NCBI GenBank assembly: GCA_963704345.1
Contig: OY969890.1
Span: 1,210,095 to 1,274,094, forward strand
Direction: 5' to 3'
DNA from: an uncultured Solirubrobacterales bacterium
GTDB taxonomy: Bacteria; Actinomycetota; Thermoleophilia; Solirubrobacterales; Solirubrobacteraceae
Length of the DNA: 64,000 nt
The notes beneath the pieces are model-generated. The model had not been told where the DNA came from and ran no database searches. It saw only the letters and a program-made list of their open reading frames with translations. Below are positions 1 through 64,000 of the stretch, piece after piece; the first letter of the stretch is position 1, and each line of letters begins with the position of its first letter. The position numbers were made by a program, and so were the translations under genes.

Positions 1-366
1 TGCCACGTGACCGACTAACAGACACCGTCCGATGGCCAGCCCCGTGGTAGACCGCTGCACGAGCAGACCCACCCACAAACAGTCCTTCTGGAAGGACAGA
101 CAAAGCCATCAGTCCAATGAGCCCAGCCCCGCACGACGCGAGACCAACGACCAATACACGCAAAGCCGCTCTCATTCCCCCCAACCTTTCTATTAACCCA
201 TCCGAGCACAATCGATGCGACCGACCCCAGAAAACTCCAGTAATATTTCCTGCTAACCGACTTACACGGCTAACCAGGTTTAGTCCCTTCGTCCAGAGAC
301 ATAGAGATACCTCAATGTTCACCTCATCACCCCGATTGGCGCCATCCTCGATTCGACCGCCTCGAT

Positions 367-1212
367 TCATAGCACCGTCTCATCGTCCCGTCGAAACCCC
401 AGACATGCGGAAATGTTGTTTGCCGCGTCCAACAGATGCGATGAAAATTGATCGACCATCTCCTCCAACGAGATCATCGATGTATGCGCCGCCAGATTGA
501 CCGCCGCGACCACCTCCCCGCTTTGGCACCGGACCGGGCAGGCGATCGACACCAGACCAGACACAAGCTCTTCGTCGTTGACCGCCATACCATCCTCGAG
601 CACCAGCTCAAGCTCTACACGAAGAGCCGTCTTGCTCCTAACCGTGTTCGGACCACGCCGCAAAAACGTCATACTGGCGATCAACTCGTCCCGCTCTGAC
701 TTCGGCAGATTGGCAAGCAACACCTTGCCCATCGCAGTGCAATAAGCCGGCAAACGCGACCCAACACGAACATTCAGATCAATCTCATACTGACCACGCC
801 CGTGGCTCCGAACACGCTCGACATACAAAATCTCCGCCCCGTAGAGCACCGACAAACTCGCCGTAAACGACGTCCGCTCACGCAACTCCTCCAAGTACGG
901 ACGCGAAGACTCCCGCAGACCCATCGAGTTCAGCTTCGCCATACCCAGATCGGTGACCCTCAACCCCAACCTATACTTACGCGAAACACACTGCTCCAAA
1001 AAACCAAGCGCGACAAGCGTAATCACATAACGATGCGTTGTTGGACGGCTCATACCTGTCTCATCAGAGATCTCAGCGATCCCCAACACAGACCGATCAG
1101 ACGTAAAACAACAAAGAACCCCCAACCCACGCTTCACCGACTGCGAAAAACGCTCCTCACGCAAAGTCGGAGCCCAACCCACCCCACCCAAGTCATGTGA
1201 TCGCGGACCCAT
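367..1212 (-). CDS. IclR family transcriptional regulator (PcaR/PobR-like)
   Basis: N-terminal HTH (SQSVKRGLGVL...IAEISDETGMSRPTTHRYVITL) and IclR effector domain (GSRLPAYCTAMGKVLLA; NDEELVSGLVSIACPV). Confidence 0.93.
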   Translation of the reverse strand: MGPRSHDLGGVGWAPTLREERFSQSVKRGLGVLCCFTSDRSVLGIAEISDETGMSRPTTHRYVITLVALGFLEQCVSRKYRLGLRVTDLGMAKLNSMGLRESSRPYLEELRERTSFTASLSVLYGAEILYVERVRSHGRGQYEIDLNVRVGSRLPAYCTAMGKVLLANLPKSERDELIASMTFLRRGPNTVRSKTALRVELELVLEDGMAVNDEELVSGLVSIACPVRCQSGEVVAAVNLAAHTSMISLEEMVDQFSSHLLDAANNISACLGFRRDDETVL

Positions 1213-1385
1213 CAGACTTGTCCAGCCTCAACGACGCCAGGATTCATTTGGCTCGCCCAGCTGAGCGACGCCGAGCAACAGGGCAAGCCAAAACCTCGGG
1301 TCACGCTCACCAGCCCATTGCCGACCCAGTCCCCGAAAGCCGCGTCGGTAATTGGCTGCGCGCCGGCAGGCCTAGCATCAGACAC
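1212..1385 (-). CDS. possible small protein (57 aa) translationally coupled to IclR
   Basis: GGAGG just upstream of GTG 1385; stop overlaps IclR start (TGATG); no recognisable domain. Confidence 0.3.
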   Translation of the reverse strand: MSDARPAGAQPITDAAFGDWVGNGLVSVTRGFGLPCCSASLSWASQMNPGVVEAGQV

Positions 1386-1631
1386 ACGAAAACCTCCCTG
1401 ACGCTCCACCCACCGCAAGACACCAACAACGACCGAGGAGATCACGGCGGCAACCAGCCGCCGACCCGAACTGGCATGGTTGAGCCCCTCCTGGCGTTTG
1501 GGCCATCGCCTGTTCGTGGGCTGATGAACCGACGATCCTTCAGCATCTGGTCCGCCGTTTGCGTGTTGATGTCCTGTGTGAAATGACACGCGTCGATCTT
1601 CCTCTAAGCCACATGTGGCGACAACTGGTCT

Positions 1632-1658
1632 GACCAATACTGGTGCGACCAATACTGG
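1632..1658. promoter_or_regulatory. tandem direct repeat GACCAATACTGG x2, candidate regulator site
   Basis: Exact 12-mers at 1632-1643 and 1647-1658 in the AT-richer spacer upstream of the IclR unit. Confidence 0.35.
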
Positions 1659-1698
1659 CCGGTCGAATAACCATATTAAACAATAGCTTCCACTACCA

Positions 1699-2815
1699 TC
1701 AGCGTGATGCTCGATGTTGTATGCGGCGACGGGCCTTCATGACGAGCAGTGTCGGTCTCATCAGGCCCTTCATCTCATCAAGCACCCCGTCGGTGACACA
1801 CTTGGTCCTTGGGGCATGTGCCTCGGGTGTTGCGATATAGAGTCCGGTCATCCCGGCTAGGATGACGGCGTGCTGGTTAGCCTGTGGCAGCGACGAGATA
1901 GCCTCGCGTGAGCGCCGGACGAGCGTCCGCATTGTCTCTGTCAGTTCGGCTGTGGAGTCGTATCGTTCGAGCAGACTAGGTTGGTTGGCCAGCTCGTCCT
2001 CACTCCAATCAACGAGGCTATCGAGCAGCGTGTGCAGGGCTCCCAACCACGGGTGGTATGCGCTTTCTATGAAGGTCACGTCCTCTGCCTCAAGTTCAGG
2101 GTTTGCTGCTGCCGACATTAGGGCCAGGGCAGTCAGAGAAGAAGCGCAAGCGGCGCTTGTCTCCCACCACCGGAGACCTGATCTAGGAAGTGTTTCTTCC
2201 TGTGCCCAGCAGGCAAGAAGGTCGTGCGTGCGGCTACCGCTGTGATTGAGACTCTGGTAGGTGACGATTCGCTTGGCCGCGCGCGTCACTGCGGGAACGA
2301 CTATCGCATGGGCGGGCAATTGCCGGAAGGCCCGACCACAGCCGTCGGTCAGAGCTTGGAGGTATCCTCCGTCTTCCTTCAGTCGACTGCGTGCGTAGTA
2401 GTCGGGGTGCTTAGCAACGCCATTGAGTGCTACTAGCAGCGGTTTGGTGGAGTAGATAACCATTTGCGATCGGGTCATCCTGAGGTTGCTCAGCGAGCGT
2501 GTCCGCATAATCGTACGCAGCTTGAAAGGCGACGAGTGCCCTGATAGCTGCACTCCGATAGACGCGTGGCACCAACGTTGCAAACGCGGCGGCCCCCTCT
2601 ACGTTGCGCCACTTGGCACGATGAGCCTCAAACGCGAGACTACGCAGTTCGGGATTAGGTATCTCGCTGGCACGCCGACGCCAGTAATCAAGCTCGCGCT
2701 GTACCTGAGGAAAGACCTGTAGCCAGTAGCAATGAGCAGCCGAAAGGAACGCGGCCGAGAGTTCGGCATGACGTCCAACTCGTGACGTAAAGTTGGCACT
2801 GTCCAACAGTTGCAC
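1699..2815 (-). CDS. DUF2600 / tetraprenyl-beta-curcumene synthase (YtpB)-like terpene synthase, frameshift near 2445
   Basis: ORFs 2411-2815 and 1699-2583 join: VFPQVQRELDYW, YDYADTLAE, EDGGYL, WWETSAACASSL, YHPWLGALHTLLDSLVDWSED match YtpB motif order. Confidence 0.85.
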
Positions 2816-2827
2816 TGGACAACGCGA

Positions 2828-5410
2828 TCACTCTTGAAAGCTGGCTTCCGCCGATACCCTGGCCGCCGACAGTCCCGGCAGCACGACCACGCTCAATGCT
2901 ATGCCCGCAACCAACGCAATCGTGAGAAGCAGCTTAACCACTCCGAGGGAGAATGGTGCTGGGAATCCTGTGGTTAGCTTTAGCCAACGCCCCGCAAGTG
3001 CGTGACCGTAGATCCCAAGGATCGCTCCGTCTGCGCAACCCACGCCGAGAACAATCGCACTCTCGATCAGAAGCGAGCGCCACAGCTGCCTACTCTTGAA
3101 ACCTTGCGTCTTTAGCGAGGCAAGTCGTCCACGTCGCTGCCAGATGGCCGCACTCAAAGCGAACGCGACCGCCAGTGCCGCCGCCACGAGCAGCAATGTC
3201 GATATCTCACCGAGGGTGCGTAGCGCCTGACTAGCGCTATCCGTGAACTGTGCTTCTCGTTGGGTGCGTGTCTGGACTGATAGTCCCGGTCGTGAGCCGA
3301 GCACGGAGAGCACGGCGCGCCGCCCGGCCGCTGGGCTAATACCCGGCTTGAGGTTGACCTCGATAGCAGCAGGGTCGGCTGTTTGCCAATATTTTTGGTA
3401 GTCAGCGGCAGCGATAGTGAGTGCTCCCGATGGCCAGCCTGTGTTCGTCGTGATCGCGGCAACACCCAAGTGCTCCGAGCCGGCTGGAGTCGGGAGTGAG
3501 AAACTGTCGCCGACGTGCAGCCCGCGTTCGGAGGCGAAACCTGAAGAGACGGCTGCCCAGCCACCTTGTCGGATCAGGCGACTTGCCCGAGTGTAGTCGC
3601 CTTCGAGTAGCTGGCTTGATTGGAGCACGACGCTGTCTCCCGGTGGTCGTGCGCGTATCCACAGCCGATCGTTGCCTACGTTCAGGAGCCCACCCTGATA
3701 GACGCGTGCGGAGGCTACTCCGGGCGCATGCGCGATCTTCACGAGCGCTCCATTGGCGTGGAAGCTGTCTGTCGTAAAAACGCTCTCACCACTCGTCACC
3801 CACACATCGGCGGTACCAAGGAATTCGACGATGGCAGCGTGCAATCCCCGTGAAAGATCGGCGCGTGCACCTTGGATCGCGACGCTCCCGTATACAGCTA
3901 CCGCCGCTACCGCCGCGAGCACGATCGAGCGTGCCGCAGTCGCCTTCAGTTCGACGACGGCGAGCGCGAGCATACTGCCATGTATCCGTTCGCTGATTGG
4001 TGTGATCAAGCCGATTAGGCCGGTAAGGACAGCTGGCACCAAACAGGCAGCGGCGAGCGCGAGCCCGGCCCCCCCGACAATTGTGAGACTCGGAGCTATC
4101 AATGTTCCGACCGCGGCCACCACTATCAGTGCGACCCCGGTGATACCGAAAGCTATGATCGTGCGCGTCCTAATGCGCTGCCCCGGTTGTCCGCTCTCGC
4201 GCAACGCGGCGTCAAGGGGCTTATCTGAGCGGAGATCGAGGGCCGGCGGCAACGAGGCCAACAGGACAGCCAGCACGCCGCAAGCGAGCGCCAGCAGGAC
4301 AGTGGTAAAGGCTATGATGGAGTGAGCGCTGATCGGGAACGCAATCGTCAGATAGCTTGGGATTTCGTTGAAAACTGTCCGTGCGAGAACAGCTCCCGCC
4401 GCAATCCCCACAGCCGACGCGACGACACCCAGCACCAGTGCTTGTGAGCCGAGGACGAGGAGGACTTGGCGAGGACCAAAGCCTTGTGTACGCAGCTCGG
4501 CGACAAATCGGCGCCGCTCAGGAACCGTCAACAACATCGCGTTGAGCGCCAGTAGGAACCCCACGATTGCGCTGATCACAGCAAACAAGGTCGTGGATTG
4601 GCCGCTGGGACCGGCAGCATCACTCAACAGCTGGATTTCGCGATCCGCCGGCTCTACATCGAGCCTTCCGGCCGCAATCCTACGAAGCTCAGACGCCACC
4701 ATATATTCAGAACCCGGGCGCGGCCTGACAAACACTTCGGTAACCCGTTCAGGCTGGCCGGTGAGGCGCTGAACCTCGCCCAACAGAGCAACGGCGACCG
4801 GATTGGATGCGACCGGGCCGATCGTCTGGCTGCCAAGCACACCGCGGACCTTCGCGATATGAGCTTCCCCGTTCGCCAAGACCGTCACGTTGTCGTTGAT
4901 TTCCGCGCCGACTGATCCCGCGACCGATGACGGGAGGCCGATTCCGCCTGAAAGCAGTCCTTCCGCGACGCTCGCATCTTTTGCCGCGGGCGCCCCGAGC
5001 CCAGCCAGCGCTGGGGTGACACCGATCAGCTGAATCGCCTGCCGGCGTCCACGCGGACCAACGATCACCGCGTCGAGTCTGAGCACCGGAGCAGCCACTT
5101 CGACACCTCGAAGCCCCCTCACCCGCTCAACTAATCGTGCGTCGAAGCCAGCCGACGAGCGGGAAGCCAGTTGTAGCCGCGCAGACCCAGTAACCGCATG
5201 AATGAGCTGTGACTCTGAGCTGGTTGTACTCGTGTTTGCCACAAGCACACCAAAGAACAAGGCGACGCCTATCGCGATGCCGATACCTGCCAGCAACTCC
5301 TGAACCTTGTGACGACGCAACCGCCATCCGTAAAGCGCGAACAACGTACTGACCCTGACTTTCAAGACTGTCGGTGTAAATGCGCGCCGCTTACTCATCG
5401 ACTCCCCCAC
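2828..5410 (-). CDS. FtsX/MacB-like ABC permease with duplicated halves
   Basis: Two TM bundles, two extracytoplasmic domains, ERRRFVAELRTQGF and QRRGRLASLKTQGF motifs. Confidence 0.92.
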   Translation of the reverse strand: MGESMSKRRAFTPTVLKVRVSTLFALYGWRLRRHKVQELLAGIGIAIGVALFFGVLVANTSTTSSESQLIHAVTGSARLQLASRSSAGFDARLVERVRGLRGVEVAAPVLRLDAVIVGPRGRRQAIQLIGVTPALAGLGAPAAKDASVAEGLLSGGIGLPSSVAGSVGAEINDNVTVLANGEAHIAKVRGVLGSQTIGPVASNPVAVALLGEVQRLTGQPERVTEVFVRPRPGSEYMVASELRRIAAGRLDVEPADREIQLLSDAAGPSGQSTTLFAVISAIVGFLLALNAMLLTVPERRRFVAELRTQGFGPRQVLLVLGSQALVLGVVASAVGIAAGAVLARTVFNEIPSYLTIAFPISAHSIIAFTTVLLALACGVLAVLLASLPPALDLRSDKPLDAALRESGQPGQRIRTRTIIAFGITGVALIVVAAVGTLIAPSLTIVGGAGLALAAACLVPAVLTGLIGLITPISERIHGSMLALAVVELKATAARSIVLAAVAAVAVYGSVAIQGARADLSRGLHAAIVEFLGTADVWVTSGESVFTTDSFHANGALVKIAHAPGVASARVYQGGLLNVGNDRLWIRARPPGDSVVLQSSQLLEGDYTRASRLIRQGGWAAVSSGFASERGLHVGDSFSLPTPAGSEHLGVAAITTNTGWPSGALTIAAADYQKYWQTADPAAIEVNLKPGISPAAGRRAVLSVLGSRPGLSVQTRTQREAQFTDSASQALRTLGEISTLLLVAAALAVAFALSAAIWQRRGRLASLKTQGFKSRQLWRSLLIESAIVLGVGCADGAILGIYGHALAGRWLKLTTGFPAPFSLGVVKLLLTIALVAGIALSVVVLPGLSAARVSAEASFQE

Positions 5411-6105
5411 GCGCTGGCCAGTTCCGCATCGAGCCCTTCAGCGAGTCTCCCGTCACGCAGCGTATGGACACGATCGACGAACCCCATCGCCTGCGGATCG
5501 TGCGTAACGATCAAGCCCGGTATCTGGCGCTCATGGCAGACATCGCGCAACAGACCCAGAATCTCTGCACTGCGCTTGGAATCAAGATTGCCGGTAGGCT
5601 CATCGGCCAGCAACAACCGCGGTTCGTTCACTAGCGCTCGGGCTATCGCCACGCGCTGGCACTCACCCATCGACAACCGCTCCGGCGTGTGCCCGACACG
5701 CGCGCCGAGTCCAACACGCTTTAGCCAGGGAAGTGCCTGTTCCTTCGCCTCGCGCAACGTGTACCCGTCGGCCAACAGCTTCAATGCGGTATTACTCAAC
5801 GCCGAAGCACCCGCCACCAGATGAAAAGCTTGGAAGACAAAACCCACCTCGCGCAACCTGAAATTGTCAGCCTCCGAGCCCGACATCAAGGAGAAATCGC
5901 GCTCACCAAAGAGAACGCTTCCCTCGTCCGGAGTACTCAGACCGGCCGCCAGCAACAACAGTGTCGTCTTGCCCGATCCACTTGGACCATACAACGCAAC
6001 GAACTCGCCCGGAGAGATTTGCAGCGACACACCATCGACAGCCCGAACCGTCTCCCCGCCGCTGGCGTAGTGCTTGACGACAGCACACAACTCTAGAGTG
6101 CCCAC
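5395..6105 (-). CDS. ABC ATP-binding protein (LolD/MacB type)
   Basis: GPSGSGKT, LSMGECQRVAIARAL, LLLADEPTGNLD, VTHD. Confidence 0.95.
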   Translation of the reverse strand: MGTLELCAVVKHYASGGETVRAVDGVSLQISPGEFVALYGPSGSGKTTLLLLAAGLSTPDEGSVLFGERDFSLMSGSEADNFRLREVGFVFQAFHLVAGASALSNTALKLLADGYTLREAKEQALPWLKRVGLGARVGHTPERLSMGECQRVAIARALVNEPRLLLADEPTGNLDSKRSAEILGLLRDVCHERQIPGLIVTHDPQAMGFVDRVHTLRDGRLAEGLDAELASAWGSR

Positions 6106-6107
6106 GA

Positions 6108-6845
6108 TCAGCCCGACCGTCCGTCAGCAACGCGCCTGCGTGGGAACGAGACGACCTCTCCCTCCTTATCCGTCGAGCGCAATACGCCACTGCTAATCGT
6201 CATCTTGCGCCTAGCGCGCCTGACTATCCCAAGGTCCTCAGAGGCCACCACAACGGCGGGCGTAGAGGCACGCCCGAACGACGTGATCAACTCATAGAGC
6301 TCTTGACGCTCAATGGGACTAAGCACCATTGCAGGCTCATCCACCAACAACAACCGCGGCCCGCATACCAGTGCAGCTGCCAACCCCACGCGCAAGGCCT
6401 CCCCGAGTGAGAGCATGTCGGTCGGCATGTGCGCACAACTTAGGACGCCCATCCGCTCCAATTCCTTCCCTGCTACCTGGAGCGCCTGACGGAGATTCAG
6501 CGAGTCCGCGAGAAGGGGCAGAGCAACATACTCGATTGTCTCCTGACGCACCGTCGGCCGCCAGTTCGATGTGACAAAACCAATGCCACCAGCACGCAAC
6601 AGCTCGGCACGAGCGTCCCCAGAAAGCTGAGCCAAATCATGACCCTCGAAAAGAATCCGCCCTTCATCCGGCAGTTCCATACCCGCCGCAAGGCGCAGCA
6701 GCGTTGACTTACCCGAGCGCCGCACACCCCAGATACCAACGAAGTCTCCAACGTCAACCTCGAAAGACACATCGTCGAGAACGGCGAAAGGACGACGCCC
6801 ATCCCAGTGGCGCTTTGTGACGTGCTCGAAAGAAAGCAGGCTCAT
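6108..6845 (-). CDS. ABC ATP-binding protein, degenerate
   Basis: GVRRSGKST, LSLGE, LLLVDEP; H-loop His absent (VASED). Confidence 0.85.
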   Translation of the reverse strand: MSLLSFEHVTKRHWDGRRPFAVLDDVSFEVDVGDFVGIWGVRRSGKSTLLRLAAGMELPDEGRILFEGHDLAQLSGDARAELLRAGGIGFVTSNWRPTVRQETIEYVALPLLADSLNLRQALQVAGKELERMGVLSCAHMPTDMLSLGEALRVGLAAALVCGPRLLLVDEPAMVLSPIERQELYELITSFGRASTPAVVVASEDLGIVRRARRKMTISSGVLRSTDKEGEVVSFPRRRVADGRSG

Positions 6846-7432
6846 AGCCCTTGAATGGGATGCTTGGCCACATAGTCGAGCATCGATTCACGAGTACGCA
6901 TAATCCAGCGCAACTCGCCTTGAAGACGCTCCTCGGTCCAACTGCTCGCGACATTCATCCTCAACCCAGTCCACGAGGACATCGGAGCCTCCGCCTCTAA
7001 GCATTCCCCGAGCCGATCTAGGCACTGTAGTTCGTATGTATCAAGCGTCTGCAACAGGACAGGGACGTCACACGGTCGCGAGAACGCGAACTTGATCTGC
7101 AACTCGGTACGAGTCGCCTCCCCCGAGACGGGAGTAGCTATCCATTCGCTCAACGCACGCTCGGTAAGGTCGGTCACGCCATACACCTTCTGGAGCCCCC
7201 CGTCGACATCCTTACGCGTAGTGCAAGCCACAAGACGCTGTTCCACCAACACCGCCAGCATCTTGTAGACGACATTGGGATCGATCCCCGACGCCGGCCC
7301 CAACCGCCTCCCAACCAACGTCGCCAACCTCCACGGATACGTCGGCTCATCTAACTCCAGCAAAAGCGCAAGCAAAGCCCCTTTCAAGGGCGAGCCCTTC
7401 ATCCACTTCCTGTCTACAGCCGCCTCAGCCAC
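6842..7432 (-). CDS. PadR family transcriptional regulator
   Basis: LKGALLALLLE...VVYKMLAVLVEQRLV...KVYGVTDL winged helix plus C-terminal helices; first gene of operon. Confidence 0.8.
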   Translation of the reverse strand: MAEAAVDRKWMKGSPLKGALLALLLELDEPTYPWRLATLVGRRLGPASGIDPNVVYKMLAVLVEQRLVACTTRKDVDGGLQKVYGVTDLTERALSEWIATPVSGEATRTELQIKFAFSRPCDVPVLLQTLDTYELQCLDRLGECLEAEAPMSSWTGLRMNVASSWTEERLQGELRWIMRTRESMLDYVAKHPIQGL

Positions 7433-7603
7433 CGCCCATCCTCCTCCGATCCCGGTCCATTCGAGATATACAGACTGTCAGAACCATAACCCAGAAAGCC
7501 ATCTAAAGGATCTGACCGGAAGTGTTCGCATCCTCAGACTCCAACAACAAGGCATTACATTGAGGAGGCCGGAATCTGACAGACCCACAGACCCAGGAGG
7601 CCG

Positions 7604-7850
7604 TTACGACGCATCCCATCCCTCGGGTGGGCCTTCTGAAGCCCTTTGGGGTCGCGTGCGCTCGACAGGCTGACAGTTGAGCTTGGCGCTGACGCGGATG
7701 GTGGCGTGCTTGGCCACTCGGGCGCTCAATTTGAAGATCACGGTCGACCGTCCGTCCTTGAGGACGACGGTTTTTGTGTTGGAGGCGATCGTTTTGTTGT
7801 GGTAGCGCGCGGTGTAGCTCACGCGCACCCTGCCGCTCGCAGGCCCGCTG
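7604..7850 (-). pseudogene. orphan C-terminal fragment of a probable secreted protein
   Basis: beta-rich basic segment GRVRVSYTARYHNKTIASNTKTVVLKDGRSTVIFKLS with no N-terminus, at a compositional junction. Confidence 0.4.
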
Positions 7851-7873
7851 CGGCGGCGGTCGGGCGGTGTCCG

Positions 7874-10630
7874 ATGAGCGGGAAGGGATCACAGGACCCC
7901 AGGCCGCTGATCGTGGTCGTTGCCGGGCTGATCGTCGCGTCGCTGCTCGGTGGCGCTGGCAGCTCGCACCTCGCCGCAGTAGAACGCGCCGGTCGGGTGC
8001 TGCCGGTGGTGTTGATCGCCGTATCGGCCCTCGGTTCGGTCGCGCTGATCTGTCGGATGGTTGTGACGCGAAGGGCGCTCGCTTCTCGGACTCGGCTCGT
8101 CGTTCTCGCGCCCGACTCGTTCGATCCGTCGCTCGATGCGGTGCTGCGTTGCGCTGCGCAGCTCTCGCGTGTGCGGAGGCTCGTCGGCGGTTGGCTTGAT
8201 CCGCGGGCGAGGGCAGTTCGGATACTGCTCGATTGCGACGAGCAAGGCCGGATGCGCTACTCACTGAGCGTGCCCGAGCGGGCGCTGCCAGCGGTCCGCG
8301 CAGCGGTCGGCGTGTTCGACCGTGTCCAGCTTCAGGTCATCGAGCCGAACGCGGAGCCGGCCAGGGAGGCGGATCGGTGTGTTGAGGTTGTGCGGGCTGA
8401 GCTTCGGCTCGCGCGGCCGAGCAGTGAACCGCTCGCGCACCTCCCGCTGACACCCGATCCGTTGCAGAGCTTCGCGAGGGTGCTCTCCCGGCTCGATCCG
8501 GTGCACCACGAGCAAGCGGAAGTCGCCGTCGATCTGTTGCCGACGACGGCAGCTACACGAAGGCGGCTCCGTCGCAGGCTGCTCAAGGAGGCTCTGCGTC
8601 GCGGCGGCCAATCGAGCGAGCCGAGCTGGGGTGGTGGTTTGCTTGATTTCGACTCTGGGCCTGTCGGGCGTCGGCGGCCTGCGGAAATGGTCGAGCAGCG
8701 CGCCGAGCGTGAGGAGATCGCGGCGAAGCTCGTGCAGGCCGAGCCTCTGTTCCGGCTGCAGGTTCTGATCCGCTGCTCATCGCAAGAGCGAGGAAGAGCA
8801 GTCGCGTGCCTGCAAGGGCTGCTCGGCTGCTTCGACGGGTTTGCTGGCGCTAACTCGCTGCGCGTCGTGGGCGTCAGGTTCCTCGGGCTGGCGTTCGCGG
8901 GATCTGACCTTCCAGGCCGACGGGGCTGGTTCGACCGCCGGATACGAACGGGCCTGTTTCGCCCCGGTCATTGTGACTACGTGACCGCGAGGGAGGTGGC
9001 CGGTCTGCTGAAGCCGCCGACCGTGAAGTGCGCCGCGCCTGAAGTTCTGCGCCTTGGCCCAGCGGTGTATCCAGCGCCAAGGACACTGCCCACGTTTAGA
9101 GGACAGGCGAACCTCGTCCCCCTCGGTAAGGTCGAGGACGAGACCGGGCAGCGCACGATCGGGCTGCGTGTCGAGGACTCGTTCTTCACCTACACCGCCG
9201 GGCGCAGCCGCTGGGGCAAGACCGAGCTTGCGCTCACGCAGTTCCTTCACCTCGTCAGGAGCGGTCACGGCGGGCTGTTCCTCGATCCGCACCAGGACGC
9301 TGTGCAGAGGGTCAAGAGCTGTCTGACCGAGGAAGGGCTCGCCGAGCGCGTCATCGAGCTTGACCTCGTGGGGTCACGCAGCCGCCAGGGGCAGCCGGGA
9401 TGGAACCTCTTTGCCGCGAAGGGCCTCGATCCCGACGCTGCTGAGCGGCGGGTCGAGGCGATCGTTGACAGCTTCGCCTCCGCCTTGCAGTGGTCCGAGC
9501 GCAACAATCGGGCGCTCACGCTGACGACGCAAGCTACCGCCGCGTTGATCGAGCTGGCCGGCGTGCTGCCCGAGGGGCTTCAGCCGACGATTTTCCAGAT
9601 ACCGTCGATTCTGGGGAACCCTGACTGGCTCGCTGCCGCGTTGCCGCACCTCTCCCCGGCGCGGCGCCAGTTCTTTACCGAGCGGTTCCCGAGGCTGTCC
9701 GAAGAGGCGATAACGCCGGTCACGAACCTGATCGACAGGCTGCGCTCCTCGACGCAGCTCGCCGCGCTGCTCGGCGCTCAGTCCACCAGCTACGACATAG
9801 GCCGTGCGATGACCGAAAGGCGGATTGTGCTCGCCTGCCCTGGTGCCGGGGGAGCGAAGGACAAGCTCGTCGCGAACCTACTCGTCTACGACCTCTTGCA
9901 CGGCGCGAAGGGACGCGCGTCGATGGCGCCCGAGCAGCGCCTGCCGTTCTATGTGTTCCTCGATGAGGTCCAGACCTACGACGGTGCCGCAGGAGGGAAC
10001 CTCGCTGCACTGCTGGAGCAGACCGCGAAGTACGGCATCCGCGCAACCCTGCTGAACCAGAACCCGGAGCGGCTGACCAGCGAGACGCTGAACGCGCTCA
10101 CGACCAACCGCAGCCACCTGATCACGACGGCACTCAACGCGCACGCCGCTGCTCTGATCGCACGGGAGTGGGGAGGCGACCCGCCAGCCGCCGCGGTCAC
10201 CGGCCTGCCGCGCTGGACGTTCATCGCGCAGGTCACCCACGAGGGGAAGCAAACCCGGCCGTTCATGTTCACCGGCCACTCAGTCGAGGAGCAGTTCGCC
10301 GACGCCTACAAGCCAGACGCACTAGATAAGGTCCAGGCAACGATCGACAAGGCGTCAGGACGCAAACCGGCCGCCGAGACGGTCGCTGATCTCGACACGT
10401 TGGACGAGCGGATCAAGCAGCACCTCGAAGGACAATCCGGTCGAGGCGGAGGCGCCCGCACTGACCCCGAGGCGCCCTGGACTGCACCCGCGCCGAACGA
10501 GCCTAGTCCTCGGGCGAGCTTGATCGAGCGCGGCCGCGACGAACACTCGACCTCGCATCGTCGCCTTTCGCGTCTCCGGGATAGGCACGCGACGCGACGC
10601 GCTTGGCTGCCCGCTGGGGGACGGTCATGA
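7874..10630 (+). CDS. type IV coupling protein-like (VirD4/TraD) conjugative ATPase
   Basis: N-terminal TM helices, Walker A GRSRWGKT, LFLDPH, Walker B FYVFLDEVQ, LLNQ; start placed at ATG 7874; ATGA overlap with relaxase. Confidence 0.8.
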   Translation: MSGKGSQDPRPLIVVVAGLIVASLLGGAGSSHLAAVERAGRVLPVVLIAVSALGSVALICRMVVTRRALASRTRLVVLAPDSFDPSLDAVLRCAAQLSRVRRLVGGWLDPRARAVRILLDCDEQGRMRYSLSVPERALPAVRAAVGVFDRVQLQVIEPNAEPAREADRCVEVVRAELRLARPSSEPLAHLPLTPDPLQSFARVLSRLDPVHHEQAEVAVDLLPTTAATRRRLRRRLLKEALRRGGQSSEPSWGGGLLDFDSGPVGRRRPAEMVEQRAEREEIAAKLVQAEPLFRLQVLIRCSSQERGRAVACLQGLLGCFDGFAGANSLRVVGVRFLGLAFAGSDLPGRRGWFDRRIRTGLFRPGHCDYVTAREVAGLLKPPTVKCAAPEVLRLGPAVYPAPRTLPTFRGQANLVPLGKVEDETGQRTIGLRVEDSFFTYTAGRSRWGKTELALTQFLHLVRSGHGGLFLDPHQDAVQRVKSCLTEEGLAERVIELDLVGSRSRQGQPGWNLFAAKGLDPDAAERRVEAIVDSFASALQWSERNNRALTLTTQATAALIELAGVLPEGLQPTIFQIPSILGNPDWLAAALPHLSPARRQFFTERFPRLSEEAITPVTNLIDRLRSSTQLAALLGAQSTSYDIGRAMTERRIVLACPGAGGAKDKLVANLLVYDLLHGAKGRASMAPEQRLPFYVFLDEVQTYDGAAGGNLAALLEQTAKYGIRATLLNQNPERLTSETLNALTTNRSHLITTALNAHAAALIAREWGGDPPAAAVTGLPRWTFIAQVTHEGKQTRPFMFTGHSVEEQFADAYKPDALDKVQATIDKASGRKPAAETVADLDTLDERIKQHLEGQSGRGGGARTDPEAPWTAPAPNEPSPRASLIERGRDEHSTSHRRLSRLRDRHATRRAWLPAGGRS

Positions 10631-11544
10631 CCGGGCCTCGCGTGTTGCCGCCAGTCGCCGGGGCAATGCTCGCCGGCATTTATGAGCACAGGCTGCTGAG
10701 CACAATCCAGTTGCACGCGCTCTACACACCACACGCTCAGCCACGCTGGGCTCGACAGGTGCTGACGCTGCTCGAGCTGCGCGGCTTCGTTGATCGCATC
10801 CGAAGCCCCCGGCAGCTATCGCTGTGGTTCCTCACCAACTCCGGAGCCGACGCCGTCGAGGCCGGTGGTGCTCGTGTCGAGTTCCGCCGACGAGTCACCA
10901 GCCGCGAGCAAGCCGAAGGGCCGCTGAAGAAGCACACAATCGCCGTCAATCAGGTCGGCATCGAGTTCGTCCGTGCAGCGCGAGAGCGAGGCGACGAGTG
11001 CGGCCCTGACTCCTGGCGCAACGAGGTCGCGCACCCAATCAGCCAGACACGAGCAGGAAAGCCAGCCGAACTCGTGATCGCAGACGCACTGCTCACATAC
11101 CTACAGACCACCGACGACGGCGCGCTCGCACTGCACCAACGCTTCGTTGAGCTTGACCGCGGCACCCGGACCACGGAGCAACTCGCCGCCAAGATCACCC
11201 GATACGCCCGGCTGCGCCACTATGCGCCGGCCCCCTCGGGCGAGAACCCGCCAGAGCCACTGTGGCGAAACCACTATCGCGCGTGGCCGCACCTTCTAAT
11301 CGTTCTCGCCGACCAATCGCGCGAGACGATGCGCCAGCGAGTACAGCGCACCCTCGCGCTGCAGGCATCGGACCCCGCCGGCCGCGTGGGCCAAATACCC
11401 GTGTCGTTCGTCGCGCTCGATGACCTCTCAGCGCGCGGCCCATACGCACCCATCTTCCTCAACGCCCAACAGCCCGAGCAGCCCATCGACTGGCTCGGCC
11501 AACCACGATCCCAGAAGGAGCAACAGAACGATGGCTTGCGCTAG
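10627..11544 (+). CDS. replication-relaxation (Replic_Relax) family protein
   Basis: HRLLSTIQL, WFLT, HTIAVN, IADALL, FVELDRGT, KITRY motifs; follows coupling protein. Confidence 0.85.
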   Translation: MTGPRVLPPVAGAMLAGIYEHRLLSTIQLHALYTPHAQPRWARQVLTLLELRGFVDRIRSPRQLSLWFLTNSGADAVEAGGARVEFRRRVTSREQAEGPLKKHTIAVNQVGIEFVRAARERGDECGPDSWRNEVAHPISQTRAGKPAELVIADALLTYLQTTDDGALALHQRFVELDRGTRTTEQLAAKITRYARLRHYAPAPSGENPPEPLWRNHYRAWPHLLIVLADQSRETMRQRVQRTLALQASDPAGRVGQIPVSFVALDDLSARGPYAPIFLNAQQPEQPIDWLGQPRSQKEQQNDGLR

Positions 11545-12544
11545 CGAACATCGACATACCGCCGGCCCGTCGAGACCTGCCCGCCGACGCGACCGAGGAT
11601 GCCCGTCACGAACTCGCGACCTTCCCCTCGCGCTCTGGCCGTGCGCTCAACGAACCGCGCAGGTACAGAGGCAAGGAAGATTCGTCGCCGAGTCAAACCG
11701 TCATCCGGCAAAGATGCTGCCGGAGATTGCCCGTCGCGCGATCGCTGCTTACAGCGACCCTGGCGACCTCGTGCTCGATCCAATGTGCGGGATCGCGACC
11801 ACGCTAGTCGAGGCTATACACCTCGGGCGATGCGCGATCGGCGTCGAGCTGGAGCCACGATGGGCGGCACTCGCCCTCGAGAACATCACGCACGCCCGAA
11901 GCCGAGGAGCATTCGGCCAAGCGACCGTTGTGCAAGGCGACGCTCGCCAGGTCGGCGACAACGTCCTAGCCGAACTCGTTGGCGAGGTGCCACTCATCCT
12001 CACCTCGCCGCCATACGGGAACGCTGACGTAGGCGACCCAAGGCGCGGAAACGGAATAGCCCGAACACGCGCCGCCGAAGGACGCCGCGTGACGGCGGCT
12101 GACCGAGCACTCGCCCTACAGCTCAAGCAAACGAAACGATACGGCGACAGCAGCGGAAGTATCGCTGCGCTGCGCTACGGACATATCGACCTAGCACCCA
12201 CCGACACAGAGGAGACCTACCTGTCAACAATGCAAGCGATCTATACCGGGCTGGCACGGATGCTCAAGCCCGACGGATACCTCATCGTTGTCTCAAAGAA
12301 CCTCCGCGCGAAAGGATCGCTCAGGAACATCGCGGGAGACACGATCACGCTCTGCCAACGCAGCGGTCTGCTATTTCAGCAGCACATCGTCGCGCTCCTC
12401 GCAGCCCTCCGCGACGACGAGCTGTTCCCCAGACCTGGCTACTTCCAGCTGACTCAAGTCCGCCACGCGCTCGCACGAGGCGAGCGTCAACACCTCGTCT
12501 GTCACGAGGACGTCCTCGTCTTCCGGCGCGACCCCAAAAGGTAG
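11531..12544 (+). CDS. orphan DNA amino-methyltransferase (N4C/N6A, TRM11-like annotation)
   Basis: HPAKM, VLDPMCGIATT, GVELE, LILTSPPY; AAGGAG before ATG 11531. Confidence 0.85.
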   Translation: MACASEHRHTAGPSRPARRRDRGCPSRTRDLPLALWPCAQRTAQVQRQGRFVAESNRHPAKMLPEIARRAIAAYSDPGDLVLDPMCGIATTLVEAIHLGRCAIGVELEPRWAALALENITHARSRGAFGQATVVQGDARQVGDNVLAELVGEVPLILTSPPYGNADVGDPRRGNGIARTRAAEGRRVTAADRALALQLKQTKRYGDSSGSIAALRYGHIDLAPTDTEETYLSTMQAIYTGLARMLKPDGYLIVVSKNLRAKGSLRNIAGDTITLCQRSGLLFQQHIVALLAALRDDELFPRPGYFQLTQVRHALARGERQHLVCHEDVLVFRRDPKR

Positions 12545-12972
12545 TGACGCTCGACCACCAGGACATAGAGCTGATCGCGACCCGGCTCGCGGAGTTGCTT
12601 CGCGAGGAGATGCCGGTGCCGATGGCGAGGATGGCGGACGCGGCTACAGTCGCTCGGGAGCTAGGGGTCGATCGTGATTGGGTCTACGCACACGCGCGCG
12701 AGCTCGGCGCGACTCGCCTCGGCGGCGATCGAGGAAGGTGGCGGTTCGACCTCGCGAGGATTCGCCGAGACCTCGAGAGCCCGCCGCTTAGCGACAGGCT
12801 CTCTTGCGCCGCGCGACGGCCGCGACGCAAGCGGTCGAAGAGGCAGCCGGGAACGGTTGAGCTGATCCCGTATTCGGAGGTACGATGTATGGGACAAGCA
12901 AGTAGTGGCCGGGCGACGCGCGAACGTCCCCGGCCCGACACCGGGAGGTACCCCGATGTACCCATACGGTAG
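12544..12972 (+). CDS. excisionase-like HTH DNA-binding protein
   Basis: ADAATVARELGVDRDWVY...GRWRFD MerR/Xis-type wHTH directly upstream of integrase. Confidence 0.7.
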   Translation: MTLDHQDIELIATRLAELLREEMPVPMARMADAATVARELGVDRDWVYAHARELGATRLGGDRGRWRFDLARIRRDLESPPLSDRLSCAARRPRRKRSKRQPGTVELIPYSEVRCMGQASSGRATRERPRPDTGRYPDVPIR

Positions 12973-12996
12973 ATCCTCAACGCGGGAGCGTGTCTG

Positions 12997-14849
12997 ATGG
13001 CACGACCCGCTACAGGCAGAGTGGAAGTCGAGCAACAGGCCGACGGGACACTCAGGTTTCGACTTCGATTCCGAGCAAACGGCAAACGCGAAAGCCAGAT
13101 GCTGCACGAAGCGCGCGACTGCGCGTGTGGATGCGGCGGCGGCTGGACCGAGAACAACGCCCGAATTGAGCTGAACAACGTCCTCGCACGCGTCAAGGCA
13201 GGGATATGGGAGCGACCAAAGCCGGCGCCCACGATCGAAAAGACGTTCAAGGAGATTCCGAGCTTCCACGAGTTCACCTCCTACTGGCTGCAAGCGAAGC
13301 TCGAAGGCACCATCGGCGAGAAGGCGATCTCCACAAACACGCACGCTGGCTATCTGGCCTCGCTTAAAACCACCTACTGCCCTTCTTCGGCCGCTACCGC
13401 CTCGATGAAATCGACAAAGAGCTTTGCAGCGAGTTCAAGAAGCACCTGATCAAAGAGGCGCACGAGCTGAGAGAGGCCCTCGCCGCCGGAGCCGACCTCC
13501 GCGACGAGCACAACCGCACGCTGCGCCCGCTCGCCCCAGCCTCAATACGAGGACAACTCAACCTCCTCGGGCAGATAGTCGAGGAGGCCGTCGAAGAGGA
13601 CCTGATCCCCTTCAACCACGCGCGCAACAAACGGCTGAAGGTCCACGTCCCCAAGCCGAAGCGCACCTTCCTCGAGATGGACGAGTTGGCCTGCGTCGAA
13701 GACGCCGCAGCCGAGCAAGACCCCTCGCTTGAGCGGTTCGCACACACGGCTCGCGAAGCAAGAGACGGATCAACCGCTCAGGCCATCGCGGTCCGCCTCT
13801 CTGAAGGCAAGCGCCAGAAGCAGATCGTCGCCGAACTCGGGGTCGCACCGGGCACCGTCCACTTCCACGTCCGCAAACTCGGTGCTGTGGGTCTCGGTGT
13901 CTACGTTGGGCGCAAGGCGATCGTCCGCACCCTCGGTCGCGCTGGCGTCCGAAACGGCGAGCTGTGCGCCATCCAGATCGGCCACGCGCGTCTGCACGAC
14001 GTCAACAACGCCCGCCTCGATATCCCCGACTCAAAGACAGAAACCGGCATCCGCGTCCTGGAGCTGAGCCCGGAGCTAGCCGAAGCACTCATCGAGCACA
14101 TCGGCCGACTCGCCCGAGCCGGCAACGACACGAGCCCAACGGCTCCCCTCTTCCAGAACGAACGCGGCGGGAAGATGACCCGCAAGGCCGTCGGCAAAAT
14201 CGTCCGCGAAGCCACGGTGCTCGCCACCGAGAGAATGCAGGAGCTGGGGATGCCCCCGCTGCCGCACATAACGCCGCACAGCTTCCGGCGCACCTACATC
14301 TCGATCCTGCTGCTCGCCAGCGAATTCGACCTCGAATGGGTCAAGAAGCAGGTCGGCCACGCCGACTCGAAGATGACGCTCGAGGTTTACAACCAGCTAC
14401 AGCAGCGCGTCAAGCGCGAGCACGGCGCAGCGTTCGACCGGCTCATCCGTGAGGCCCGTAAGCGGCTACACGCCAGCCAGGAGCCGCCACCAGGCGCCAG
14501 CAAGCCCGACACCGACGGGGTTTGTGCCGAGGTTTGTGTCGAGCCCGCGAAAACACCCACCAAACCCCGTCCTCCGCGCCGTCCAGGTCGTGCCCAAAAC
14601 CTAGCGATTAGCAGCAGAAACGGCGGGAGCCGGCGACGCGACTCGGCTTCTGGGCATAAATGTTTTCAGTCGTGTGCTCTACCAACTGAGCTATCTCGCC
14701 GCGAAGTCCGATGCTACCGGCTCGCGGGCGGTCACTGCCGGGCCACCCAGGCCACGTCGCGCCTGCCAAGGGACGGGGCCCTTGGCTCTCCCGGTCGTGT
14801 CAGCCCTCAGGCTGCCGCGCGCTGGAATTCCTCCACGAGCGCGGCGTAG
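12997..14849 (+). CDS. tyrosine recombinase/integrase, frameshift near 13365
   Basis: Catalytic R (GVRNGE), K (DSKT), HSFRR, VGH, Y; N-terminal ORF 12997-13449 joins at an A-run; ORF reads through the att site. Confidence 0.92.
14519..14542. repeat. tandem 12-bp repeat GGTTTGTGYCGA, candidate integrase arm-type sites
   Basis: GGTTTGTGCCGA-GGTTTGTGTCGA about 120 bp from the att core. Confidence 0.5.
14663..14700 (-). tRNA. tRNA-Phe(GAA) 5' half only; att site
   Basis: GGCGAGATAGCTCAGTTGGTAGAGCACACGACTGAAAA = positions 1-38; identity stops at the end of the anticodon loop; TAGCAT -10-like box upstream. Confidence 0.85.
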
Positions 14850-15742
14850 GTGTCGCGTAGGCCCCGATCGACGGGCACTTGGGCTCTCCAGCCCAGCACA
14901 CTCGCGGTGTGACTCGTGTCCAGACAGCTGCGCTTGAGCTCACCCGGACGCAGCTCGGCAAGCTCTGGCTCGATGTCCGAGCCGGCGGCCGCCTTGAGCA
15001 CGTTCCACAGCGTAAGCACGTCGGTCTCCACGCCGGTGGCCACGTTGAACGTGCCCCGGTTGCCGTTGGCGGCAATCAGCGCACCGACGACATCGGCGAC
15101 GTGCACGTAGTCGCGCGTCGGGGTGCCGTGGCCGAACATCTTCGGCGTCCTGCCTGTATGCAGGTGCTCGGAGAAGATCGCGACCACGCCGGCCTCGCCG
15201 TGCGGGCTCTGACGGGGGCCGTAGACGTTGCCGAGGCGACAGACAGCGTGCGGCACCCCGGCGGACAGCGACCAGGTGTTGATGTAAGCCTCCGCGGCCC
15301 ACTTGGAAGCGCCGTAAGGAGCTAGCGGCGCGGGAATTCGCCCCTCTGGCGTCGGTAGCGGCGCATCGTCGCCATACAGCGCCCCACCGGTCGAGGTGAA
15401 CGACAGCGGCGCGCCAAGCTTGGTGGCGGCGTCGACGACGTTGAGCGTGCCAAGCACGTTGACCGAGCAGTCGCGGCCAGGATCGGCGACCGACGCTGTG
15501 ACAGACGCCTGCGCCGCCAGGTGGTAGACGGCGCTGGGGCGCACCTCCTCGAACACCGTGTCAAGCGCCGCACGATCAACGATGTCGAGCTGGCGCAGCG
15601 TCGCGGCGGTGGGGACCTTCTCGGCGCTACCGGAGGAGAGGTCGTCGATAACGGTCACCTCGTTACCCGCGGCGAGCAGCGCGTCGGTGAGATGCGAACC
15701 GATGAAGCCGGCGCCGCCGGTGACGATTACGTGTTGTGGCAT
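14807..15742 (-). CDS. NAD-dependent epimerase/dehydratase (GalE-like)
   Basis: VTGGAGFIG, HLAAQ, YGASK, NVYGPRQ. Confidence 0.93.
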   Translation of the reverse strand: MPQHVIVTGGAGFIGSHLTDALLAAGNEVTVIDDLSSGSAEKVPTAATLRQLDIVDRAALDTVFEEVRPSAVYHLAAQASVTASVADPGRDCSVNVLGTLNVVDAATKLGAPLSFTSTGGALYGDDAPLPTPEGRIPAPLAPYGASKWAAEAYINTWSLSAGVPHAVCRLGNVYGPRQSPHGEAGVVAIFSEHLHTGRTPKMFGHGTPTRDYVHVADVVGALIAANGNRGTFNVATGVETDVLTLWNVLKAAAGSDIEPELAELRPGELKRSCLDTSHTASVLGWRAQVPVDRGLRDTYAALVEEFQRAAA

Positions 15743-15871
15743 CGTGCGAAAGCCTATAGGTAGGCGGATGCGGAAGGTGTTCGGTCCGGGTAGCCGTCTG
15801 GTCTTGGAGCTGGGGACACACACGCAGGCGAGCGCGAGGGCTACGGGTGTTGCCAGAATCATAAATCCGGA

Positions 15872-15932
15872 TTACAACCTGGAGGTTATATGTCCGTTGC
15901 TCGTTCTCCCGCTTACAACCTAAAGGTTATAA
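15872..15932. repeat. two copies of palindrome TTACAACCT-NN-AGGTTATA
   Basis: 15872-15890 and 15913-15932; third copy at 38967-38986. Confidence 0.6.
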
Positions 15933-16049
15933 GTCTGATCTCTCATTTGAACAGCAACCCGCGCGTGCCTGATCCAGAAAGCCACCGCCCAACAGGAACC
16001 CGACATTGGTTGCCCTTGGGGTGCTGCAGCTTTGAGACGCCGTGCGTCT

Positions 16050-17429
16050 TTAGCCGCGAGCCAGCATGTAGCGATTCATCGTCGCCATCACGCGGCGAGT
16101 GATCGCGTCGGCGCGGTGCTCGGTATCGAGGTCGATCTCGCCCGTCTCACGCAACCGCTCGATCTGGCGCATCGCCGGCTCCACGACCTCGCCCTTGAGG
16201 GCGGCAGGGTCGATGCCGTCCTCGATTGCCTGCGCGATCGCCTCCTCGGCTAGCTCGGCGTCGCCGAGGCGCATCGCATCGGTGTAGATCTCAAGAGCAG
16301 CCGCCAGCAGCGTGCTCGGGTCCGAGCGCGAGCGTGTACGCGCGTCAGCGCCGGAGGAGTCGAGCACCTCCATAAACTTGTGCAGCAAGACCGGGTCGAA
16401 GTGGCGGTCGGCCTGATCGAGCATCATCTCAACCGCCTTCTCGACGGAGAACGCCTTGCGGTATACGCGGTGGGAGGTGAGCGCGTCGAAGACGTCGGCG
16501 ATCGCCACGATGCGGCCCTCGATTGGGATGTTCTCGGCTGTGAGCCCACGCGGGTAGCCACCACCGTCCCAGCGCTCGTGGTGAGACAGCGCGATCGTCG
16601 CGCCCATGTCGAGGATCGAGGAGGAGGAGCCGCGCAGCAGGCGGTGGCCCTCCTCGGCGTGCGTCTCCACGATCGCGCGCTCCTCGGCAGTGAGCTGGTC
16701 CGGCTTCAGCAGGATCGCATCGGGGATCGCGACCTTGCCGACGTCGTGCAGCGGCGCGGCATAGCCGATCCGCCTACAGAAGTCTGGGTTCATCCCGATC
16801 GCTTCGGCTAGCAGCGTCGAAAAGCGCCCAATGCGCTCTATGTGAGCGCCGGTGTCCTCGTCGCGAAACTCGACGGCCATCGACAGGCGCCGGACGGTCT
16901 CGGCCTGGGCGATCTCGAGCTCTGAGAGCGCGCGGCGCAGATCGTCGTTGCGCTCGTCGATCTCCAAGCGCAGCGCTTTACGGCGGTCATCGCCCAGCAA
17001 CCAGCCCCAGACGCCGGCAAGCAGCGCGAGCACGAGCACGCCGATCACGGTTAGCGCCCGACCACCCACGATCAGCGCCACTATCGCGGCAGCGGCCAGC
17101 AGCAGCGTCAGCGGCGCCCTGTAGCGCGGCGGACGCTGACGTCGACGCACTGCCTCGGTGCTTGTCGCGCGGGCGATGCTCTCCTCACGTCGAGTCTGCT
17201 CCTCTGTCGAGCTACCGAGCAGCGCTCGCAGCTTGTGCGACTGGGACGCCGCCTCGACCTCGCCGGAGGCCGGCGAATCTTGGGGGGATGTGAGGCCGTG
17301 CGTCAACGCGCCCCCGTGTGGGGCGGCTCGCTGCAAGCCAACCTTTGTGACTCCAAGCACGAAAAGCACTCCGTTTCTTCGCTGTTCGTCTATTCGGCTG
17401 TTTGCCCAGCCCGCTTGAGCTACCCGCAA
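16050..17429 (-). CDS. membrane-anchored HD-GYP c-di-GMP phosphodiesterase (start uncertain)
   Basis: DTGAHIER, LHDVGK, HHERWDGGGYP, IADVFDAL; two TM helices. Confidence 0.9.
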   Translation of the reverse strand: MRVAQAGWANSRIDEQRRNGVLFVLGVTKVGLQRAAPHGGALTHGLTSPQDSPASGEVEAASQSHKLRALLGSSTEEQTRREESIARATSTEAVRRRQRPPRYRAPLTLLLAAAAIVALIVGGRALTVIGVLVLALLAGVWGWLLGDDRRKALRLEIDERNDDLRRALSELEIAQAETVRRLSMAVEFRDEDTGAHIERIGRFSTLLAEAIGMNPDFCRRIGYAAPLHDVGKVAIPDAILLKPDQLTAEERAIVETHAEEGHRLLRGSSSSILDMGATIALSHHERWDGGGYPRGLTAENIPIEGRIVAIADVFDALTSHRVYRKAFSVEKAVEMMLDQADRHFDPVLLHKFMEVLDSSGADARTRSRSDPSTLLAAALEIYTDAMRLGDAELAEEAIAQAIEDGIDPAALKGEVVEPAMRQIERLRETGEIDLDTEHRADAITRRVMATMNRYMLARG

Positions 17430-17530
17430 TCGGGCTACGTGAATCAGTGCAAATTTTCAGCTCCGAATTCGTCAGAGCGGAACGTTAGATGGTCGCCTCA
17501 GGCGATTGTGAACATCGGGCGGACCATCAG

Positions 17531-19070
17531 TCAAACGTTGAGCGCGACGTACTTCGTCTCCAGGTACTCACCGATACCCTCGAAGCCTCCCTCGCGACCA
17601 AAACCCGACTGCTTTACGCCCCCGAAGGGGGCCGCTGGATTGGACACGATGCCCTGGTTGACGCCGATCATGCCGGCCGCGATCGCCTCTGAGACCCGCA
17701 GCGTACGGGCCAGATCACGCGTATAGATGTAGGCCACGAGCCCGTACTCGGTAGCGTTTGCGGCCTCGATCGCCTGTTCCTCGGTGGAGAACGTGCTCAC
17801 GGGAGCGACCGGTCCGAATACCTCCTCGCGCAAGATGCGCGCGTCGGAGGGCACCTCATCGAGCACTGTGGGCGCGAAGAAGTATCCCCCCGGCGTGGAG
17901 GACTCCGCCTCGGAAGCCGAAGTCCCCCTCTCGGGTGACGGGGAGGGGTGTGTCGATCGGTCGTTGGCTGGACCCGACAATGGCTCGCCGCCACACAGCA
18001 GCTTGGCGCCCTTTTGCACGGCATCCTGCACCAGCTCCTCGACGATCTTGCGCTGGCGATCGTCGATCAGCGGGCCGACATCGACATCCGCCTCGGTACC
18101 GCGTCCCAGCTTCAGCTTGGCCATCCGCTCGGCCATCCGCTTGGCGAACTCCGCAGCACAGCGACTCGTGCACGTGGAAACGGTTGGCCGCCGTGCACGC
18201 CTCGCCGACGTTGCGCAGCTTCGCGATCATGGCGCCCTCGACCGCGGCATCGAGATCGGCGTCCTCGAACACCACGAACGGGGCGTTCCCGCCCAGCTCC
18301 ATCGAGACGCGCAGGACCTGATCGGCCGACTGCTCGATCAGCTTGCGGCCCACCTCGGTGGAGCCGGTGAAGGACAGCTTGCGCGTGCGTGGATCCTTCA
18401 ACAGCGGTTCGATCACGGCGCCCGAATGACGTGCGGTGATCACGTTGAGCACGCCATCGGGCAGGCCCGCCTCGGCCAGCACGCCAGCCAGCGCCAGCAT
18501 CGACAGGGGCGTCTGCTGCGCCGGCTTGACGACCATCGTGCAGCCCGCCGCGATCGCAGGCGCGATCTTGCGCGTGCCCATTGCCGTAGGGAAGTTCCAG
18601 GGCGTCACGAACACGCACGGGCCGACCGGCTGGCGCATCGTCAGGATGCGTCCTTGCCCCGTCGTGTTGGTCATGTAGCGACCGTGGATGCGCACCGCCT
18701 CCTCGGAGAACCAGCGCAGGAACTCCGCGGCGTAGTTGATCTCGGCCTTGGATTCGGCGAGCGCCTTGCCCATCTCCAGCGTCATCACCAGCGCGAGCTC
18801 GTCCACGCGGGCCAGTAGCAACTCGTAGGCACGACGCAGGATCTCGCCACGCTCACGCGGGGCGGTAGCGGCCCACGCGGCCTGCGCGTCGGCCGCGGCC
18901 GTCAGCGCAGCCAACGCATCCTCGGGGGTCGCGTCGGCCACCTCGGCCAGCGTCATGCCCGTCGACGGATCCTCTACGCCGAGCGTTTTTCCCCCGCTGG
19001 CCTTGCGCCACTGCCCGCCTATGTATAGATCCTTGCGGACCTGGTCAAGTACCGCCTGCTCGCCCATCAT
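17531..19070 (-). CDS. gabD: NAD(P)-dependent succinate-semialdehyde dehydrogenase, frameshift near 18155
   Basis: TPWNFP, SFTGST, ELGGNAP, NVGEACTAANR, EEVFGP, PFGGVKQSGFGREG. Confidence 0.88.
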
Positions 19071-19086
19071 GTGAGGTTCCTCTCGC

Positions 19087-20217
19087 TTGCGGGATTCATG
19101 CTCGATGAAGATCTGTCCGATTCGACCTAGGTGCAGTGTGCCATCCGACGCTCTTACCCTGATCGCGCTCGCGTGTCTCATGTTGTGCGCCTCCTCGACT
19201 GGGTCGTTCGCCGGCGCCGCCGGCGCCGCCACGCTGGTGATCGATGGCGCGGGCGACGGTCACGGCGTGGGGATGAGCCAGGACGGAGCGCTCGGCTTTG
19301 CCGAACACGGTTGGACCTATTCCGCGATCTTGGCCCACTACTACACGGGGACCGCGCTCGGAACAGCGCCCGCGAACGCCGTCATCAAGGTGTTGGTCGG
19401 CTCGAAGGTCAAGAGCCTTCCGCTTGAAAGCTACGTGCGCGGCGTTGTCTCAGCAGAGATGTCGGCCAACTGGCCGACAGCGGCGCTGGAGGCACAGGCC
19501 GTCGCCAGCCGCACCTATGCGATCACCTCTGATGCGGGCGGCTCGAGGTTCGACGTGTACTCCGACGACCGCTCGCAGGTGTACCTCGGCAAGGCCGCGG
19601 AAACATCTCGTACCAACTCGGCCGTCGCCGCTACGGCTGGGCAGATCGTCACCTATGCCGGCAAGCCCGCAGTCACCTATTTCTTTGCTGGCTCGGGCGG
19701 GCAGACCGAGAGCGTGCAGAACGCCTTTCCCGGGGCTGAGGCCGAGCCTTGGCTCGTGAGCGTGGCCGATCCTTACGAAGCTGGACCACTGCGCCGCTGG
19801 ACGCAGACGTTGAGTTTCGCCTCGGCAACGGCTCACGCTTGAGCGGGCTCGTCAAGGGAGGGTTCACCGGCATCGAGGTGTTTGAAGCGTGGCGTGTCCC
19901 CGCGGATCGTCTCGGCCTACGTGCTCGGCTCGAAGGGGCGCACGCTTGTCAGTGGGCCAGAACTGGAGGCGCGCCTCGGGCTTTACTCGACCTGGGCCTA
20001 CTTCAGCGTGAAGAACACAAAGGGGACGCGCGCCGAGCCGGACATAAGCGGGCAGAGCCCGGCGTCGGAGCCGAACGCAAGCGGGCAGAATCCTGCTCCG
20101 GAGCCGAGCGCCCAGCCGGCGGACGTCGGCGGCACGGGAGGCTCCGCCGCGGCAGCCGACGCCCCTTCAAGCAAGCCTGCCGGCGTGGACGGACAAGGCG
20201 GCGTGCCAGCCGGGTAG
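19087..20217 (+). CDS. SpoIID/LytB domain protein, frameshifted
   Basis: GHGVGMSQDGA, ILAHYY, YVRGVVSAEM, ALEAQAVASRTY, SQVY. Confidence 0.85.
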
Positions 20218-20319
20218 TCGAGCGAGGTCAAGCGACGTGCCAGTGGGCGGCGCGCGCCAAGCCAGCGCCATCGCCGCGCTGGCGAGGTACACAAAGAACG
20301 GAGGCCGCATCTTGCTTGC

Positions 20320-21234
20320 ATGACGCATACCCTGATGGCGATGGACGATGCTCCACTGCTGATCGCCGACGTTCCCTGGCTGCTCTACCGAGCCTTCTTC
20401 TCTTTGCCCAAATCGATCAAGGGCAACGACGGAAAGCCTGTCAATGCTCTGCTGGGCACCGTAAATGCGCTGCTGGCGGCGAGCGAAGCGCAACCGCCTC
20501 GTGCCGTGGTCGCATGCTTCGGCGCGGAGGAGGCTCGCTATCGCGTCGAGGCCTATCCCCCTTATCACGCCCACCGCGAGCCGATGCCGGAGGAGCTACG
20601 CGATCAGTGGGGGCGCGCGCCCGAATTGCTTGCGAGCTTCGACTGGACAATCGCCGACGCGGCGGAGCTGGAGGCCGACGACGCGATGGGCTCCTTCGCT
20701 CGGGCCGAGGCCAAAGCGGGAGGGCGTGCATTGTTGTTGACCGCAGACCGCGACCTCTATCAGTGCGTCGAGGACAAAGTGGCCGTTTTGGATTTGGGAA
20801 AGGGAGGGGCGTGCTCTGTCTTGGGACCGAGCCAGGTACACGAGCGCTATGGCATCGCACCAGGACAGGTGCCAGATTTCATTGCCCTGCGCGGCGACCC
20901 TTCCGACGGATTGCCCGGGGCGCCCGGGATCGGAGCGAAGACGGCGGCTGAGCTACTGCGCAGCTACGACAACTTGGAGGCCCTGCTGGACCAGGCCAAA
21001 CGGCAATGTGAAGATGGCGGCATCGGCGAGCTGCGTCCGCGCATCGCTCAAAGCCTGCACGAGAACGCCGAGCTGCTGCGCACGTTTAAGCACGTGGCGA
21101 CGCTCGTGCAGCTGGACGTTGAGCACCCGCCGGACACATTGACGAACTTCGCCGGCGGCGCAGCCAAGGCGCGCGAGCTCGGCATGGAGCGACTGGCCGG
21201 GCGGCTCGATGAGCTAGCGGTCGCCGCAAAGTAA
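20320..21234 (+). CDS. 5'-3' exonuclease / flap endonuclease
   Basis: LLYRAFF, YHAHR, EADDAMG, TADRD, LRGDPSDGLPGAPGIGAKTA. Confidence 0.92.
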   Translation: MTHTLMAMDDAPLLIADVPWLLYRAFFSLPKSIKGNDGKPVNALLGTVNALLAASEAQPPRAVVACFGAEEARYRVEAYPPYHAHREPMPEELRDQWGRAPELLASFDWTIADAAELEADDAMGSFARAEAKAGGRALLLTADRDLYQCVEDKVAVLDLGKGGACSVLGPSQVHERYGIAPGQVPDFIALRGDPSDGLPGAPGIGAKTAAELLRSYDNLEALLDQAKRQCEDGGIGELRPRIAQSLHENAELLRTFKHVATLVQLDVEHPPDTLTNFAGGAAKARELGMERLAGRLDELAVAAK

Positions 21235-21289
21235 CGGCCAAGATGACGGACCGACAGCCGCGGCCTACGCGCTCAGCGCTGCCCGTGCT

Positions 21290-22375
21290 CTAGGGCGTGA
21301 ACTTCACTGTGATCACGTCTCCATCCTGCATCGCGTAGTCGCGACCCTCTAGACGCAGGGTGCCGCGGTCGCGCGCGCCCGCGTAGCCACCCGCATCAAC
21401 CAGCTCGCGCCAACCGACCACTTCGGCCCTGACAAAGCCCTTTTGGATATCGGTGTGAATCTGCCCCGCCGCATGCCAGGCAGTGAGCCCGTCGCGCAGA
21501 TGCCATGACTGCGCCGGCTTGGCCTCGCCCGCAGTGAAGAACGCAATCAGGTGCAGCAGCGAAAAGGCGCCGCGCACGATCCGTTGCAGGCTTGATTCGC
21601 TGACGCCTAGCTCGGCACGCATCAGGGCCGCTTCCTCCTCCTCCAGCTCGGCCAGCTCGGACTCGATCCGCGAGCTGACGGCCACCACCCCGGCGCCCTG
21701 TGCCGCGGCATGCTCGGCCACAGTCGCTGGCACGTCCTCTGAGCCCTCGTCGACATTGACGACGAACAGCACCGGCTTGGCCGTGAGCGCACCCAGGTCA
21801 CGTAGCGCGTGCGGGGCGTCCTTAGGTGGCGCCACCGAGCGCGCTGGCCTGCCGGCCTGCAGCTCGCCGATCACCTCGCGCAGCCACGCCTCCTCGGCGA
21901 TCGCGACGCGGTCCCCGCTCTTGGCCTGCTTGGCGACACGCTCCACGCGACGTTCTGCCTGCTCCAGGTCGGCCAGCACCAGCTCGGTCTCGATCGTCTC
22001 GATGTCTGCCGCCGGGTCCACGCGCCCCTCCGGGTGGATCACGTTCTCGTCGCTGTGTGCTCGCACCACGTGCACGATCGCGTCGGTCTCGCGGATGTTG
22101 GCCAGGAAACGGTTGCCGAGCCCCTCGCCTTTGTGCGCGCCGGCGACCAGGCCAGCGATGTCGTGGAAGTCGATCGTGTCCCAGACGATGTCTGACGCGC
22201 GCACCGTCTGTGAGACCTCGACGAGTCGCTCGTCGAGCACAGGCACGACCGCCACGTTTGGCTCGATCGTCGTGAAGGGATAGTTGGCGGCCTCGACGCC
22301 GGCCTTCGTCAGCGCGTTGAACAGCGAAGACTTGCCCGCGTTCGGTAGGCCGACGATGCCGATGCGCGTGCTCAC
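21290..22375 (-). CDS. ychF: redox-regulated ATPase YchF
   Basis: GIVGLPNAGKS, ANYPFTTIEPN, DIAGLV, GEGLGN, TGS domain. Confidence 0.97.
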   Translation of the reverse strand: MSTRIGIVGLPNAGKSSLFNALTKAGVEAANYPFTTIEPNVAVVPVLDERLVEVSQTVRASDIVWDTIDFHDIAGLVAGAHKGEGLGNRFLANIRETDAIVHVVRAHSDENVIHPEGRVDPAADIETIETELVLADLEQAERRVERVAKQAKSGDRVAIAEEAWLREVIGELQAGRPARSVAPPKDAPHALRDLGALTAKPVLFVVNVDEGSEDVPATVAEHAAAQGAGVVAVSSRIESELAELEEEEAALMRAELGVSESSLQRIVRGAFSLLHLIAFFTAGEAKPAQSWHLRDGLTAWHAAGQIHTDIQKGFVRAEVVGWRELVDAGGYAGARDRGTLRLEGRDYAMQDGDVITVKFTP

Positions 22376-23058
22376 GTCGCGCTCGCCCCGTTCGAGATAT
22401 CCCGCTGCCCTGAGGCCGGCGTGCCGGAAGTGGCCGGTCCGTGCGAGGCCGAGACGCTCGACATCCCCCGTCCAGGGGCAGCCGCCGTCTCGCTTGAAGC
22501 ATCACTGCGGCGACACGCCTCGGCAATCGCCAGGCCGAGCAGCGCGCCTCCCAGTATGTCGGAGGGATAGTGGACACCCAGATACAGGCGCGAAAGCGCG
22601 AGACCTACGGCCAGCGCATACAGCGGCGTCGCGGGAAAACCGGCTCGGCTGTAGGCAAGCGCCCCGGCAAACGAGGTCGAGGAGTGGGCGCTGGGGAAGC
22701 TAAAACGCGTAGGCGTGCTCGTCAGCGGCGGCAGGCCCGGCAATTCGGGACGCACTCGCCGCACGACCAGCTTCAGCGCCGTGTTGGCCGCGTACGTTCC
22801 GGCGACGGCGCCAGCCGCGCGCGCCCAGCTCGAGCGTCGCTCCCCGCTCGAGCGCAGCGACTCAGCCGCCCCCAACACGAGCCAAACCGCCGCGTGCTCA
22901 CCGAGCAGCGAGAAGCGCGCCACTTTGCGCTCAGCCGCAGGCGTGTGCCCCCGGGTGCGCGCGAGAAATAGGAGTTTTTGGTCGAGTGAAATGGCAATCG
23001 CTCCACTGTCGAGGGGCAAGTAAGACAAGGACGCACCGACCGCCGTGTGCTTCAGCAC
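22372..23058 (-). CDS. PAP2 family phosphatase
   Basis: KLVVRRVRP, SFPSAH, SRLYLGVHYPSD. Confidence 0.9.
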   Translation of the reverse strand: MLKHTAVGASLSYLPLDSGAIAISLDQKLLFLARTRGHTPAAERKVARFSLLGEHAAVWLVLGAAESLRSSGERRSSWARAAGAVAGTYAANTALKLVVRRVRPELPGLPPLTSTPTRFSFPSAHSSTSFAGALAYSRAGFPATPLYALAVGLALSRLYLGVHYPSDILGGALLGLAIAEACRRSDASSETAAAPGRGMSSVSASHGPATSGTPASGQRDISNGASAT

Positions 23059-23151
23059 ACAAGGGAGGGAAGACGCAACCGAGCGACGATCGATAGCCCA
23101 TTCGGGGCAGACGGCGGGATCGACGATCGGCCAGCGCCGCCCATCGGCCGT

Positions 23152-23319
23152 CTAGTGGTCCATCCCGTGAATTCGCTGTGGGTTTGCCGGTTGTATGCGC
23201 GTGATCTGAGGGTTGACGGTTTCCGTACGCGTACTGGGAGTACGTGTGCGGACACCGGGGGCCATCAGGCGCGTGCAGACGCCGGGAAACACCAGTGGAT
23301 TTACGGGATGGACCACTAG
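23152..23319. mobile_element. 168-bp MITE-like element
   Basis: Terminal inverted repeats CTAGTGGTCCATCCCGT(G/A)AA; CTAG at both ends; internal symmetry; non-coding. Confidence 0.8.
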
Positions 23320-23534
23320 GTCCCGAAACCTACGCGTTGATCGCTGTCCTCCACGCGGACATAGACGACCTGCCCCAGGTACAGCCGCACCGGCCCTTCC
23401 TCGGTTCTGAACTCGTGCCAGCCGCCGTCGCCGAGCGCCTTGTAGAGCGCCTCGAGCTGCTCGTCGGTGACGCGCAGCGAGAGCACCTGGCCGCCTTGGA
23501 ATCCGATGCTAACGCGCCTGTGTTGATGGGCCAT
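23316..23534 (-). CDS. hypothetical protein (72 aa)
   Basis: Coupled to mce; ends in RVGFG. Confidence 0.75.
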   Translation of the reverse strand: MAHQHRRVSIGFQGGQVLSLRVTDEQLEALYKALGDGGWHEFRTEEGPVRLYLGQVVYVRVEDSDQRVGFGT

Positions 23535-23944
23535 CAGTGATCCTCCACGGGTTGAACTAGCTCGGTGAGCACCCTAGCGGTGCCCTTTGGCTCGAGGAAC
23601 GCCACCAGCGCGCCGCGGATGCCGACACGCGGGGCCTTGTCGATCAGGGGTTGGCCCGCATCGCGCAACGCCGCGAGGGTCGCCTCGATATCGGACACCT
23701 GGTAGGCGACATGGTGCAGACCCGCCCCGCGCTTGGCGAGGAACTTGCCCACCGGGGTGTCGGGGCCCAATGGCGCGAGCAGCTCCACGTGGTTCTCGCC
23801 CACATCGAGCAGGACCGCCTCGACACCCTGCTCCTCGACGATCTCGCGGTGAGCCACCTCCATGCCGAAGACGTCCCGATAGAGCGCCAGCGAGTCTTCG
23901 ATGTCCTCGACGGCGACGCCGATGTGATCTATCCGGTTGAACAC
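23534..23944 (-). CDS. mce: methylmalonyl-CoA epimerase
   Basis: IDHIGVAV, VEEQGV, VELL, GLHHVAY, TELVQ. Confidence 0.92.
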   Translation of the reverse strand: MFNRIDHIGVAVEDIEDSLALYRDVFGMEVAHREIVEEQGVEAVLLDVGENHVELLAPLGPDTPVGKFLAKRGAGLHHVAYQVSDIEATLAALRDAGQPLIDKAPRVGIRGALVAFLEPKGTARVLTELVQPVEDH

Positions 23945-24002
23945 GTCCCGCAGTCTAGCCTTTGGGGGCGAGACGAAATTGCGACGGGCCACGAAAGCGT
24001 CG

Positions 24003-25715
24003 TCAGGCGTCCTCGGGGTGAAGCGAAGGTGTCGAGGCGGGCGCTTGCCTTGGCACATCCACCGACACGCCGGCCGGGTTCGCCGTCGGCATGGACGCAG
24101 GCACAGCAGCCGGATTCGCTGTTGGTACGGACGCAGGCACAGCAGCCGAGTTCGCGGCCGGCATGGACGCAGGCACAGCCGAGTTCGCTGTTGGTACGGA
24201 CGCAGGCACAGCGGCGGCGACCACGCGCAAACCCACTCCCGGCCGGCGTTCCAAACGCGGCACGCCCACCATCACGCGATCGATCGCGTCGCGGTCGAGC
24301 ACCTCGTTGCTCAGCAGCTCCACCGCAAGCGCGTCGAGCTGTGCGCGATGACTGACGATCAGCCTGCGTGCGGCCCGGCGCGCCTCGTCAACCAGCTCGC
24401 GACGCTCCTCGTCACGTAGGCGCAGCGTGGTCTCCGAGAGGCGTACATCGCCATCAGGGGTGCGCCCCACGCCGGCGCTGCCCATCGCGTAGTCGTGCAC
24501 CATCGAATGCGCGATGTCCGCCACGCGCTTGAGGTCGTCGGAGGCGCCCGTGGTGATCGAGCCGAACACGATCTGCTCGGCCACGCGCCCGCCCAGCAGG
24601 ACGGTCATGTAGTCGAGCAGCTCCTCGCGCGTCTTCAGGTAGCGATCCTCGGCCGGCAGGTTGAGCGTGTAGCCGAGCGCGCGTCCACGCGGCACGATCG
24701 AGATGCGGTGCACGCGATCGACCGATGGCAGCAGCTCGCCACAGAGCGCGTGGCCTGCCTCGTGAAAGGCGACGACGCGCTTCTCGTGAGCGTTGAGAAC
24801 ACGGTGGGACTGCACCCCGGCGATCACTCGCTCCAAAGCCTGGTCGAAGTCCCCACCGGTGATGCTCTTGCCGCCACGCCGTGCAGCGAAGATCGCCGCC
24901 TCGTTGCAGATGTTGGCCAGGTCGGCGCCGGTCAGCCCGCTCGTCTGCTGCGCCACGAGACCAAGGTCAACATCCCCCAGCGGCTTGTCGCGTGTGTGCA
25001 CCCCGAGCACGCCCTTGCGTCCCTTCACGTCGGGTGGGGTGACGAAAATTTGGCGGTCGAAGCGTCCGGGTCGCAGCAGCGCCGGGTCGAGCTTCTCCAG
25101 CAGGTTCGAGGCGGCGATCACGACCAAGCGGCCGCTCGTGGCGAAGCCGTCCATCTCGACGAGCAACTGGTTGAGCGTCTGGTCCTTCTCGCCGGAGAAG
25201 TCGGCGCCGCGGCGCCCGCCGACGGCGTCGAGCTCGTCGATGAAGATGATCGCCGGCTCCTGCTTGCGCGCGATCGCGAACAGGCGGCGGATGCGGGCAG
25301 CGCCAAGCCCGGCGAACATCTCCACGAACGCTGCCGCCGACTGGGCGAAGAACTGCGCGCCGGACTCGTGCGCGACCGCCTTGGCCAGCAGCGTCTTGCC
25401 TGTGCCTGGAGGGCCGTGCAAGAGGATGCCCTTGGGGACCTTCGCACCCAGCTTCTCGAACTGCTTGGGGTCGCGCAGGAACTCGACGATCTCCTGCAGC
25501 TCTGCCTTGGCCTCGTCGGCCCCAGCGATGTCCTTCCATGCAACTGACTGATTCGAGGAGGGCTTGATCTGCTGCGGCTTGACCCGCGGCATCACCTTCA
25601 AGGTGCGCCACATCAGGTAGATCAGCGCCATGAAGAACACGATCATCACGACGCTGGACCATTGGTAGGACCAGTTCTGGATGTCCGTCACGAGCGAGGT
25701 TGCGAGCACCGTCAT
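24003..25715 (-). CDS. FtsH-family ATP-dependent zinc metalloprotease with repeat tail
   Basis: GPPGTGKT, IIFIDELD, LLRPGRFDRQ, HEAGH. Confidence 0.95.
   Translation of the reverse strand: MTVLATSLVTDIQNWSYQWSSVVMIVFFMALIYLMWRTLKVMPRVKPQQIKPSSNQSVAWKDIAGADEAKAELQEIVEFLRDPKQFEKLGAKVPKGILLHGPPGTGKTLLAKAVAHESGAQFFAQSAAAFVEMFAGLGAARIRRLFAIARKQEPAIIFIDELDAVGGRRGADFSGEKDQTLNQLLVEMDGFATSGRLVVIAASNLLEKLDPALLRPGRFDRQIFVTPPDVKGRKGVLGVHTRDKPLGDVDLGLVAQQTSGLTGADLANICNEAAIFAARRGGKSITGGDFDQALERVIAGVQSHRVLNAHEKRVVAFHEAGHALCGELLPSVDRVHRISIVPRGRALGYTLNLPAEDRYLKTREELLDYMTVLLGGRVAEQIVFGSITTGASDDLKRVADIAHSMVHDYAMGSAGVGRTPDGDVRLSETTLRLRDEERRELVDEARRAARRLIVSHRAQLDALAVELLSNEVLDRDAIDRVMVGVPRLERRPGVGLRVVAAAVPASVPTANSAVPASMPAANSAAVPASVPTANPAAVPASMPTANPAGVSVDVPRQAPASTPSLHPEDA
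24060..24215. repeat. coding tandem repeats (AAVPAS[V/M]PTAN) in FtsH C-terminus
   Basis: Recurring ggacgcaggcacagc units, ~33-36 bp period. Confidence 0.85.
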
Positions 25716-25873
25716 GATTTACACACCCACCGATGGCACAGCATCGCGAAGCCAATCTGCTGCGGCTGACGCGGTCTGCGACACGTCCTAAACATCGTCA
25801 TTCCTACTTGCATCTCACCTTCCGTGGCTCGCTTGCACACCCACTGTAGACCTCATCTGCTCAATCAACGCAT

Positions 25874-27205
25874 CTAGCCGAGTAGTCCTAGCGCGAGGTC
25901 TCGGTAAAAGTCCGTGGCCAACTGCAAGTCGCGCACGTCGATGCGCTCATCGGGTGCGTGAATCAGCGCCTGCGTTTCAAGCAGCGACTGATGACGCTGG
26001 GGGAAGAAGCCATAGGCGACGCACTCGGGGAAGGCAGCACGGAAGTGGCGCGAGTCGGTGAAGCCGGGCAGGATCGTCGGCACCGTCTTAGCGCCGGGGT
26101 CGTGTGCCGAGACCCAATCGCCGAGCGCATCCATCAGCGGTGAGGCGATCGGCGAGCGATTGCCGGTTATGCGCTCGGTGAAGTCGATGCGCAAGCCCTC
26201 GATCCCGCCGAGCACCTGCTCGATCGCCTGCTTGGTCTCCGCTTCGCCAAGCCCCGGAGGCACGCGACAGTCCACACGCAACTCCGCTTTGGATGGAATC
26301 ACGTTGATCTTCTCCGACGCCGAGACCTTCGTCGGCGCGAAGCTGACGCCGAACATCGGCTCGAGCAGCTGCAGTAGACGAGGATCGATTCGCTCTAGAC
26401 GCGCGAGTGCGGCGGCAGGGTCCGACTCGTCCTCGCCCACGCCGCGCAGGAAAGCAAGCGGCTCGGCCGTCGGCGCGAGCGCTGGCTGGCGGGTCGCAAA
26501 GCGCTCGAGCACCGGCGCCAGCTTCAGCAGCGCATTGTCGCCGAGCTTTGGCATCGATGCGTGTCCAGCGGTCCCGTCTGTAGTAACCGTGAAGCGAAAC
26601 ACTCCCTTCTCGGCGCAGCACACGCCGTAGTAGCGCTGGCCGTCCAGCTCGAAGTGGGGCCCGCCCCCCTCGTTGAGCAGCATGTCGCAGCGCACCTTCT
26701 CTGGGTGCGTCTCGGTAAGCCACTTAGCGCCCTGCTCGCCGCCAGTCTCCTCGTCCACGACGGCGACGATCAGCAGCTCGCCGCGCTCAGGCCGCCAGCC
26801 TTCGCGCGCCAGGCCGGCGGCAGCGGCGACCTCAGCGGCGACCTGCGACTTCATGTCGAGCGAGCCTCGACCCCACAGACAGCCGTCGGCGATCTCCCCA
26901 GACCAAGGGTCGCGCGTCCACTCGCTTGCGTTGGCGAGCACCGTGTCGACATGGCCGAGATAGCACAGGGTCGGACCGTCGCTCGGGTGGGTGGGACTCA
27001 ATCTCGCCACGAGGTTCGGGCGCTCCGGTACGGCGGCAAACAGCTCGCACTGGAAACCAACGTCGGTCAGGATCCGCTCGAGATACTCGATCGCCGCACG
27101 CTCGTTGCCCGGCGGATTGACCGTGTCGAAGCGAATCAGGCGCTGAAGGAGCTGCGTGGCGTCGTCCACGAGCCCGATGCTACGCCACCGGGCAAGCAGG
27201 CCCAA
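25874..27205 (-). CDS. M20/M25/M40 family metallo-hydrolase
   Basis: GHVDTV, GRGSLDMK, DEETGG, NEGG, GHAS, IHAPDE. Confidence 0.93.
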   Translation of the reverse strand: MGLLARWRSIGLVDDATQLLQRLIRFDTVNPPGNERAAIEYLERILTDVGFQCELFAAVPERPNLVARLSPTHPSDGPTLCYLGHVDTVLANASEWTRDPWSGEIADGCLWGRGSLDMKSQVAAEVAAAAGLAREGWRPERGELLIVAVVDEETGGEQGAKWLTETHPEKVRCDMLLNEGGGPHFELDGQRYYGVCCAEKGVFRFTVTTDGTAGHASMPKLGDNALLKLAPVLERFATRQPALAPTAEPLAFLRGVGEDESDPAAALARLERIDPRLLQLLEPMFGVSFAPTKVSASEKINVIPSKAELRVDCRVPPGLGEAETKQAIEQVLGGIEGLRIDFTERITGNRSPIASPLMDALGDWVSAHDPGAKTVPTILPGFTDSRHFRAAFPECVAYGFFPQRHQSLLETQALIHAPDERIDVRDLQLATDFYRDLALGLLG

Positions 27206-27224
27206 TCAGAGGGCGGACACATCG

Positions 27225-27345
27225 GCCCATCGCGTTGGACTCATCAGCCCCATCCGTCTGGACCCATCAGCCCCATCGCGTTGGACCCATCAGCCCCATC
27301 GCGTTGGACCCATCGCCCCATCCGTCTGGACCCATCGTCTCGATC
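27225..27345. repeat. intergenic ~22-bp tandem repeat (CCCATCAGCCCCATCGCGTTGGA-like, ~5 copies)
   Basis: Direct inspection. Confidence 0.8.
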
Positions 27346-29392
27346 AATCGGTCGAACCCATGGGGACGCCCGCCTCCTCAGGGGTAGAGGACGAGACTAG
27401 GCTCGGGAGCTTGGGACAGGCGGCGATCAATTCCTGCGTGTACGGATGCTCGGGCTCCAAAAGAACTTGCTTGGCAGCTCCGAGCTCGACGATCTTGCCT
27501 ACGTGCATCACGGCGACCCGATCGGCCAAAGCTTCGACGGTCGTGAAATCGTGCGAGACGAGCACATAGGCACAGCCGAGCTGTTGCTGGAGCTCACCGA
27601 GCAAATCGATGACACCGCGCCGAATTGAGGCATCGAGCGAGGACACGGGCTCGTCGAGCAGCACCAGCCGCGGCTCGCCCACCAGCGCGCGCGCGATCCC
27701 CACGCGCTGGCGCTCGCCGCCGGAGAGCTCATGTGGGTAGCGCGTCGCATAAGCCTGCTTCAGGCCGACTCGCTCGAGCGACTGCCCCACCTCACGCTGC
27801 GCCTCGGCGTTGCCCAGCCCACGAGCGCGCAGCGCCCGCTCGAGCGTGGCGCCAACACGCCTGCGGGGGTTCAGGGACGCCTGCGGGTCCTGAAAGACCA
27901 CCCCCAGATCCCTGCGCAGCGAGGCAAGCTTGCGCCGCGACGCGCCGGCCAGATCCTGACCTTGCAGACGGATCGCACCATCCGTCGGCTCGATCAGGCG
28001 GGCAATCGAGCGCAGCAGCGTCGTCTTGCCAGAGCCGGACTCACCAACGATTGCCAATGTCTCGCCGGCTTCGAGCGTCAGCGACACGCCGTCGAGCGCG
28101 GCGATCGACGCGTCGCGGCGACTGCGTCCGGCGTAGCTGACGCGCAGGTTGTCCACCTCCAAAAGCACTGCCCCCCCGCGCGCGCGGGGGGCATCGGCCT
28201 TTTTGGAAGGCCCGACCTCGACACCCTCGGCACACCATGCCCCGTCTACGTGGGGAAGGGGGACTGCTTGATGGTCCAAAAGCACTGCCCCCCCGCGCGC
28301 GCGGGGGGCATCGGCCTTTTTGGAAGGTCGCAACGCCTCCAGCAGCCCCAGTGTGTAGGGATGCTTTGGCTCGTGCAAAATCTCCGCGGCCGTCCCTTGC
28401 TCGACGATCTTGCCCGTCCGCATCACCGCGATGCGGTCCGCGATATCAGCCACGACACCAAAGTCGTGCGTGACGAGCACGATGCTCAGGTCCTCCGCTT
28501 CGCGCAGCCGCTTGAGCTGCTCGAGGATCTGCGCCTGCACGGTCACGTCGAGCGCGGTCGTCGGCTCGTCGGCGAGCAGCACCTTCGCGCCTAGCGAGAG
28601 GCCCATCGCGATCATCACGCGTTGGCGCATGCCGCCGGAAAGCTCGTGGGGATAGGCGCGCACGCGCTCGGCCGCACGCGGAATGCCGACCCGCTCCATC
28701 AGCGCGACGGCGCGAGCCAGCGCTTGAGCGGGCGTGACAAACGGTTCGTGCGCCCTGATCTGCTCGACGATCTGATCGCCGACGCGGTAAACGGGGTTCA
28801 GGGAGGACTGCGGGTCCTGGAAGACCATCGCCAGTTGCGCCCCTCTGATACGTCGCAGCTCGGCCTCGGTCGCACCGATCAGGTCGCGCCCTGCGAACAT
28901 CGCACTACCGGAGATCGTTGCGTTCGGCCCGCGTGTCAGCCCCATCAGGCTCATCGCGCACACCGACTTGCCTGAGCCCGACTCGCCGACAATCGCCAGC
29001 ACTTCGCCGGTGCCCAGCTGGAAGGACACGCCGTCCACCGCTTGCACGCTGCCTTCCCGGGTGGCGAAGGACACGCTCAGGTCGCGCACGTCGAGCAGCA
29101 CACCAGAGGCCAAAACGCCCGGATGCACAGCCGGCTGCGCCTGTCCCTCCGCGACCCCTCCGCGCGCCGACTCGTGCACCAGCCGATGTGCCTCCGGCCG
29201 CCCCAAATCGCCGTCACTGACAGTCACGACGGCCTCGCCAATGCGCCGACTGTGGGCCGGCCGCCGCACGCCGACAGGAACGCCAATGCGGCTGGTGTGG
29301 ACAAGCCGTTGCACGCCGACAGGAACGCGCGACGGTGGAGTACGACACCCAGAACCTTCGAGACTGGCCCGTTCATAGACAAGGAACGCCAA
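27344..29392 (-). CDS. fused oligopeptide ABC ATP-binding protein (OppD/OppF); true start probably later
   Basis: Two GESGSGK Walker [21 protein letters not shown]. Confidence 0.93.
28158..28327. repeat. two in-frame copies of REP-like palindrome (TG-C7-GCGCGCGC-G6-CATCG)
   Basis: 53-bp direct repeat at 28158-28210 and 28275-28327 in the inter-NBD linker. Confidence 0.85.
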
Positions 29393-29402
29393 AAATTCCT
29401 CA

Positions 29403-30521
29403 TCACAATCTCACCCGTGGGTCGAGCACCGCGTAGACGATGTCCACAATCGCGCTGAGCACTACCACCGCGCAAGCCACTAGCATCGTGATCACCATCA
29501 CCGGCGGCACGTCCAGGCGGCCGATCGACTGCGCCGCGTACTGGCCGACGCCGCCGAGGTTGAAGACCGACTCCACGAGGATCGCCCCGCCGCCGATCAC
29601 CCACGCAAAGTCAAGCCCCCACAGCGTGACGATCCCCATCAGCGAGTTGCGCAGCACGTGGTGGATCAGCACACGCCGCTCGGAGAGGCCCTTGGCGCGT
29701 GCTGTGCGCACGTAGTCCTCGCCCATCACGTCGAGCACGTTCGCCCGCAGGACACGCGAGTAGACGCCGACCGAGACGACCGACAATGCCACCCAGGGCA
29801 TCAGCATGTGCGTGAACCAGCCCCAAGGATCAGCCGTCAGCGGCACATAGCCGCCGAGCGGCAACAGACCCCACTTGTAGCCGAGCCAGTAGAGCATGAT
29901 TGCGCCGAGGAAGAACACCGGCATCGAGATGCCGGTAAGGGCGAGAACACTAAGCAAACGGTCGAGCCAGCGCCCGGCATAGACCGCGCTGAGCAGACCG
30001 AACAGCACGCCGAAGACCAGCCAGATGACGCCCGCGCCAAGCGCCAGCGAGATCGTCGGCGGCAGGTCGCGAACGATTTCCTGCTCGACGTTGACCTGCT
30101 GGGAATAGGAGATCACACTGCCGTCGAGGACCTTTTCCATCGTCTTTGCGTACTGCACGTAGATCGGCTTGTTAAAGCCCCATTGCACGCGCACAGCCTG
30201 CACCTGCTGCGGGCTGGCAAGGCGCCCGGCCATGCGCAGCGCCGGATCGCCGTCGGGGATCGCCTGGAAGATCAAGAAGGTCAGGACGGTGATCGCGAAC
30301 AGCACCGCCACGAGCGAGGCCAGGCGGCGCACGACGAAGCGAGCCAGCCATGCGTGCCGAGCCACCGCGGCGGAGACACGCGGACCGGACGAGCCCGTGG
30401 CGCCGGCGGAATTGGGAGGCCCGCCTACCCCACCTCCTCCACCCGTCCCGCCTGCTCTGCCTGCTCCGGTGGAGAGCCCGCCGCCCAGGCTAGGGATCGG
30501 CGCGGAGGATGCCTCCATCAC
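29403..30521 (-). CDS. oligopeptide ABC permease (OppB)
   Basis: DYVRTARAKGLSERRV EAA loop; ILVESVF. Confidence 0.93.
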   Translation of the reverse strand: MMEASSAPIPSLGGGLSTGAGRAGGTGGGGGVGGPPNSAGATGSSGPRVSAAVARHAWLARFVVRRLASLVAVLFAITVLTFLIFQAIPDGDPALRMAGRLASPQQVQAVRVQWGFNKPIYVQYAKTMEKVLDGSVISYSQQVNVEQEIVRDLPPTISLALGAGVIWLVFGVLFGLLSAVYAGRWLDRLLSVLALTGISMPVFFLGAIMLYWLGYKWGLLPLGGYVPLTADPWGWFTHMLMPWVALSVVSVGVYSRVLRANVLDVMGEDYVRTARAKGLSERRVLIHHVLRNSLMGIVTLWGLDFAWVIGGGAILVESVFNLGGVGQYAAQSIGRLDVPPVMVITMLVACAVVVLSAIVDIVYAVLDPRVRL

Positions 30522-31643
30522 AGCCGCCCTCTCACAGTCGCCTTGGGGTCGAGCGCGTCACGCACGCCGTCCGCGAAGACGTTCACCGACAGCACCGTCA
30601 GGACGAGCATGATCCCCGGCACCAGCACCAAATGGATAGCGCCCGGGATCAGGCGAATGCCGTCGGCGAGCATCGTGCCCCACGAGGGGTTGGGGTCCTG
30701 CACGCCGGCACCAAGATAAGAGAGGCCTGCCTCCAAGAGAATCGCGTTGGCGATGATCAACGGCACGAACACGACGATGCTCGACGTCAGGTTGGGCAGG
30801 ATCTCATCGAACATGATGCGCAGCGGCCCCACGCCTTGGACCCGTGCGGCGTCGACGAACTCGCGCTCGCGCAACGACAGGGCCTGCGCACGCAAAGGCT
30901 TTGCCACATAGGGAAAGAAGACGATCCCGATCACGAACGCCGGCAGCAACAGCGAGCCGCTGCGCAATGTGAACAGGCCGAGGTCAATGCCACCCACGGC
31001 CAGCGCCACACCCAGCGCCACGCCGAGCAGCACGGCCGGATAGGCCCAGACGAGGTCGAAGAGACGCGAGAGGACGCCGTCGAAGATGCCGCGCATGTAG
31101 CCGGCAAGCGTGCCCAGCACGACGGCAAGCAGCATCGTGATCAGCGTCGCGATACCGGCGATCTCAAGCGAGTTGCGACCGCCGTAGAGCAGCCGCACGG
31201 CCACGTCGCGGCCGTTGGAGTCCGCGCCGAGGAAGAAGCGCCCTTTCCAGGTTGGGCCGATCGGCACCCCAGTGGGCGAGACGACATCGACCTGCTTGCC
31301 GCCAACACTCACCATCTCGGTGATGTGATTGTCGTTGGGGCCGGTATGCGCGATGTCTTTCGCGTATACGGGCGCAAGCAGGCAGGCAAAGACGATCGCG
31401 ACGAACAGCGCCCCGAACGCAAGCGCCACGCGATTGCGCAGGAGGGTCCTCATACCTACTCATCGCCAATCTGGGCCGGGCGACTTTAGCTCCGATAGAG
31501 CCGTCCTTCGCAGCACCCCTTGCAAGCCCCCCTTTGCGAGACCTCCTTGGGACCTCCTTGCAAGCACCCCCTTTTGCAGATCTCCCTTTTGCGGCAAACC
31601 CCTCTGCGGCCATTCCCGGCGTGGCGATGTCCGCCATCCGCAT
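30518..31643 (-). CDS. oligopeptide ABC permease (OppC); N-terminus uncertain
   Basis: FFLGADSNGRD, REFVDAARVQG, EAGLSYLG, PSWG. Confidence 0.9.
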
Positions 31644-31673
31644 GGATGGGGGACAACTTGCCTTTGTCCGCGG

Positions 31674-33320
31674 CTACTTCAGTTCGAGCGAAGACCAGTC
31701 GTTGCCATACACCGGATGGAAGATCGCCGCCCCGAAGTTGATCCGATCGGAGAAGAACTTGGGCACCTCTTCATAGCCGGATACCGCCAGGTACGCCTGC
31801 TTGGCGGTGTACTCGTCAAGCGCCTGCCAGCGCGGCACGACCGAGCTCAGCTGCGAGGAGGGGATCGGACCCAGCGAAGCCAGTTCGCTCTGGATGTGGG
31901 GGTCGTTGACCTGACTGAGGTTGTGGTTTTCGGTCGGCAGGATCGATTTGGCGTCGAGCAGCTGGTAGAAGTCGATCGGGTTAGGGAAGTCCTGGCTGTA
32001 GGAGAAGAAGCCCGTCTGCGCTTTGTTCGAGAGGTTGCCCACGGTCGCGTAGTACTGCGCGTCGGCGACGATCTTCTCGGTGGCTTTGAAGCCGATTTCG
32101 TTGAGCATGCTCGTGTAGTAGTCGACGAATTCCTTGTGCGGAGCGCGCGAGCCGCCCCACACGGTCACCGGTGCGCCCGCGAGGCCGGCCTGACGCACCA
32201 GTTCCTTGGCCTTCGCCAGGTTCGGTTGCGCATTCGGTTCGCCATAGGGACAAGGAGCGTTCGTGGGGTGACCGGGCATGCCGGCCGGCAGGAAGAAGCA
32301 GGCGGGCTGGAGCATGCCGCTGTCCAGGCGCTGCAGCGCCTGGCGGTTGAGCCCGTAGTTGACCGCCTGGCGCGCACGCGCATTGTTGAACGGCGCTTCT
32401 TTGGTGTTCAGAAAGAAGTACAGGCCCGAGACGGTCGGCTCCTTGGCGAAACGATCGGAAGCCTGGCTTTCGATCTGGGAGATCAGCGTCGGCGGGATCG
32501 TGTCGTTGTAGTCAAACACGTCCGCGCTGTTGTTCAGCACCTGCTCGGCCTGGCTCTGGTTGTTGGAGACGATGCTCACGTCGACGTTCTCGTGCCCGGC
32601 AGGAATGCCTGGGATGGCATCCTTGGACCAGTTGGGATTGAGCACCATCGCAAAAGACTTGTTCGGTACGACGTTCTCGATCTCATACGGCCCGACGCCT
32701 GGCGGCGGATCGTTGCCCAGGCTTTTCATCGGCGTGCCACTCGGCACCAAGCCGGCTGCCGGGAAGGCAAGCACGTTCAGGAACGGACCGTAGGGGGCAA
32801 CCAGCCGGACCGTGATCCTGCCCGTGGTGTCGTCGGTCTGAATGCCGGAGATCGAGGAGGCTTTGCCCTTCTGGAAATCTTCGGCGCCGACGATGTTTTC
32901 CGTGAAGAAGCTCTCGCTACCCCAGCCGAGCTTGATCGCACGCTCGATCGCGTAGGCGAAGTCCGAGGCTTTGACCGGCGCGCCGTTTGAATAGACGAGG
33001 CCTTTGCGCAACATAAAGGTATATGTCTTGCCGCCGTTGGTCACGGTGGGCAGGCTCTGCGCGACGCCTGGGATCAGCTTGGAGCCAGCTTCGCCTGAGG
33101 CGTGCGCATACGTGATAAGCCCGGTGTAGGAGATCCAGGTGGCCTCATAGGACTGCGTGGTCGCGCCCAGCCCGGGGTCGAGCGAGTCGGGAGCGGTGCC
33201 CATCAGCACGCTGATCGGGCCTTTGCCCGAGGACGTGGATGAGCTGCCACAGGCGCTCACACCCACAACCAAGACGAATGTCAACAGCGTTCCGGTCAAT
33301 GCCTGAATTGTCCTATGCAC
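31674..33320 (-). CDS. family 5 ABC substrate-binding lipoprotein (OppA)
   Basis: Lipobox VSAC, DSLDP, YTFMLRKG, GVGPY. Confidence 0.93.
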   Translation of the reverse strand: MHRTIQALTGTLLTFVLVVGVSACGSSSTSSGKGPISVLMGTAPDSLDPGLGATTQSYEATWISYTGLITYAHASGEAGSKLIPGVAQSLPTVTNGGKTYTFMLRKGLVYSNGAPVKASDFAYAIERAIKLGWGSESFFTENIVGAEDFQKGKASSISGIQTDDTTGRITVRLVAPYGPFLNVLAFPAAGLVPSGTPMKSLGNDPPPGVGPYEIENVVPNKSFAMVLNPNWSKDAIPGIPAGHENVDVSIVSNNQSQAEQVLNNSADVFDYNDTIPPTLISQIESQASDRFAKEPTVSGLYFFLNTKEAPFNNARARQAVNYGLNRQALQRLDSGMLQPACFFLPAGMPGHPTNAPCPYGEPNAQPNLAKAKELVRQAGLAGAPVTVWGGSRAPHKEFVDYYTSMLNEIGFKATEKIVADAQYYATVGNLSNKAQTGFFSYSQDFPNPIDFYQLLDAKSILPTENHNLSQVNDPHIQSELASLGPIPSSQLSSVVPRWQALDEYTAKQAYLAVSGYEEVPKFFSDRINFGAAIFHPVYGNDWSSLELK

Positions 33321-33424
33321 CTGTGCCCCCTCCTCGCGAACCGCCGAGTCTCGTAATGTGTGTCACGAAGTACATGGTTCGACAACCCTTGTCGGCAACC
33401 TCTTGTGAAACTTGAAGTATCCAA

Positions 33425-35035
33425 ATGAGCCTGGACGCCACAGAACTAGATGTTTCCGAGGTGGTCGCCCAGGTCGCCAAGGTCCAGCCGCTATGGGCGC
33501 TTCTGCGACTGGAGGACCGGGCGCGCTACATGCGTCGCATGGCCCAGGCGATCGTGGACGAGCTCGACGAGCTGCGCGAGACGATCGCCGCCGAGCAGGC
33601 TCGTCCGCGCACGGAGGTGGCGACGCTCGAGCTGCTGGTAGCGATCGACGCGCTCAAGTGGGTGGCGCACGACGGAGCGCACGTGCTCGGCGGGCGCCGC
33701 GTCGGGGTCCACCGCTCGCTGTCGCTGACCAAGTGCGCCCGCATCGCCTATGAGCCCTACGGCGTCGTGGGCGTGATCGGCGCCGGCAGCGCGCCTTTCG
33801 CACAGCCGCTCGGGCAGATCGCCGGGGCACTGCTGGCCGGCAATGGCGTTGTCTTCAAGCCAGCCGAGCGCGCCTCGATAGCGGCCGAGCGCATCGCGCG
33901 GGTGCTCGCGCGTGCGGGCCTGCCAGAGGGCCTAGTGCGCGTCGTCCACGGCGGCGCCGACATCGGATTGGAGCTGGCGCGCACACCAGTGGACAAGCTG
34001 TTGTTCACCGGCTCACCAGCGACGGGTCGCGCGGTCGCGCGCGAGTGCGTCTCTCAAGAGAAGGAGGTGACCGTCGAGCTCGGCGGCAAGGACGCGATGC
34101 TGGTGCTCGCCGACGCCCACGTCGCGCGCGCGGCCGCTGCTGCGCTGTGGGCCGGGTGCGCCGGCGCTGGGCAGGCGCGCGGAGCAGTCGAGCGCATCTA
34201 CGCGGCGCCAGAGGTGACCGAGCGGCTCGTTGCTCGGCTCGTCGCCGGGGCGAGGGCGATGACCGTCGGCGACCCAAGCGACCCGCGCGTACAGATCGGG
34301 CCGCTTGCTTCAGAGCGACGCTTGGCGCATGTGCGCGCGCTGGTGGAGGAGGCCGTTGCACAGGGCGCGACGCTGCATTGCGGTGGACCGGTCGCGCCAG
34401 AGGACCTCGTGAGGCTCGGATCCACGGACTCGACGGAGCGTGGTCCCAGCGACACGCACGACAGGCGAGACGCTCGCACAAGCGCGGCAAGTCCGGCGCC
34501 GAGCGCCCGCGTCTTCTTCGCGCCCGCGGTGCTGACCGGCGTGACACACGAGATGCGCCTGATGCGCGAGCCGATCGGCGGACCCGTGCTAGCCGTGATG
34601 AGCGTCAGCTCGGTCTCGGAGGCGATCGCGCTGGCCAACGACAGTCCCTACGGTCTCGGCGCGTCCGTTTGGACGGCCGATCGCTACCGCGGGATGCGCA
34701 TCGCGCGCGAGCTCGACGCGGGCATGGTGTGGCTCAACGACCACCTGCCGAGCCCGGCCGTCTCACGCGGTCCCTGGGGAGCAGCGGCCGGCAGCGGCCT
34801 GGGGCGCACGCTCGGGGAGGCAGGGCTGCGTGCTTGCGCACAGGAGAAGCTGATCACCTGGGACCCCTCAGGCGTGCGCGGCCTGTGGTGGGGCCCATAC
34901 GACGAGCTGTCGGCCGGCGCCGCGCGAGCCGCCGCCAAGCTGCGCTCCACGCGCGAGTCCGACCGCGAGCAGGCCTGGCGCCAGGGCAGCGCGGCGCTGG
35001 CGCGTGTAGGGCTGCGGGCGCTGGCGCGTAGGTGA
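33425..35035 (+). CDS. aldehyde dehydrogenase family protein lacking catalytic Cys
   Basis: FTGS, ELGGKD, YGLGASVWT present; GQARGA in place of GQxC. Confidence 0.85.
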   Translation: MSLDATELDVSEVVAQVAKVQPLWALLRLEDRARYMRRMAQAIVDELDELRETIAAEQARPRTEVATLELLVAIDALKWVAHDGAHVLGGRRVGVHRSLSLTKCARIAYEPYGVVGVIGAGSAPFAQPLGQIAGALLAGNGVVFKPAERASIAAERIARVLARAGLPEGLVRVVHGGADIGLELARTPVDKLLFTGSPATGRAVARECVSQEKEVTVELGGKDAMLVLADAHVARAAAAALWAGCAGAGQARGAVERIYAAPEVTERLVARLVAGARAMTVGDPSDPRVQIGPLASERRLAHVRALVEEAVAQGATLHCGGPVAPEDLVRLGSTDSTERGPSDTHDRRDARTSAASPAPSARVFFAPAVLTGVTHEMRLMREPIGGPVLAVMSVSSVSEAIALANDSPYGLGASVWTADRYRGMRIARELDAGMVWLNDHLPSPAVSRGPWGAAAGSGLGRTLGEAGLRACAQEKLITWDPSGVRGLWWGPYDELSAGAARAAAKLRSTRESDREQAWRQGSAALARVGLRALARR

Positions 35036-35042
35036 GAGGAGG

Positions 35043-35474
35043 CTACGCGAAAGGGTCGCGCGCCTCGATCCCCTCGTAACGGCGGAAATCTCTGTCGCGC
35101 GTGTATATGAGCGCCACGCCATGCCCGCGCATCAACGCGGCCAAGTGAGCGTCAGGCACGTGATTGCCGCGCGTGTCGTCGCCCGCGGTCGCGCGATAGG
35201 TCTCCAAGAAGCCGGCCCCCTCGGTCTCTGTCCGCACGGTTGGACGCTCCAGCAAAGCCGCGATCGTAGCCATTGCCAGCTCTGGCGAGGCTGGGCTCGG
35301 GAAGATCGTCGGATGAGTCGCGATGCGCAGGAATCCCATGATCGTCGGCCAGAACAGGTAAAGCAGATCGGGACCGCTTGCGAGTCGATCGACGAGCCCT
35401 CTGGCGCGGACGTTCAGTGGATCGTCACTGTTGCTCGCATACAGCAGAACGTTCGTGTCGACGGTGACGCTCAA
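35043..35474 (-). CDS. vapC: VapC PIN-domain toxin
   Basis: VDTNVLLY, GNHVPDAHLAAL, TRDRDF. Confidence 0.9.
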   Translation of the reverse strand: MSVTVDTNVLLYASNSDDPLNVRARGLVDRLASGPDLLYLFWPTIMGFLRIATHPTIFPSPASPELAMATIAALLERPTVRTETEGAGFLETYRATAGDDTRGNHVPDAHLAALMRGHGVALIYTRDRDFRRYEGIEARDPFA

Positions 35475-35716
35475 GTCGCCTGAGTATCGCCGTCGAGCAC
35501 TCGCCAGAGCGTGTCCTTGTCGCGCAGGTCCAGCTTGGGCTTGCCCATGTGCAACGTCGGCCACCGCAAAGGCCCGGCCTCAACCGGGTGCTCCTCTTCA
35601 AGCGAGACAGCAAGACGCTCGGACGCCAACTGCCCCATGCTCTTGCGTTCCACACGCGCACGACGACGCAACTGTGCCAGCACTGAGGAGTCGATATCGA
35701 GCGTCGTGCGCGTCAT
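35471..35716 (-). CDS. vapB: VapB-type antitoxin
   Basis: MTRTTLDID RHH start; overlaps toxin start. Confidence 0.85.
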   Translation of the reverse strand: MTRTTLDIDSSVLAQLRRRARVERKSMGQLASERLAVSLEEEHPVEAGPLRWPTLHMGKPKLDLRDKDTLWRVLDGDTQAT

Positions 35717-35750
35717 AGATGCTTGATGTTATCAGACTTTGCATCTGATG
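35714..35750. promoter_or_regulatory. inverted repeat at the vapB start, candidate autoregulatory operator
   Basis: CATAGATGC...GCATCTGATG. Confidence 0.45.
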
Positions 35751-35871
35751 AGGCCCCTCAGAGCCGCCATCCGCCCACTAACCTGTAGCCATGCCCGCCC
35801 AGGCCTATGCAGGCAAGGAGTGTGTCTGCCAACTGCGCAAGGGGATCTGCGACCAGAGCTGTGTCGCGGAC

Positions 35872-36552
35872 ATGCTCTCGACACCGTTCTACATCGCCTG
35901 CCTGAAGCTGAAAGGGCGACGCAGCCTGGTGGTCGGCGGCGGGGAGATCGGTCTGGAGAAGGTCGAGGGACTATTGGCCTGCGACGGTCAGGTCACGCTG
36001 ATCGCCCCCGAGGCAGAGCCGGCGCTGGCCCAATACGCGGCCGAGGGCTCGATCCGCTGGGAGCAGCGCGCGTACGCTGGAGCGCATGACCTGGAGGGTG
36101 TGTTCATGGTGATCGCCGCCACGAACGACACCGACGTCAACATCGCCGTGTACGACGACGCGGAGCGACGCGCGATGCTCGTCAACGTGGTGGACGTGCC
36201 ACCGCTGTGCAATTTCATCCTGCCCGCGATCGTGCGCAGCGGCCCGCTGGCGATCGCGATCTCTACCGCCGGCGCTTCGCCCGCGCTGGCCAAGCGCATC
36301 AAGCGCGAGATCTCAGAGCAGTTCGGCGAGCCCTATGCGCAGCTCGCAGTCCTGCTCAACGAGGTGCGTGGCTGGGCCAAGAGCACGCTGCCCACCTACC
36401 AGGACCGCAAGCAGTTCTTCGAGGGAATCGTGAACGGCGGGGGGGTGGGTTCCGATCCTGTGGCGCTCCTGCGCGAGGGGCGTGAGCAGGACGTGCGCGA
36501 GCTGATCGCGCTGGCCCAGAGCGAGCACGAGCAGCGCTTCTCCACAGTCTGA
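35872..36552 (+). CDS. precorrin-2 dehydrogenase / sirohydrochlorin ferrochelatase (CysG N-terminal type)
   Basis: [27 protein letters not shown]. Confidence 0.92.
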
Positions 36553-36560
36553 GCCTGCGC

Positions 36561-37310
36561 GTGGGGGACCTCGAAGTCCAGACAACGGGCGCAGTAGCCG
36601 TCGAGGACATGTCGGCGGCCGTCGAAGATGCTGTGGCGGCCGTCGAGCTCGACGGGCTGACCCGCAACTATGGTGAACGCGCGGCGCTCGACGACGTGAC
36701 GCTCACGCTCGGGGCAGGGCAGACACTTGTCGTGTTCGGTCCCAACGGGGCCGGCAAGACGACGCTGCTGCGCGTTCTAGCGACGCTGCTACGACCCCAC
36801 TCGGGCAAGGTCACGGTGCTCGGCACGCAATTGCCGGACGACGGGTGGCAGATGCGCGGGCGCATCGGTCTGCTCGGTCACGATCCGCTCCTGTACCGCG
36901 AGCTGACCGCGCGCGAGAACCTGCGCTACCACGCGCGCCTGCACAACATCGATGACGAACGCGTCGAGCAGCAGCTTGCCGCGGTCTCGATGACGAACAG
37001 AGCCGACGAACCAGTCAGGACGCTCTCACGCGGGATGGTGCAGCGCGTAGCCGTGGCGCGCGCGACACTGCACGAACCGGAACTGCTTTTGCTCGACGAG
37101 CCCTACGCCAACCTCGACCCGGCGGCGATCGAGCTGGTCGAGCCGCTGATCGGGCCGTCGAGCGAGTGCGGCCGCGTGGTCAGCAGTCACGACCCGGGCA
37201 GGGGGCTGGCCGAAGCCGATCTTGTGCTCGGCCTGCGCGCGGGTCGCGTGGCCCTGCTCGAGGCGGCCGCGAGCGTGAACTCCGCCACGGTGGCGGAGTT
37301 GTACAGATGA
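36561..37310 (+). CDS. ccmA: heme ABC exporter ATP-binding protein
   Basis: GPNGAGKTT, LSRGMVQR, LLDEP; operon with ccmB/C. Confidence 0.85.
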   Translation: MGDLEVQTTGAVAVEDMSAAVEDAVAAVELDGLTRNYGERAALDDVTLTLGAGQTLVVFGPNGAGKTTLLRVLATLLRPHSGKVTVLGTQLPDDGWQMRGRIGLLGHDPLLYRELTARENLRYHARLHNIDDERVEQQLAAVSMTNRADEPVRTLSRGMVQRVAVARATLHEPELLLLDEPYANLDPAAIELVEPLIGPSSECGRVVSSHDPGRGLAEADLVLGLRAGRVALLEAAASVNSATVAELYR

Positions 37311-37317
37311 GCACCTT

Positions 37318-38202
37318 ATGAGCGACCCAACAGACTCGGGGAAGACATCGCCGCATGCGGCGATGTCCCGGGACGTGCATGCACGTCCCGGCCGACAGGT
37401 GCATGCACCTGTCGGAACAGCCATAAAGTCGCGTGCCGGAACCGGCCGGCCTTCGCATGCACCGGGCGAAACGGCTGCTGAGTCACACAGCGGAACTGGC
37501 CGGCCTGGGCAGCATTCCCAGACCGGAACAGCAAAAGTGGTTCGCGCCCTCCTGCATAAGGAGCTCCTGGTCGAGCTGCGCACGCTCGAGTCGATCCCGG
37601 GCATGTCCCTGTTCGCGGTGACCACCTTCGTCGTCTTTCACTTCGCCCTGAACCAGGACACCGTCAGCGGTCAAGAGGCAGCCGGCATCCTATGGGTGAC
37701 TTTGCTGTTCGCCGCGATGCTCGGCGTGAATCGCCTGTTCGTCGCCGACGCCGACCAGGGAGGCTTCGACGGCTTCCTACTGGCGCCTGTGGACCGCACC
37801 GCGCTGCTGATCGCCAAGGCGACCGCGCTGCTGGCCTACCTACTCGTGCTGGAGCTGATCGCGGTGCCGGCGTTCGGGCTGCTATTGCTCGGCCCACCCC
37901 TGGGCCAGGCGCTGCCCGGCCTGCTCGCACCGCTTGCGCTCGGCGACATCGGCGTTGCCGCGATCGGCACGCTTGTAGCCGCGCTAGCGGTGCACACGCG
38001 TGCCCGCGACCTGCTCGGACCGCTGCTGGCGCTGCCCTTGCTGGTGCCAATCGTGATCGGCTGCGCGCGCGCCACGGCCCCGCTACTGGAGACCGTGCAT
38101 CCTGGCGGTCCGCCCCTGCGCTGGCTTGGCACGCTTGCGCTCTATGATCTTGTGTTCGGCCTCATCGCCTACGCCGTGTTCGACTTCCTCCTGGAGGACT
38201 AA
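37318..38202 (+). CDS. ccmB: heme exporter permease CcmB with repetitive N-terminal extension
   Basis: KELLVELR, GILWV, LLAPVDR, LLALPLLVP. Confidence 0.88.
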   Translation: MSDPTDSGKTSPHAAMSRDVHARPGRQVHAPVGTAIKSRAGTGRPSHAPGETAAESHSGTGRPGQHSQTGTAKVVRALLHKELLVELRTLESIPGMSLFAVTTFVVFHFALNQDTVSGQEAAGILWVTLLFAAMLGVNRLFVADADQGGFDGFLLAPVDRTALLIAKATALLAYLLVLELIAVPAFGLLLLGPPLGQALPGLLAPLALGDIGVAAIGTLVAALAVHTRARDLLGPLLALPLLVPIVIGCARATAPLLETVHPGGPPLRWLGTLALYDLVFGLIAYAVFDFLLED

Positions 38203-38213
38203 GCACGCCCACC

Positions 38214-38897
38214 ATGCGCCGCCCTTCACTTCGCGCCCTTTCCACCGCCACGATCGTCGCGTTTTGCGTGTCGCTCAGCATGGTCTTCTTCTACGCACCG
38301 ATCGAAGCCGAAGAAGGCTTCCTGCAGAAGATCTTCTATCTGCACGTGCCGCTTGCGATCGTGACGTTGTGCGGTTTCGTGATCGGCGGCCTGTGCGCAA
38401 TCGCACATCTGCGCACTCGCGACCAGCACTGGGACCTGCGCTCCTACGTCGCCATCCACATGAGCCTGATCTTCGGCGTGGCGGTGCTCGTCACCGGCTC
38501 GATCTGGGCACGCGGCTCCTGGGGCCACTGGTGGGTCTGGAGCGAGCCCACGCTCGTATCGTTTTTGATCATCATGCTGCTGTACGCCACCTACCAGCCG
38601 CTGCGCTTCGCGATCGAGGACCCCGAGCGCCAAGCACGCTACGCCTCGGTGTTCGCGATCACCGCGGGGGCGTTCGTGCCGATGAACTTCCTTGCCGTGC
38701 GTCTTTCGGCCTCCTACTTGCATCCGCGCGTGCTCGGCAGCTCCTCCAATCTGCCCGCACCGATGGCGCTCACGTTCCTCGTCTCGATCGTGGCGATCGC
38801 GCTGCTGTTCGCGACGCTGTGCTCCTATGAGCTGGCCGCCAAGCGCACGCGCATCCTGCTCAAAGCCCGCTCGCGAATTTTGGGCTACCAATCGTGA
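38214..38897 (+). CDS. ccmC: heme exporter CcmC
   Basis: IFYLHVP, TGSIWARGSWGHWWVW, YLHP. Confidence 0.9.
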   Translation: MRRPSLRALSTATIVAFCVSLSMVFFYAPIEAEEGFLQKIFYLHVPLAIVTLCGFVIGGLCAIAHLRTRDQHWDLRSYVAIHMSLIFGVAVLVTGSIWARGSWGHWWVWSEPTLVSFLIIMLLYATYQPLRFAIEDPERQARYASVFAITAGAFVPMNFLAVRLSASYLHPRVLGSSSNLPAPMALTFLVSIVAIALLFATLCSYELAAKRTRILLKARSRILGYQS

Positions 38898-39010
38898 TCC
38901 ACGATCCTCGCCGGCCCAGACAACCTAAAGCTCTACGACCCAGAGCTCACAGACCCCAAACACTGTTTACAACCTAAAAGTTATAACCCGGACGCTGACC
39001 GCAAACACTC

Positions 39011-39355
39011 GTGACCCTCGTACTCGCTACAACCCTCCCCGAACACTCAAACGACGGCTACGTCGCCGCGGCTTACATCGTGTTCTTCGCGATCGTGTTG
39101 ATCTACGTGGCGATCATGGCTGTGCGACTAGGCCGCGTCGAACGCAAGGTCGAGGCGTTGCGTGGGGATGTAACGAAAAGCGACATGCCCCCCGCGCGCG
39201 CGGGGGGCATCGCCGATTTGGATGCGCCCGACCCCGAGCATGAACGCCCCGGCAGAGACCAGGAACCCGTCCTGAAGGGGGTTGCCCACGGCGAGGAACA
39301 CTCTGAAGGGCATACCCAAGGGGCACACGGCAAGCAGGCAGGCGAGGCCGTATGA
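39011..39355 (+). CDS. CcmD-like small membrane protein
   Basis: YVAAAY-TM-basic tail after ccmC; contains REP insert. Confidence 0.7.
   Translation: MTLVLATTLPEHSNDGYVAAAYIVFFAIVLIYVAIMAVRLGRVERKVEALRGDVTKSDMPPARAGGIADLDAPDPEHERPGRDQEPVLKGVAHGEEHSEGHTQGAHGKQAGEAV
39185..39210. repeat. REP-like perfect palindrome ATGCCCCCCGCGCGCGCGGGGGGCAT
   Basis: Same core as 28169, 28286 and 43224. Confidence 0.85.
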
Positions 39356-40770
39356 GCACCCTGAATGGCACCGGCGAGCTGCTGGCGCTCGGCATCTCCC
39401 ACAAGACCGCGCCCGTCGCGCTGCGCGAGCGCCTTGCCTTCACAGAGGGGCTGGCGGTCGAGTTCGCCCAACAGCTCGCCGAGAGTCCCGAGGTGCACGA
39501 GGCCGTGGTCATCTCGACCTGCAACCGCACCGAGATCTACCTTGTCGTCGGCGACCCTGTGCAGGCCGAGAGCGACGTGCTGGGCCTACTGGCACGCCGT
39601 GCGAGCATCCGGCCCACGGAGCTGGCGCAGGAGATCTATTCGCCGCGCAACTGCGAGGCTGCCCGTCAGCTGTATCGCGTGACCGCGGGCCTTGAGTCGA
39701 TGATCCTCGGAGAGGGCGAGATCCAGGGTCAGGTCAAGCGCGCGTATGAGGCGGCGATGAAGGCCGGCACCACCGGCCCGCTGTCCAACCGGCTGTTCGC
39801 GGCGGCGCTGACGACGGGCAAGCGCGTGCGCTCTGAGACCGGCATCGGCTCCTCGCGCGTGTCGGTGCCCTCGGTCGCCGTGGACCTCGCCCAGGACGTG
39901 CTTGGCGATCTTGCCGAGCGGCGCGTGATGCTGCTCGGCGCGGGCGAGACGAGCGAGCTGACGGCGCAGGCGCTTGCACACCAAGGGGTCGGCACGATCT
40001 TCGTCGCCAACCGTCACGCCGACCGCGCGCTTAGCCTCGCGCAGCGCTTCGGCGGCTCGGTTGTCGGGCTCGACAAACTCCCTGAGCAGTTGCTGGAGGC
40101 CGACATCGTCGTCTCCTCAACCTCCTCGCCGCACCCGATCGTCGGCAGCGAGGAGCTAGCGCTGGTGATGGCCCAGCGTCGCGGCCGGGGCGGGCGGGCG
40201 CCTCTACTCTTGATCGACATCGCCGTGCCGCGCGACATCGACTCGCGCTGTGGCGACATCGACGGGGTCACCTTGTACGACATCGACGACCTGCAGGCGG
40301 TCGTGCAGCGTAACCTCGGCGCTCGTCGCGAGATCGTGCCGCAAGCCGAGCAGATCGTCGAGGAGGAGATCCACCGTTTCGCGCGTTGGCTCGGCCAGGC
40401 GGAGACGCTGCCGACTGTGAGCGCTTTGCGCGAACACGGTAACCGCATCGTCGAGCAGATCCTCGCCGAGAACGAGGGCCGCTGGGAGTCGGCCTCAGAG
40501 CGTGACCTGATGCGCGTGGAGGCGGTTGCGCGCGCGGTCCTCGGGCGTCTCTTGCACGAGCCGACGATTCGCCTACGCAGCTTCTCCCAGGAGCGTGGCC
40601 ACTCAAGCCTGCAGCTAGTGCGTGAGCTGTTCGGGCTCGATACCCCACAAGGGGCCACAGGCGAGGGGCCCGCCCGCGAGGCCAAGCAGACAGACGCCCA
40701 GGACGAACGGGCTGACGAGACTCTCGCCGAGGTGCGCTCAATCCAGAGCGCACGCAAGAGCGCCTCTTAG
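39352..40770 (+). CDS. hemA: glutamyl-tRNA reductase
   Basis: SHKTAPVALRE, STCNRTE, GLESMILGE, GAGE, DIAVPRD. Confidence 0.97.
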   Translation: MSTLNGTGELLALGISHKTAPVALRERLAFTEGLAVEFAQQLAESPEVHEAVVISTCNRTEIYLVVGDPVQAESDVLGLLARRASIRPTELAQEIYSPRNCEAARQLYRVTAGLESMILGEGEIQGQVKRAYEAAMKAGTTGPLSNRLFAAALTTGKRVRSETGIGSSRVSVPSVAVDLAQDVLGDLAERRVMLLGAGETSELTAQALAHQGVGTIFVANRHADRALSLAQRFGGSVVGLDKLPEQLLEADIVVSSTSSPHPIVGSEELALVMAQRRGRGGRAPLLLIDIAVPRDIDSRCGDIDGVTLYDIDDLQAVVQRNLGARREIVPQAEQIVEEEIHRFARWLGQAETLPTVSALREHGNRIVEQILAENEGRWESASERDLMRVEAVARAVLGRLLHEPTIRLRSFSQERGHSSLQLVRELFGLDTPQGATGEGPAREAKQTDAQDERADETLAEVRSIQSARKSAS

Positions 40771-40787
40771 GAGGAGCGGCCGCTCCG

Positions 40788-41760
40788 ATGCGCATCGGAA
40801 CACGCGGTAGCGCACTCGCGCTCGCCCAAGCACGGCTGGTCGCAGGGTGGCTGGGCGAAGCCGAGATCGTCGTGGTGCGCACGCGCGGCGACATCATGCA
40901 TGAACCGCTAAGGGGCGAGCATGAGCTGCGCGAGCGGTCCCCTCGCGACGACAAGTCGCGCTGGGTGGCCGAGCTCGAGCACGCGCTGTTCGAGGAGCAG
41001 ATCGACCTGGCAGTTCATTCCGCCAAGGACATGCCGGTCGAGCTGCACGATGGCCTTCAGCTGCTCGGCTCCCCTGAACCGGGCCGCCGCCGAGGACGCG
41101 CTGATCGGCGCTCACTCGCTTGAGCAACTGCCCGAAGGGGCGTGCGTGGGCACGAGCAGCGTGCGCAGAGCCGCCCAGCTGCGGGCTGCCCGAGCGGACC
41201 TGGAAGTGGTGAGCCTTCGCGGCAACGTCGACACGCGTCTGCGCAAGCTCGCCGGCGCGGTCACCGCGAGCGGCGACGGCAGCGGAGGCAGTGACGCCTC
41301 GCTGCACGCGATCGTGCTTGCGAAGGCCGGCCTGCAGAGGCTCGATCGCGAACGGGACATCGGCTGCACGCTCGACGTCGCGCGCTTCGTGCCCGCCCCC
41401 GGCCAGGGAGCGCTCGGGCTGCAGGCGCGTGTCGGCGACCTGGCGGTGAGCGAGGCCGTAGCGCCGATCCTCGACAAGGACGCTTCCGCGTGCCTGCTGG
41501 CCGAGCGGGCACTCGCCCATGCGCTGGGCGCCAGCTGCAACACCCCGCTCGGCGCCCACGCCGTGGCGGCGGGCTGTGGCTGCCTGCACATGCACGCCTG
41601 GATTGGGCTACCGGATGGCTCGGAGTGGATCGCCGACGAGCTGCTCGGTGGCTTCTACGACCCCGAGGAGCTGGGCGTGCGCCTGGCCGAGCGGCTGGAG
41701 ACGGTTGGCGCCCGTGAGCTGCTGGCCCGTGCCGAGGAGATGGCCGTTGAGCGCGACTGA
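40788..41760 (+). CDS. hemC: hydroxymethylbilane synthase, frameshift near 41075
   Basis: [41 protein letters not shown]. Confidence 0.93.
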
Positions 41761-43455
41761 GGACGCGTCGTCGAATGCGGCCGAGAACCAGCCGTCCGGC
41801 GCTGCCGAGGGCGGACCGGACGCAGCGTCCGAGCAACTACGGCCGGGTCGTGTGCACCTCGTTGGAGCAGGACCCGGCGACCCTGGCCTGCTGACCGCGC
41901 GTGCGCTGGAGCTGATCGCGCGTGCCGACACGATCCTTTATGACCGTCTGATCCCAACGCAGGCGCTGGAGGGGGCTCGCGCAGACGCCGAGCTGCTGTT
42001 CGTCGGCAAGGAGGGCGGGGGCGAATCGGTACCCCAGGAGCAGACGCAGGCGCTGATGATCGAACGGGCGCTTGCCGGGGCAGAGGTGGTGCGGCTGAAG
42101 GGTGGCGATCCCTTCGTGTTTGGACGCGGCGGCGAGGAGGCGCTCGCGCTGCGTGGGGCGGGGTCGAGCTCAGCATCGTGCCAGGCGTCACGGCAGGCGT
42201 CGCGGCGGCCGCATACGCAGGCATCCCGGTGACCCATCGCGGCCTTTCGACAGGTGTTGCGCTCGTTACCGGGCACACCCGAGAAGACACGCCAGACGAC
42301 ACCGCACGTAGGTCGAGCAGCGGTAAGCGCGATCGCGAGAGAGCAGGCCAGGAGGGGGCGGCTGAGCAGAGCGCAGAGCTCGACTGGGCGGCCCTGGCTG
42401 CCTTCCCTGGCACGCTCGTCTTCTACATGGGCGTGCGTCAACTGCCGCACATCGCCGAGCGACTGATCGCCGCCGGACGTGCGCCCTCCCAGGCCGTGGC
42501 GCTCGTGGAACGCGGAACGCTGCCCGACCAGCGCACCGTCAGCGGCACGCTCGCCACAATCGTCGAGGCTGCCGAGCGCGAGCAAGTAAAGGCGCCTGCG
42601 ATCACGATCGTCGGTGCCGTCGCCGAGCTTGCCGAGGATTTGCGGTGGCTGCCGGCGCGACCGCTGGCCGGTCGCACGGTTGCCGTGACTCGCGCTCGCG
42701 CCCAGTCCAGCGGGTTGGCAGCACGCCTGACCGCACTCGGCGCGAGCGTGATCGAGGCACCGACGATTCGCACGCGTACGCTCGACGGGCCACCACTAGA
42801 CCCCACGCCCTACGACCTGATCTGCTTGACCAGCGCAACCGGCGTCGAGTGCCTGTTCGAGCGCCTGGCGGCTGGCGGCCGCGACGCTCGTTCGCTCGCA
42901 GGCGCCCACATCGCGACGATCGGACCCGGCACGGCGCGCGTGCTTGCCGAGCACGGGATCGTGGCCGACGTCGTGCCCGAGCGCTTCGTCGCCGAGTCAC
43001 TCATAGAGGCGTTGGGCGATATCGATGTGAAGCACGCGCTCGTGGCGACTGCCAGCGGCGCACGTGAGGTGTTGCCAGGCGCCCTGCGCGAGCGCGGGGC
43101 GCAGGTCGACGTGCTGGCGCTGTACGAGACGGTCGCCGAGCCGCTGTCCGAGCGGGCGCTGCAGCAAGCGCAGACGGCCGACTACATCACCTTCACCTCC
43201 TCCTCCAGTGTTCGCTATTTCCTCGATGCCCCCCGCGCGCGCGGGGGGCATCGTCCCTTTTCGGACACCCACACCCAGCTCGATGAAGACGAACCGGCAT
43301 CTGGCCAGGCATGCCTTTCGCCCACAACCCGCATCGTCTCGATCGGGCCTGTGACCAGCGCCACGCTGCGCGAGCGCGGCTTGGAGCCACACGTAGAGGC
43401 CGGGCGTCACGACGTCGACGGCCTCGTGGATGCCCTGCTGGCAGACGCCGTGTAA
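41747..43455 (+). CDS. cobA: uroporphyrinogen-III C-methyltransferase / synthase fusion (CobA-HemD), frameshift near 42165
   Basis: [38 protein letters not shown]. Confidence 0.92.
43224..43253. repeat. REP-like 30-bp perfect palindrome in-frame in hemD domain
   Basis: CGATGCCCCCCGCGCGCGCGGGGGGCATCG. Confidence 0.85.
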
Positions 43456-44258
43456 TGCCGGACGGCGAGACAGGCTCGCTCGGCCATCCGCGCGTACACC
43501 TGCGTCGCACCGACTCAACCAATGAGCGAGCGCGCCGACTGGCGATCGCTGGTGCGCCGCACGGCACAGCGGTTACAGCTGAGGAGCAGAGCGCCGGACG
43601 CGGGCGGCAGGGGCGCTCCTGGCTGGCGCCGCCGGGCAGCGCGCTGCTGTGCTCGCTAGTGCTGCGCTGGGCGAGCGAGGACCTGCCGCCGCCGCTGCTG
43701 TCGCTGACCGCGGGGGTGGCCGTCTGCGAGGCGATCGACGACTACCGTATGGCAGAGCACACCCAGGTAGGGCTCGGTCAGCGCGCATGCTTGAAGTGGC
43801 CGAACGACGTGGTCGTCGAACAAGCCAACGGGGACGAGCCCACCAGCCTCGCCAAGCTAGCGGGCATCCTCGTGGAGGGTCGTCCCCAAGAAGGCTGGGC
43901 TGTGCTCGGGATCGGGCTGAACGTGGCCGTCCGCGTTGAGCAGCTGCCGGCAGAGCTGCGCGGGCGCGCGGCGAGCCTCGAACTCGAGCCGGGCGCGATA
44001 GAGCCGATATTCGAGCGATTGCTCAAAGCCCTCGTCATGCGGCTTGCCGAGCCATTCGAGACCACGCTCGAAGCGTTGCGTGAGCGCGACGCGCTATACG
44101 GCCGCGCCATCACCTGGGGCGCGCACGATCCACAAAGCTCTGGCGAGCGTGGGCGTGCCCAGGGGATCGACGACAAAGGACAGCTATTGGTGTGCCGCGA
44201 GGACGGCGCTATGACGGCGCTAAGCGCCGGCGAGGTTCACTTGGAGTCGGTCGGCTGA
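43455..44258 (+). CDS. birA: biotin--protein ligase
   Basis: DSTN, QSAGRGRQGRSW, LKWPND, KLAGIL, GIGLN. Confidence 0.95.
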   Translation: MPDGETGSLGHPRVHLRRTDSTNERARRLAIAGAPHGTAVTAEEQSAGRGRQGRSWLAPPGSALLCSLVLRWASEDLPPPLLSLTAGVAVCEAIDDYRMAEHTQVGLGQRACLKWPNDVVVEQANGDEPTSLAKLAGILVEGRPQEGWAVLGIGLNVAVRVEQLPAELRGRAASLELEPGAIEPIFERLLKALVMRLAEPFETTLEALRERDALYGRAITWGAHDPQSSGERGRAQGIDDKGQLLVCREDGAMTALSAGEVHLESVG

Positions 44259-47132
44259 TCAGCTCGCTGTAGCGCTTCTTCGACGTTCTCCTGCAGCTTC
44301 TTACCTGAGCCGGCGCTCAGCTCACTGTCCATGCCTGGCTGTGGCGTTCTCTCGTTGGAGAGCGCCTCCGCAAGCACTGCGTCCGACGGCGAGCCGGCCT
44401 TCTCGAGCTTGCCGTTCTCCGAGCCGCGCCTGGAGCGACGCTGACGTGTCGACTTCGTCGCCGTCGCTGGTTGCTCGGTCTGACCTCCGACCTCAGCCGG
44501 CCGCTGGCCCTGGCCCTGACCCTGACCCTGGCCCTTGCGTCGTCGGCGCTGGCCGCGGGCGCGGCGCTTTGGGAAGTTGCGCAGTAGCTCTCGTGCCAAT
44601 GCTGGGGGCTTGCGTGCCATGCGCGTGCGCGCGCCGCGCAGCACCTCCTCAGCCTCCGGGGTGTGCGCTAGTGCGGCTGCCAGCAATGCTGCTGCCAAGC
44701 GGCGGTCCTGCTTGCGTGCAGCGTGCACCAGTCGGCGGGCGTTGCGCGCGTGGGCGCCTCCGGCCGAGTTGACGAGCAGGCCCAGCAGGCGCTTGGTCTC
44801 TGGCCAGCGCTGCACCGCGTACTCCTCGTGCACGTCGCGCGTGTACTCGGCCAGACGCCAGATCCAGGCATTGGCCTGGTCGCGGCGACCGATTCGGCGC
44901 TCCACTAGTGCGCGCAGCATGATCTTGGCCGCCTCGCGGCGCTCGTCACGCGGCCAACTGCCCGCTATGTCTATTGCGTTGTCGAACGCGTCGGGGTCGC
45001 GTAGCGCGGCGATCTCCGAGAGCGCCTTGAGGCGTAGCTGCGGACTCTTGTTGCGTTGCACGGCGGTGATCAAGAAGCGTGCCTTTAGCTCGCCTGTACG
45101 GTCAAAGTGCAGCATTGCCCGCGCCCGGCGCCAGCCATTTGGCGTCACTCGCGCGCCCGCCAAGGCCGCCCACACGTGTTGCTCGCCGTAGTCCAGGTGC
45201 TCTACCGCTATACGCCACAGCTCGCGCTCGAAGACCTCGAAACGACGCTCCTCCTCGGCACAGACGGGCAGCACACGGCGCTCTACTCGCATGCGGCGTC
45301 CACGGCCACGGCGGACCGGGCCTACGACGATCGCTCCGCCCCTGTAGACGTCGCGGTCCAGTAGCGAGTGCAGTGTCACGACCGGGTCGTCGTTCTTGGT
45401 GGCCGGGTGCACGAAGTCGACCACGAGGCCGGCCTCCTTGCCTGGGTGGCGGCGCGTGACTCGTCCCACTCGCTGTTGGTAGATGCGCTTTGAGGCCGTG
45501 GGCGCCAGGTGCACGCAGACGGTTGCGCGCGGGCTGTTCCAGCCCTCGGCCAGGAGCTGGGCGTTGATCAGGACGTCGATGTCGCCGCGCTCGTAGCGGG
45601 CCAGCACCTCGGCCAACTCGCGCTTTGGCGTCTCGCCGGAGACGCCCATCGCCTTGATGTCTTCGGCTCGGAACGCTTCGGCAAGGTTGTAGGCGTGTTT
45701 GACGCCGGCCGCGTAGACGACGCCCGGGACGCCGTTGAAGCGCGTCTTGTAGAGGTTGGCTGCCGCCATGTTGAAGGGCTGCTGGTCGAGTAGCTCAGCC
45801 AGCTCCTCCTGGTCGAACTCGGTGTCGACCTCGCCTCGCCGCAATGGCACGTTGGCGATCGTGCGCACGCCCACGCCCGGGGAGATGCGCACGCAGCGCA
45901 GCGGCGCGATCACTCCTCGCCTTGCCGCTTGGGCTAGGTCGAAGCGCGAAGTCTGCGTCGGGAACAGGTCGGTGACGTGACGCGCGATCAAGTGCTCCCG
46001 TGGCCGTCATGCCGATGAAGATCGGACCCGTCCATGCTCTGATCGCGCCGCTGGTCTTCTCACCCAGGGCCGTGTGGGCCTCGTCGCAGATCACGATCGT
46101 GTAGGCGCTCGAGATCCTTCCCGCGTTGCGTACGAACCACTGGTAGGTCTCGACCGTGACTGGGCCCTTGGGCGAGTCCTCGCCCGTGTACAAGGGGCGC
46201 GAGATGCGCTTTTGGTAGCCGCGGTCGCGCAGCTCGCCGTGGAACTGGTCGACCAAGTTGCGACGGTGCGTGAGGATCAGGACGCCGCCGGTCTGCGAAG
46301 CCTCGACGAAGCCGAGCGCTGCAACCGTCTTGCCGGCGCCGGTGGCGTGCTCGAACCAGAAGCGCTTTGCTGCGTTTGGGTCCTCCGGCTGGTCTGAGAC
46401 GTCCTCCTCGTCCTCGTCCACCCAGTCTTGGGGCTCCTCCTCGGACTCCTCCTCGACGTCCTCCTCGGGCTCGGGCTCCGGCTCGGCCAGCTCCAGCTCG
46501 TCGTCGAAGTCATCGTCCTCCTCCTGCGTCTCCGGGGCGGCTCGCTCGACCGGTCCGAGGTCCTCGTCGTCGTCGTCCTCGTCGTCCAGGTCCTCGTCGC
46601 CGTCATCCTCGGCGTCGTCTGTGGCCTCGGCGCGTGCGCGGGGCTTGTCCCCGTCGCGGGCGCCCGCGACGCCTTCTCCCTGCTCCTGCTTGGCCTCCTC
46701 TGGCCCAAGGATCGCGGCCGAGGCGAGCAGCTCAGGCGAGGCCGCGGCAGCAGCGCGACCATTGCCGTTCGCACCCGAGCGCTGCGCCTCGGCCAACAAA
46801 GCCGTCAGCGTGCCCGAGAGGGCATCGACCTGGTGCGCGGAGAGCACGGTGCCATCGACTAGCTTCGGCTCGTCCTCTGAGAGGACTCGTTCCAGCCCGA
46901 GCAGCAACGAGAACTCACGCCGCCACGCGGTCGATGGGTGCTTGGCGCCGTCCTTTAGCTCGGCCAGCGCCATGTCTAGCGCGCGGCGGCGCGGCGAGCC
47001 CTGAGCCAGCGCCGCCGCAGCGTCCTCGCCCTCGTGCAGGAAACGCTCGCGCACGAGCTTCTCCGCTCGCTTGATTTCGGCGGAACTCGGAATGGACGCG
47101 GCCGCTTGGGCCACTGCTGGGGACTCGGCCAT
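44237..47132 (-). CDS. SF2 DEAD/DEAH-box helicase (ResIII-like) with acidic insert, frameshift near 45990
   Basis: ATGAGKT, DEAH, TAT, LAEGWN, QRVGRVTR. Confidence 0.9.
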
Positions 47133-47188
47133 GGAGGCTCTGGACTTCGAGATGGAGCGGTCGCGGACACTCGTCCGCTTCGCTCATG

Positions 47189-47210
47189 AAAAACCGGCGC
47201 TTGCGCCGGT
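47189..47210 (-). terminator. intrinsic terminator-like hairpin upstream of helicase
   Basis: 7-bp GC stem followed by a T-run on minus strand. Confidence 0.6.
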
Positions 47211-47335
47211 GAGGCTCACAGAGGGACAGGTGCCGCTTTGACTCCCATCCTTCCGCTTCGCTCAGGATACAGCACAACCCGGGGGATTTGAAGGCGTGGC
47301 GCCTTCGCCGCCCTACTCCCTGGCTTCCGGCGCGC
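47189..47335 (-). promoter_or_regulatory. candidate structured leader RNA with terminator/antiterminator
   Basis: See findings; several stems plus ACCGGCG-CAAG-CGCCGGT-U-run. Confidence 0.5.
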
Positions 47336-47467
47336 GGCGAGCCTGACTTCGGCGCATCTGACTTCGGCGCATCTATCAGGTCATCTGAGAGTCTTATCCG
47401 ACATGGTCAGGCGCGCTCCATCCCACTTCCCGATCTTTTTGACCGCGAATCGCCTTCGTTGGGGCGC

Positions 47468-48062
47468 ATGACTGGTCGCCGCATGCTCCTTGGGCTCGGG
47501 CTGGGCGGCCTGATCGTGCTCATCGCCGATCGGTGTGACCCAGTTGCCGAGCAGCTCCTCCTCCGGCAGCGACGCTACGCCCCTTACCGCGGCACAAACC
47601 AGCGCCCTGCTCGCCGGCTCGCCGGGGCCGCTGGCTGCGCTGCACGCTCAGGCAGGCATGCTGCTCGAAGGCGGAACGCCGGCACTGCACGCGCGCCTCA
47701 GTGCGCTCAAAGGCTATCCCGTCGTCATCAACAAGTGGGCCTCCTGGTGCGTACCGTGCCAGGAAGAGTCCGCCGTCTTCCAGCGCGTATCCGCCGAATA
47801 CGGAGCGCGCGTGGCCTTTATCGGCATCGACTCGGAAGATTCCTACCGCGCCGACGGGGCCGCCTTCCTAAAGTCCTTTCCCGTGAGCTACCCCAGCTAT
47901 TACGACAAGAGCGGTTCCCTCGGCCTGCAGCTGACCGATTCGACCTTCAGGCCCGCGACCGTCTTCATACCCGCCCACGGCCGGCCCTACATCCGCGAGG
48001 GCGAGTATCCGAGCGCGGCTAAGCTGCGCCACGACGTCGAACGCTACGCGCTGCATGCCTGA
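47468..48062 (+). CDS. TlpA/ResA-like thiol-disulfide oxidoreductase, frameshift near 47525
   Basis: N-terminal anchor; NKWASWCVPC. Confidence 0.85.
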
Positions 48063-49070
48063 GATCCGGGTGGACCCGCTTAGCGGGCACAGGGTGATCA
48101 TCGCCGGGGAGCGCTCGGAGCGACCCGGCGGCGAGCCGCGCTGCCCGGCGCCCGCGCCGATCGACGTGGAGAAAGACCCCTTCGCTGCCGGCCGCGAGGA
48201 TCTCACTCCTCCCGAGCTGTACTCGCTGCGTCCCGCCGAAGTGTGAGTGGCGGCGATGGGGATGGGCTCAGCGGCTCGACTGCTGATACCGCCGGGTGGA
48301 GCGTACGGGTGGTGCCGAATTTGTACCCGGCCCTCAATGCCGATAGTCCCACCCCGCCCGCGGACGCTCAGCCGGACCTGTTCTATGCCACTGCCGCCTC
48401 CGGCGCGCACGAGGTGATCATCAACGCGCCCGAGTCCGTCGTCTCCCTGGCCGAGCTGCCCGCCTCGCGGCTGGCCGATGCGATGGAGGTTTGGCGGCTG
48501 CGCATGACTGCGCACTCCGACGCCGCCTACGTGCAACTGATCGTCAACGAGCGGCGCGAGGCTGGGGCCTCGCTTGAGCACACGCACTCGCAGCTGTACG
48601 CGCTCGACTTCGTGCCGGCCGAGGTGGCGCGTGAGCGCGAGCGTTGCGGTGCTTACGCTCATCGCACGATGGGACGCGGGCTGCTTGAGGATCTTGTTGC
48701 CGAAGAGGTGCGCCGCGGCGAGCGGATCGTTGCGATCGACGAGGAGGCCGTGCTGATGGCGCCCTACGGCTCACGACTGCCCTTCCAGCTGATGTTGGCG
48801 CCGCGCGTGCCGCGCGCGCGCTTCGAGGACGACGGGCCGCTCGGCTCAATGCTGTTGCATGACGGGCTTACGCGGCTGGCGCGCCATTTCGGCTCCTCGC
48901 CGCCGCTGAACATGTGGGTGCGCACCGCTCCGCGCGGGGCTGAGCACTTCTGCTGGCGCATCGACGTGGCACCGCGCCTTACGCACCTCGCCGGGCTGGA
49001 GCTCTCGACCGGCGTGAATCTGAACATCGTCGCACCCGAGCATGCGGCGGCCGTGTTGCGCGAGGCATAG
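48055..49070 (+). CDS. galT: galactose-1-phosphate uridylyltransferase family, frameshift near 48243
   Basis: RSERP, VRVVPNLYP, GAHEVII, AGASLEHTHSQ, AGLELSTG. Confidence 0.88.
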
Positions 49071-49082
49071 CAAGCCGCCGCC

Positions 49083-49302
49083 GGCCCGACGATCCGGCGG
49101 CTCGTAAAGCTCGGGGCGGCTGGCGTGGGCTCCGGCGGCCACGAGCTCGGACGGCCCGACGGGAGCTCGGACGGCCCGACGTGGACGAGCCTCGAACGGC
49201 CCGACGGGAGCTCAGGCACGGCCCGACGGGTAGCATCGAACGGCCCGACGGACAGCTCGAACGGCCCGACGGACAGCTCGGACGGCCCGACGGGAAGCTC
49301 AA
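49083..49302. repeat. intergenic imperfect tandem repeat (CGGCCCGACGG...AGCTCG, 18-21 bp)
   Basis: About 8 GGCCCGAC cores. Confidence 0.8.
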
Positions 49303-49328
49303 GCGTGCCCGGCATATAGGCTCCCTGC

Positions 49329-50056
49329 GTGCCGCCCGTCGAACGTTTCGTTCCTAGCTTCGTCGCCGAGCCACCCCAGGAAGGCTTGCCCTATGGGCGC
49401 TGGGCCGAGCGTCTGGAGGAGGAGCTGCTCGCCTGCTGGGCGGCGCTCGACACAGACGGCGCGGAGCTTGGCGAGCCCGGCGAGATCGCCTGGTACCCCG
49501 ACAGGGGCTGGCACGGGCGCCGCTACGTGCCTGCCACCTCGATTACCGCCAACGGCTATGAGCTGTTCGGCTACGTGCGCTTTCTCAGCGGCCTGAATCG
49601 ATGCAGGAGCCGATGGAGCTGACAGCGCGCGGCGACTTCACCGAGGAGACGGCCGAGCGCAACCCCGACTGGAAGCTGGATGTGTGCGACGAGGTGATCG
49701 GCTCCTGGCACGGGCAGAACGGCGCGCTTGCTGCGATGACGCTCGTGTGGGGGCGTCCGCTTGTCGGGGCAGGCCGAGTTGTGACTGCAGAGCTTGGGCG
49801 CACGACCGTCGACCAGTGCCAGCTGATCGAGCAGCGCTTCACCCTGATCGCGCCCGACGATTATCTCTATGACCTGCTCGAGATCAAGCTGTGGGGCGGC
49901 AAAGGCCAGGAGCTTGCTTGCGAGTCGCTGTATGACGAGGCGGAGACCGACGCCGATGCTGATACCGAGCCCGACGCCGACGCCGTCGCCCACTACGAGA
50001 CCGATGCCGAGATCGACGCCGACGAGGATCAACCAACCACCGGGGAGAACCTATGA
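49329..50056 (+). CDS. hypothetical protein, frameshift near 49595, acidic tail
   Basis: Two consecutive high-GC3 ORFs. Confidence 0.65.
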
Positions 50057-50529
50057 CAGAGCGTAGACCTGTGAAGACGGAGCATCACCTCGCGAAGGCG
50101 CTGCACCCCAGCCCGCGCGTGCTCAAGGAGGCGATGGGTGAGGCCGAAGGCTTCAACGCCAAGTTTGCCGTGCTCATAACAAGACTGGTCGGCACGATGT
50201 GGTGTGCCTACCTGTTCGCCGCGATAGCGCTGATCGGCCTCGCCCCGGCGCTCAAACCGGGCGGGGAGGGCATCGTCGCTTGGATAGCGCAGACATTCCT
50301 GCAGCTCGTCCTGCTGTCGGTGATCATGGTCGGCCAGAACGTGCAGAGCCTCGCTGCGGACGCGCGCTCGGCGAACACCTTCAAAGATGCCGAGGAGATC
50401 CTCGACCGACTCGACACACACACGCAAGGGGGCTTGAAGGAAATACTCGATCGCTTGGACGAGATCGCCGGCCCGGCAAAGTCGCCCGCTGCAACGAACC
50501 CGAGCCAGCCTCCGCGGGGCGCGGCCTAA
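50053..50529 (+). CDS. membrane protein (DUF1003-like)
   Basis: VGTMW..., AQTFLQLVLLSVIMVGQN. Confidence 0.75.
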   Translation: MTERRPVKTEHHLAKALHPSPRVLKEAMGEAEGFNAKFAVLITRLVGTMWCAYLFAAIALIGLAPALKPGGEGIVAWIAQTFLQLVLLSVIMVGQNVQSLAADARSANTFKDAEEILDRLDTHTQGGLKEILDRLDEIAGPAKSPAATNPSQPPRGAA

Positions 50530-50536
50530 GCGACTC

Positions 50537-52025
50537 TTACGAGCCGGCGCCGGCCTCGGCGGGGCGCGGGCCGGCCAACGCCCGTCTGGCGCTTGCGTTC
50601 GCGCGGCTGGTCGTGCTGAGTAGACCCAGCGCCATGATCGCCACGCCGCAGCCGACGACCAGCCACCAAACCATGTGGCTGGAGGCGACGAAGTCCGGGC
50701 CGACGCTTGCCGCGCCCGCGGCGGCTATGGCTCCCGCGACGGCCACGCCCAACGTCTGGCCGACCTGACGCGAGGTCGAGGCCACTGCCGCCGCGACTCC
50801 GGCCTGTGCCTCGGGCATGCCCAGCACCGCCGTGTTCGTGATCGGCGGGTTGACCATGCCGAAGCCGATACCGAACAAGAAATAGGCGGGCAGCAGCGCG
50901 GCGATCGAGGTCGTCGCGGCTACTCCTGTCAGCAACAGACCGCCGAGACCGATACCGAGCCCTCCCACCAGCAGCGCCAGGCGCGGCCCGCGGCGACCCA
51001 CGATGCGTCCGGAGAGCGGCGCGAAGAAGAGCGTCATCGCCGCGATCGGCAGCGTGCACAGGCCGGCCGTGAAGGCCGAGAGGTGCGGGACGCGAACCTC
51101 TTGCAAGTACAGCGTGTTGAGGAACAGGAAGGCGCCCAGCGCGGCAAACGCGCAGGATCGCGATGACGCTTGCGCTGGAGAAAGGGACGCTGCGGAAGAA
51201 GCGTGGCTCTATCAGCGGCTCAGAGCGGCGCACCTCATATGGCACGAGCGACGCGAGCGCAGCCGCTGCCAGGGCAAACAGGCCAAGCGTCTGTGCCGAG
51301 AGCCAGCCGGCTGAAGGCGCCTCGATGATCCCGTAGGTAAGCGAGGCGAGCAGCACGATCACCAGCAGCTGACCGACAGGATCGAGGCGTCGCGGCTTTG
51401 GCGCGCGCGACTCCGGGACGAAGCGCATCGTCAGCCCCAGCGCCACCAGACCGACCGGGATGTTGATCCAGAAGATCGCCCGCCAGTCGACGCCGTCGAC
51501 GAGCGCGCCTCCCAGAACTGGCCCCAGCGCGAGGCTGATACCGATAGTGGCGCCCCACATGCCGATCGCCTGTGCTCGCTCGCGCGCGTCGGTGAAGACG
51601 TTGCGGATGATCGACATCGCGACCGGGTTGAGCATCGAGCCACCAACCGCCTGCAGCATGCGAAAGACGATCAGCCAACCGAGGCTTGGCGCGGCGCTGC
51701 ACAGCAGCGAGCCCAAGGTGAACAGCGCCAGCCCTGCCTGGAACACGCGGCGGCGTCCCAGCCGGTCGCCCATCGAGCCGCCCAGCATCAGCAGGCTGGC
51801 CAGCACCAGCGTGTAGGCGTCCACGGTCCACTGCAGCTCCGAGACCGACGCGTGCAGTTCGCGTCCGATCGACGGCAGCGCAACGTTGACGATCGTGTTG
51901 TCCAAGCCCACGATCAAGAGGCTCATACAGCAGATGGCAAGCACCAGGCGCCGGCGCTTACGCGGCAGCTTTTGGGCTTGGGAGGGAGAGGCGGGCGCTT
52001 GGCTCACGCCCTTCAGTCTGCCCAT
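50537..52025 (-). CDS. MFS DHA2-family efflux transporter, frameshift near 51155
   Basis: LDNTIVNVALP, GDRLGRRR, WRAIFWINIPVG. Confidence 0.92.
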
Positions 52026-52159
52026 TGCTGAGGCGCGCTATGCGGCAAGCCCGCGGACTATGGATCCACGCTGACCTGCTCACTGTCCCGCTGGCTCGTG
52101 CTCGTGACGCTCAGGCGCTGATGATCAGGAACGGGCGGGCTAAGGCGCAGGCCCTTTTT

Positions 52160-52410
52160 GACGGAGCCGGCGGAGCCAGCGATCAGGACAGTGCAGGCTG
52201 AGGCGCGAGCCCCGTGGGCAAGGCCATTGGCGACGCCAACGATCAGGACGGTGCAGGCTGAGGCGCGAGCCCCGTGGGCAAGGCCATTGGCGACGCCAAC
52301 GATCAGGACGGTGCAGGCTGAGGCGCGAGCCCCGTGGGCAAGGCCATTGGCGACGCCAACGATCAGGACGGTGCAGGCTGAGGCGCGGGCCCCGTGGGCA
52401 AGGTCGTTGG
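52160..52410. repeat. 60-bp tandem repeat (~4 copies) duplicating the protease 3' end
   Basis: cgatcaggacggtgcaggctgaggcgcgagcccgtgggcaaggccattggcgacgccaa units. Confidence 0.9.
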
Positions 52411-53319
52411 CGGAGCCGGCGGCGTCGTCGGGCGCTTGTAGGCCGCGATCCAGGTCTGCACCCACGAATAGATCGAGCCGACGCTTGCGAACACCGACGG
52501 GTGACGTGTCGAGCAGCGACCGTATACGTGGTCGGCGACGCCAACCTCGATCGGTTCCCCGCCTGGCCCGGAGGCGAGCAGCGGGCCGCCGCTGTCTCCT
52601 TGACACACGCCGGTCGCATAGCTGGGAGGCGTGATCGTGCAGATCTCACTGCGTGCGAAGAAGGGCGGGGCGTTCCGTCCGGCACCATTTGCGTGCTTGC
52701 ACAACCGTCGAGGCCGACTGCAGCTGTTCGGTCAAGGTCGTCTGTTCGAAGGTCGTCTTACCCCAGCCCACGATCGTCGCCGGGGCGCCTGCGGCGAGTC
52801 GCTTGGCCTGCTGGGGACTGGCCAACGTGATCGGGGGAGCGCTGGTCGGCGTTGAGAGCACCAGCAGCGCGACGTCGCCGTTGTCGACCTTGCGCTCCAA
52901 GCCGGGATAGACGATCACGCCGAGAACCGTCGAGACGAGGTCACCCGGCTGCAGCGGATCGACGGCGCCAGTCACCACGCGAAAGCCAGACGCGTTGAAG
53001 TGGGCTCCAGTTTGCATGTTCTCGGCGCAGTGGCCCGCCGTCAGGACCAGGCTGGGGGCGATGACTGTGCCAGTGCACTGGTAGGCGAGCTGCCCTTGGA
53101 AGTCGACGACGTAGGCGAGCGAAGGGAACGTGCCGGTCTGAGCGCTCGCGCCGCCGATGATCGCCGTCGCGGGCGGAGCGGAGTCGTCAGGGTCGCAGCC
53201 GACAAAACCGCGACCAACAGAAGCGCTGGCCTCAGAGCGTGTCGCAAAGCCTGCCCCAAACGGTCCCCGAGCTGAGCAGCCGGCAAATGGGGTGAGCTCT
53301 TGGTTGGAATGGAGGGCAT
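52363..53319 (-). CDS. secreted trypsin-like (S1) serine protease, frameshifted
   Basis: IIGG, CTGTVIAPSLVLTAGHC, DVALL, CQGDSGGP. Confidence 0.88.
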
Positions 53320-53650
53320 CGTCTCAGGTAGCGCGGTCCTGCGCAGCTCTTCATCGGCACGGATCAGCGGCGGTTTTAGCGCTAATTGGAATCCTCACGA
53401 CCAAAGAACACAGCAAACGCAGAACAAGATCGGTGACAGCATCAAGCGGCGGCGAAGATTTGCCGAATAACCTTTATATGCGCTATCGACGAGAGCTGGG
53501 CGAAAGCACCATGGAGGTTGCGAGACCTCACACGAGCGCTGTACCAGGCGCTCAGACAGACGAAGAGACGACGCTGAGGGTGGAAGACAAGCGTGGCAGG
53601 CGCCCAAGCAGACGCCATCGTGCGACCAAGCAGTTGCACGGTGGCTCAAC

Positions 53651-55149
53651 GATGCAGCAGCCTGTCTACGGCGGCGCGCCTATTGAGCAGCCGCGCGAGA
53701 GAGTGACCGCGGAGCGCACCCGCCTGAGCCTAGCCCCGTTTGCCGCCGCCGCGGGGCTGGCGGCGATCGTCGCGCTTATCGCGACAAAAGTTGACTGGGC
53801 CGAGTATTTGGCCGCCATCGCGTTGGGCGTGCTCGCCGGCCTGGTACGGCTGATACCGGTGCGAGGACGCACTTGCCAAGGCAAGAGAGATTCCGCCATC
53901 GCTGATCTTCCTTGCGGCCGTCGCTTGTCTGCGCAGCGCCGCCGGCGGGGCGAACTCGGGGATCGCGGTCGTTGCCTTGCTTCCCGTGTTCTGGACCGCC
54001 CTGTACGGTGACCGTAGTCCAACTGTGCGTGGTGACGGTAGCGATGGCTGTCTTCTTTCTCGCGCCGCTCGTGCTTATCGGCGGCCCGGCATATCCCGCG
54101 ACCCAATATCGGGCCGCGGTGCTGTTCTTGGCGGTTGGCACGATCATCGGCTTCACCACCCAATGGCTTGTGTCCGAAGTGCGCTACCAAGCCAACGAGG
54201 CCGAGCAACGCGAACAGGCGCTCGAGCAAGTCGCGGCAGTGATGCGGGGAATGTCGAACAGCCCGCATGCCCGAGACAGAGGTGTGTGAGGCTGCGCGAT
54301 CGATCGGGAAGGCCAGCTTTGCTCTTCTGTACGAGCCCACCGGCAAGTCGGGCGCCTTGCGCACGACGGCGATGGCGGGGATCGAGCTGCCTCCTTTAGA
54401 GATCGTCCCAGGCAAGCGCTCGGCGACCGGCCAGGCCTTCGTCTCGAGACGCTCATTCCTGTGGCACGAGGGCAGCGCGCCCGCAAGCTTCGACCAGGAC
54501 CTGTGGCGGATTCTTGGCCGACCAGCTTCGATGCTGTTCGAGCCCGTCTTTAGCGGCAAGGAACCGGTCGGCGTGCTCGTCGTGGGCTGGCCTCAGAAGA
54601 TCCGCGCCGGCGGCACGCGCGCCACTTTGATCACGCTGCTGGCGCACGAGATCGCCGTGGCGATCAAGCGCGCCGACCTGCTCTCGCAGCTGACCGATAT
54701 GGCCAGCACCGACTCGCTGACCGGACTGCCCAATCGTCGTGCCTGGGAGACCAACCTCGACCGTGCGCTGCTCGAGGGCGAGCCGTTCGTCTTGGCGATG
54801 CTCGACCTCGATCACTTCAAGGACTTCAACGACTCGCGCGGGCATCCGGCCGGAGACCGCCTGCTCAAGGAGACCGCGGTGGCCTGGCGCGAGGAGCTGC
54901 GCAGCGGCGACTTCCTGGCCCGCATCGGCGGCGAGGAGTTCGCGCTGCTGCTGCCGCACTGCGCTACCGACGACGCCCTCACGGTCGTCGACCGGTCTGC
55001 GCGGACGGGTGCGATACGCGCAGACCTGCTCGGCTGGCATCGTCGTGCAGGAGCCCGGGGAGTCTGCCGAAGACTTGATGATGCGTGTCGATGAGGCGCT
55101 CTACGCTGCCAAGACGAGCGGCCGCGATCGAGTCTCACTCGCAGTGTAA
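53651..55149 (+). CDS. membrane sensor diguanylate cyclase (TM-GAF-GGDEF), frameshifted
   Basis: TDSLTGLPNRR, DLDHFK, GHPAGD, RIGGEEF. Confidence 0.88.
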
Positions 55150-55252
55150 AACGCACCTCGGGACGACCAGGAAAACGGATCCGTTTCAGCAGAGCCAGGA
55201 GCACCGTCGAAGGACCTGTACCGTCGGTAGAGCCTGAGCCCAAGTCCCACTC

Positions 55253-55750
55253 TCACGAAGAGGGCGAGCGCAGCGGTCGCAGTGCTGCCTCCACGCGCAC
55301 GAGCTCCGCAAGCATCGCCTCGGCTGAGCTCTCCATCGTCTCGTTTGCCTGAACCTGACCGTCATCGTCGATGAGCCTGGCGACAAACGGAATCGATACC
55401 GCCTCGGTCAGCGGCGTCATCTTCAGCGTCGTCACAACCTGCTTGATCATCTGCGCTGCGCGCGTGCCGGCTGCGACGCCGCCGTAGGAGACCAAACCGA
55501 CCGGCTTGTACAACCACTCCTGGTGCAGGTAGTCGATCGCGTTCTTCAAGGGGGCGTTGAATCCATAGTTGTACTCGGGCATCACAAACACGAAGGCATC
55601 CGCCGCTTCAACCTTCGCGCTCCAATCCTTGGTGTGTTGTTGGGTGTACTGGCGCAAGCGCGGATGGTTGGGCTCATCCACGAAAGGTAGATCGATCTCG
55701 GCGAGATCGGCGACCTCCACGTCGAAGCCGCCATGTGCCCGCGCACGGTG
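55253..55750 (-). pseudogene. NADPH-dependent FMN reductase missing its N-terminal FMN-binding loop
   Basis: PEYNYG, LKNAID, SYGG present; AGGAAGGAG RBS leads straight into ARAHGGFD with no GSTR motif. Confidence 0.7.
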
Positions 55751-55767
55751 TGCTCCTTCCTGGTTGG

Positions 55768-57302
<1,535 letters not shown>

Positions 57303-57314
57303 CGGTCTCTCCCT

Positions 57315-57773
57315 TCAGCGACCCGGCAGCCGCGTCGTGATCTCCTGGAGCAGCCAGCCGTTGCCATCCGGATCGCTAAAGGTCGCGAACGAGCCGTAGG
57401 TACCGTGGTCAGGCGCCGGCCCGGGCAAGCGACCAGGGTCGTGGAACCGAGCTCCCAGCGCGCGCTCGTGGAACACCTCGCTCACCTCCACGCCGCGTGC
57501 CAGCAGATCCTCACGCGCCGCCTCGATATCGGAGACGCTCAGGTAGACGCTCTCCGCCGAACCGGGCTCGGTGGATGTGACGTTAGTGCCAAATTGAATG
57601 GAGCACCCAGAGCCAGGCGGCGTGAACTGGACCAGGTGCAAGTCCCCATCCGCAGTCACGTCCGCGTCGAGTCTCCAACCCAGACCTTCATAGAAAGCCT
57701 TTGCCCGATCTACATCCGAGACCGGCACCACCACGACCTCTAGCTTGAACTCACCGGACTGGATATTGCTCAT
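57315..57773 (-). CDS. VOC/glyoxalase family protein
   Basis: VSDVDRAKAFY, QFTPPGS, DPDGNGWLLQE. Confidence 0.9.
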   Translation of the reverse strand: MSNIQSGEFKLEVVVVPVSDVDRAKAFYEGLGWRLDADVTADGDLHLVQFTPPGSGCSIQFGTNVTSTEPGSAESVYLSVSDIEAAREDLLARGVEVSEVFHERALGARFHDPGRLPGPAPDHGTYGSFATFSDPDGNGWLLQEITTRLPGR

Positions 57774-57962
57774 ATCGCCTCCACGATCCCGTCGGGTTGC
57801 GCATACTTTCCTCTCATCCGAGCAGAAGTCAAGGCCGTCCCGAGCAGCGCGTGGCGAGTCCGGCGACGCTGAAAAGCGAACCCGCTTTGTGGCCATCTCA
57901 CCAGGCATGCGCGCGACGCTGGGATCGATGCCAGGAACCGAAACCGACCTGCGGATGCCAAC

Positions 57963-58688
57963 ATGAGCAGCATCGTCGTGAGCAACAACGAGAAAGTCGT
58001 GCTCGTCACCGGCGCCTCGCAGGGCATCGGCGCCGGTCTCACGAGGGCATACCGTGAGCTCGGGTATGCCGTGATCGCCACCGCTCGATCGATCGGGCCG
58101 TCAGAGGACTCTGGCATCGTTGCCGTCGAGGGCGACATCGCCGACCCTGATACCGCGCAGCGCATCGTGGACGCGGCGATCGAGCGCTTCGGTCGGATCG
58201 ACACCCTGATCAACAACGCTGGGATCTACATCGGCAAGCCCTTCACGGACTACACCCTCGAGGACTTCAACGCCCTGATCGCCGTCAACCTCGCCGGCTT
58301 CTTTCACATGACGACCCGCACGATCAAACAGATGCTCGACCAGGGCCGTGGGCATGTGGTCAATGTTTCGACGACGCTTGTCGAGCAGGCGGACAGCAAC
58401 AGACCGGCCGCACTGCAAACGCTGACCAAGGGAGGCCTGGTCGCGGTCACCAAATCGCTCGCGATCGAGTACGCCTCACGTGGCATACGGGTAAACGCCC
58501 TGTCGCTTGGCGTGATTAAAACGGCGGTACATGAGGAGAGTTCCTACGCGGGGATGGGCGCGTTGCACCCCATCGGTCGGGTGGGCGAGATCGAGGACGT
58601 GGTCGATGGAGTCCTATATCTCGAGTCGGCGCCTTTCGTGACCGGGGAGATCTTGCACATCGACGGCGGCCAAAGCGCAGGACACTGA
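57963..58688 (+). CDS. SDR family oxidoreductase
   Basis: TGASQGIG, INNAG, GIRVN, VTGEILHIDGG. Confidence 0.92.
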   Translation: MSSIVVSNNEKVVLVTGASQGIGAGLTRAYRELGYAVIATARSIGPSEDSGIVAVEGDIADPDTAQRIVDAAIERFGRIDTLINNAGIYIGKPFTDYTLEDFNALIAVNLAGFFHMTTRTIKQMLDQGRGHVVNVSTTLVEQADSNRPAALQTLTKGGLVAVTKSLAIEYASRGIRVNALSLGVIKTAVHEESSYAGMGALHPIGRVGEIEDVVDGVLYLESAPFVTGEILHIDGGQSAGH

Positions 58689-58720
58689 ATATTGAGTCAA
58701 TTCCAACAACCGAGGTCACT

Positions 58721-59152
58721 ATGAGCAACATCAATGAGGAGATGGTCTTGGGTCACTTCATCGTTTCAGATGATGTCGAGCGTTCCCGCCGCTTCTACAC
58801 CGAGGTACTTGGCGGGAAGACAGTCATCTCCGGCGAGGCGGGCGACGACGTGACGTACGTCGCGCTAGCCAACAGCTGGATCATCATCAACGTCGGAGGC
58901 GGGCCCACGGACGACAAGCCGACCGTTACGCTCGAGGCGCCGCCCGACCCAGATCGGGTAAGCAGCTTCCTCAACATCCGGGTTGCGGACATCCAAGCGG
59001 TGTACGCCGAGTGGAGCGCGCGGGGCGCCCACTTCCTGACGCCGCCGAAGCAACACGAGACCGAGATCCGCTGCTACATCCGCGACCCCGACGGCTACAT
59101 CATCGAGGTGGGTCAAACAACACTGGCCAGAGGTTGGCGTCCACCGTCTTGA
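58721..59152 (+). CDS. VOC family protein
   Basis: DDVERSRRFY, RDPDGYIIEV. Confidence 0.88.
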   Translation: MSNINEEMVLGHFIVSDDVERSRRFYTEVLGGKTVISGEAGDDVTYVALANSWIIINVGGGPTDDKPTVTLEAPPDPDRVSSFLNIRVADIQAVYAEWSARGAHFLTPPKQHETEIRCYIRDPDGYIIEVGQTTLARGWRPPS

Positions 59153-59259
59153 TCACACGTTGCCCCGGCCGTCGCACCTGCAGGCGGGTGTATACGTTCG
59201 GGCATGTCCGGGGGACCGTCCACCGTCGACGTGACGGATCTCGCTGCTGAACTCGACAT

Positions 59260-59724
59260 TCACTCGGGCTCCCCGCCGGCCGTACTCGACAGCCACTGAG
59301 GGGGCGTCCAGTCCCCCTCTGGGTCCGTGGTCTGCCCCACCTCGATCAGATGACCGTCGGGATCGCGAATGTAGCAACGGATCTCGTAGGGGTGCTGCTT
59401 TGGCGGCGTCAGGAAATCAGCACCACGGGCGCTCCATTCGGCGTACACGGTCTCGATGTCCTTGACCCGGATATTGAGGAAGCTGCTGACCCGGTCGAGG
59501 TCGCGTGGCGTCTCCAGGGTGACCGCAGGCTTGTCGTCAGTCGGGCCTCCTCCCCGATTAATGACGATCCAGCTGTTGGCGAGCATGACGTTGGTCGGTT
59601 CGCCGGAACGGACCACCGTGCCGCCGAGCACGTCGGTGTAGAAGCGCCGAGAGCGCTCGACGTCGTCCGAGACGATGAAGTGGGTCAGCACGATTCCCTC
59701 TGGCGGCGTTCTCAGTTCGGCCAT
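59260..59724 (-). CDS. VOC family protein (close paralog of 58721-59152)
   Basis: DDVERSRRFY, RDPDGHLIEV. Confidence 0.88.
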   Translation of the reverse strand: MAELRTPPEGIVLTHFIVSDDVERSRRFYTDVLGGTVVRSGEPTNVMLANSWIVINRGGGPTDDKPAVTLETPRDLDRVSSFLNIRVKDIETVYAEWSARGADFLTPPKQHPYEIRCYIRDPDGHLIEVGQTTDPEGDWTPPQWLSSTAGGEPE

Positions 59725-59859
59725 CTGAACCTCCACTAGTTAGATATAGATCGACATTTCGATTTTGACGGTAAATCGATAAGTGTGGTAAGGCTGCTGC
59801 TATCCAGATTGCTGGAAGCTAGGGCTTGATGTGCTTACTGCGCTGGCTCACGTAACGTC

Positions 59860-60393
59860 TTATCGGAGTTCGATGCCGTGACGGCGCAGCCAGGCGTGTG
59901 TACTGTCGATGAGCCTTGGAAGCGCTTGGCGGAGCCGCTCGACGGCGGCGCGCACTTCCTCGGCGTCAACATCCGGTGATGCGTGCTCGAGCCGGCCCTC
60001 CAGGACGTAGATCTCGTTCAGCAGCGCGGCTTGGTCTTTGCTCAGCCCTCTGTCAGCCACTAGTGCCTGAATGACTTGATCGGCGTGTGGGCGACGGTAT
60101 GGGAGCAAGCCGATCAGGCGGGATCCAGCGGCGGCCTTGAGAATCTCGACATAGGCGTTGAGCACGGCCGAGTGATCGCCGGTGACGACCATCGTGCGAT
60201 TGGCGTCGCGGGGCTCGTCGGACTGAAAAGCTCTCCTCCATTCTGCCGGGTCGAGGCGGCCCGCGAAGTTCTCCTCGATCGCCATGTCGAGCGCCTTGCG
60301 ATGCTTGTTGATGGTCTGAAAGAAGCGAGCCAACCGTGCTTGCTCCGCGGCGAGCGCCTTGCTCCCCAGCTTGTCGAGCAGGTCTTCGCTCAC
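59860..60393 (-). CDS. divergent HepT/DUF86-like helical protein
   Basis: Coupled downstream of MNT; EGRLEHASPDVD resembles RNxLxHxYxxVD. Confidence 0.6.
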   Translation of the reverse strand: MSEDLLDKLGSKALAAEQARLARFFQTINKHRKALDMAIEENFAGRLDPAEWRRAFQSDEPRDANRTMVVTGDHSAVLNAYVEILKAAAGSRLIGLLPYRRPHADQVIQALVADRGLSKDQAALLNEIYVLEGRLEHASPDVDAEEVRAAVERLRQALPRLIDSTHAWLRRHGIELR

Positions 60394-60941
60394 GCAGTCA
60401 ACTCCTTGATCGCCAAGGCGGCGTCAGCCATATGGCGATTGTGGGCGCGGCGGGCGCGAGCGGCGATGAGAGAGTGGCTCTCGCACAGTCGATCCCATTG
60501 TCCATCGCGGTCGATCAGGACGCGGCCCTCGTCAAGGACGCGATCCAGCAGAAGCGGCGCCTTGGCCTCTACCCGCTCCAGCTGGGCGACATCGACACGG
60601 CGAGCACTGACGCGCCCAAGACGAGTGGCAAGCTCGTAACCCGCCGATAGGCGATCGTCAGCGAACGAGACCAGGAGGTCCAAATCAGATCCCTCATCCG
60701 CGTCGCCTCGCGCGAGTGAGCCATAGAGCACAGCCAGCCTCACGCGATGCTCGGTGCGCATGGCCTGACGAAGCGCGGATAGAAGCGGCCAATAGGCATG
60801 GAGGTACTCGCGCTCGCCAGGCGCCAGCCACGGCCGGCGCGGTCCAAGTCGGCCAGCGCGTAGCGCGCCCTGAGACATAGCGCGGCGCAAGGTGCGCTCC
60901 TGAACTTCGAGATCGGCTGCCAGCTCCTGAATCACGCCCAT
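60390..60941 (-). CDS. minimal nucleotidyltransferase (MntA-like) with N-terminal HTH
   Basis: LYGSLARG...SDLDLLV, RVDVA; ELAADLEVQERTLRR. Confidence 0.85.
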   Translation of the reverse strand: MGVIQELAADLEVQERTLRRAMSQGALRAGRLGPRRPWLAPGEREYLHAYWPLLSALRQAMRTEHRVRLAVLYGSLARGDADEGSDLDLLVSFADDRLSAGYELATRLGRVSARRVDVAQLERVEAKAPLLLDRVLDEGRVLIDRDGQWDRLCESHSLIAARARRAHNRHMADAALAIKELTA

Positions 60942-61154
60942 ACTGGAGAAGCTACCACGCTGTATGTCCGTTACGCACAGAATCCGCTGCCGGTACGGCA
61001 CTTCTCACGTAGCACGGTGACGATGAGTGCACGCCGAAGCTCGACCTCCCTTGGGCGCCCAGGCAGGTCCGAGTCGAGCCAGGAACCATGATCTCTTTTC
61101 TTCTCGGGCGGTAACCTCGAGCGTAGACCGACCCGCTCATTTGCAGGCAAAAAG

Positions 61155-61200
61155 TGCCCCCGCCAGGAGGCGAACCTGGATCTACCGCTTAGGAGGACGA
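61155..61200 (-). repeat. tRNA-Arg(CCT) 3'-half att repeat, copy 1
   Basis: Reverse complement CTCCTAAGCGGTAGATCCAGGTTCGCCTCCTGGCGGGGGCA (anticodon loop to discriminator). Confidence 0.88.
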
Positions 61201-61403
61201 CCGGCAATATCGCCGAATCGCCCCGTAATCACTAGGCGTGGCAACGTTTTTCGACCGTTCTCGGTCGCGCGCGATACTTGGCGATACGGGCAGATTCGGC
61301 TGGGTTTAGGCAGAGATTTGGGGTTGCTGCCTAAACCCGCGGAGACACATGGACAGGCCGCGTACTACCTGAGACGCCGAGAGGCCCAGGTAGAATTGGA
61401 TCT

Positions 61404-61736
61404 GTGAGTACCGACCCGATCGACCGGCCGAGGATCGCGCACGAGGTCGCGCTGGAGTTGCGCGACATCTATGGGGCTCGCCTCAGAGACGTCGTGCTCT
61501 ACGGCTCGTCCGCTCGGGGTGACGCCCAGCCCGACTCAGACATCGATCTGCTGGTCGTCCTCGACGAGGTTCCCTCGCGTCGCCGCGAGCTGGCACGCAT
61601 GAGCGACGTCCTATGGCGCCACTCGCTCTCCAACGACGTCGTCCTCTCCGAGATCCCCATATCAGTGAACGAGTACCAGGATCATCGCGTCCCTCTGCTC
61701 GAGAGGGTACGTGCCGAGGGCGTCTCTGTAGCGTGA
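61404..61736 (+). CDS. minimal nucleotidyltransferase (MNT)
   Basis: VVLYGSSARG...SDIDLLVV, VRAEGV. Confidence 0.9.
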   Translation: MSTDPIDRPRIAHEVALELRDIYGARLRDVVLYGSSARGDAQPDSDIDLLVVLDEVPSRRRELARMSDVLWRHSLSNDVVLSEIPISVNEYQDHRVPLLERVRAEGVSVA

Positions 61737-62119
61737 GCAAGGATCGCGGCGAAGCACTAATCGCACGCGGCGACACGGAGTTGCTCGCCGCGCGTCACCT
61801 CGAGGAGGCCGGCTTCTCGGCCCAGGCAACCTCCCGCGCTTACTATGCCGCCTTTTATGCGGCGGAGGCTGCGCTCTTGAGCCTTGGCGAGACTCGCTCC
61901 AAGCATTCGGGGGTACTGTCAGCCTTTGGGCTACTCGTAGTCAAGCAGGGTGGCTTTGACCCGAAGCTTGCCGCTGAGTTGCGAAGACTGTTCGAGCTGC
62001 GCAGCATCGCTGACTACATGTTGCTCGACGATATCGAACCCGACGAATACGATCCGATCGACGCGGGGCGCCGGTTCGTGGAGGGTGTAAAGCGTTGGCT
62101 CGGTGGATCAGCTACCTGA
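61733..62119 (+). CDS. HEPN domain protein
   Basis: SRAYYAAFYAA, SKHSGV, LRSIADY; GTGA overlap with MNT. Confidence 0.9.
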   Translation: MSKDRGEALIARGDTELLAARHLEEAGFSAQATSRAYYAAFYAAEAALLSLGETRSKHSGVLSAFGLLVVKQGGFDPKLAAELRRLFELRSIADYMLLDDIEPDEYDPIDAGRRFVEGVKRWLGGSAT

Positions 62120-62523
62120 GGGCCTGCCAGTGCTATCTCGTCCTCGCCCTCTTGTTGGTTGGCTCATCGCGGTCGGTGTACTCGCAAGCTTCATCCTTCG
62201 CGGTGTAGTCGTCGCAGGGATCATCACCGCATTGATTGTCGCCTTTATGCATCCGCCTCACCCGATTTCGATCCTGATGCTGATCGCATTGACCATCTTC
62301 CTGTCGCTCGTCGAGCTTTACCGCAGCGCCCCACAATGGTTTGCCTGGCTCGTCGGGCTTCCTGGCACCAGACGTCGAACACGTCGAGGCCACAGAGGAT
62401 GACCTGCTCGCACAGGTCCGCGAGATCTCGACTCAGCTCGGCAAACTGGAACGAGCACTGTGTGAGCGAACCCACATCGTGGGCGAGGGCCAAACGCGGC
62501 GAGGTCTGCCAGACCGCCGGTAG
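62103..62523 (+). CDS. small membrane protein, possibly with frameshifted coiled-coil tail
   Basis: Hydrophobic ORF 62103-62402; EDDLLAQVREISTQLGKLERAL in the adjacent frame. Confidence 0.45.
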
Positions 62524-62841
62524 CTCACGCGGCAGCGCGATCTGCAACTCCCAGACGCGTTCGGGCGCTGCTGATTGTGCATCAATGGGAACTGGAGCGC
62601 CGCGCAGGGCTTTGACCAACATCTTGGCGCCGCACAGCCAAACGCCAACCCCCGTACCAACAGGCTGAGCACGACAGGAGCTGATTGGCGCAACGCAATT
62701 TGATGAGCAGTGCGCGCGCCAAAACTGTGGTTCAAACACCATGTTTAGGCAGGGAAAAGGCGGTAGTCGGGCACAAATCGTCGGCACTGTTCTCAGCACC
62801 CAGCTCCCCGAAACCGCACCAACACAGAAGATTGAGCCCCA

Positions 62842-62887
62842 TGCCCCCGCCAGGAGTCGAACCTGGATCTACCGCTTAGGAGGACGA
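62842..62887 (-). repeat. tRNA-Arg(CCT) 3'-half att repeat, copy 2
   Basis: Reverse complement CTCCTAAGCGGTAGATCCAGGTTCGACTCCTGGCGGGGGCA. Confidence 0.9.
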
Positions 62888-63209
62888 GGGCCGAATCGGC
62901 TGGCTCGCCGGAATCGCTAGGCACAGCAACGGTTTAGGCCGCCATCTCGGCGGTGTTATGCCCGACGATACGGTGCGATTGGGCTGGGTTTAGGCGGGGG
63001 TTGAGGTCTACCGCCTAAACAGGTTCGCGCTGATCGGCGAAGAGCAAGCCAGAGAATCTAGCTTGGAAGGCTCAAGGTAGATAGGCCTTAGACGCGTAGA
63101 TAGGCGTGTTACGACAGCGAGCATCTCCGAGAGCGTGTCGGGCAGTCGATGGGAGGTGTCCACGCGTCCCCCGAGTCAGTCGGAGGACCGACCGTCTTGG
63201 CGGAGGGCA

Positions 63210-64000
63210 TCAGTGTGCGACGTGTTGCTCTAGGTATTTGACGGTGCTTGCATGATCGTGAAATCGCCCCAGCTCGGTGACCGGGCAGTCCGGGCAATGG
63301 CCACCGTTTAGATCGCTCGGTGACTTGTCGCGGTGCTCGCGCATGTGCCGTAGCGCATCATTGGGATAGTCGGCGCGAATGACATGCCATGTACCATCGA
63401 TCTCCGCTACCGCAAGGAAGTCGGCCGGCGAGCGGGGCGGGTCGATCGCGTCACCGTCGACGCGGACGACGAACAGCCGGTCGAGATGCTGAACCTGATC
63501 GTTGAGTGTCGGGTCTTCATAGTGATCGAGTTCGGGCAAAAGGTCGTCCAGCGGCCCGGGACCCCAGAGCAGATCGCATGGCAAGCTCGTGCATTGAAAG
63601 CCCGGGCGATGGCTGAAGCCCAGCATCGGCATGCCGATGCCGCAGAGATCCTCGGTGGGCGCAGCGAGGTAGACGGCGAACGTTCCGTCCTTAAACGACG
63701 GATCGCCCGCTCGGAGGGAGAGGACACTGGGGAATGTGACACAGCGCTTTCTGTCTGTGGATATAGCGACGACGCGTGGCACCCGTTCGACGGGTGCAGG
63801 GAAGGTCCGGCCGCCGGGCGTGTCAGCACCCCAGAGCTTGTTGATGAATTCCGCGGCGCGACACAATGTTCGGGCCGCCTCAGGAGGCCCAATACGATGA
63901 AAATCCGACGGGTGCGCTGCATGGTGGCGCAGATCGACCGTCGTCCCATCGCTGGCGGCCGAGCGCTGGCCGACAAGTAGCTGCTCGCGCCGTGCCCACA
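63210..64000 (-). CDS. hypothetical protein, 5'-partial, with RxxxxH (RHHAAH) motif
   Basis: Frame of 63210-63866 stays open to the window edge: WARREQLL...DLRHHAAHP. Confidence 0.65.
   Translation of the reverse strand, partial: WARREQLLVGQRSAASDGTTVDLRHHAAHPSDFHRIGPPEAARTLCRAAEFINKLWGADTPGGRTFPAPVERVPRVVAISTDRKRCVTFPSVLSLRAGDPSFKDGTFAVYLAAPTEDLCGIGMPMLGFSHRPGFQCTSLPCDLLWGPGPLDDLLPELDHYEDPTLNDQVQHLDRLFVVRVDGDAIDPPRSPADFLAVAEIDGTWHVIRADYPNDALRHMREHRDKSPSDLNGGHCPDCPVTELGRFHDHASTVKYLEQHVAH

What the first reader, a model, noticed from the sequence alone, without database searches (positions are those of the whole stretch)
61155..64000. Tandem array of integrase-less gene cassettes delimited by tRNA-Arg(CCT) halves (integron-like array at a tRNA)
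Seen: a 46-bp repeat at 61155-61200 and 62842-62887 (one mismatch) is the 3' half of tRNA-Arg(CCT), ending at the 7-nt anticodon loop. Each copy is followed by a homologous but diverged ~135-bp arm. The 1687-bp unit between them holds only MNT, HEPN and a small membrane gene, with no recombinase, and a second unit with unrelated cargo starts at 62888. Established: tyrosine integrases use anticodon loops as 7-bp crossovers and leave 3' tRNA fragments. Inference: minimal non-autonomous cassettes are stacked by a trans-acting integrase, giving a tRNA-anchored cassette array for TA/defence genes.
Basis: partly seen in the sequence, partly recalled or inferred. Interest (0 to 1): 0.85.

Follow-up and report, generated by a model that had tools for sequence, protein, structure and literature searches.

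The report
Shrunken toxin-antitoxin islands stacked at tRNA-Arg
Behind an arginine tRNA gene of a soil actinobacterium, a 1.7-kb integrase-less toxin-antitoxin unit sits beside a 29.5-kb integrase-bearing island; it is a deletion remnant of a larger unit rather than an integron cassette, and such remnants are common across the genus and likely still move between species with a neighbour's integrase.

Summary
The repeats are real but this is not an integron. The genome holds three copies: the intact tRNA-Arg(CCT) lies 29.5 kb beyond the 62842 copy, and that 'second unit' is an ordinary island with an intact tyrosine integrase. The 1687-bp unit keeps matching attL- and attR-type arms and has no recombinase. 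It is a 774-bp deletion derivative of a 2.47-kb unit in a relative; two other species carry different deletions of it. Across the genus, 124 of 359 genomes have extra tRNA fragments; of 167 units analysed, 111 lack an integrase (median 2.8 kb). In integrase islands toxin-antitoxin (TA) genes lie next to attR, and the remnants mostly keep attR arm plus TA (38 of 62 units under 3 kb). The TA pair differs by 1.5-7.5% at fourfold-degenerate sites among species whose rpoB differs by 21-27%, and its position in the array varies, so it moved horizontally. Best reading: tandem accretion with CIME-type decay, TA genes surviving, and occasional mobilisation by related integrases. No circle was seen. The scan noted similar arrays in other genomes before. 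New member of a known kind.

The parts
61155..61196 (-). Outer 3' fragment of tRNA-Arg(CCT), 42 bp (attR core of the 1687-bp unit); anticodon loop 61189-61195 is the inferred crossover
61197..61339 (-). attR-side (P) arm of the 1687-bp unit, with inverted putative integrase arm-type boxes at 61304-61311 and 61329-61336
   Evidence: arm HMM E 3.6e-18; boxes; 70% to the big island's arm
61369..61396 (+). sigma70-like promoter match ending 7 nt before the MNT start (likely leaderless transcript; consensus match only)
   Evidence: 1 found, 0.4 expected
61404..61736 (+). Minimal nucleotidyltransferase (MNT), predicted antitoxin
   Evidence: PF01909 E 6.7e-12; MntA NF047752 32.2 bits, below the cut-off of 60
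61733..62119 (+). HEPN protein, predicted toxin; overlaps the MNT stop
   Evidence: PF05168 E 9.1e-13; PDB 9xbd, 2hsb HEPN matches
62103..62402 (+). Small hydrophobic ORF; its last codons were replaced by the deletion
   Evidence: no Pfam hit; compared with G455_u2
62357..62358 (.). Junction of an about 774-bp internal deletion (2-bp microhomology) relative to the 2470-bp unit of G455
62358..62523 (+). 3' remnant of a potassium-channel-like (Ion_trans_2) gene; intact copies lie next to attL in five integrase islands
62560..62648 (-). Orphan second attL-type arm (other motif type), with no tRNA core: trace of a fused earlier element
   Evidence: left-arm HMM E 9.6e-05; matches left ends of other units
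62729..62841 (-). attL-side (P') arm of the 1687-bp unit, box at 62743-62750, same motif type as the neighbouring island
   Evidence: 74% to the arm after the intact tRNA; HMM E 3.3e-06
62842..62883 (-). Middle 3' tRNA-Arg fragment, identical to the tRNA: attR of the 29.5-kb island and attL core of the 1687-bp unit; loop 62876-62882
62884..63027 (-). attR-side arm of the 29.5-kb island, boxes at 62932, 62988, 63013
   Evidence: HMM E 7.1e-20
63028..64000 (.). Distal end of the 29.5-kb island (413-aa ORF of unknown function from 63210 on the - strand). The island runs beyond the window to the integrase (G000:C1:1300332-1301537) and the intact tRNA-Arg(CCT) (C1:1302434-1302505, - strand)
59860..61154 (-). 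Third, older unit outside the outer repeat: MNT (60390-61001) plus a HepT-fold HEPN (59860-60393). It is a complete att-bounded unit in G730, G555 and G601, but here its right att is lost

Best explanation
The locus is a tandem stack at tRNA-Arg(CCT) made of a 29.5-kb island with an intact tyrosine integrase next to the tRNA and, pushed outward, a 1687-bp integrase-less unit that is a deletion derivative of a longer unit and likely remains excisable and transferable by the neighbouring or a related integrase (a CIME-type element). Steps. (1) Shown by sequence: islands of one Solirubrobacteraceae integrase family recombine at the anticodon loop, restore the tRNA and leave a 42-bp 3' fragment, so the newest element lands next to the tRNA. 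(2) Shown by comparison: these islands carry the integrase near attL and TA genes right beside attR. (3) Shown for this unit, inferred for the class: illegitimate deletions remove the integrase and interior, leaving attR arm plus TA, and in a third of cases also the attL arm. (4) Inferred: TA addiction, and perhaps defence value, protects the attR end from loss, while loss of the attL arm locks the cargo in. (5) Inferred from divergence and order: remnants cross species boundaries, singly or as blocks, by excision with a cognate integrase followed by hitch-hiking with relaxase-bearing family members or another route not identified here.
For: Intact tRNA and integrase with R-K-HxxR-H-Y motifs present. 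Integrase in the attL-side 5 kb in 40 of 42 islands; TA within 1.5 kb of attR in 16 of 20 TA-bearing islands over 6 kb, against 1 of 20 near attL; scanning 253 interior gene clusters added one HEPN only. Integrase-less units: attR arm only 54, attL arm only 2, both 37, none 18 of 111; 26 vs 0 even in distal units. 52 of 94 integrase-less units under 6 kb share at least 300 bp of cargo with an integrase island, 35 of these within 1.5 kb of its attR end. This unit and its relatives: deletions of about 774, 916 and 1026 bp against G455_u2; further length variants in contigs from three of four laid soil-type runs. TA in 38 of 62 units under 3 kb, against 2.6 for random island segments and 24 (16-31) for attR-end segments. 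Integrase islands are first in multi-unit arrays in 15 of 39 cases and distal in 4 of 53 (p 5e-4), the CIME position rule of PMC7563491. Horizontal transfer: TA fourfold-site differences 2/137 to 10/133, rpoB 21-27%. The unit is first in G555, second in G000, G455 and G545, and its order against the HepT-type unit is reversed in G455. The integrase-less G551/G675 unit is 97.7% identical with flanks of 0.89 and 0.48. Left and right arm motifs match in 31 of 37 two-arm units, and this unit's type equals its neighbour's.
Against: No integrase-bearing parent carrying this MNT-HEPN pair was found; its longest relative (2470 bp) is already integrase-less. 42 of 94 small units have no cargo match to an integrase island in this set. 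63 first-position units lack an integrase and 75 of 113 arrays hold no full integrase, more than a simple 'newest is intact' rule predicts. The adjacent island has no gene in the relaxase cluster, so the transfer route is unknown. All genomes are metagenome assemblies, so some cross-species identity could be misassembly. Related islands are not independent, so the p-values overstate. TA labels are Pfam/NCBIfam/fold-based or by adjacency; none was tested.
Confidence: 0.72

Rival explanations
1. A self-sustaining class of minimal non-autonomous cassettes: two-arm TA/defence units of 1-3 kb are the mobile unit and are routinely excised and stacked in trans by family integrases.
For: 37 of 111 integrase-less units keep both arms, with matching motif type in 31. 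Many sit first, next to the tRNA, with no integrase in the array. G551/G675 is near-identical with boundaries at the att sites. The same unit occurs at different array positions.
Against: Each species has its own deletion junction of this unit, so the 1687-bp form itself was not seen twice. 54 units lack the attL arm. Only 8 pairs of integrase-less units matched over 85% or more of their length, two of them from one transferred block.
Confidence: 0.18
2. Dead scars only: the units are immobile remnants, and the close cross-species similarity comes from recent transfer of larger parents that decayed afterwards, or from homologous recombination of whole tRNA-downstream blocks.
For: Independent deletions in G000, G555 and G545. 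G000/G555 share a 2620-bp block across an att site and G443/G753 a 5.3-kb block at 99.4%. No back-joint (circle) among contigs of four runs (contigs drop rare forms).
Against: G551/G675 identity starts at the tRNA and stops at the att core. Matched arm pairs persist. The longest relative of this unit, already integrase-less, is about 96% identical across species with 92-94% rpoB identity.
Confidence: 0.08
3. A true integron-like system, in which one sedentary integrase captures promoterless gene cassettes through single-strand hairpin sites.
For: Array-like look, TA-rich small cargo and variable order.
Against: No RYYYAAC/GTTRRRY boxes at either att region; genes in both orientations, 106 vs 59. 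TIGR02249 53.8 bits against a cut-off of 265. The integrase lies inside its own att-bounded island and varies between arrays. A promoter match lies inside the unit.
Confidence: 0.02

Closest known systems
CIMEs and tandem accretion at ICE/IME att sites in streptococci (PMC5704250, PMC7563491: passages read; Pavlovic 2004 and Bellanger 2011 seen only as reference entries)
   Same: Elements that lost integration and transfer genes by deletion but keep attL/attR; stacked with a functional element; classical CIMEs are 1.2-13 kb; the most decayed ones lie farthest from the target.
   Different: Actinobacterial host and anticodon-loop target. Parents are mostly relaxase-less islands (relaxase cluster in 7 of 42). 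Strong TA-at-attR bias and one-sided loss of the attL arm. Many remnants stand alone or first in the array.
tDNA-integrated genomic islands with 3' fragments and tandem arrays (Islander, PMC4383910: passages read)
   Same: The 29.5-kb unit meets the definition: tRNA, integrase, 3' fragment, anticodon-centred site.
   Different: Islander rejects units under 2 kb or without an integrase, so the remnants described here would be filtered out.
Tycheposon islands of Prochlorococcus (bioRxiv 10.1101/2020.12.28.424599: passages read)
   Same: Successive integration at one tRNA pushes older elements outward and leaves partial tRNAs and degenerate remnants.
   Different: Different host group. No replication or packaging module is seen in this unit. 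Remnants here are compact, TA-centred, with recognisable arms.
Integrons (IntI/attI/attC; defining features recalled)
   Same: Arrays of small variable gene units rich in TA genes, newest next to the entry site.
   Different: No attC, no IntI, island-borne integrase with two-armed att sites, mixed gene orientation, units of 1-6 genes, formed by decay.
Type VII MNT-HEPN toxin-antitoxin modules (PMC11586414: listing and abstract start only)
   Same: Adjacent overlapping MNT and HEPN genes, twice at this locus.
   Different: Below the NCBIfam MntA cut-off; activity untested.

Membership tests
CIME (cis-mobilizable element) | Retains attL and attR | tested here: met
   Both arms and both cores present
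CIME (cis-mobilizable element) | No integrase or transfer genes | tested here: met
   No hit with the integrase-family HMM or Pfam
CIME (cis-mobilizable element) | Derived by deletion from a larger element | tested here: met
   About 774-bp deletion against G455_u2; left part matches the attL ends of integrase islands
CIME (cis-mobilizable element) | Parent is an ICE or IME | tested here: inconclusive
   No direct autonomous parent found; relaxase cluster in 7 of 42 integrase islands, one representative scanned as TrwC/MobF
CIME (cis-mobilizable element) | In tandem with a functional element, distal to the target gene | tested here: met
   tRNA - 29.5-kb island - 1687-bp unit
CIME (cis-mobilizable element) | Co-excision and transfer with the helper | not testable with these tools
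   Only indirect: divergence and order
Integron | IntI-family integrase | tested here: not met
   TIGR02249 53.8 bits vs cut-off 265
Integron | attC sites (RYYYAAC ... GTTRRRY) | tested here: not met
   No such box on either strand at either att region
Integron | Cassettes co-oriented from one sedentary platform | tested here: not met
   106 vs 59 genes in the two orientations in 62 units under 3 kb; integrase inside a mobile island
tDNA genomic island (29.5-kb unit) | tRNA, cognate 3' fragment, tyrosine integrase, 2-200 kb | tested here: met
   criteria from PMC4383910
Tycheposon / phage satellite | Replication or packaging-hijack genes | tested here: not met
   The unit's ORFs give only MNT, HEPN and a channel remnant
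Type VII MNT-HEPN TA | Adjacent MNT and HEPN genes | tested here: met
   second pair by fold, six best PDB matches HEPN-type, Z 10.7-13.6 on a pLDDT 54 model
Type VII MNT-HEPN TA | Toxicity and neutralisation by NMP transfer | not testable with these tools
   No assay; NF047752 below cut-off

The most novel reading that the evidence does not exclude
In this soil genus, decay has produced a standing pool of 1-3 kb, two-armed, integrase-less TA/defence minicassettes that are excised and integrated in trans by a family of motif-matched tRNA integrases and move between species as such. The tRNA-Arg locus would then work as a decentralised integron, with TA modules placed beside attR so that they turn every dying island into a new cassette.
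Probability: 0.3. Interest if true: 0.65.

Novelty: new member of a known kind. Interest (0 to 1): 0.42.

Why it matters
It shows in numbers how tRNA hotspots turn into TA and defence arrays without an integron: islands carry TA beside attR, decay from the integrase end, and leave small remnants that island finders filter out (under 2 kb, no integrase). It gives a testable system, with a cognate integrase, matched arms and a deletion series across species, for two open questions: whether TA systems shape what survives island decay, and whether integrase-less remnants travel between species. The general process is already described in streptococci and Prochlorococcus. I found no paper on it in Solirubrobacteraceae (0 papers) and none on TA placement at attR among the listings.

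Tried and rejected
Circle or empty-site search: four public runs, all contigs, none holding half of the stretch's words, were laid on 59600-63400. The four joints listed are all forward skips and none goes back. Contigs drop rare forms, so this is no evidence either way. Family-wide count with a degenerate pattern: the spacing missed this genus altogether (0 of 13) and matched 50 of 250 other genomes, 4 with two or more copies, so it gives no usable comparison between genera. The DNA search scores at most two candidates per genome and could not count copies. Further tRNA fragments or arms left of 61155: none found by arm HMMs in the window. A sequence search of the second HEPN-like protein against the PDB found nothing, and the protein atlas gave no answer for it or for the island's 551-aa protein. 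BLASTP of that 551-aa protein against the integrase was not significant. One count of integrase positions was faulty and was replaced. Tandem gene duplication was rejected because the units have unrelated content. Left out of the unit set: G598, G710 and the distal part of G579 (7 of 147 planned regions), genomes whose copies lie on different contigs, and G434 (one core under my pattern). Searches for a published integron-like tRNA-fragment cassette system returned only integron, SGI1 and IME papers; the Pelagibacter preprint (two passages read) was not relevant. No supplements were consulted.
Full report
Observation. The direct repeat is at 61155-61200 and 62842-62887, 46 nt and 98% identical. 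The whole genome (one contig, 3.3 Mb) has three full copies; the third is the intact tRNA-Arg(CCT) at C1:1302434-1302505 on the minus strand, 29,498 bp beyond the middle copy. Identity with the tRNA covers positions 31-72, so 42 bp are tRNA-derived and include the 7-nt anticodon loop. In 161 fragments from relatives, identity begins at positions 28-34, mode 31. This is the anticodon-centred site class of tDNA islands (PMC4383910, passages).

The 'second unit' is a normal island. Between the tRNA and the 62842 copy lie a 401-aa tyrosine integrase (PF00589, E 1.2e-21, with SAM-like domains) whose catalytic motifs are present, an Xis-like ORF, an ABC transporter, a P450, a DUF2600 gene, an Mrr-helicase fusion and others. 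None of its 30 called genes falls in the relaxase cluster. Record titles of close integrase relatives read Solirubrobacteraceae or Solirubrobacterales, and relatives of the integrase sit at Arg, Val, Ala and Ile tRNAs.

Anatomy of the 1687-bp unit. It has an attL-side arm (62729-62841, 74% to the arm after the tRNA) and an attR-side arm (61197-61339, 70% to the island's). Both carry the same box type as the neighbouring island. Cargo is an overlapping MNT-HEPN pair with a promoter-like match just upstream, a small hydrophobic ORF, the tail of a potassium-channel-like gene, and an orphan second left arm. A 2470-bp unit in G455 holds the whole channel gene. The window's unit lacks about 774 bp of it, G555 about 916 bp and G545 about 1026 bp; the first two junctions show 2-bp microhomology. 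Contigs from three of four laid runs show length variants at the same place. The unit is therefore decaying independently in each lineage while the TA end persists. Left of the outer repeat, a second MNT with a HepT-fold partner (low-confidence model) is a complete att-bounded unit in G730, G555 and G601; here it has lost its right att.

Genus survey. A 26-base pattern matched 359 of 400 genus genomes. By my count from the table, 124 have two or more copies and 38 three or more, up to six. I fetched 140 of 147 planned regions and cut 167 units from 113 arrays in 111 genomes, this one included. 111 units have no trace of the integrase family, 14 a fragment, and 42 a full or split integrase; median lengths are 2.8 kb and 11.5 kb for integrase-less and integrase units. 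Pfam scans of 228 cluster representatives from the 94 integrase-less units under 6 kb found no site-specific recombinase, only a few IS transposases. TA families per unit were DhiTA-like 14, MNT-HEPN 12, RelA/SpoT-type 6, PIN 6, HicAB 5, Panacea 4, DUF2283 4, AbiE 3 and Fic 1; some partners are labelled by adjacency only. Restriction, Abi, TIR and metabolic genes also occur.

Where the small units come from. In integrase islands the integrase lies within 5 kb of attL in 40 of 42 cases. TA genes lie within 1.5 kb of attR in 16 of 20 TA-bearing islands over 6 kb, and near attL in 1; scanning 253 interior clusters added a single HEPN. Integrase islands keep both arms in 38 of 42 cases. Integrase-less units keep the attR arm only in 54, the attL arm only in 2, both in 37 and neither in 18; the asymmetry holds in distal units, 26 vs 0, and one of 334 mid-unit control windows passed the arm threshold. 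52 of 94 small units share at least 300 bp of cargo with an integrase island, 35 of them at its attR end. TA genes are in 38 of 62 units under 3 kb, against 2.6 expected for random island segments and 24 (16-31) for attR-end segments. In multi-unit arrays, integrase islands are first in 15 of 39 cases and distal in 4 of 53. This matches the three-step model of integration, decay to a CIME and accretion of a newcomer, and the rule that CIMEs lie farthest from the target (PMC5704250 and PMC7563491, passages). Prochlorococcus islands grow in the same way (bioRxiv 2020.12.28.424599, passages). Against a strict version: 63 first-position units have no integrase, 75 of 113 arrays hold no full integrase, 42 of 94 small units have no island match here, and no autonomous parent of this MNT-HEPN pair was found.

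Evidence for movement. The MNT-HEPN genes of G000, G555, G455 and G545 differ at 1.5-7.5% of fourfold-degenerate sites, rpoB at 21-27%. The unit is first in G555 and second in the other three, and its order relative to the HepT-type unit is reversed in G455. An integrase-less 2.8-kb unit is 97.7% identical in G551 and G675, with flanks at 0.89 and 0.48 and identity ending at the att core. G443 and G753 share a 5.3-kb block at 99.4% against 95.9% for rpoB. Arm motifs cluster on the tree of 33 integrases (10 changes against 19.5 shuffled; kin share labels), and left and right types agree in 31 of 37 two-arm remnants. Remnants thus likely move, alone or in blocks. Yet only 8 pairs of integrase-less units matched over most of their length, and the exact 1687-bp form was seen once. 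A relaxase cluster occurs in 7 of 42 integrase islands, a possible vehicle; the route for this unit is unknown. All genomes are metagenome assemblies, and relatedness inflates the statistics.

Integron test. The integrase scores 53.8 bits against a cut-off of 265 for TIGR02249. No attC boxes occur at either site, and genes in small units point both ways, 106 vs 59. It works somewhat like an integron in outcome, but it is not one.

Verdict. Observation partly confirmed; interpretation partly supported. This is tandem accretion with CIME-type remnants, a known kind. It is new for this group as far as my searches reach, and the scan's own notes list similar arrays in at least 52 genomes (unchecked). 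The distinctive additions are the TA-beside-attR layout, the one-sided decay and the cross-species transfer of integrase-less units. Interest 0.42.

Noticed in passing
window:7646-14850: A second, ICE/IME-like island: Replic_Relax relaxase (10603-11544), N6/N4 methyltransferase, Xis-like ORF, a split tyrosine integrase (12997-13449 and 13677-14849), and a 5' fragment of tRNA-Phe at about 14663-14700. The intact tRNA-Phe lies about 13 kb left of the window start, so this is likely a 5'-fragment island.
   Followed up: partly
G000 genome: Other tRNAs also have downstream 3' fragments: Arg(ACG) at +3.7 and +17.2 kb, Arg(CCG) at +17.3 kb with a 46%-identical integrase and similar arms, Ala(CGC) +7.3 kb, Met +4.6 kb, Cys +16.9 kb, Glu +18.3 kb, Lys +30 kb.
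   Followed up: no
L002:11347-13002: 551-aa protein (762 aa in a relative) in the 29.5-kb island, found in 5 islands, with motifs that resemble tyrosine-recombinase catalytic motifs by eye (resemblance recalled). No Pfam or NCBIfam hit and no significant BLASTP match to the integrase.
   Followed up: partly
window:58721-59736: Two convergent glyoxalase/VOC paralogues forming a 77% inverted repeat. With the neighbouring genes to about 55750 they may be remains of older island DNA: the FMN-reductase gene at 55253-55945 follows the last att in several relatives.
   Followed up: partly
window:52169-52468: Tandem 60-bp repeat, about 4-5 copies, inside an ORF on the minus strand.
   Followed up: no
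L002:2883-8868: P450, DUF2600 and ABC transporter (FtsX/MacB) cluster shared by about six integrase islands of the family.
   Followed up: no
L127:640-5322 and L141:5349-6784: CBASS-like genes (SMODS, HORMA, AAA, 4TM effector) in integrase islands at the same tRNA in G752 and G502.
   Followed up: no
L060:709-1748 and related units: A RelA/SpoT-domain gene paired with an unannotated 87-aa gene sits beside attR in 8 units; a candidate small-alarmone TA pair with an uncharacterised partner.
   Followed up: no
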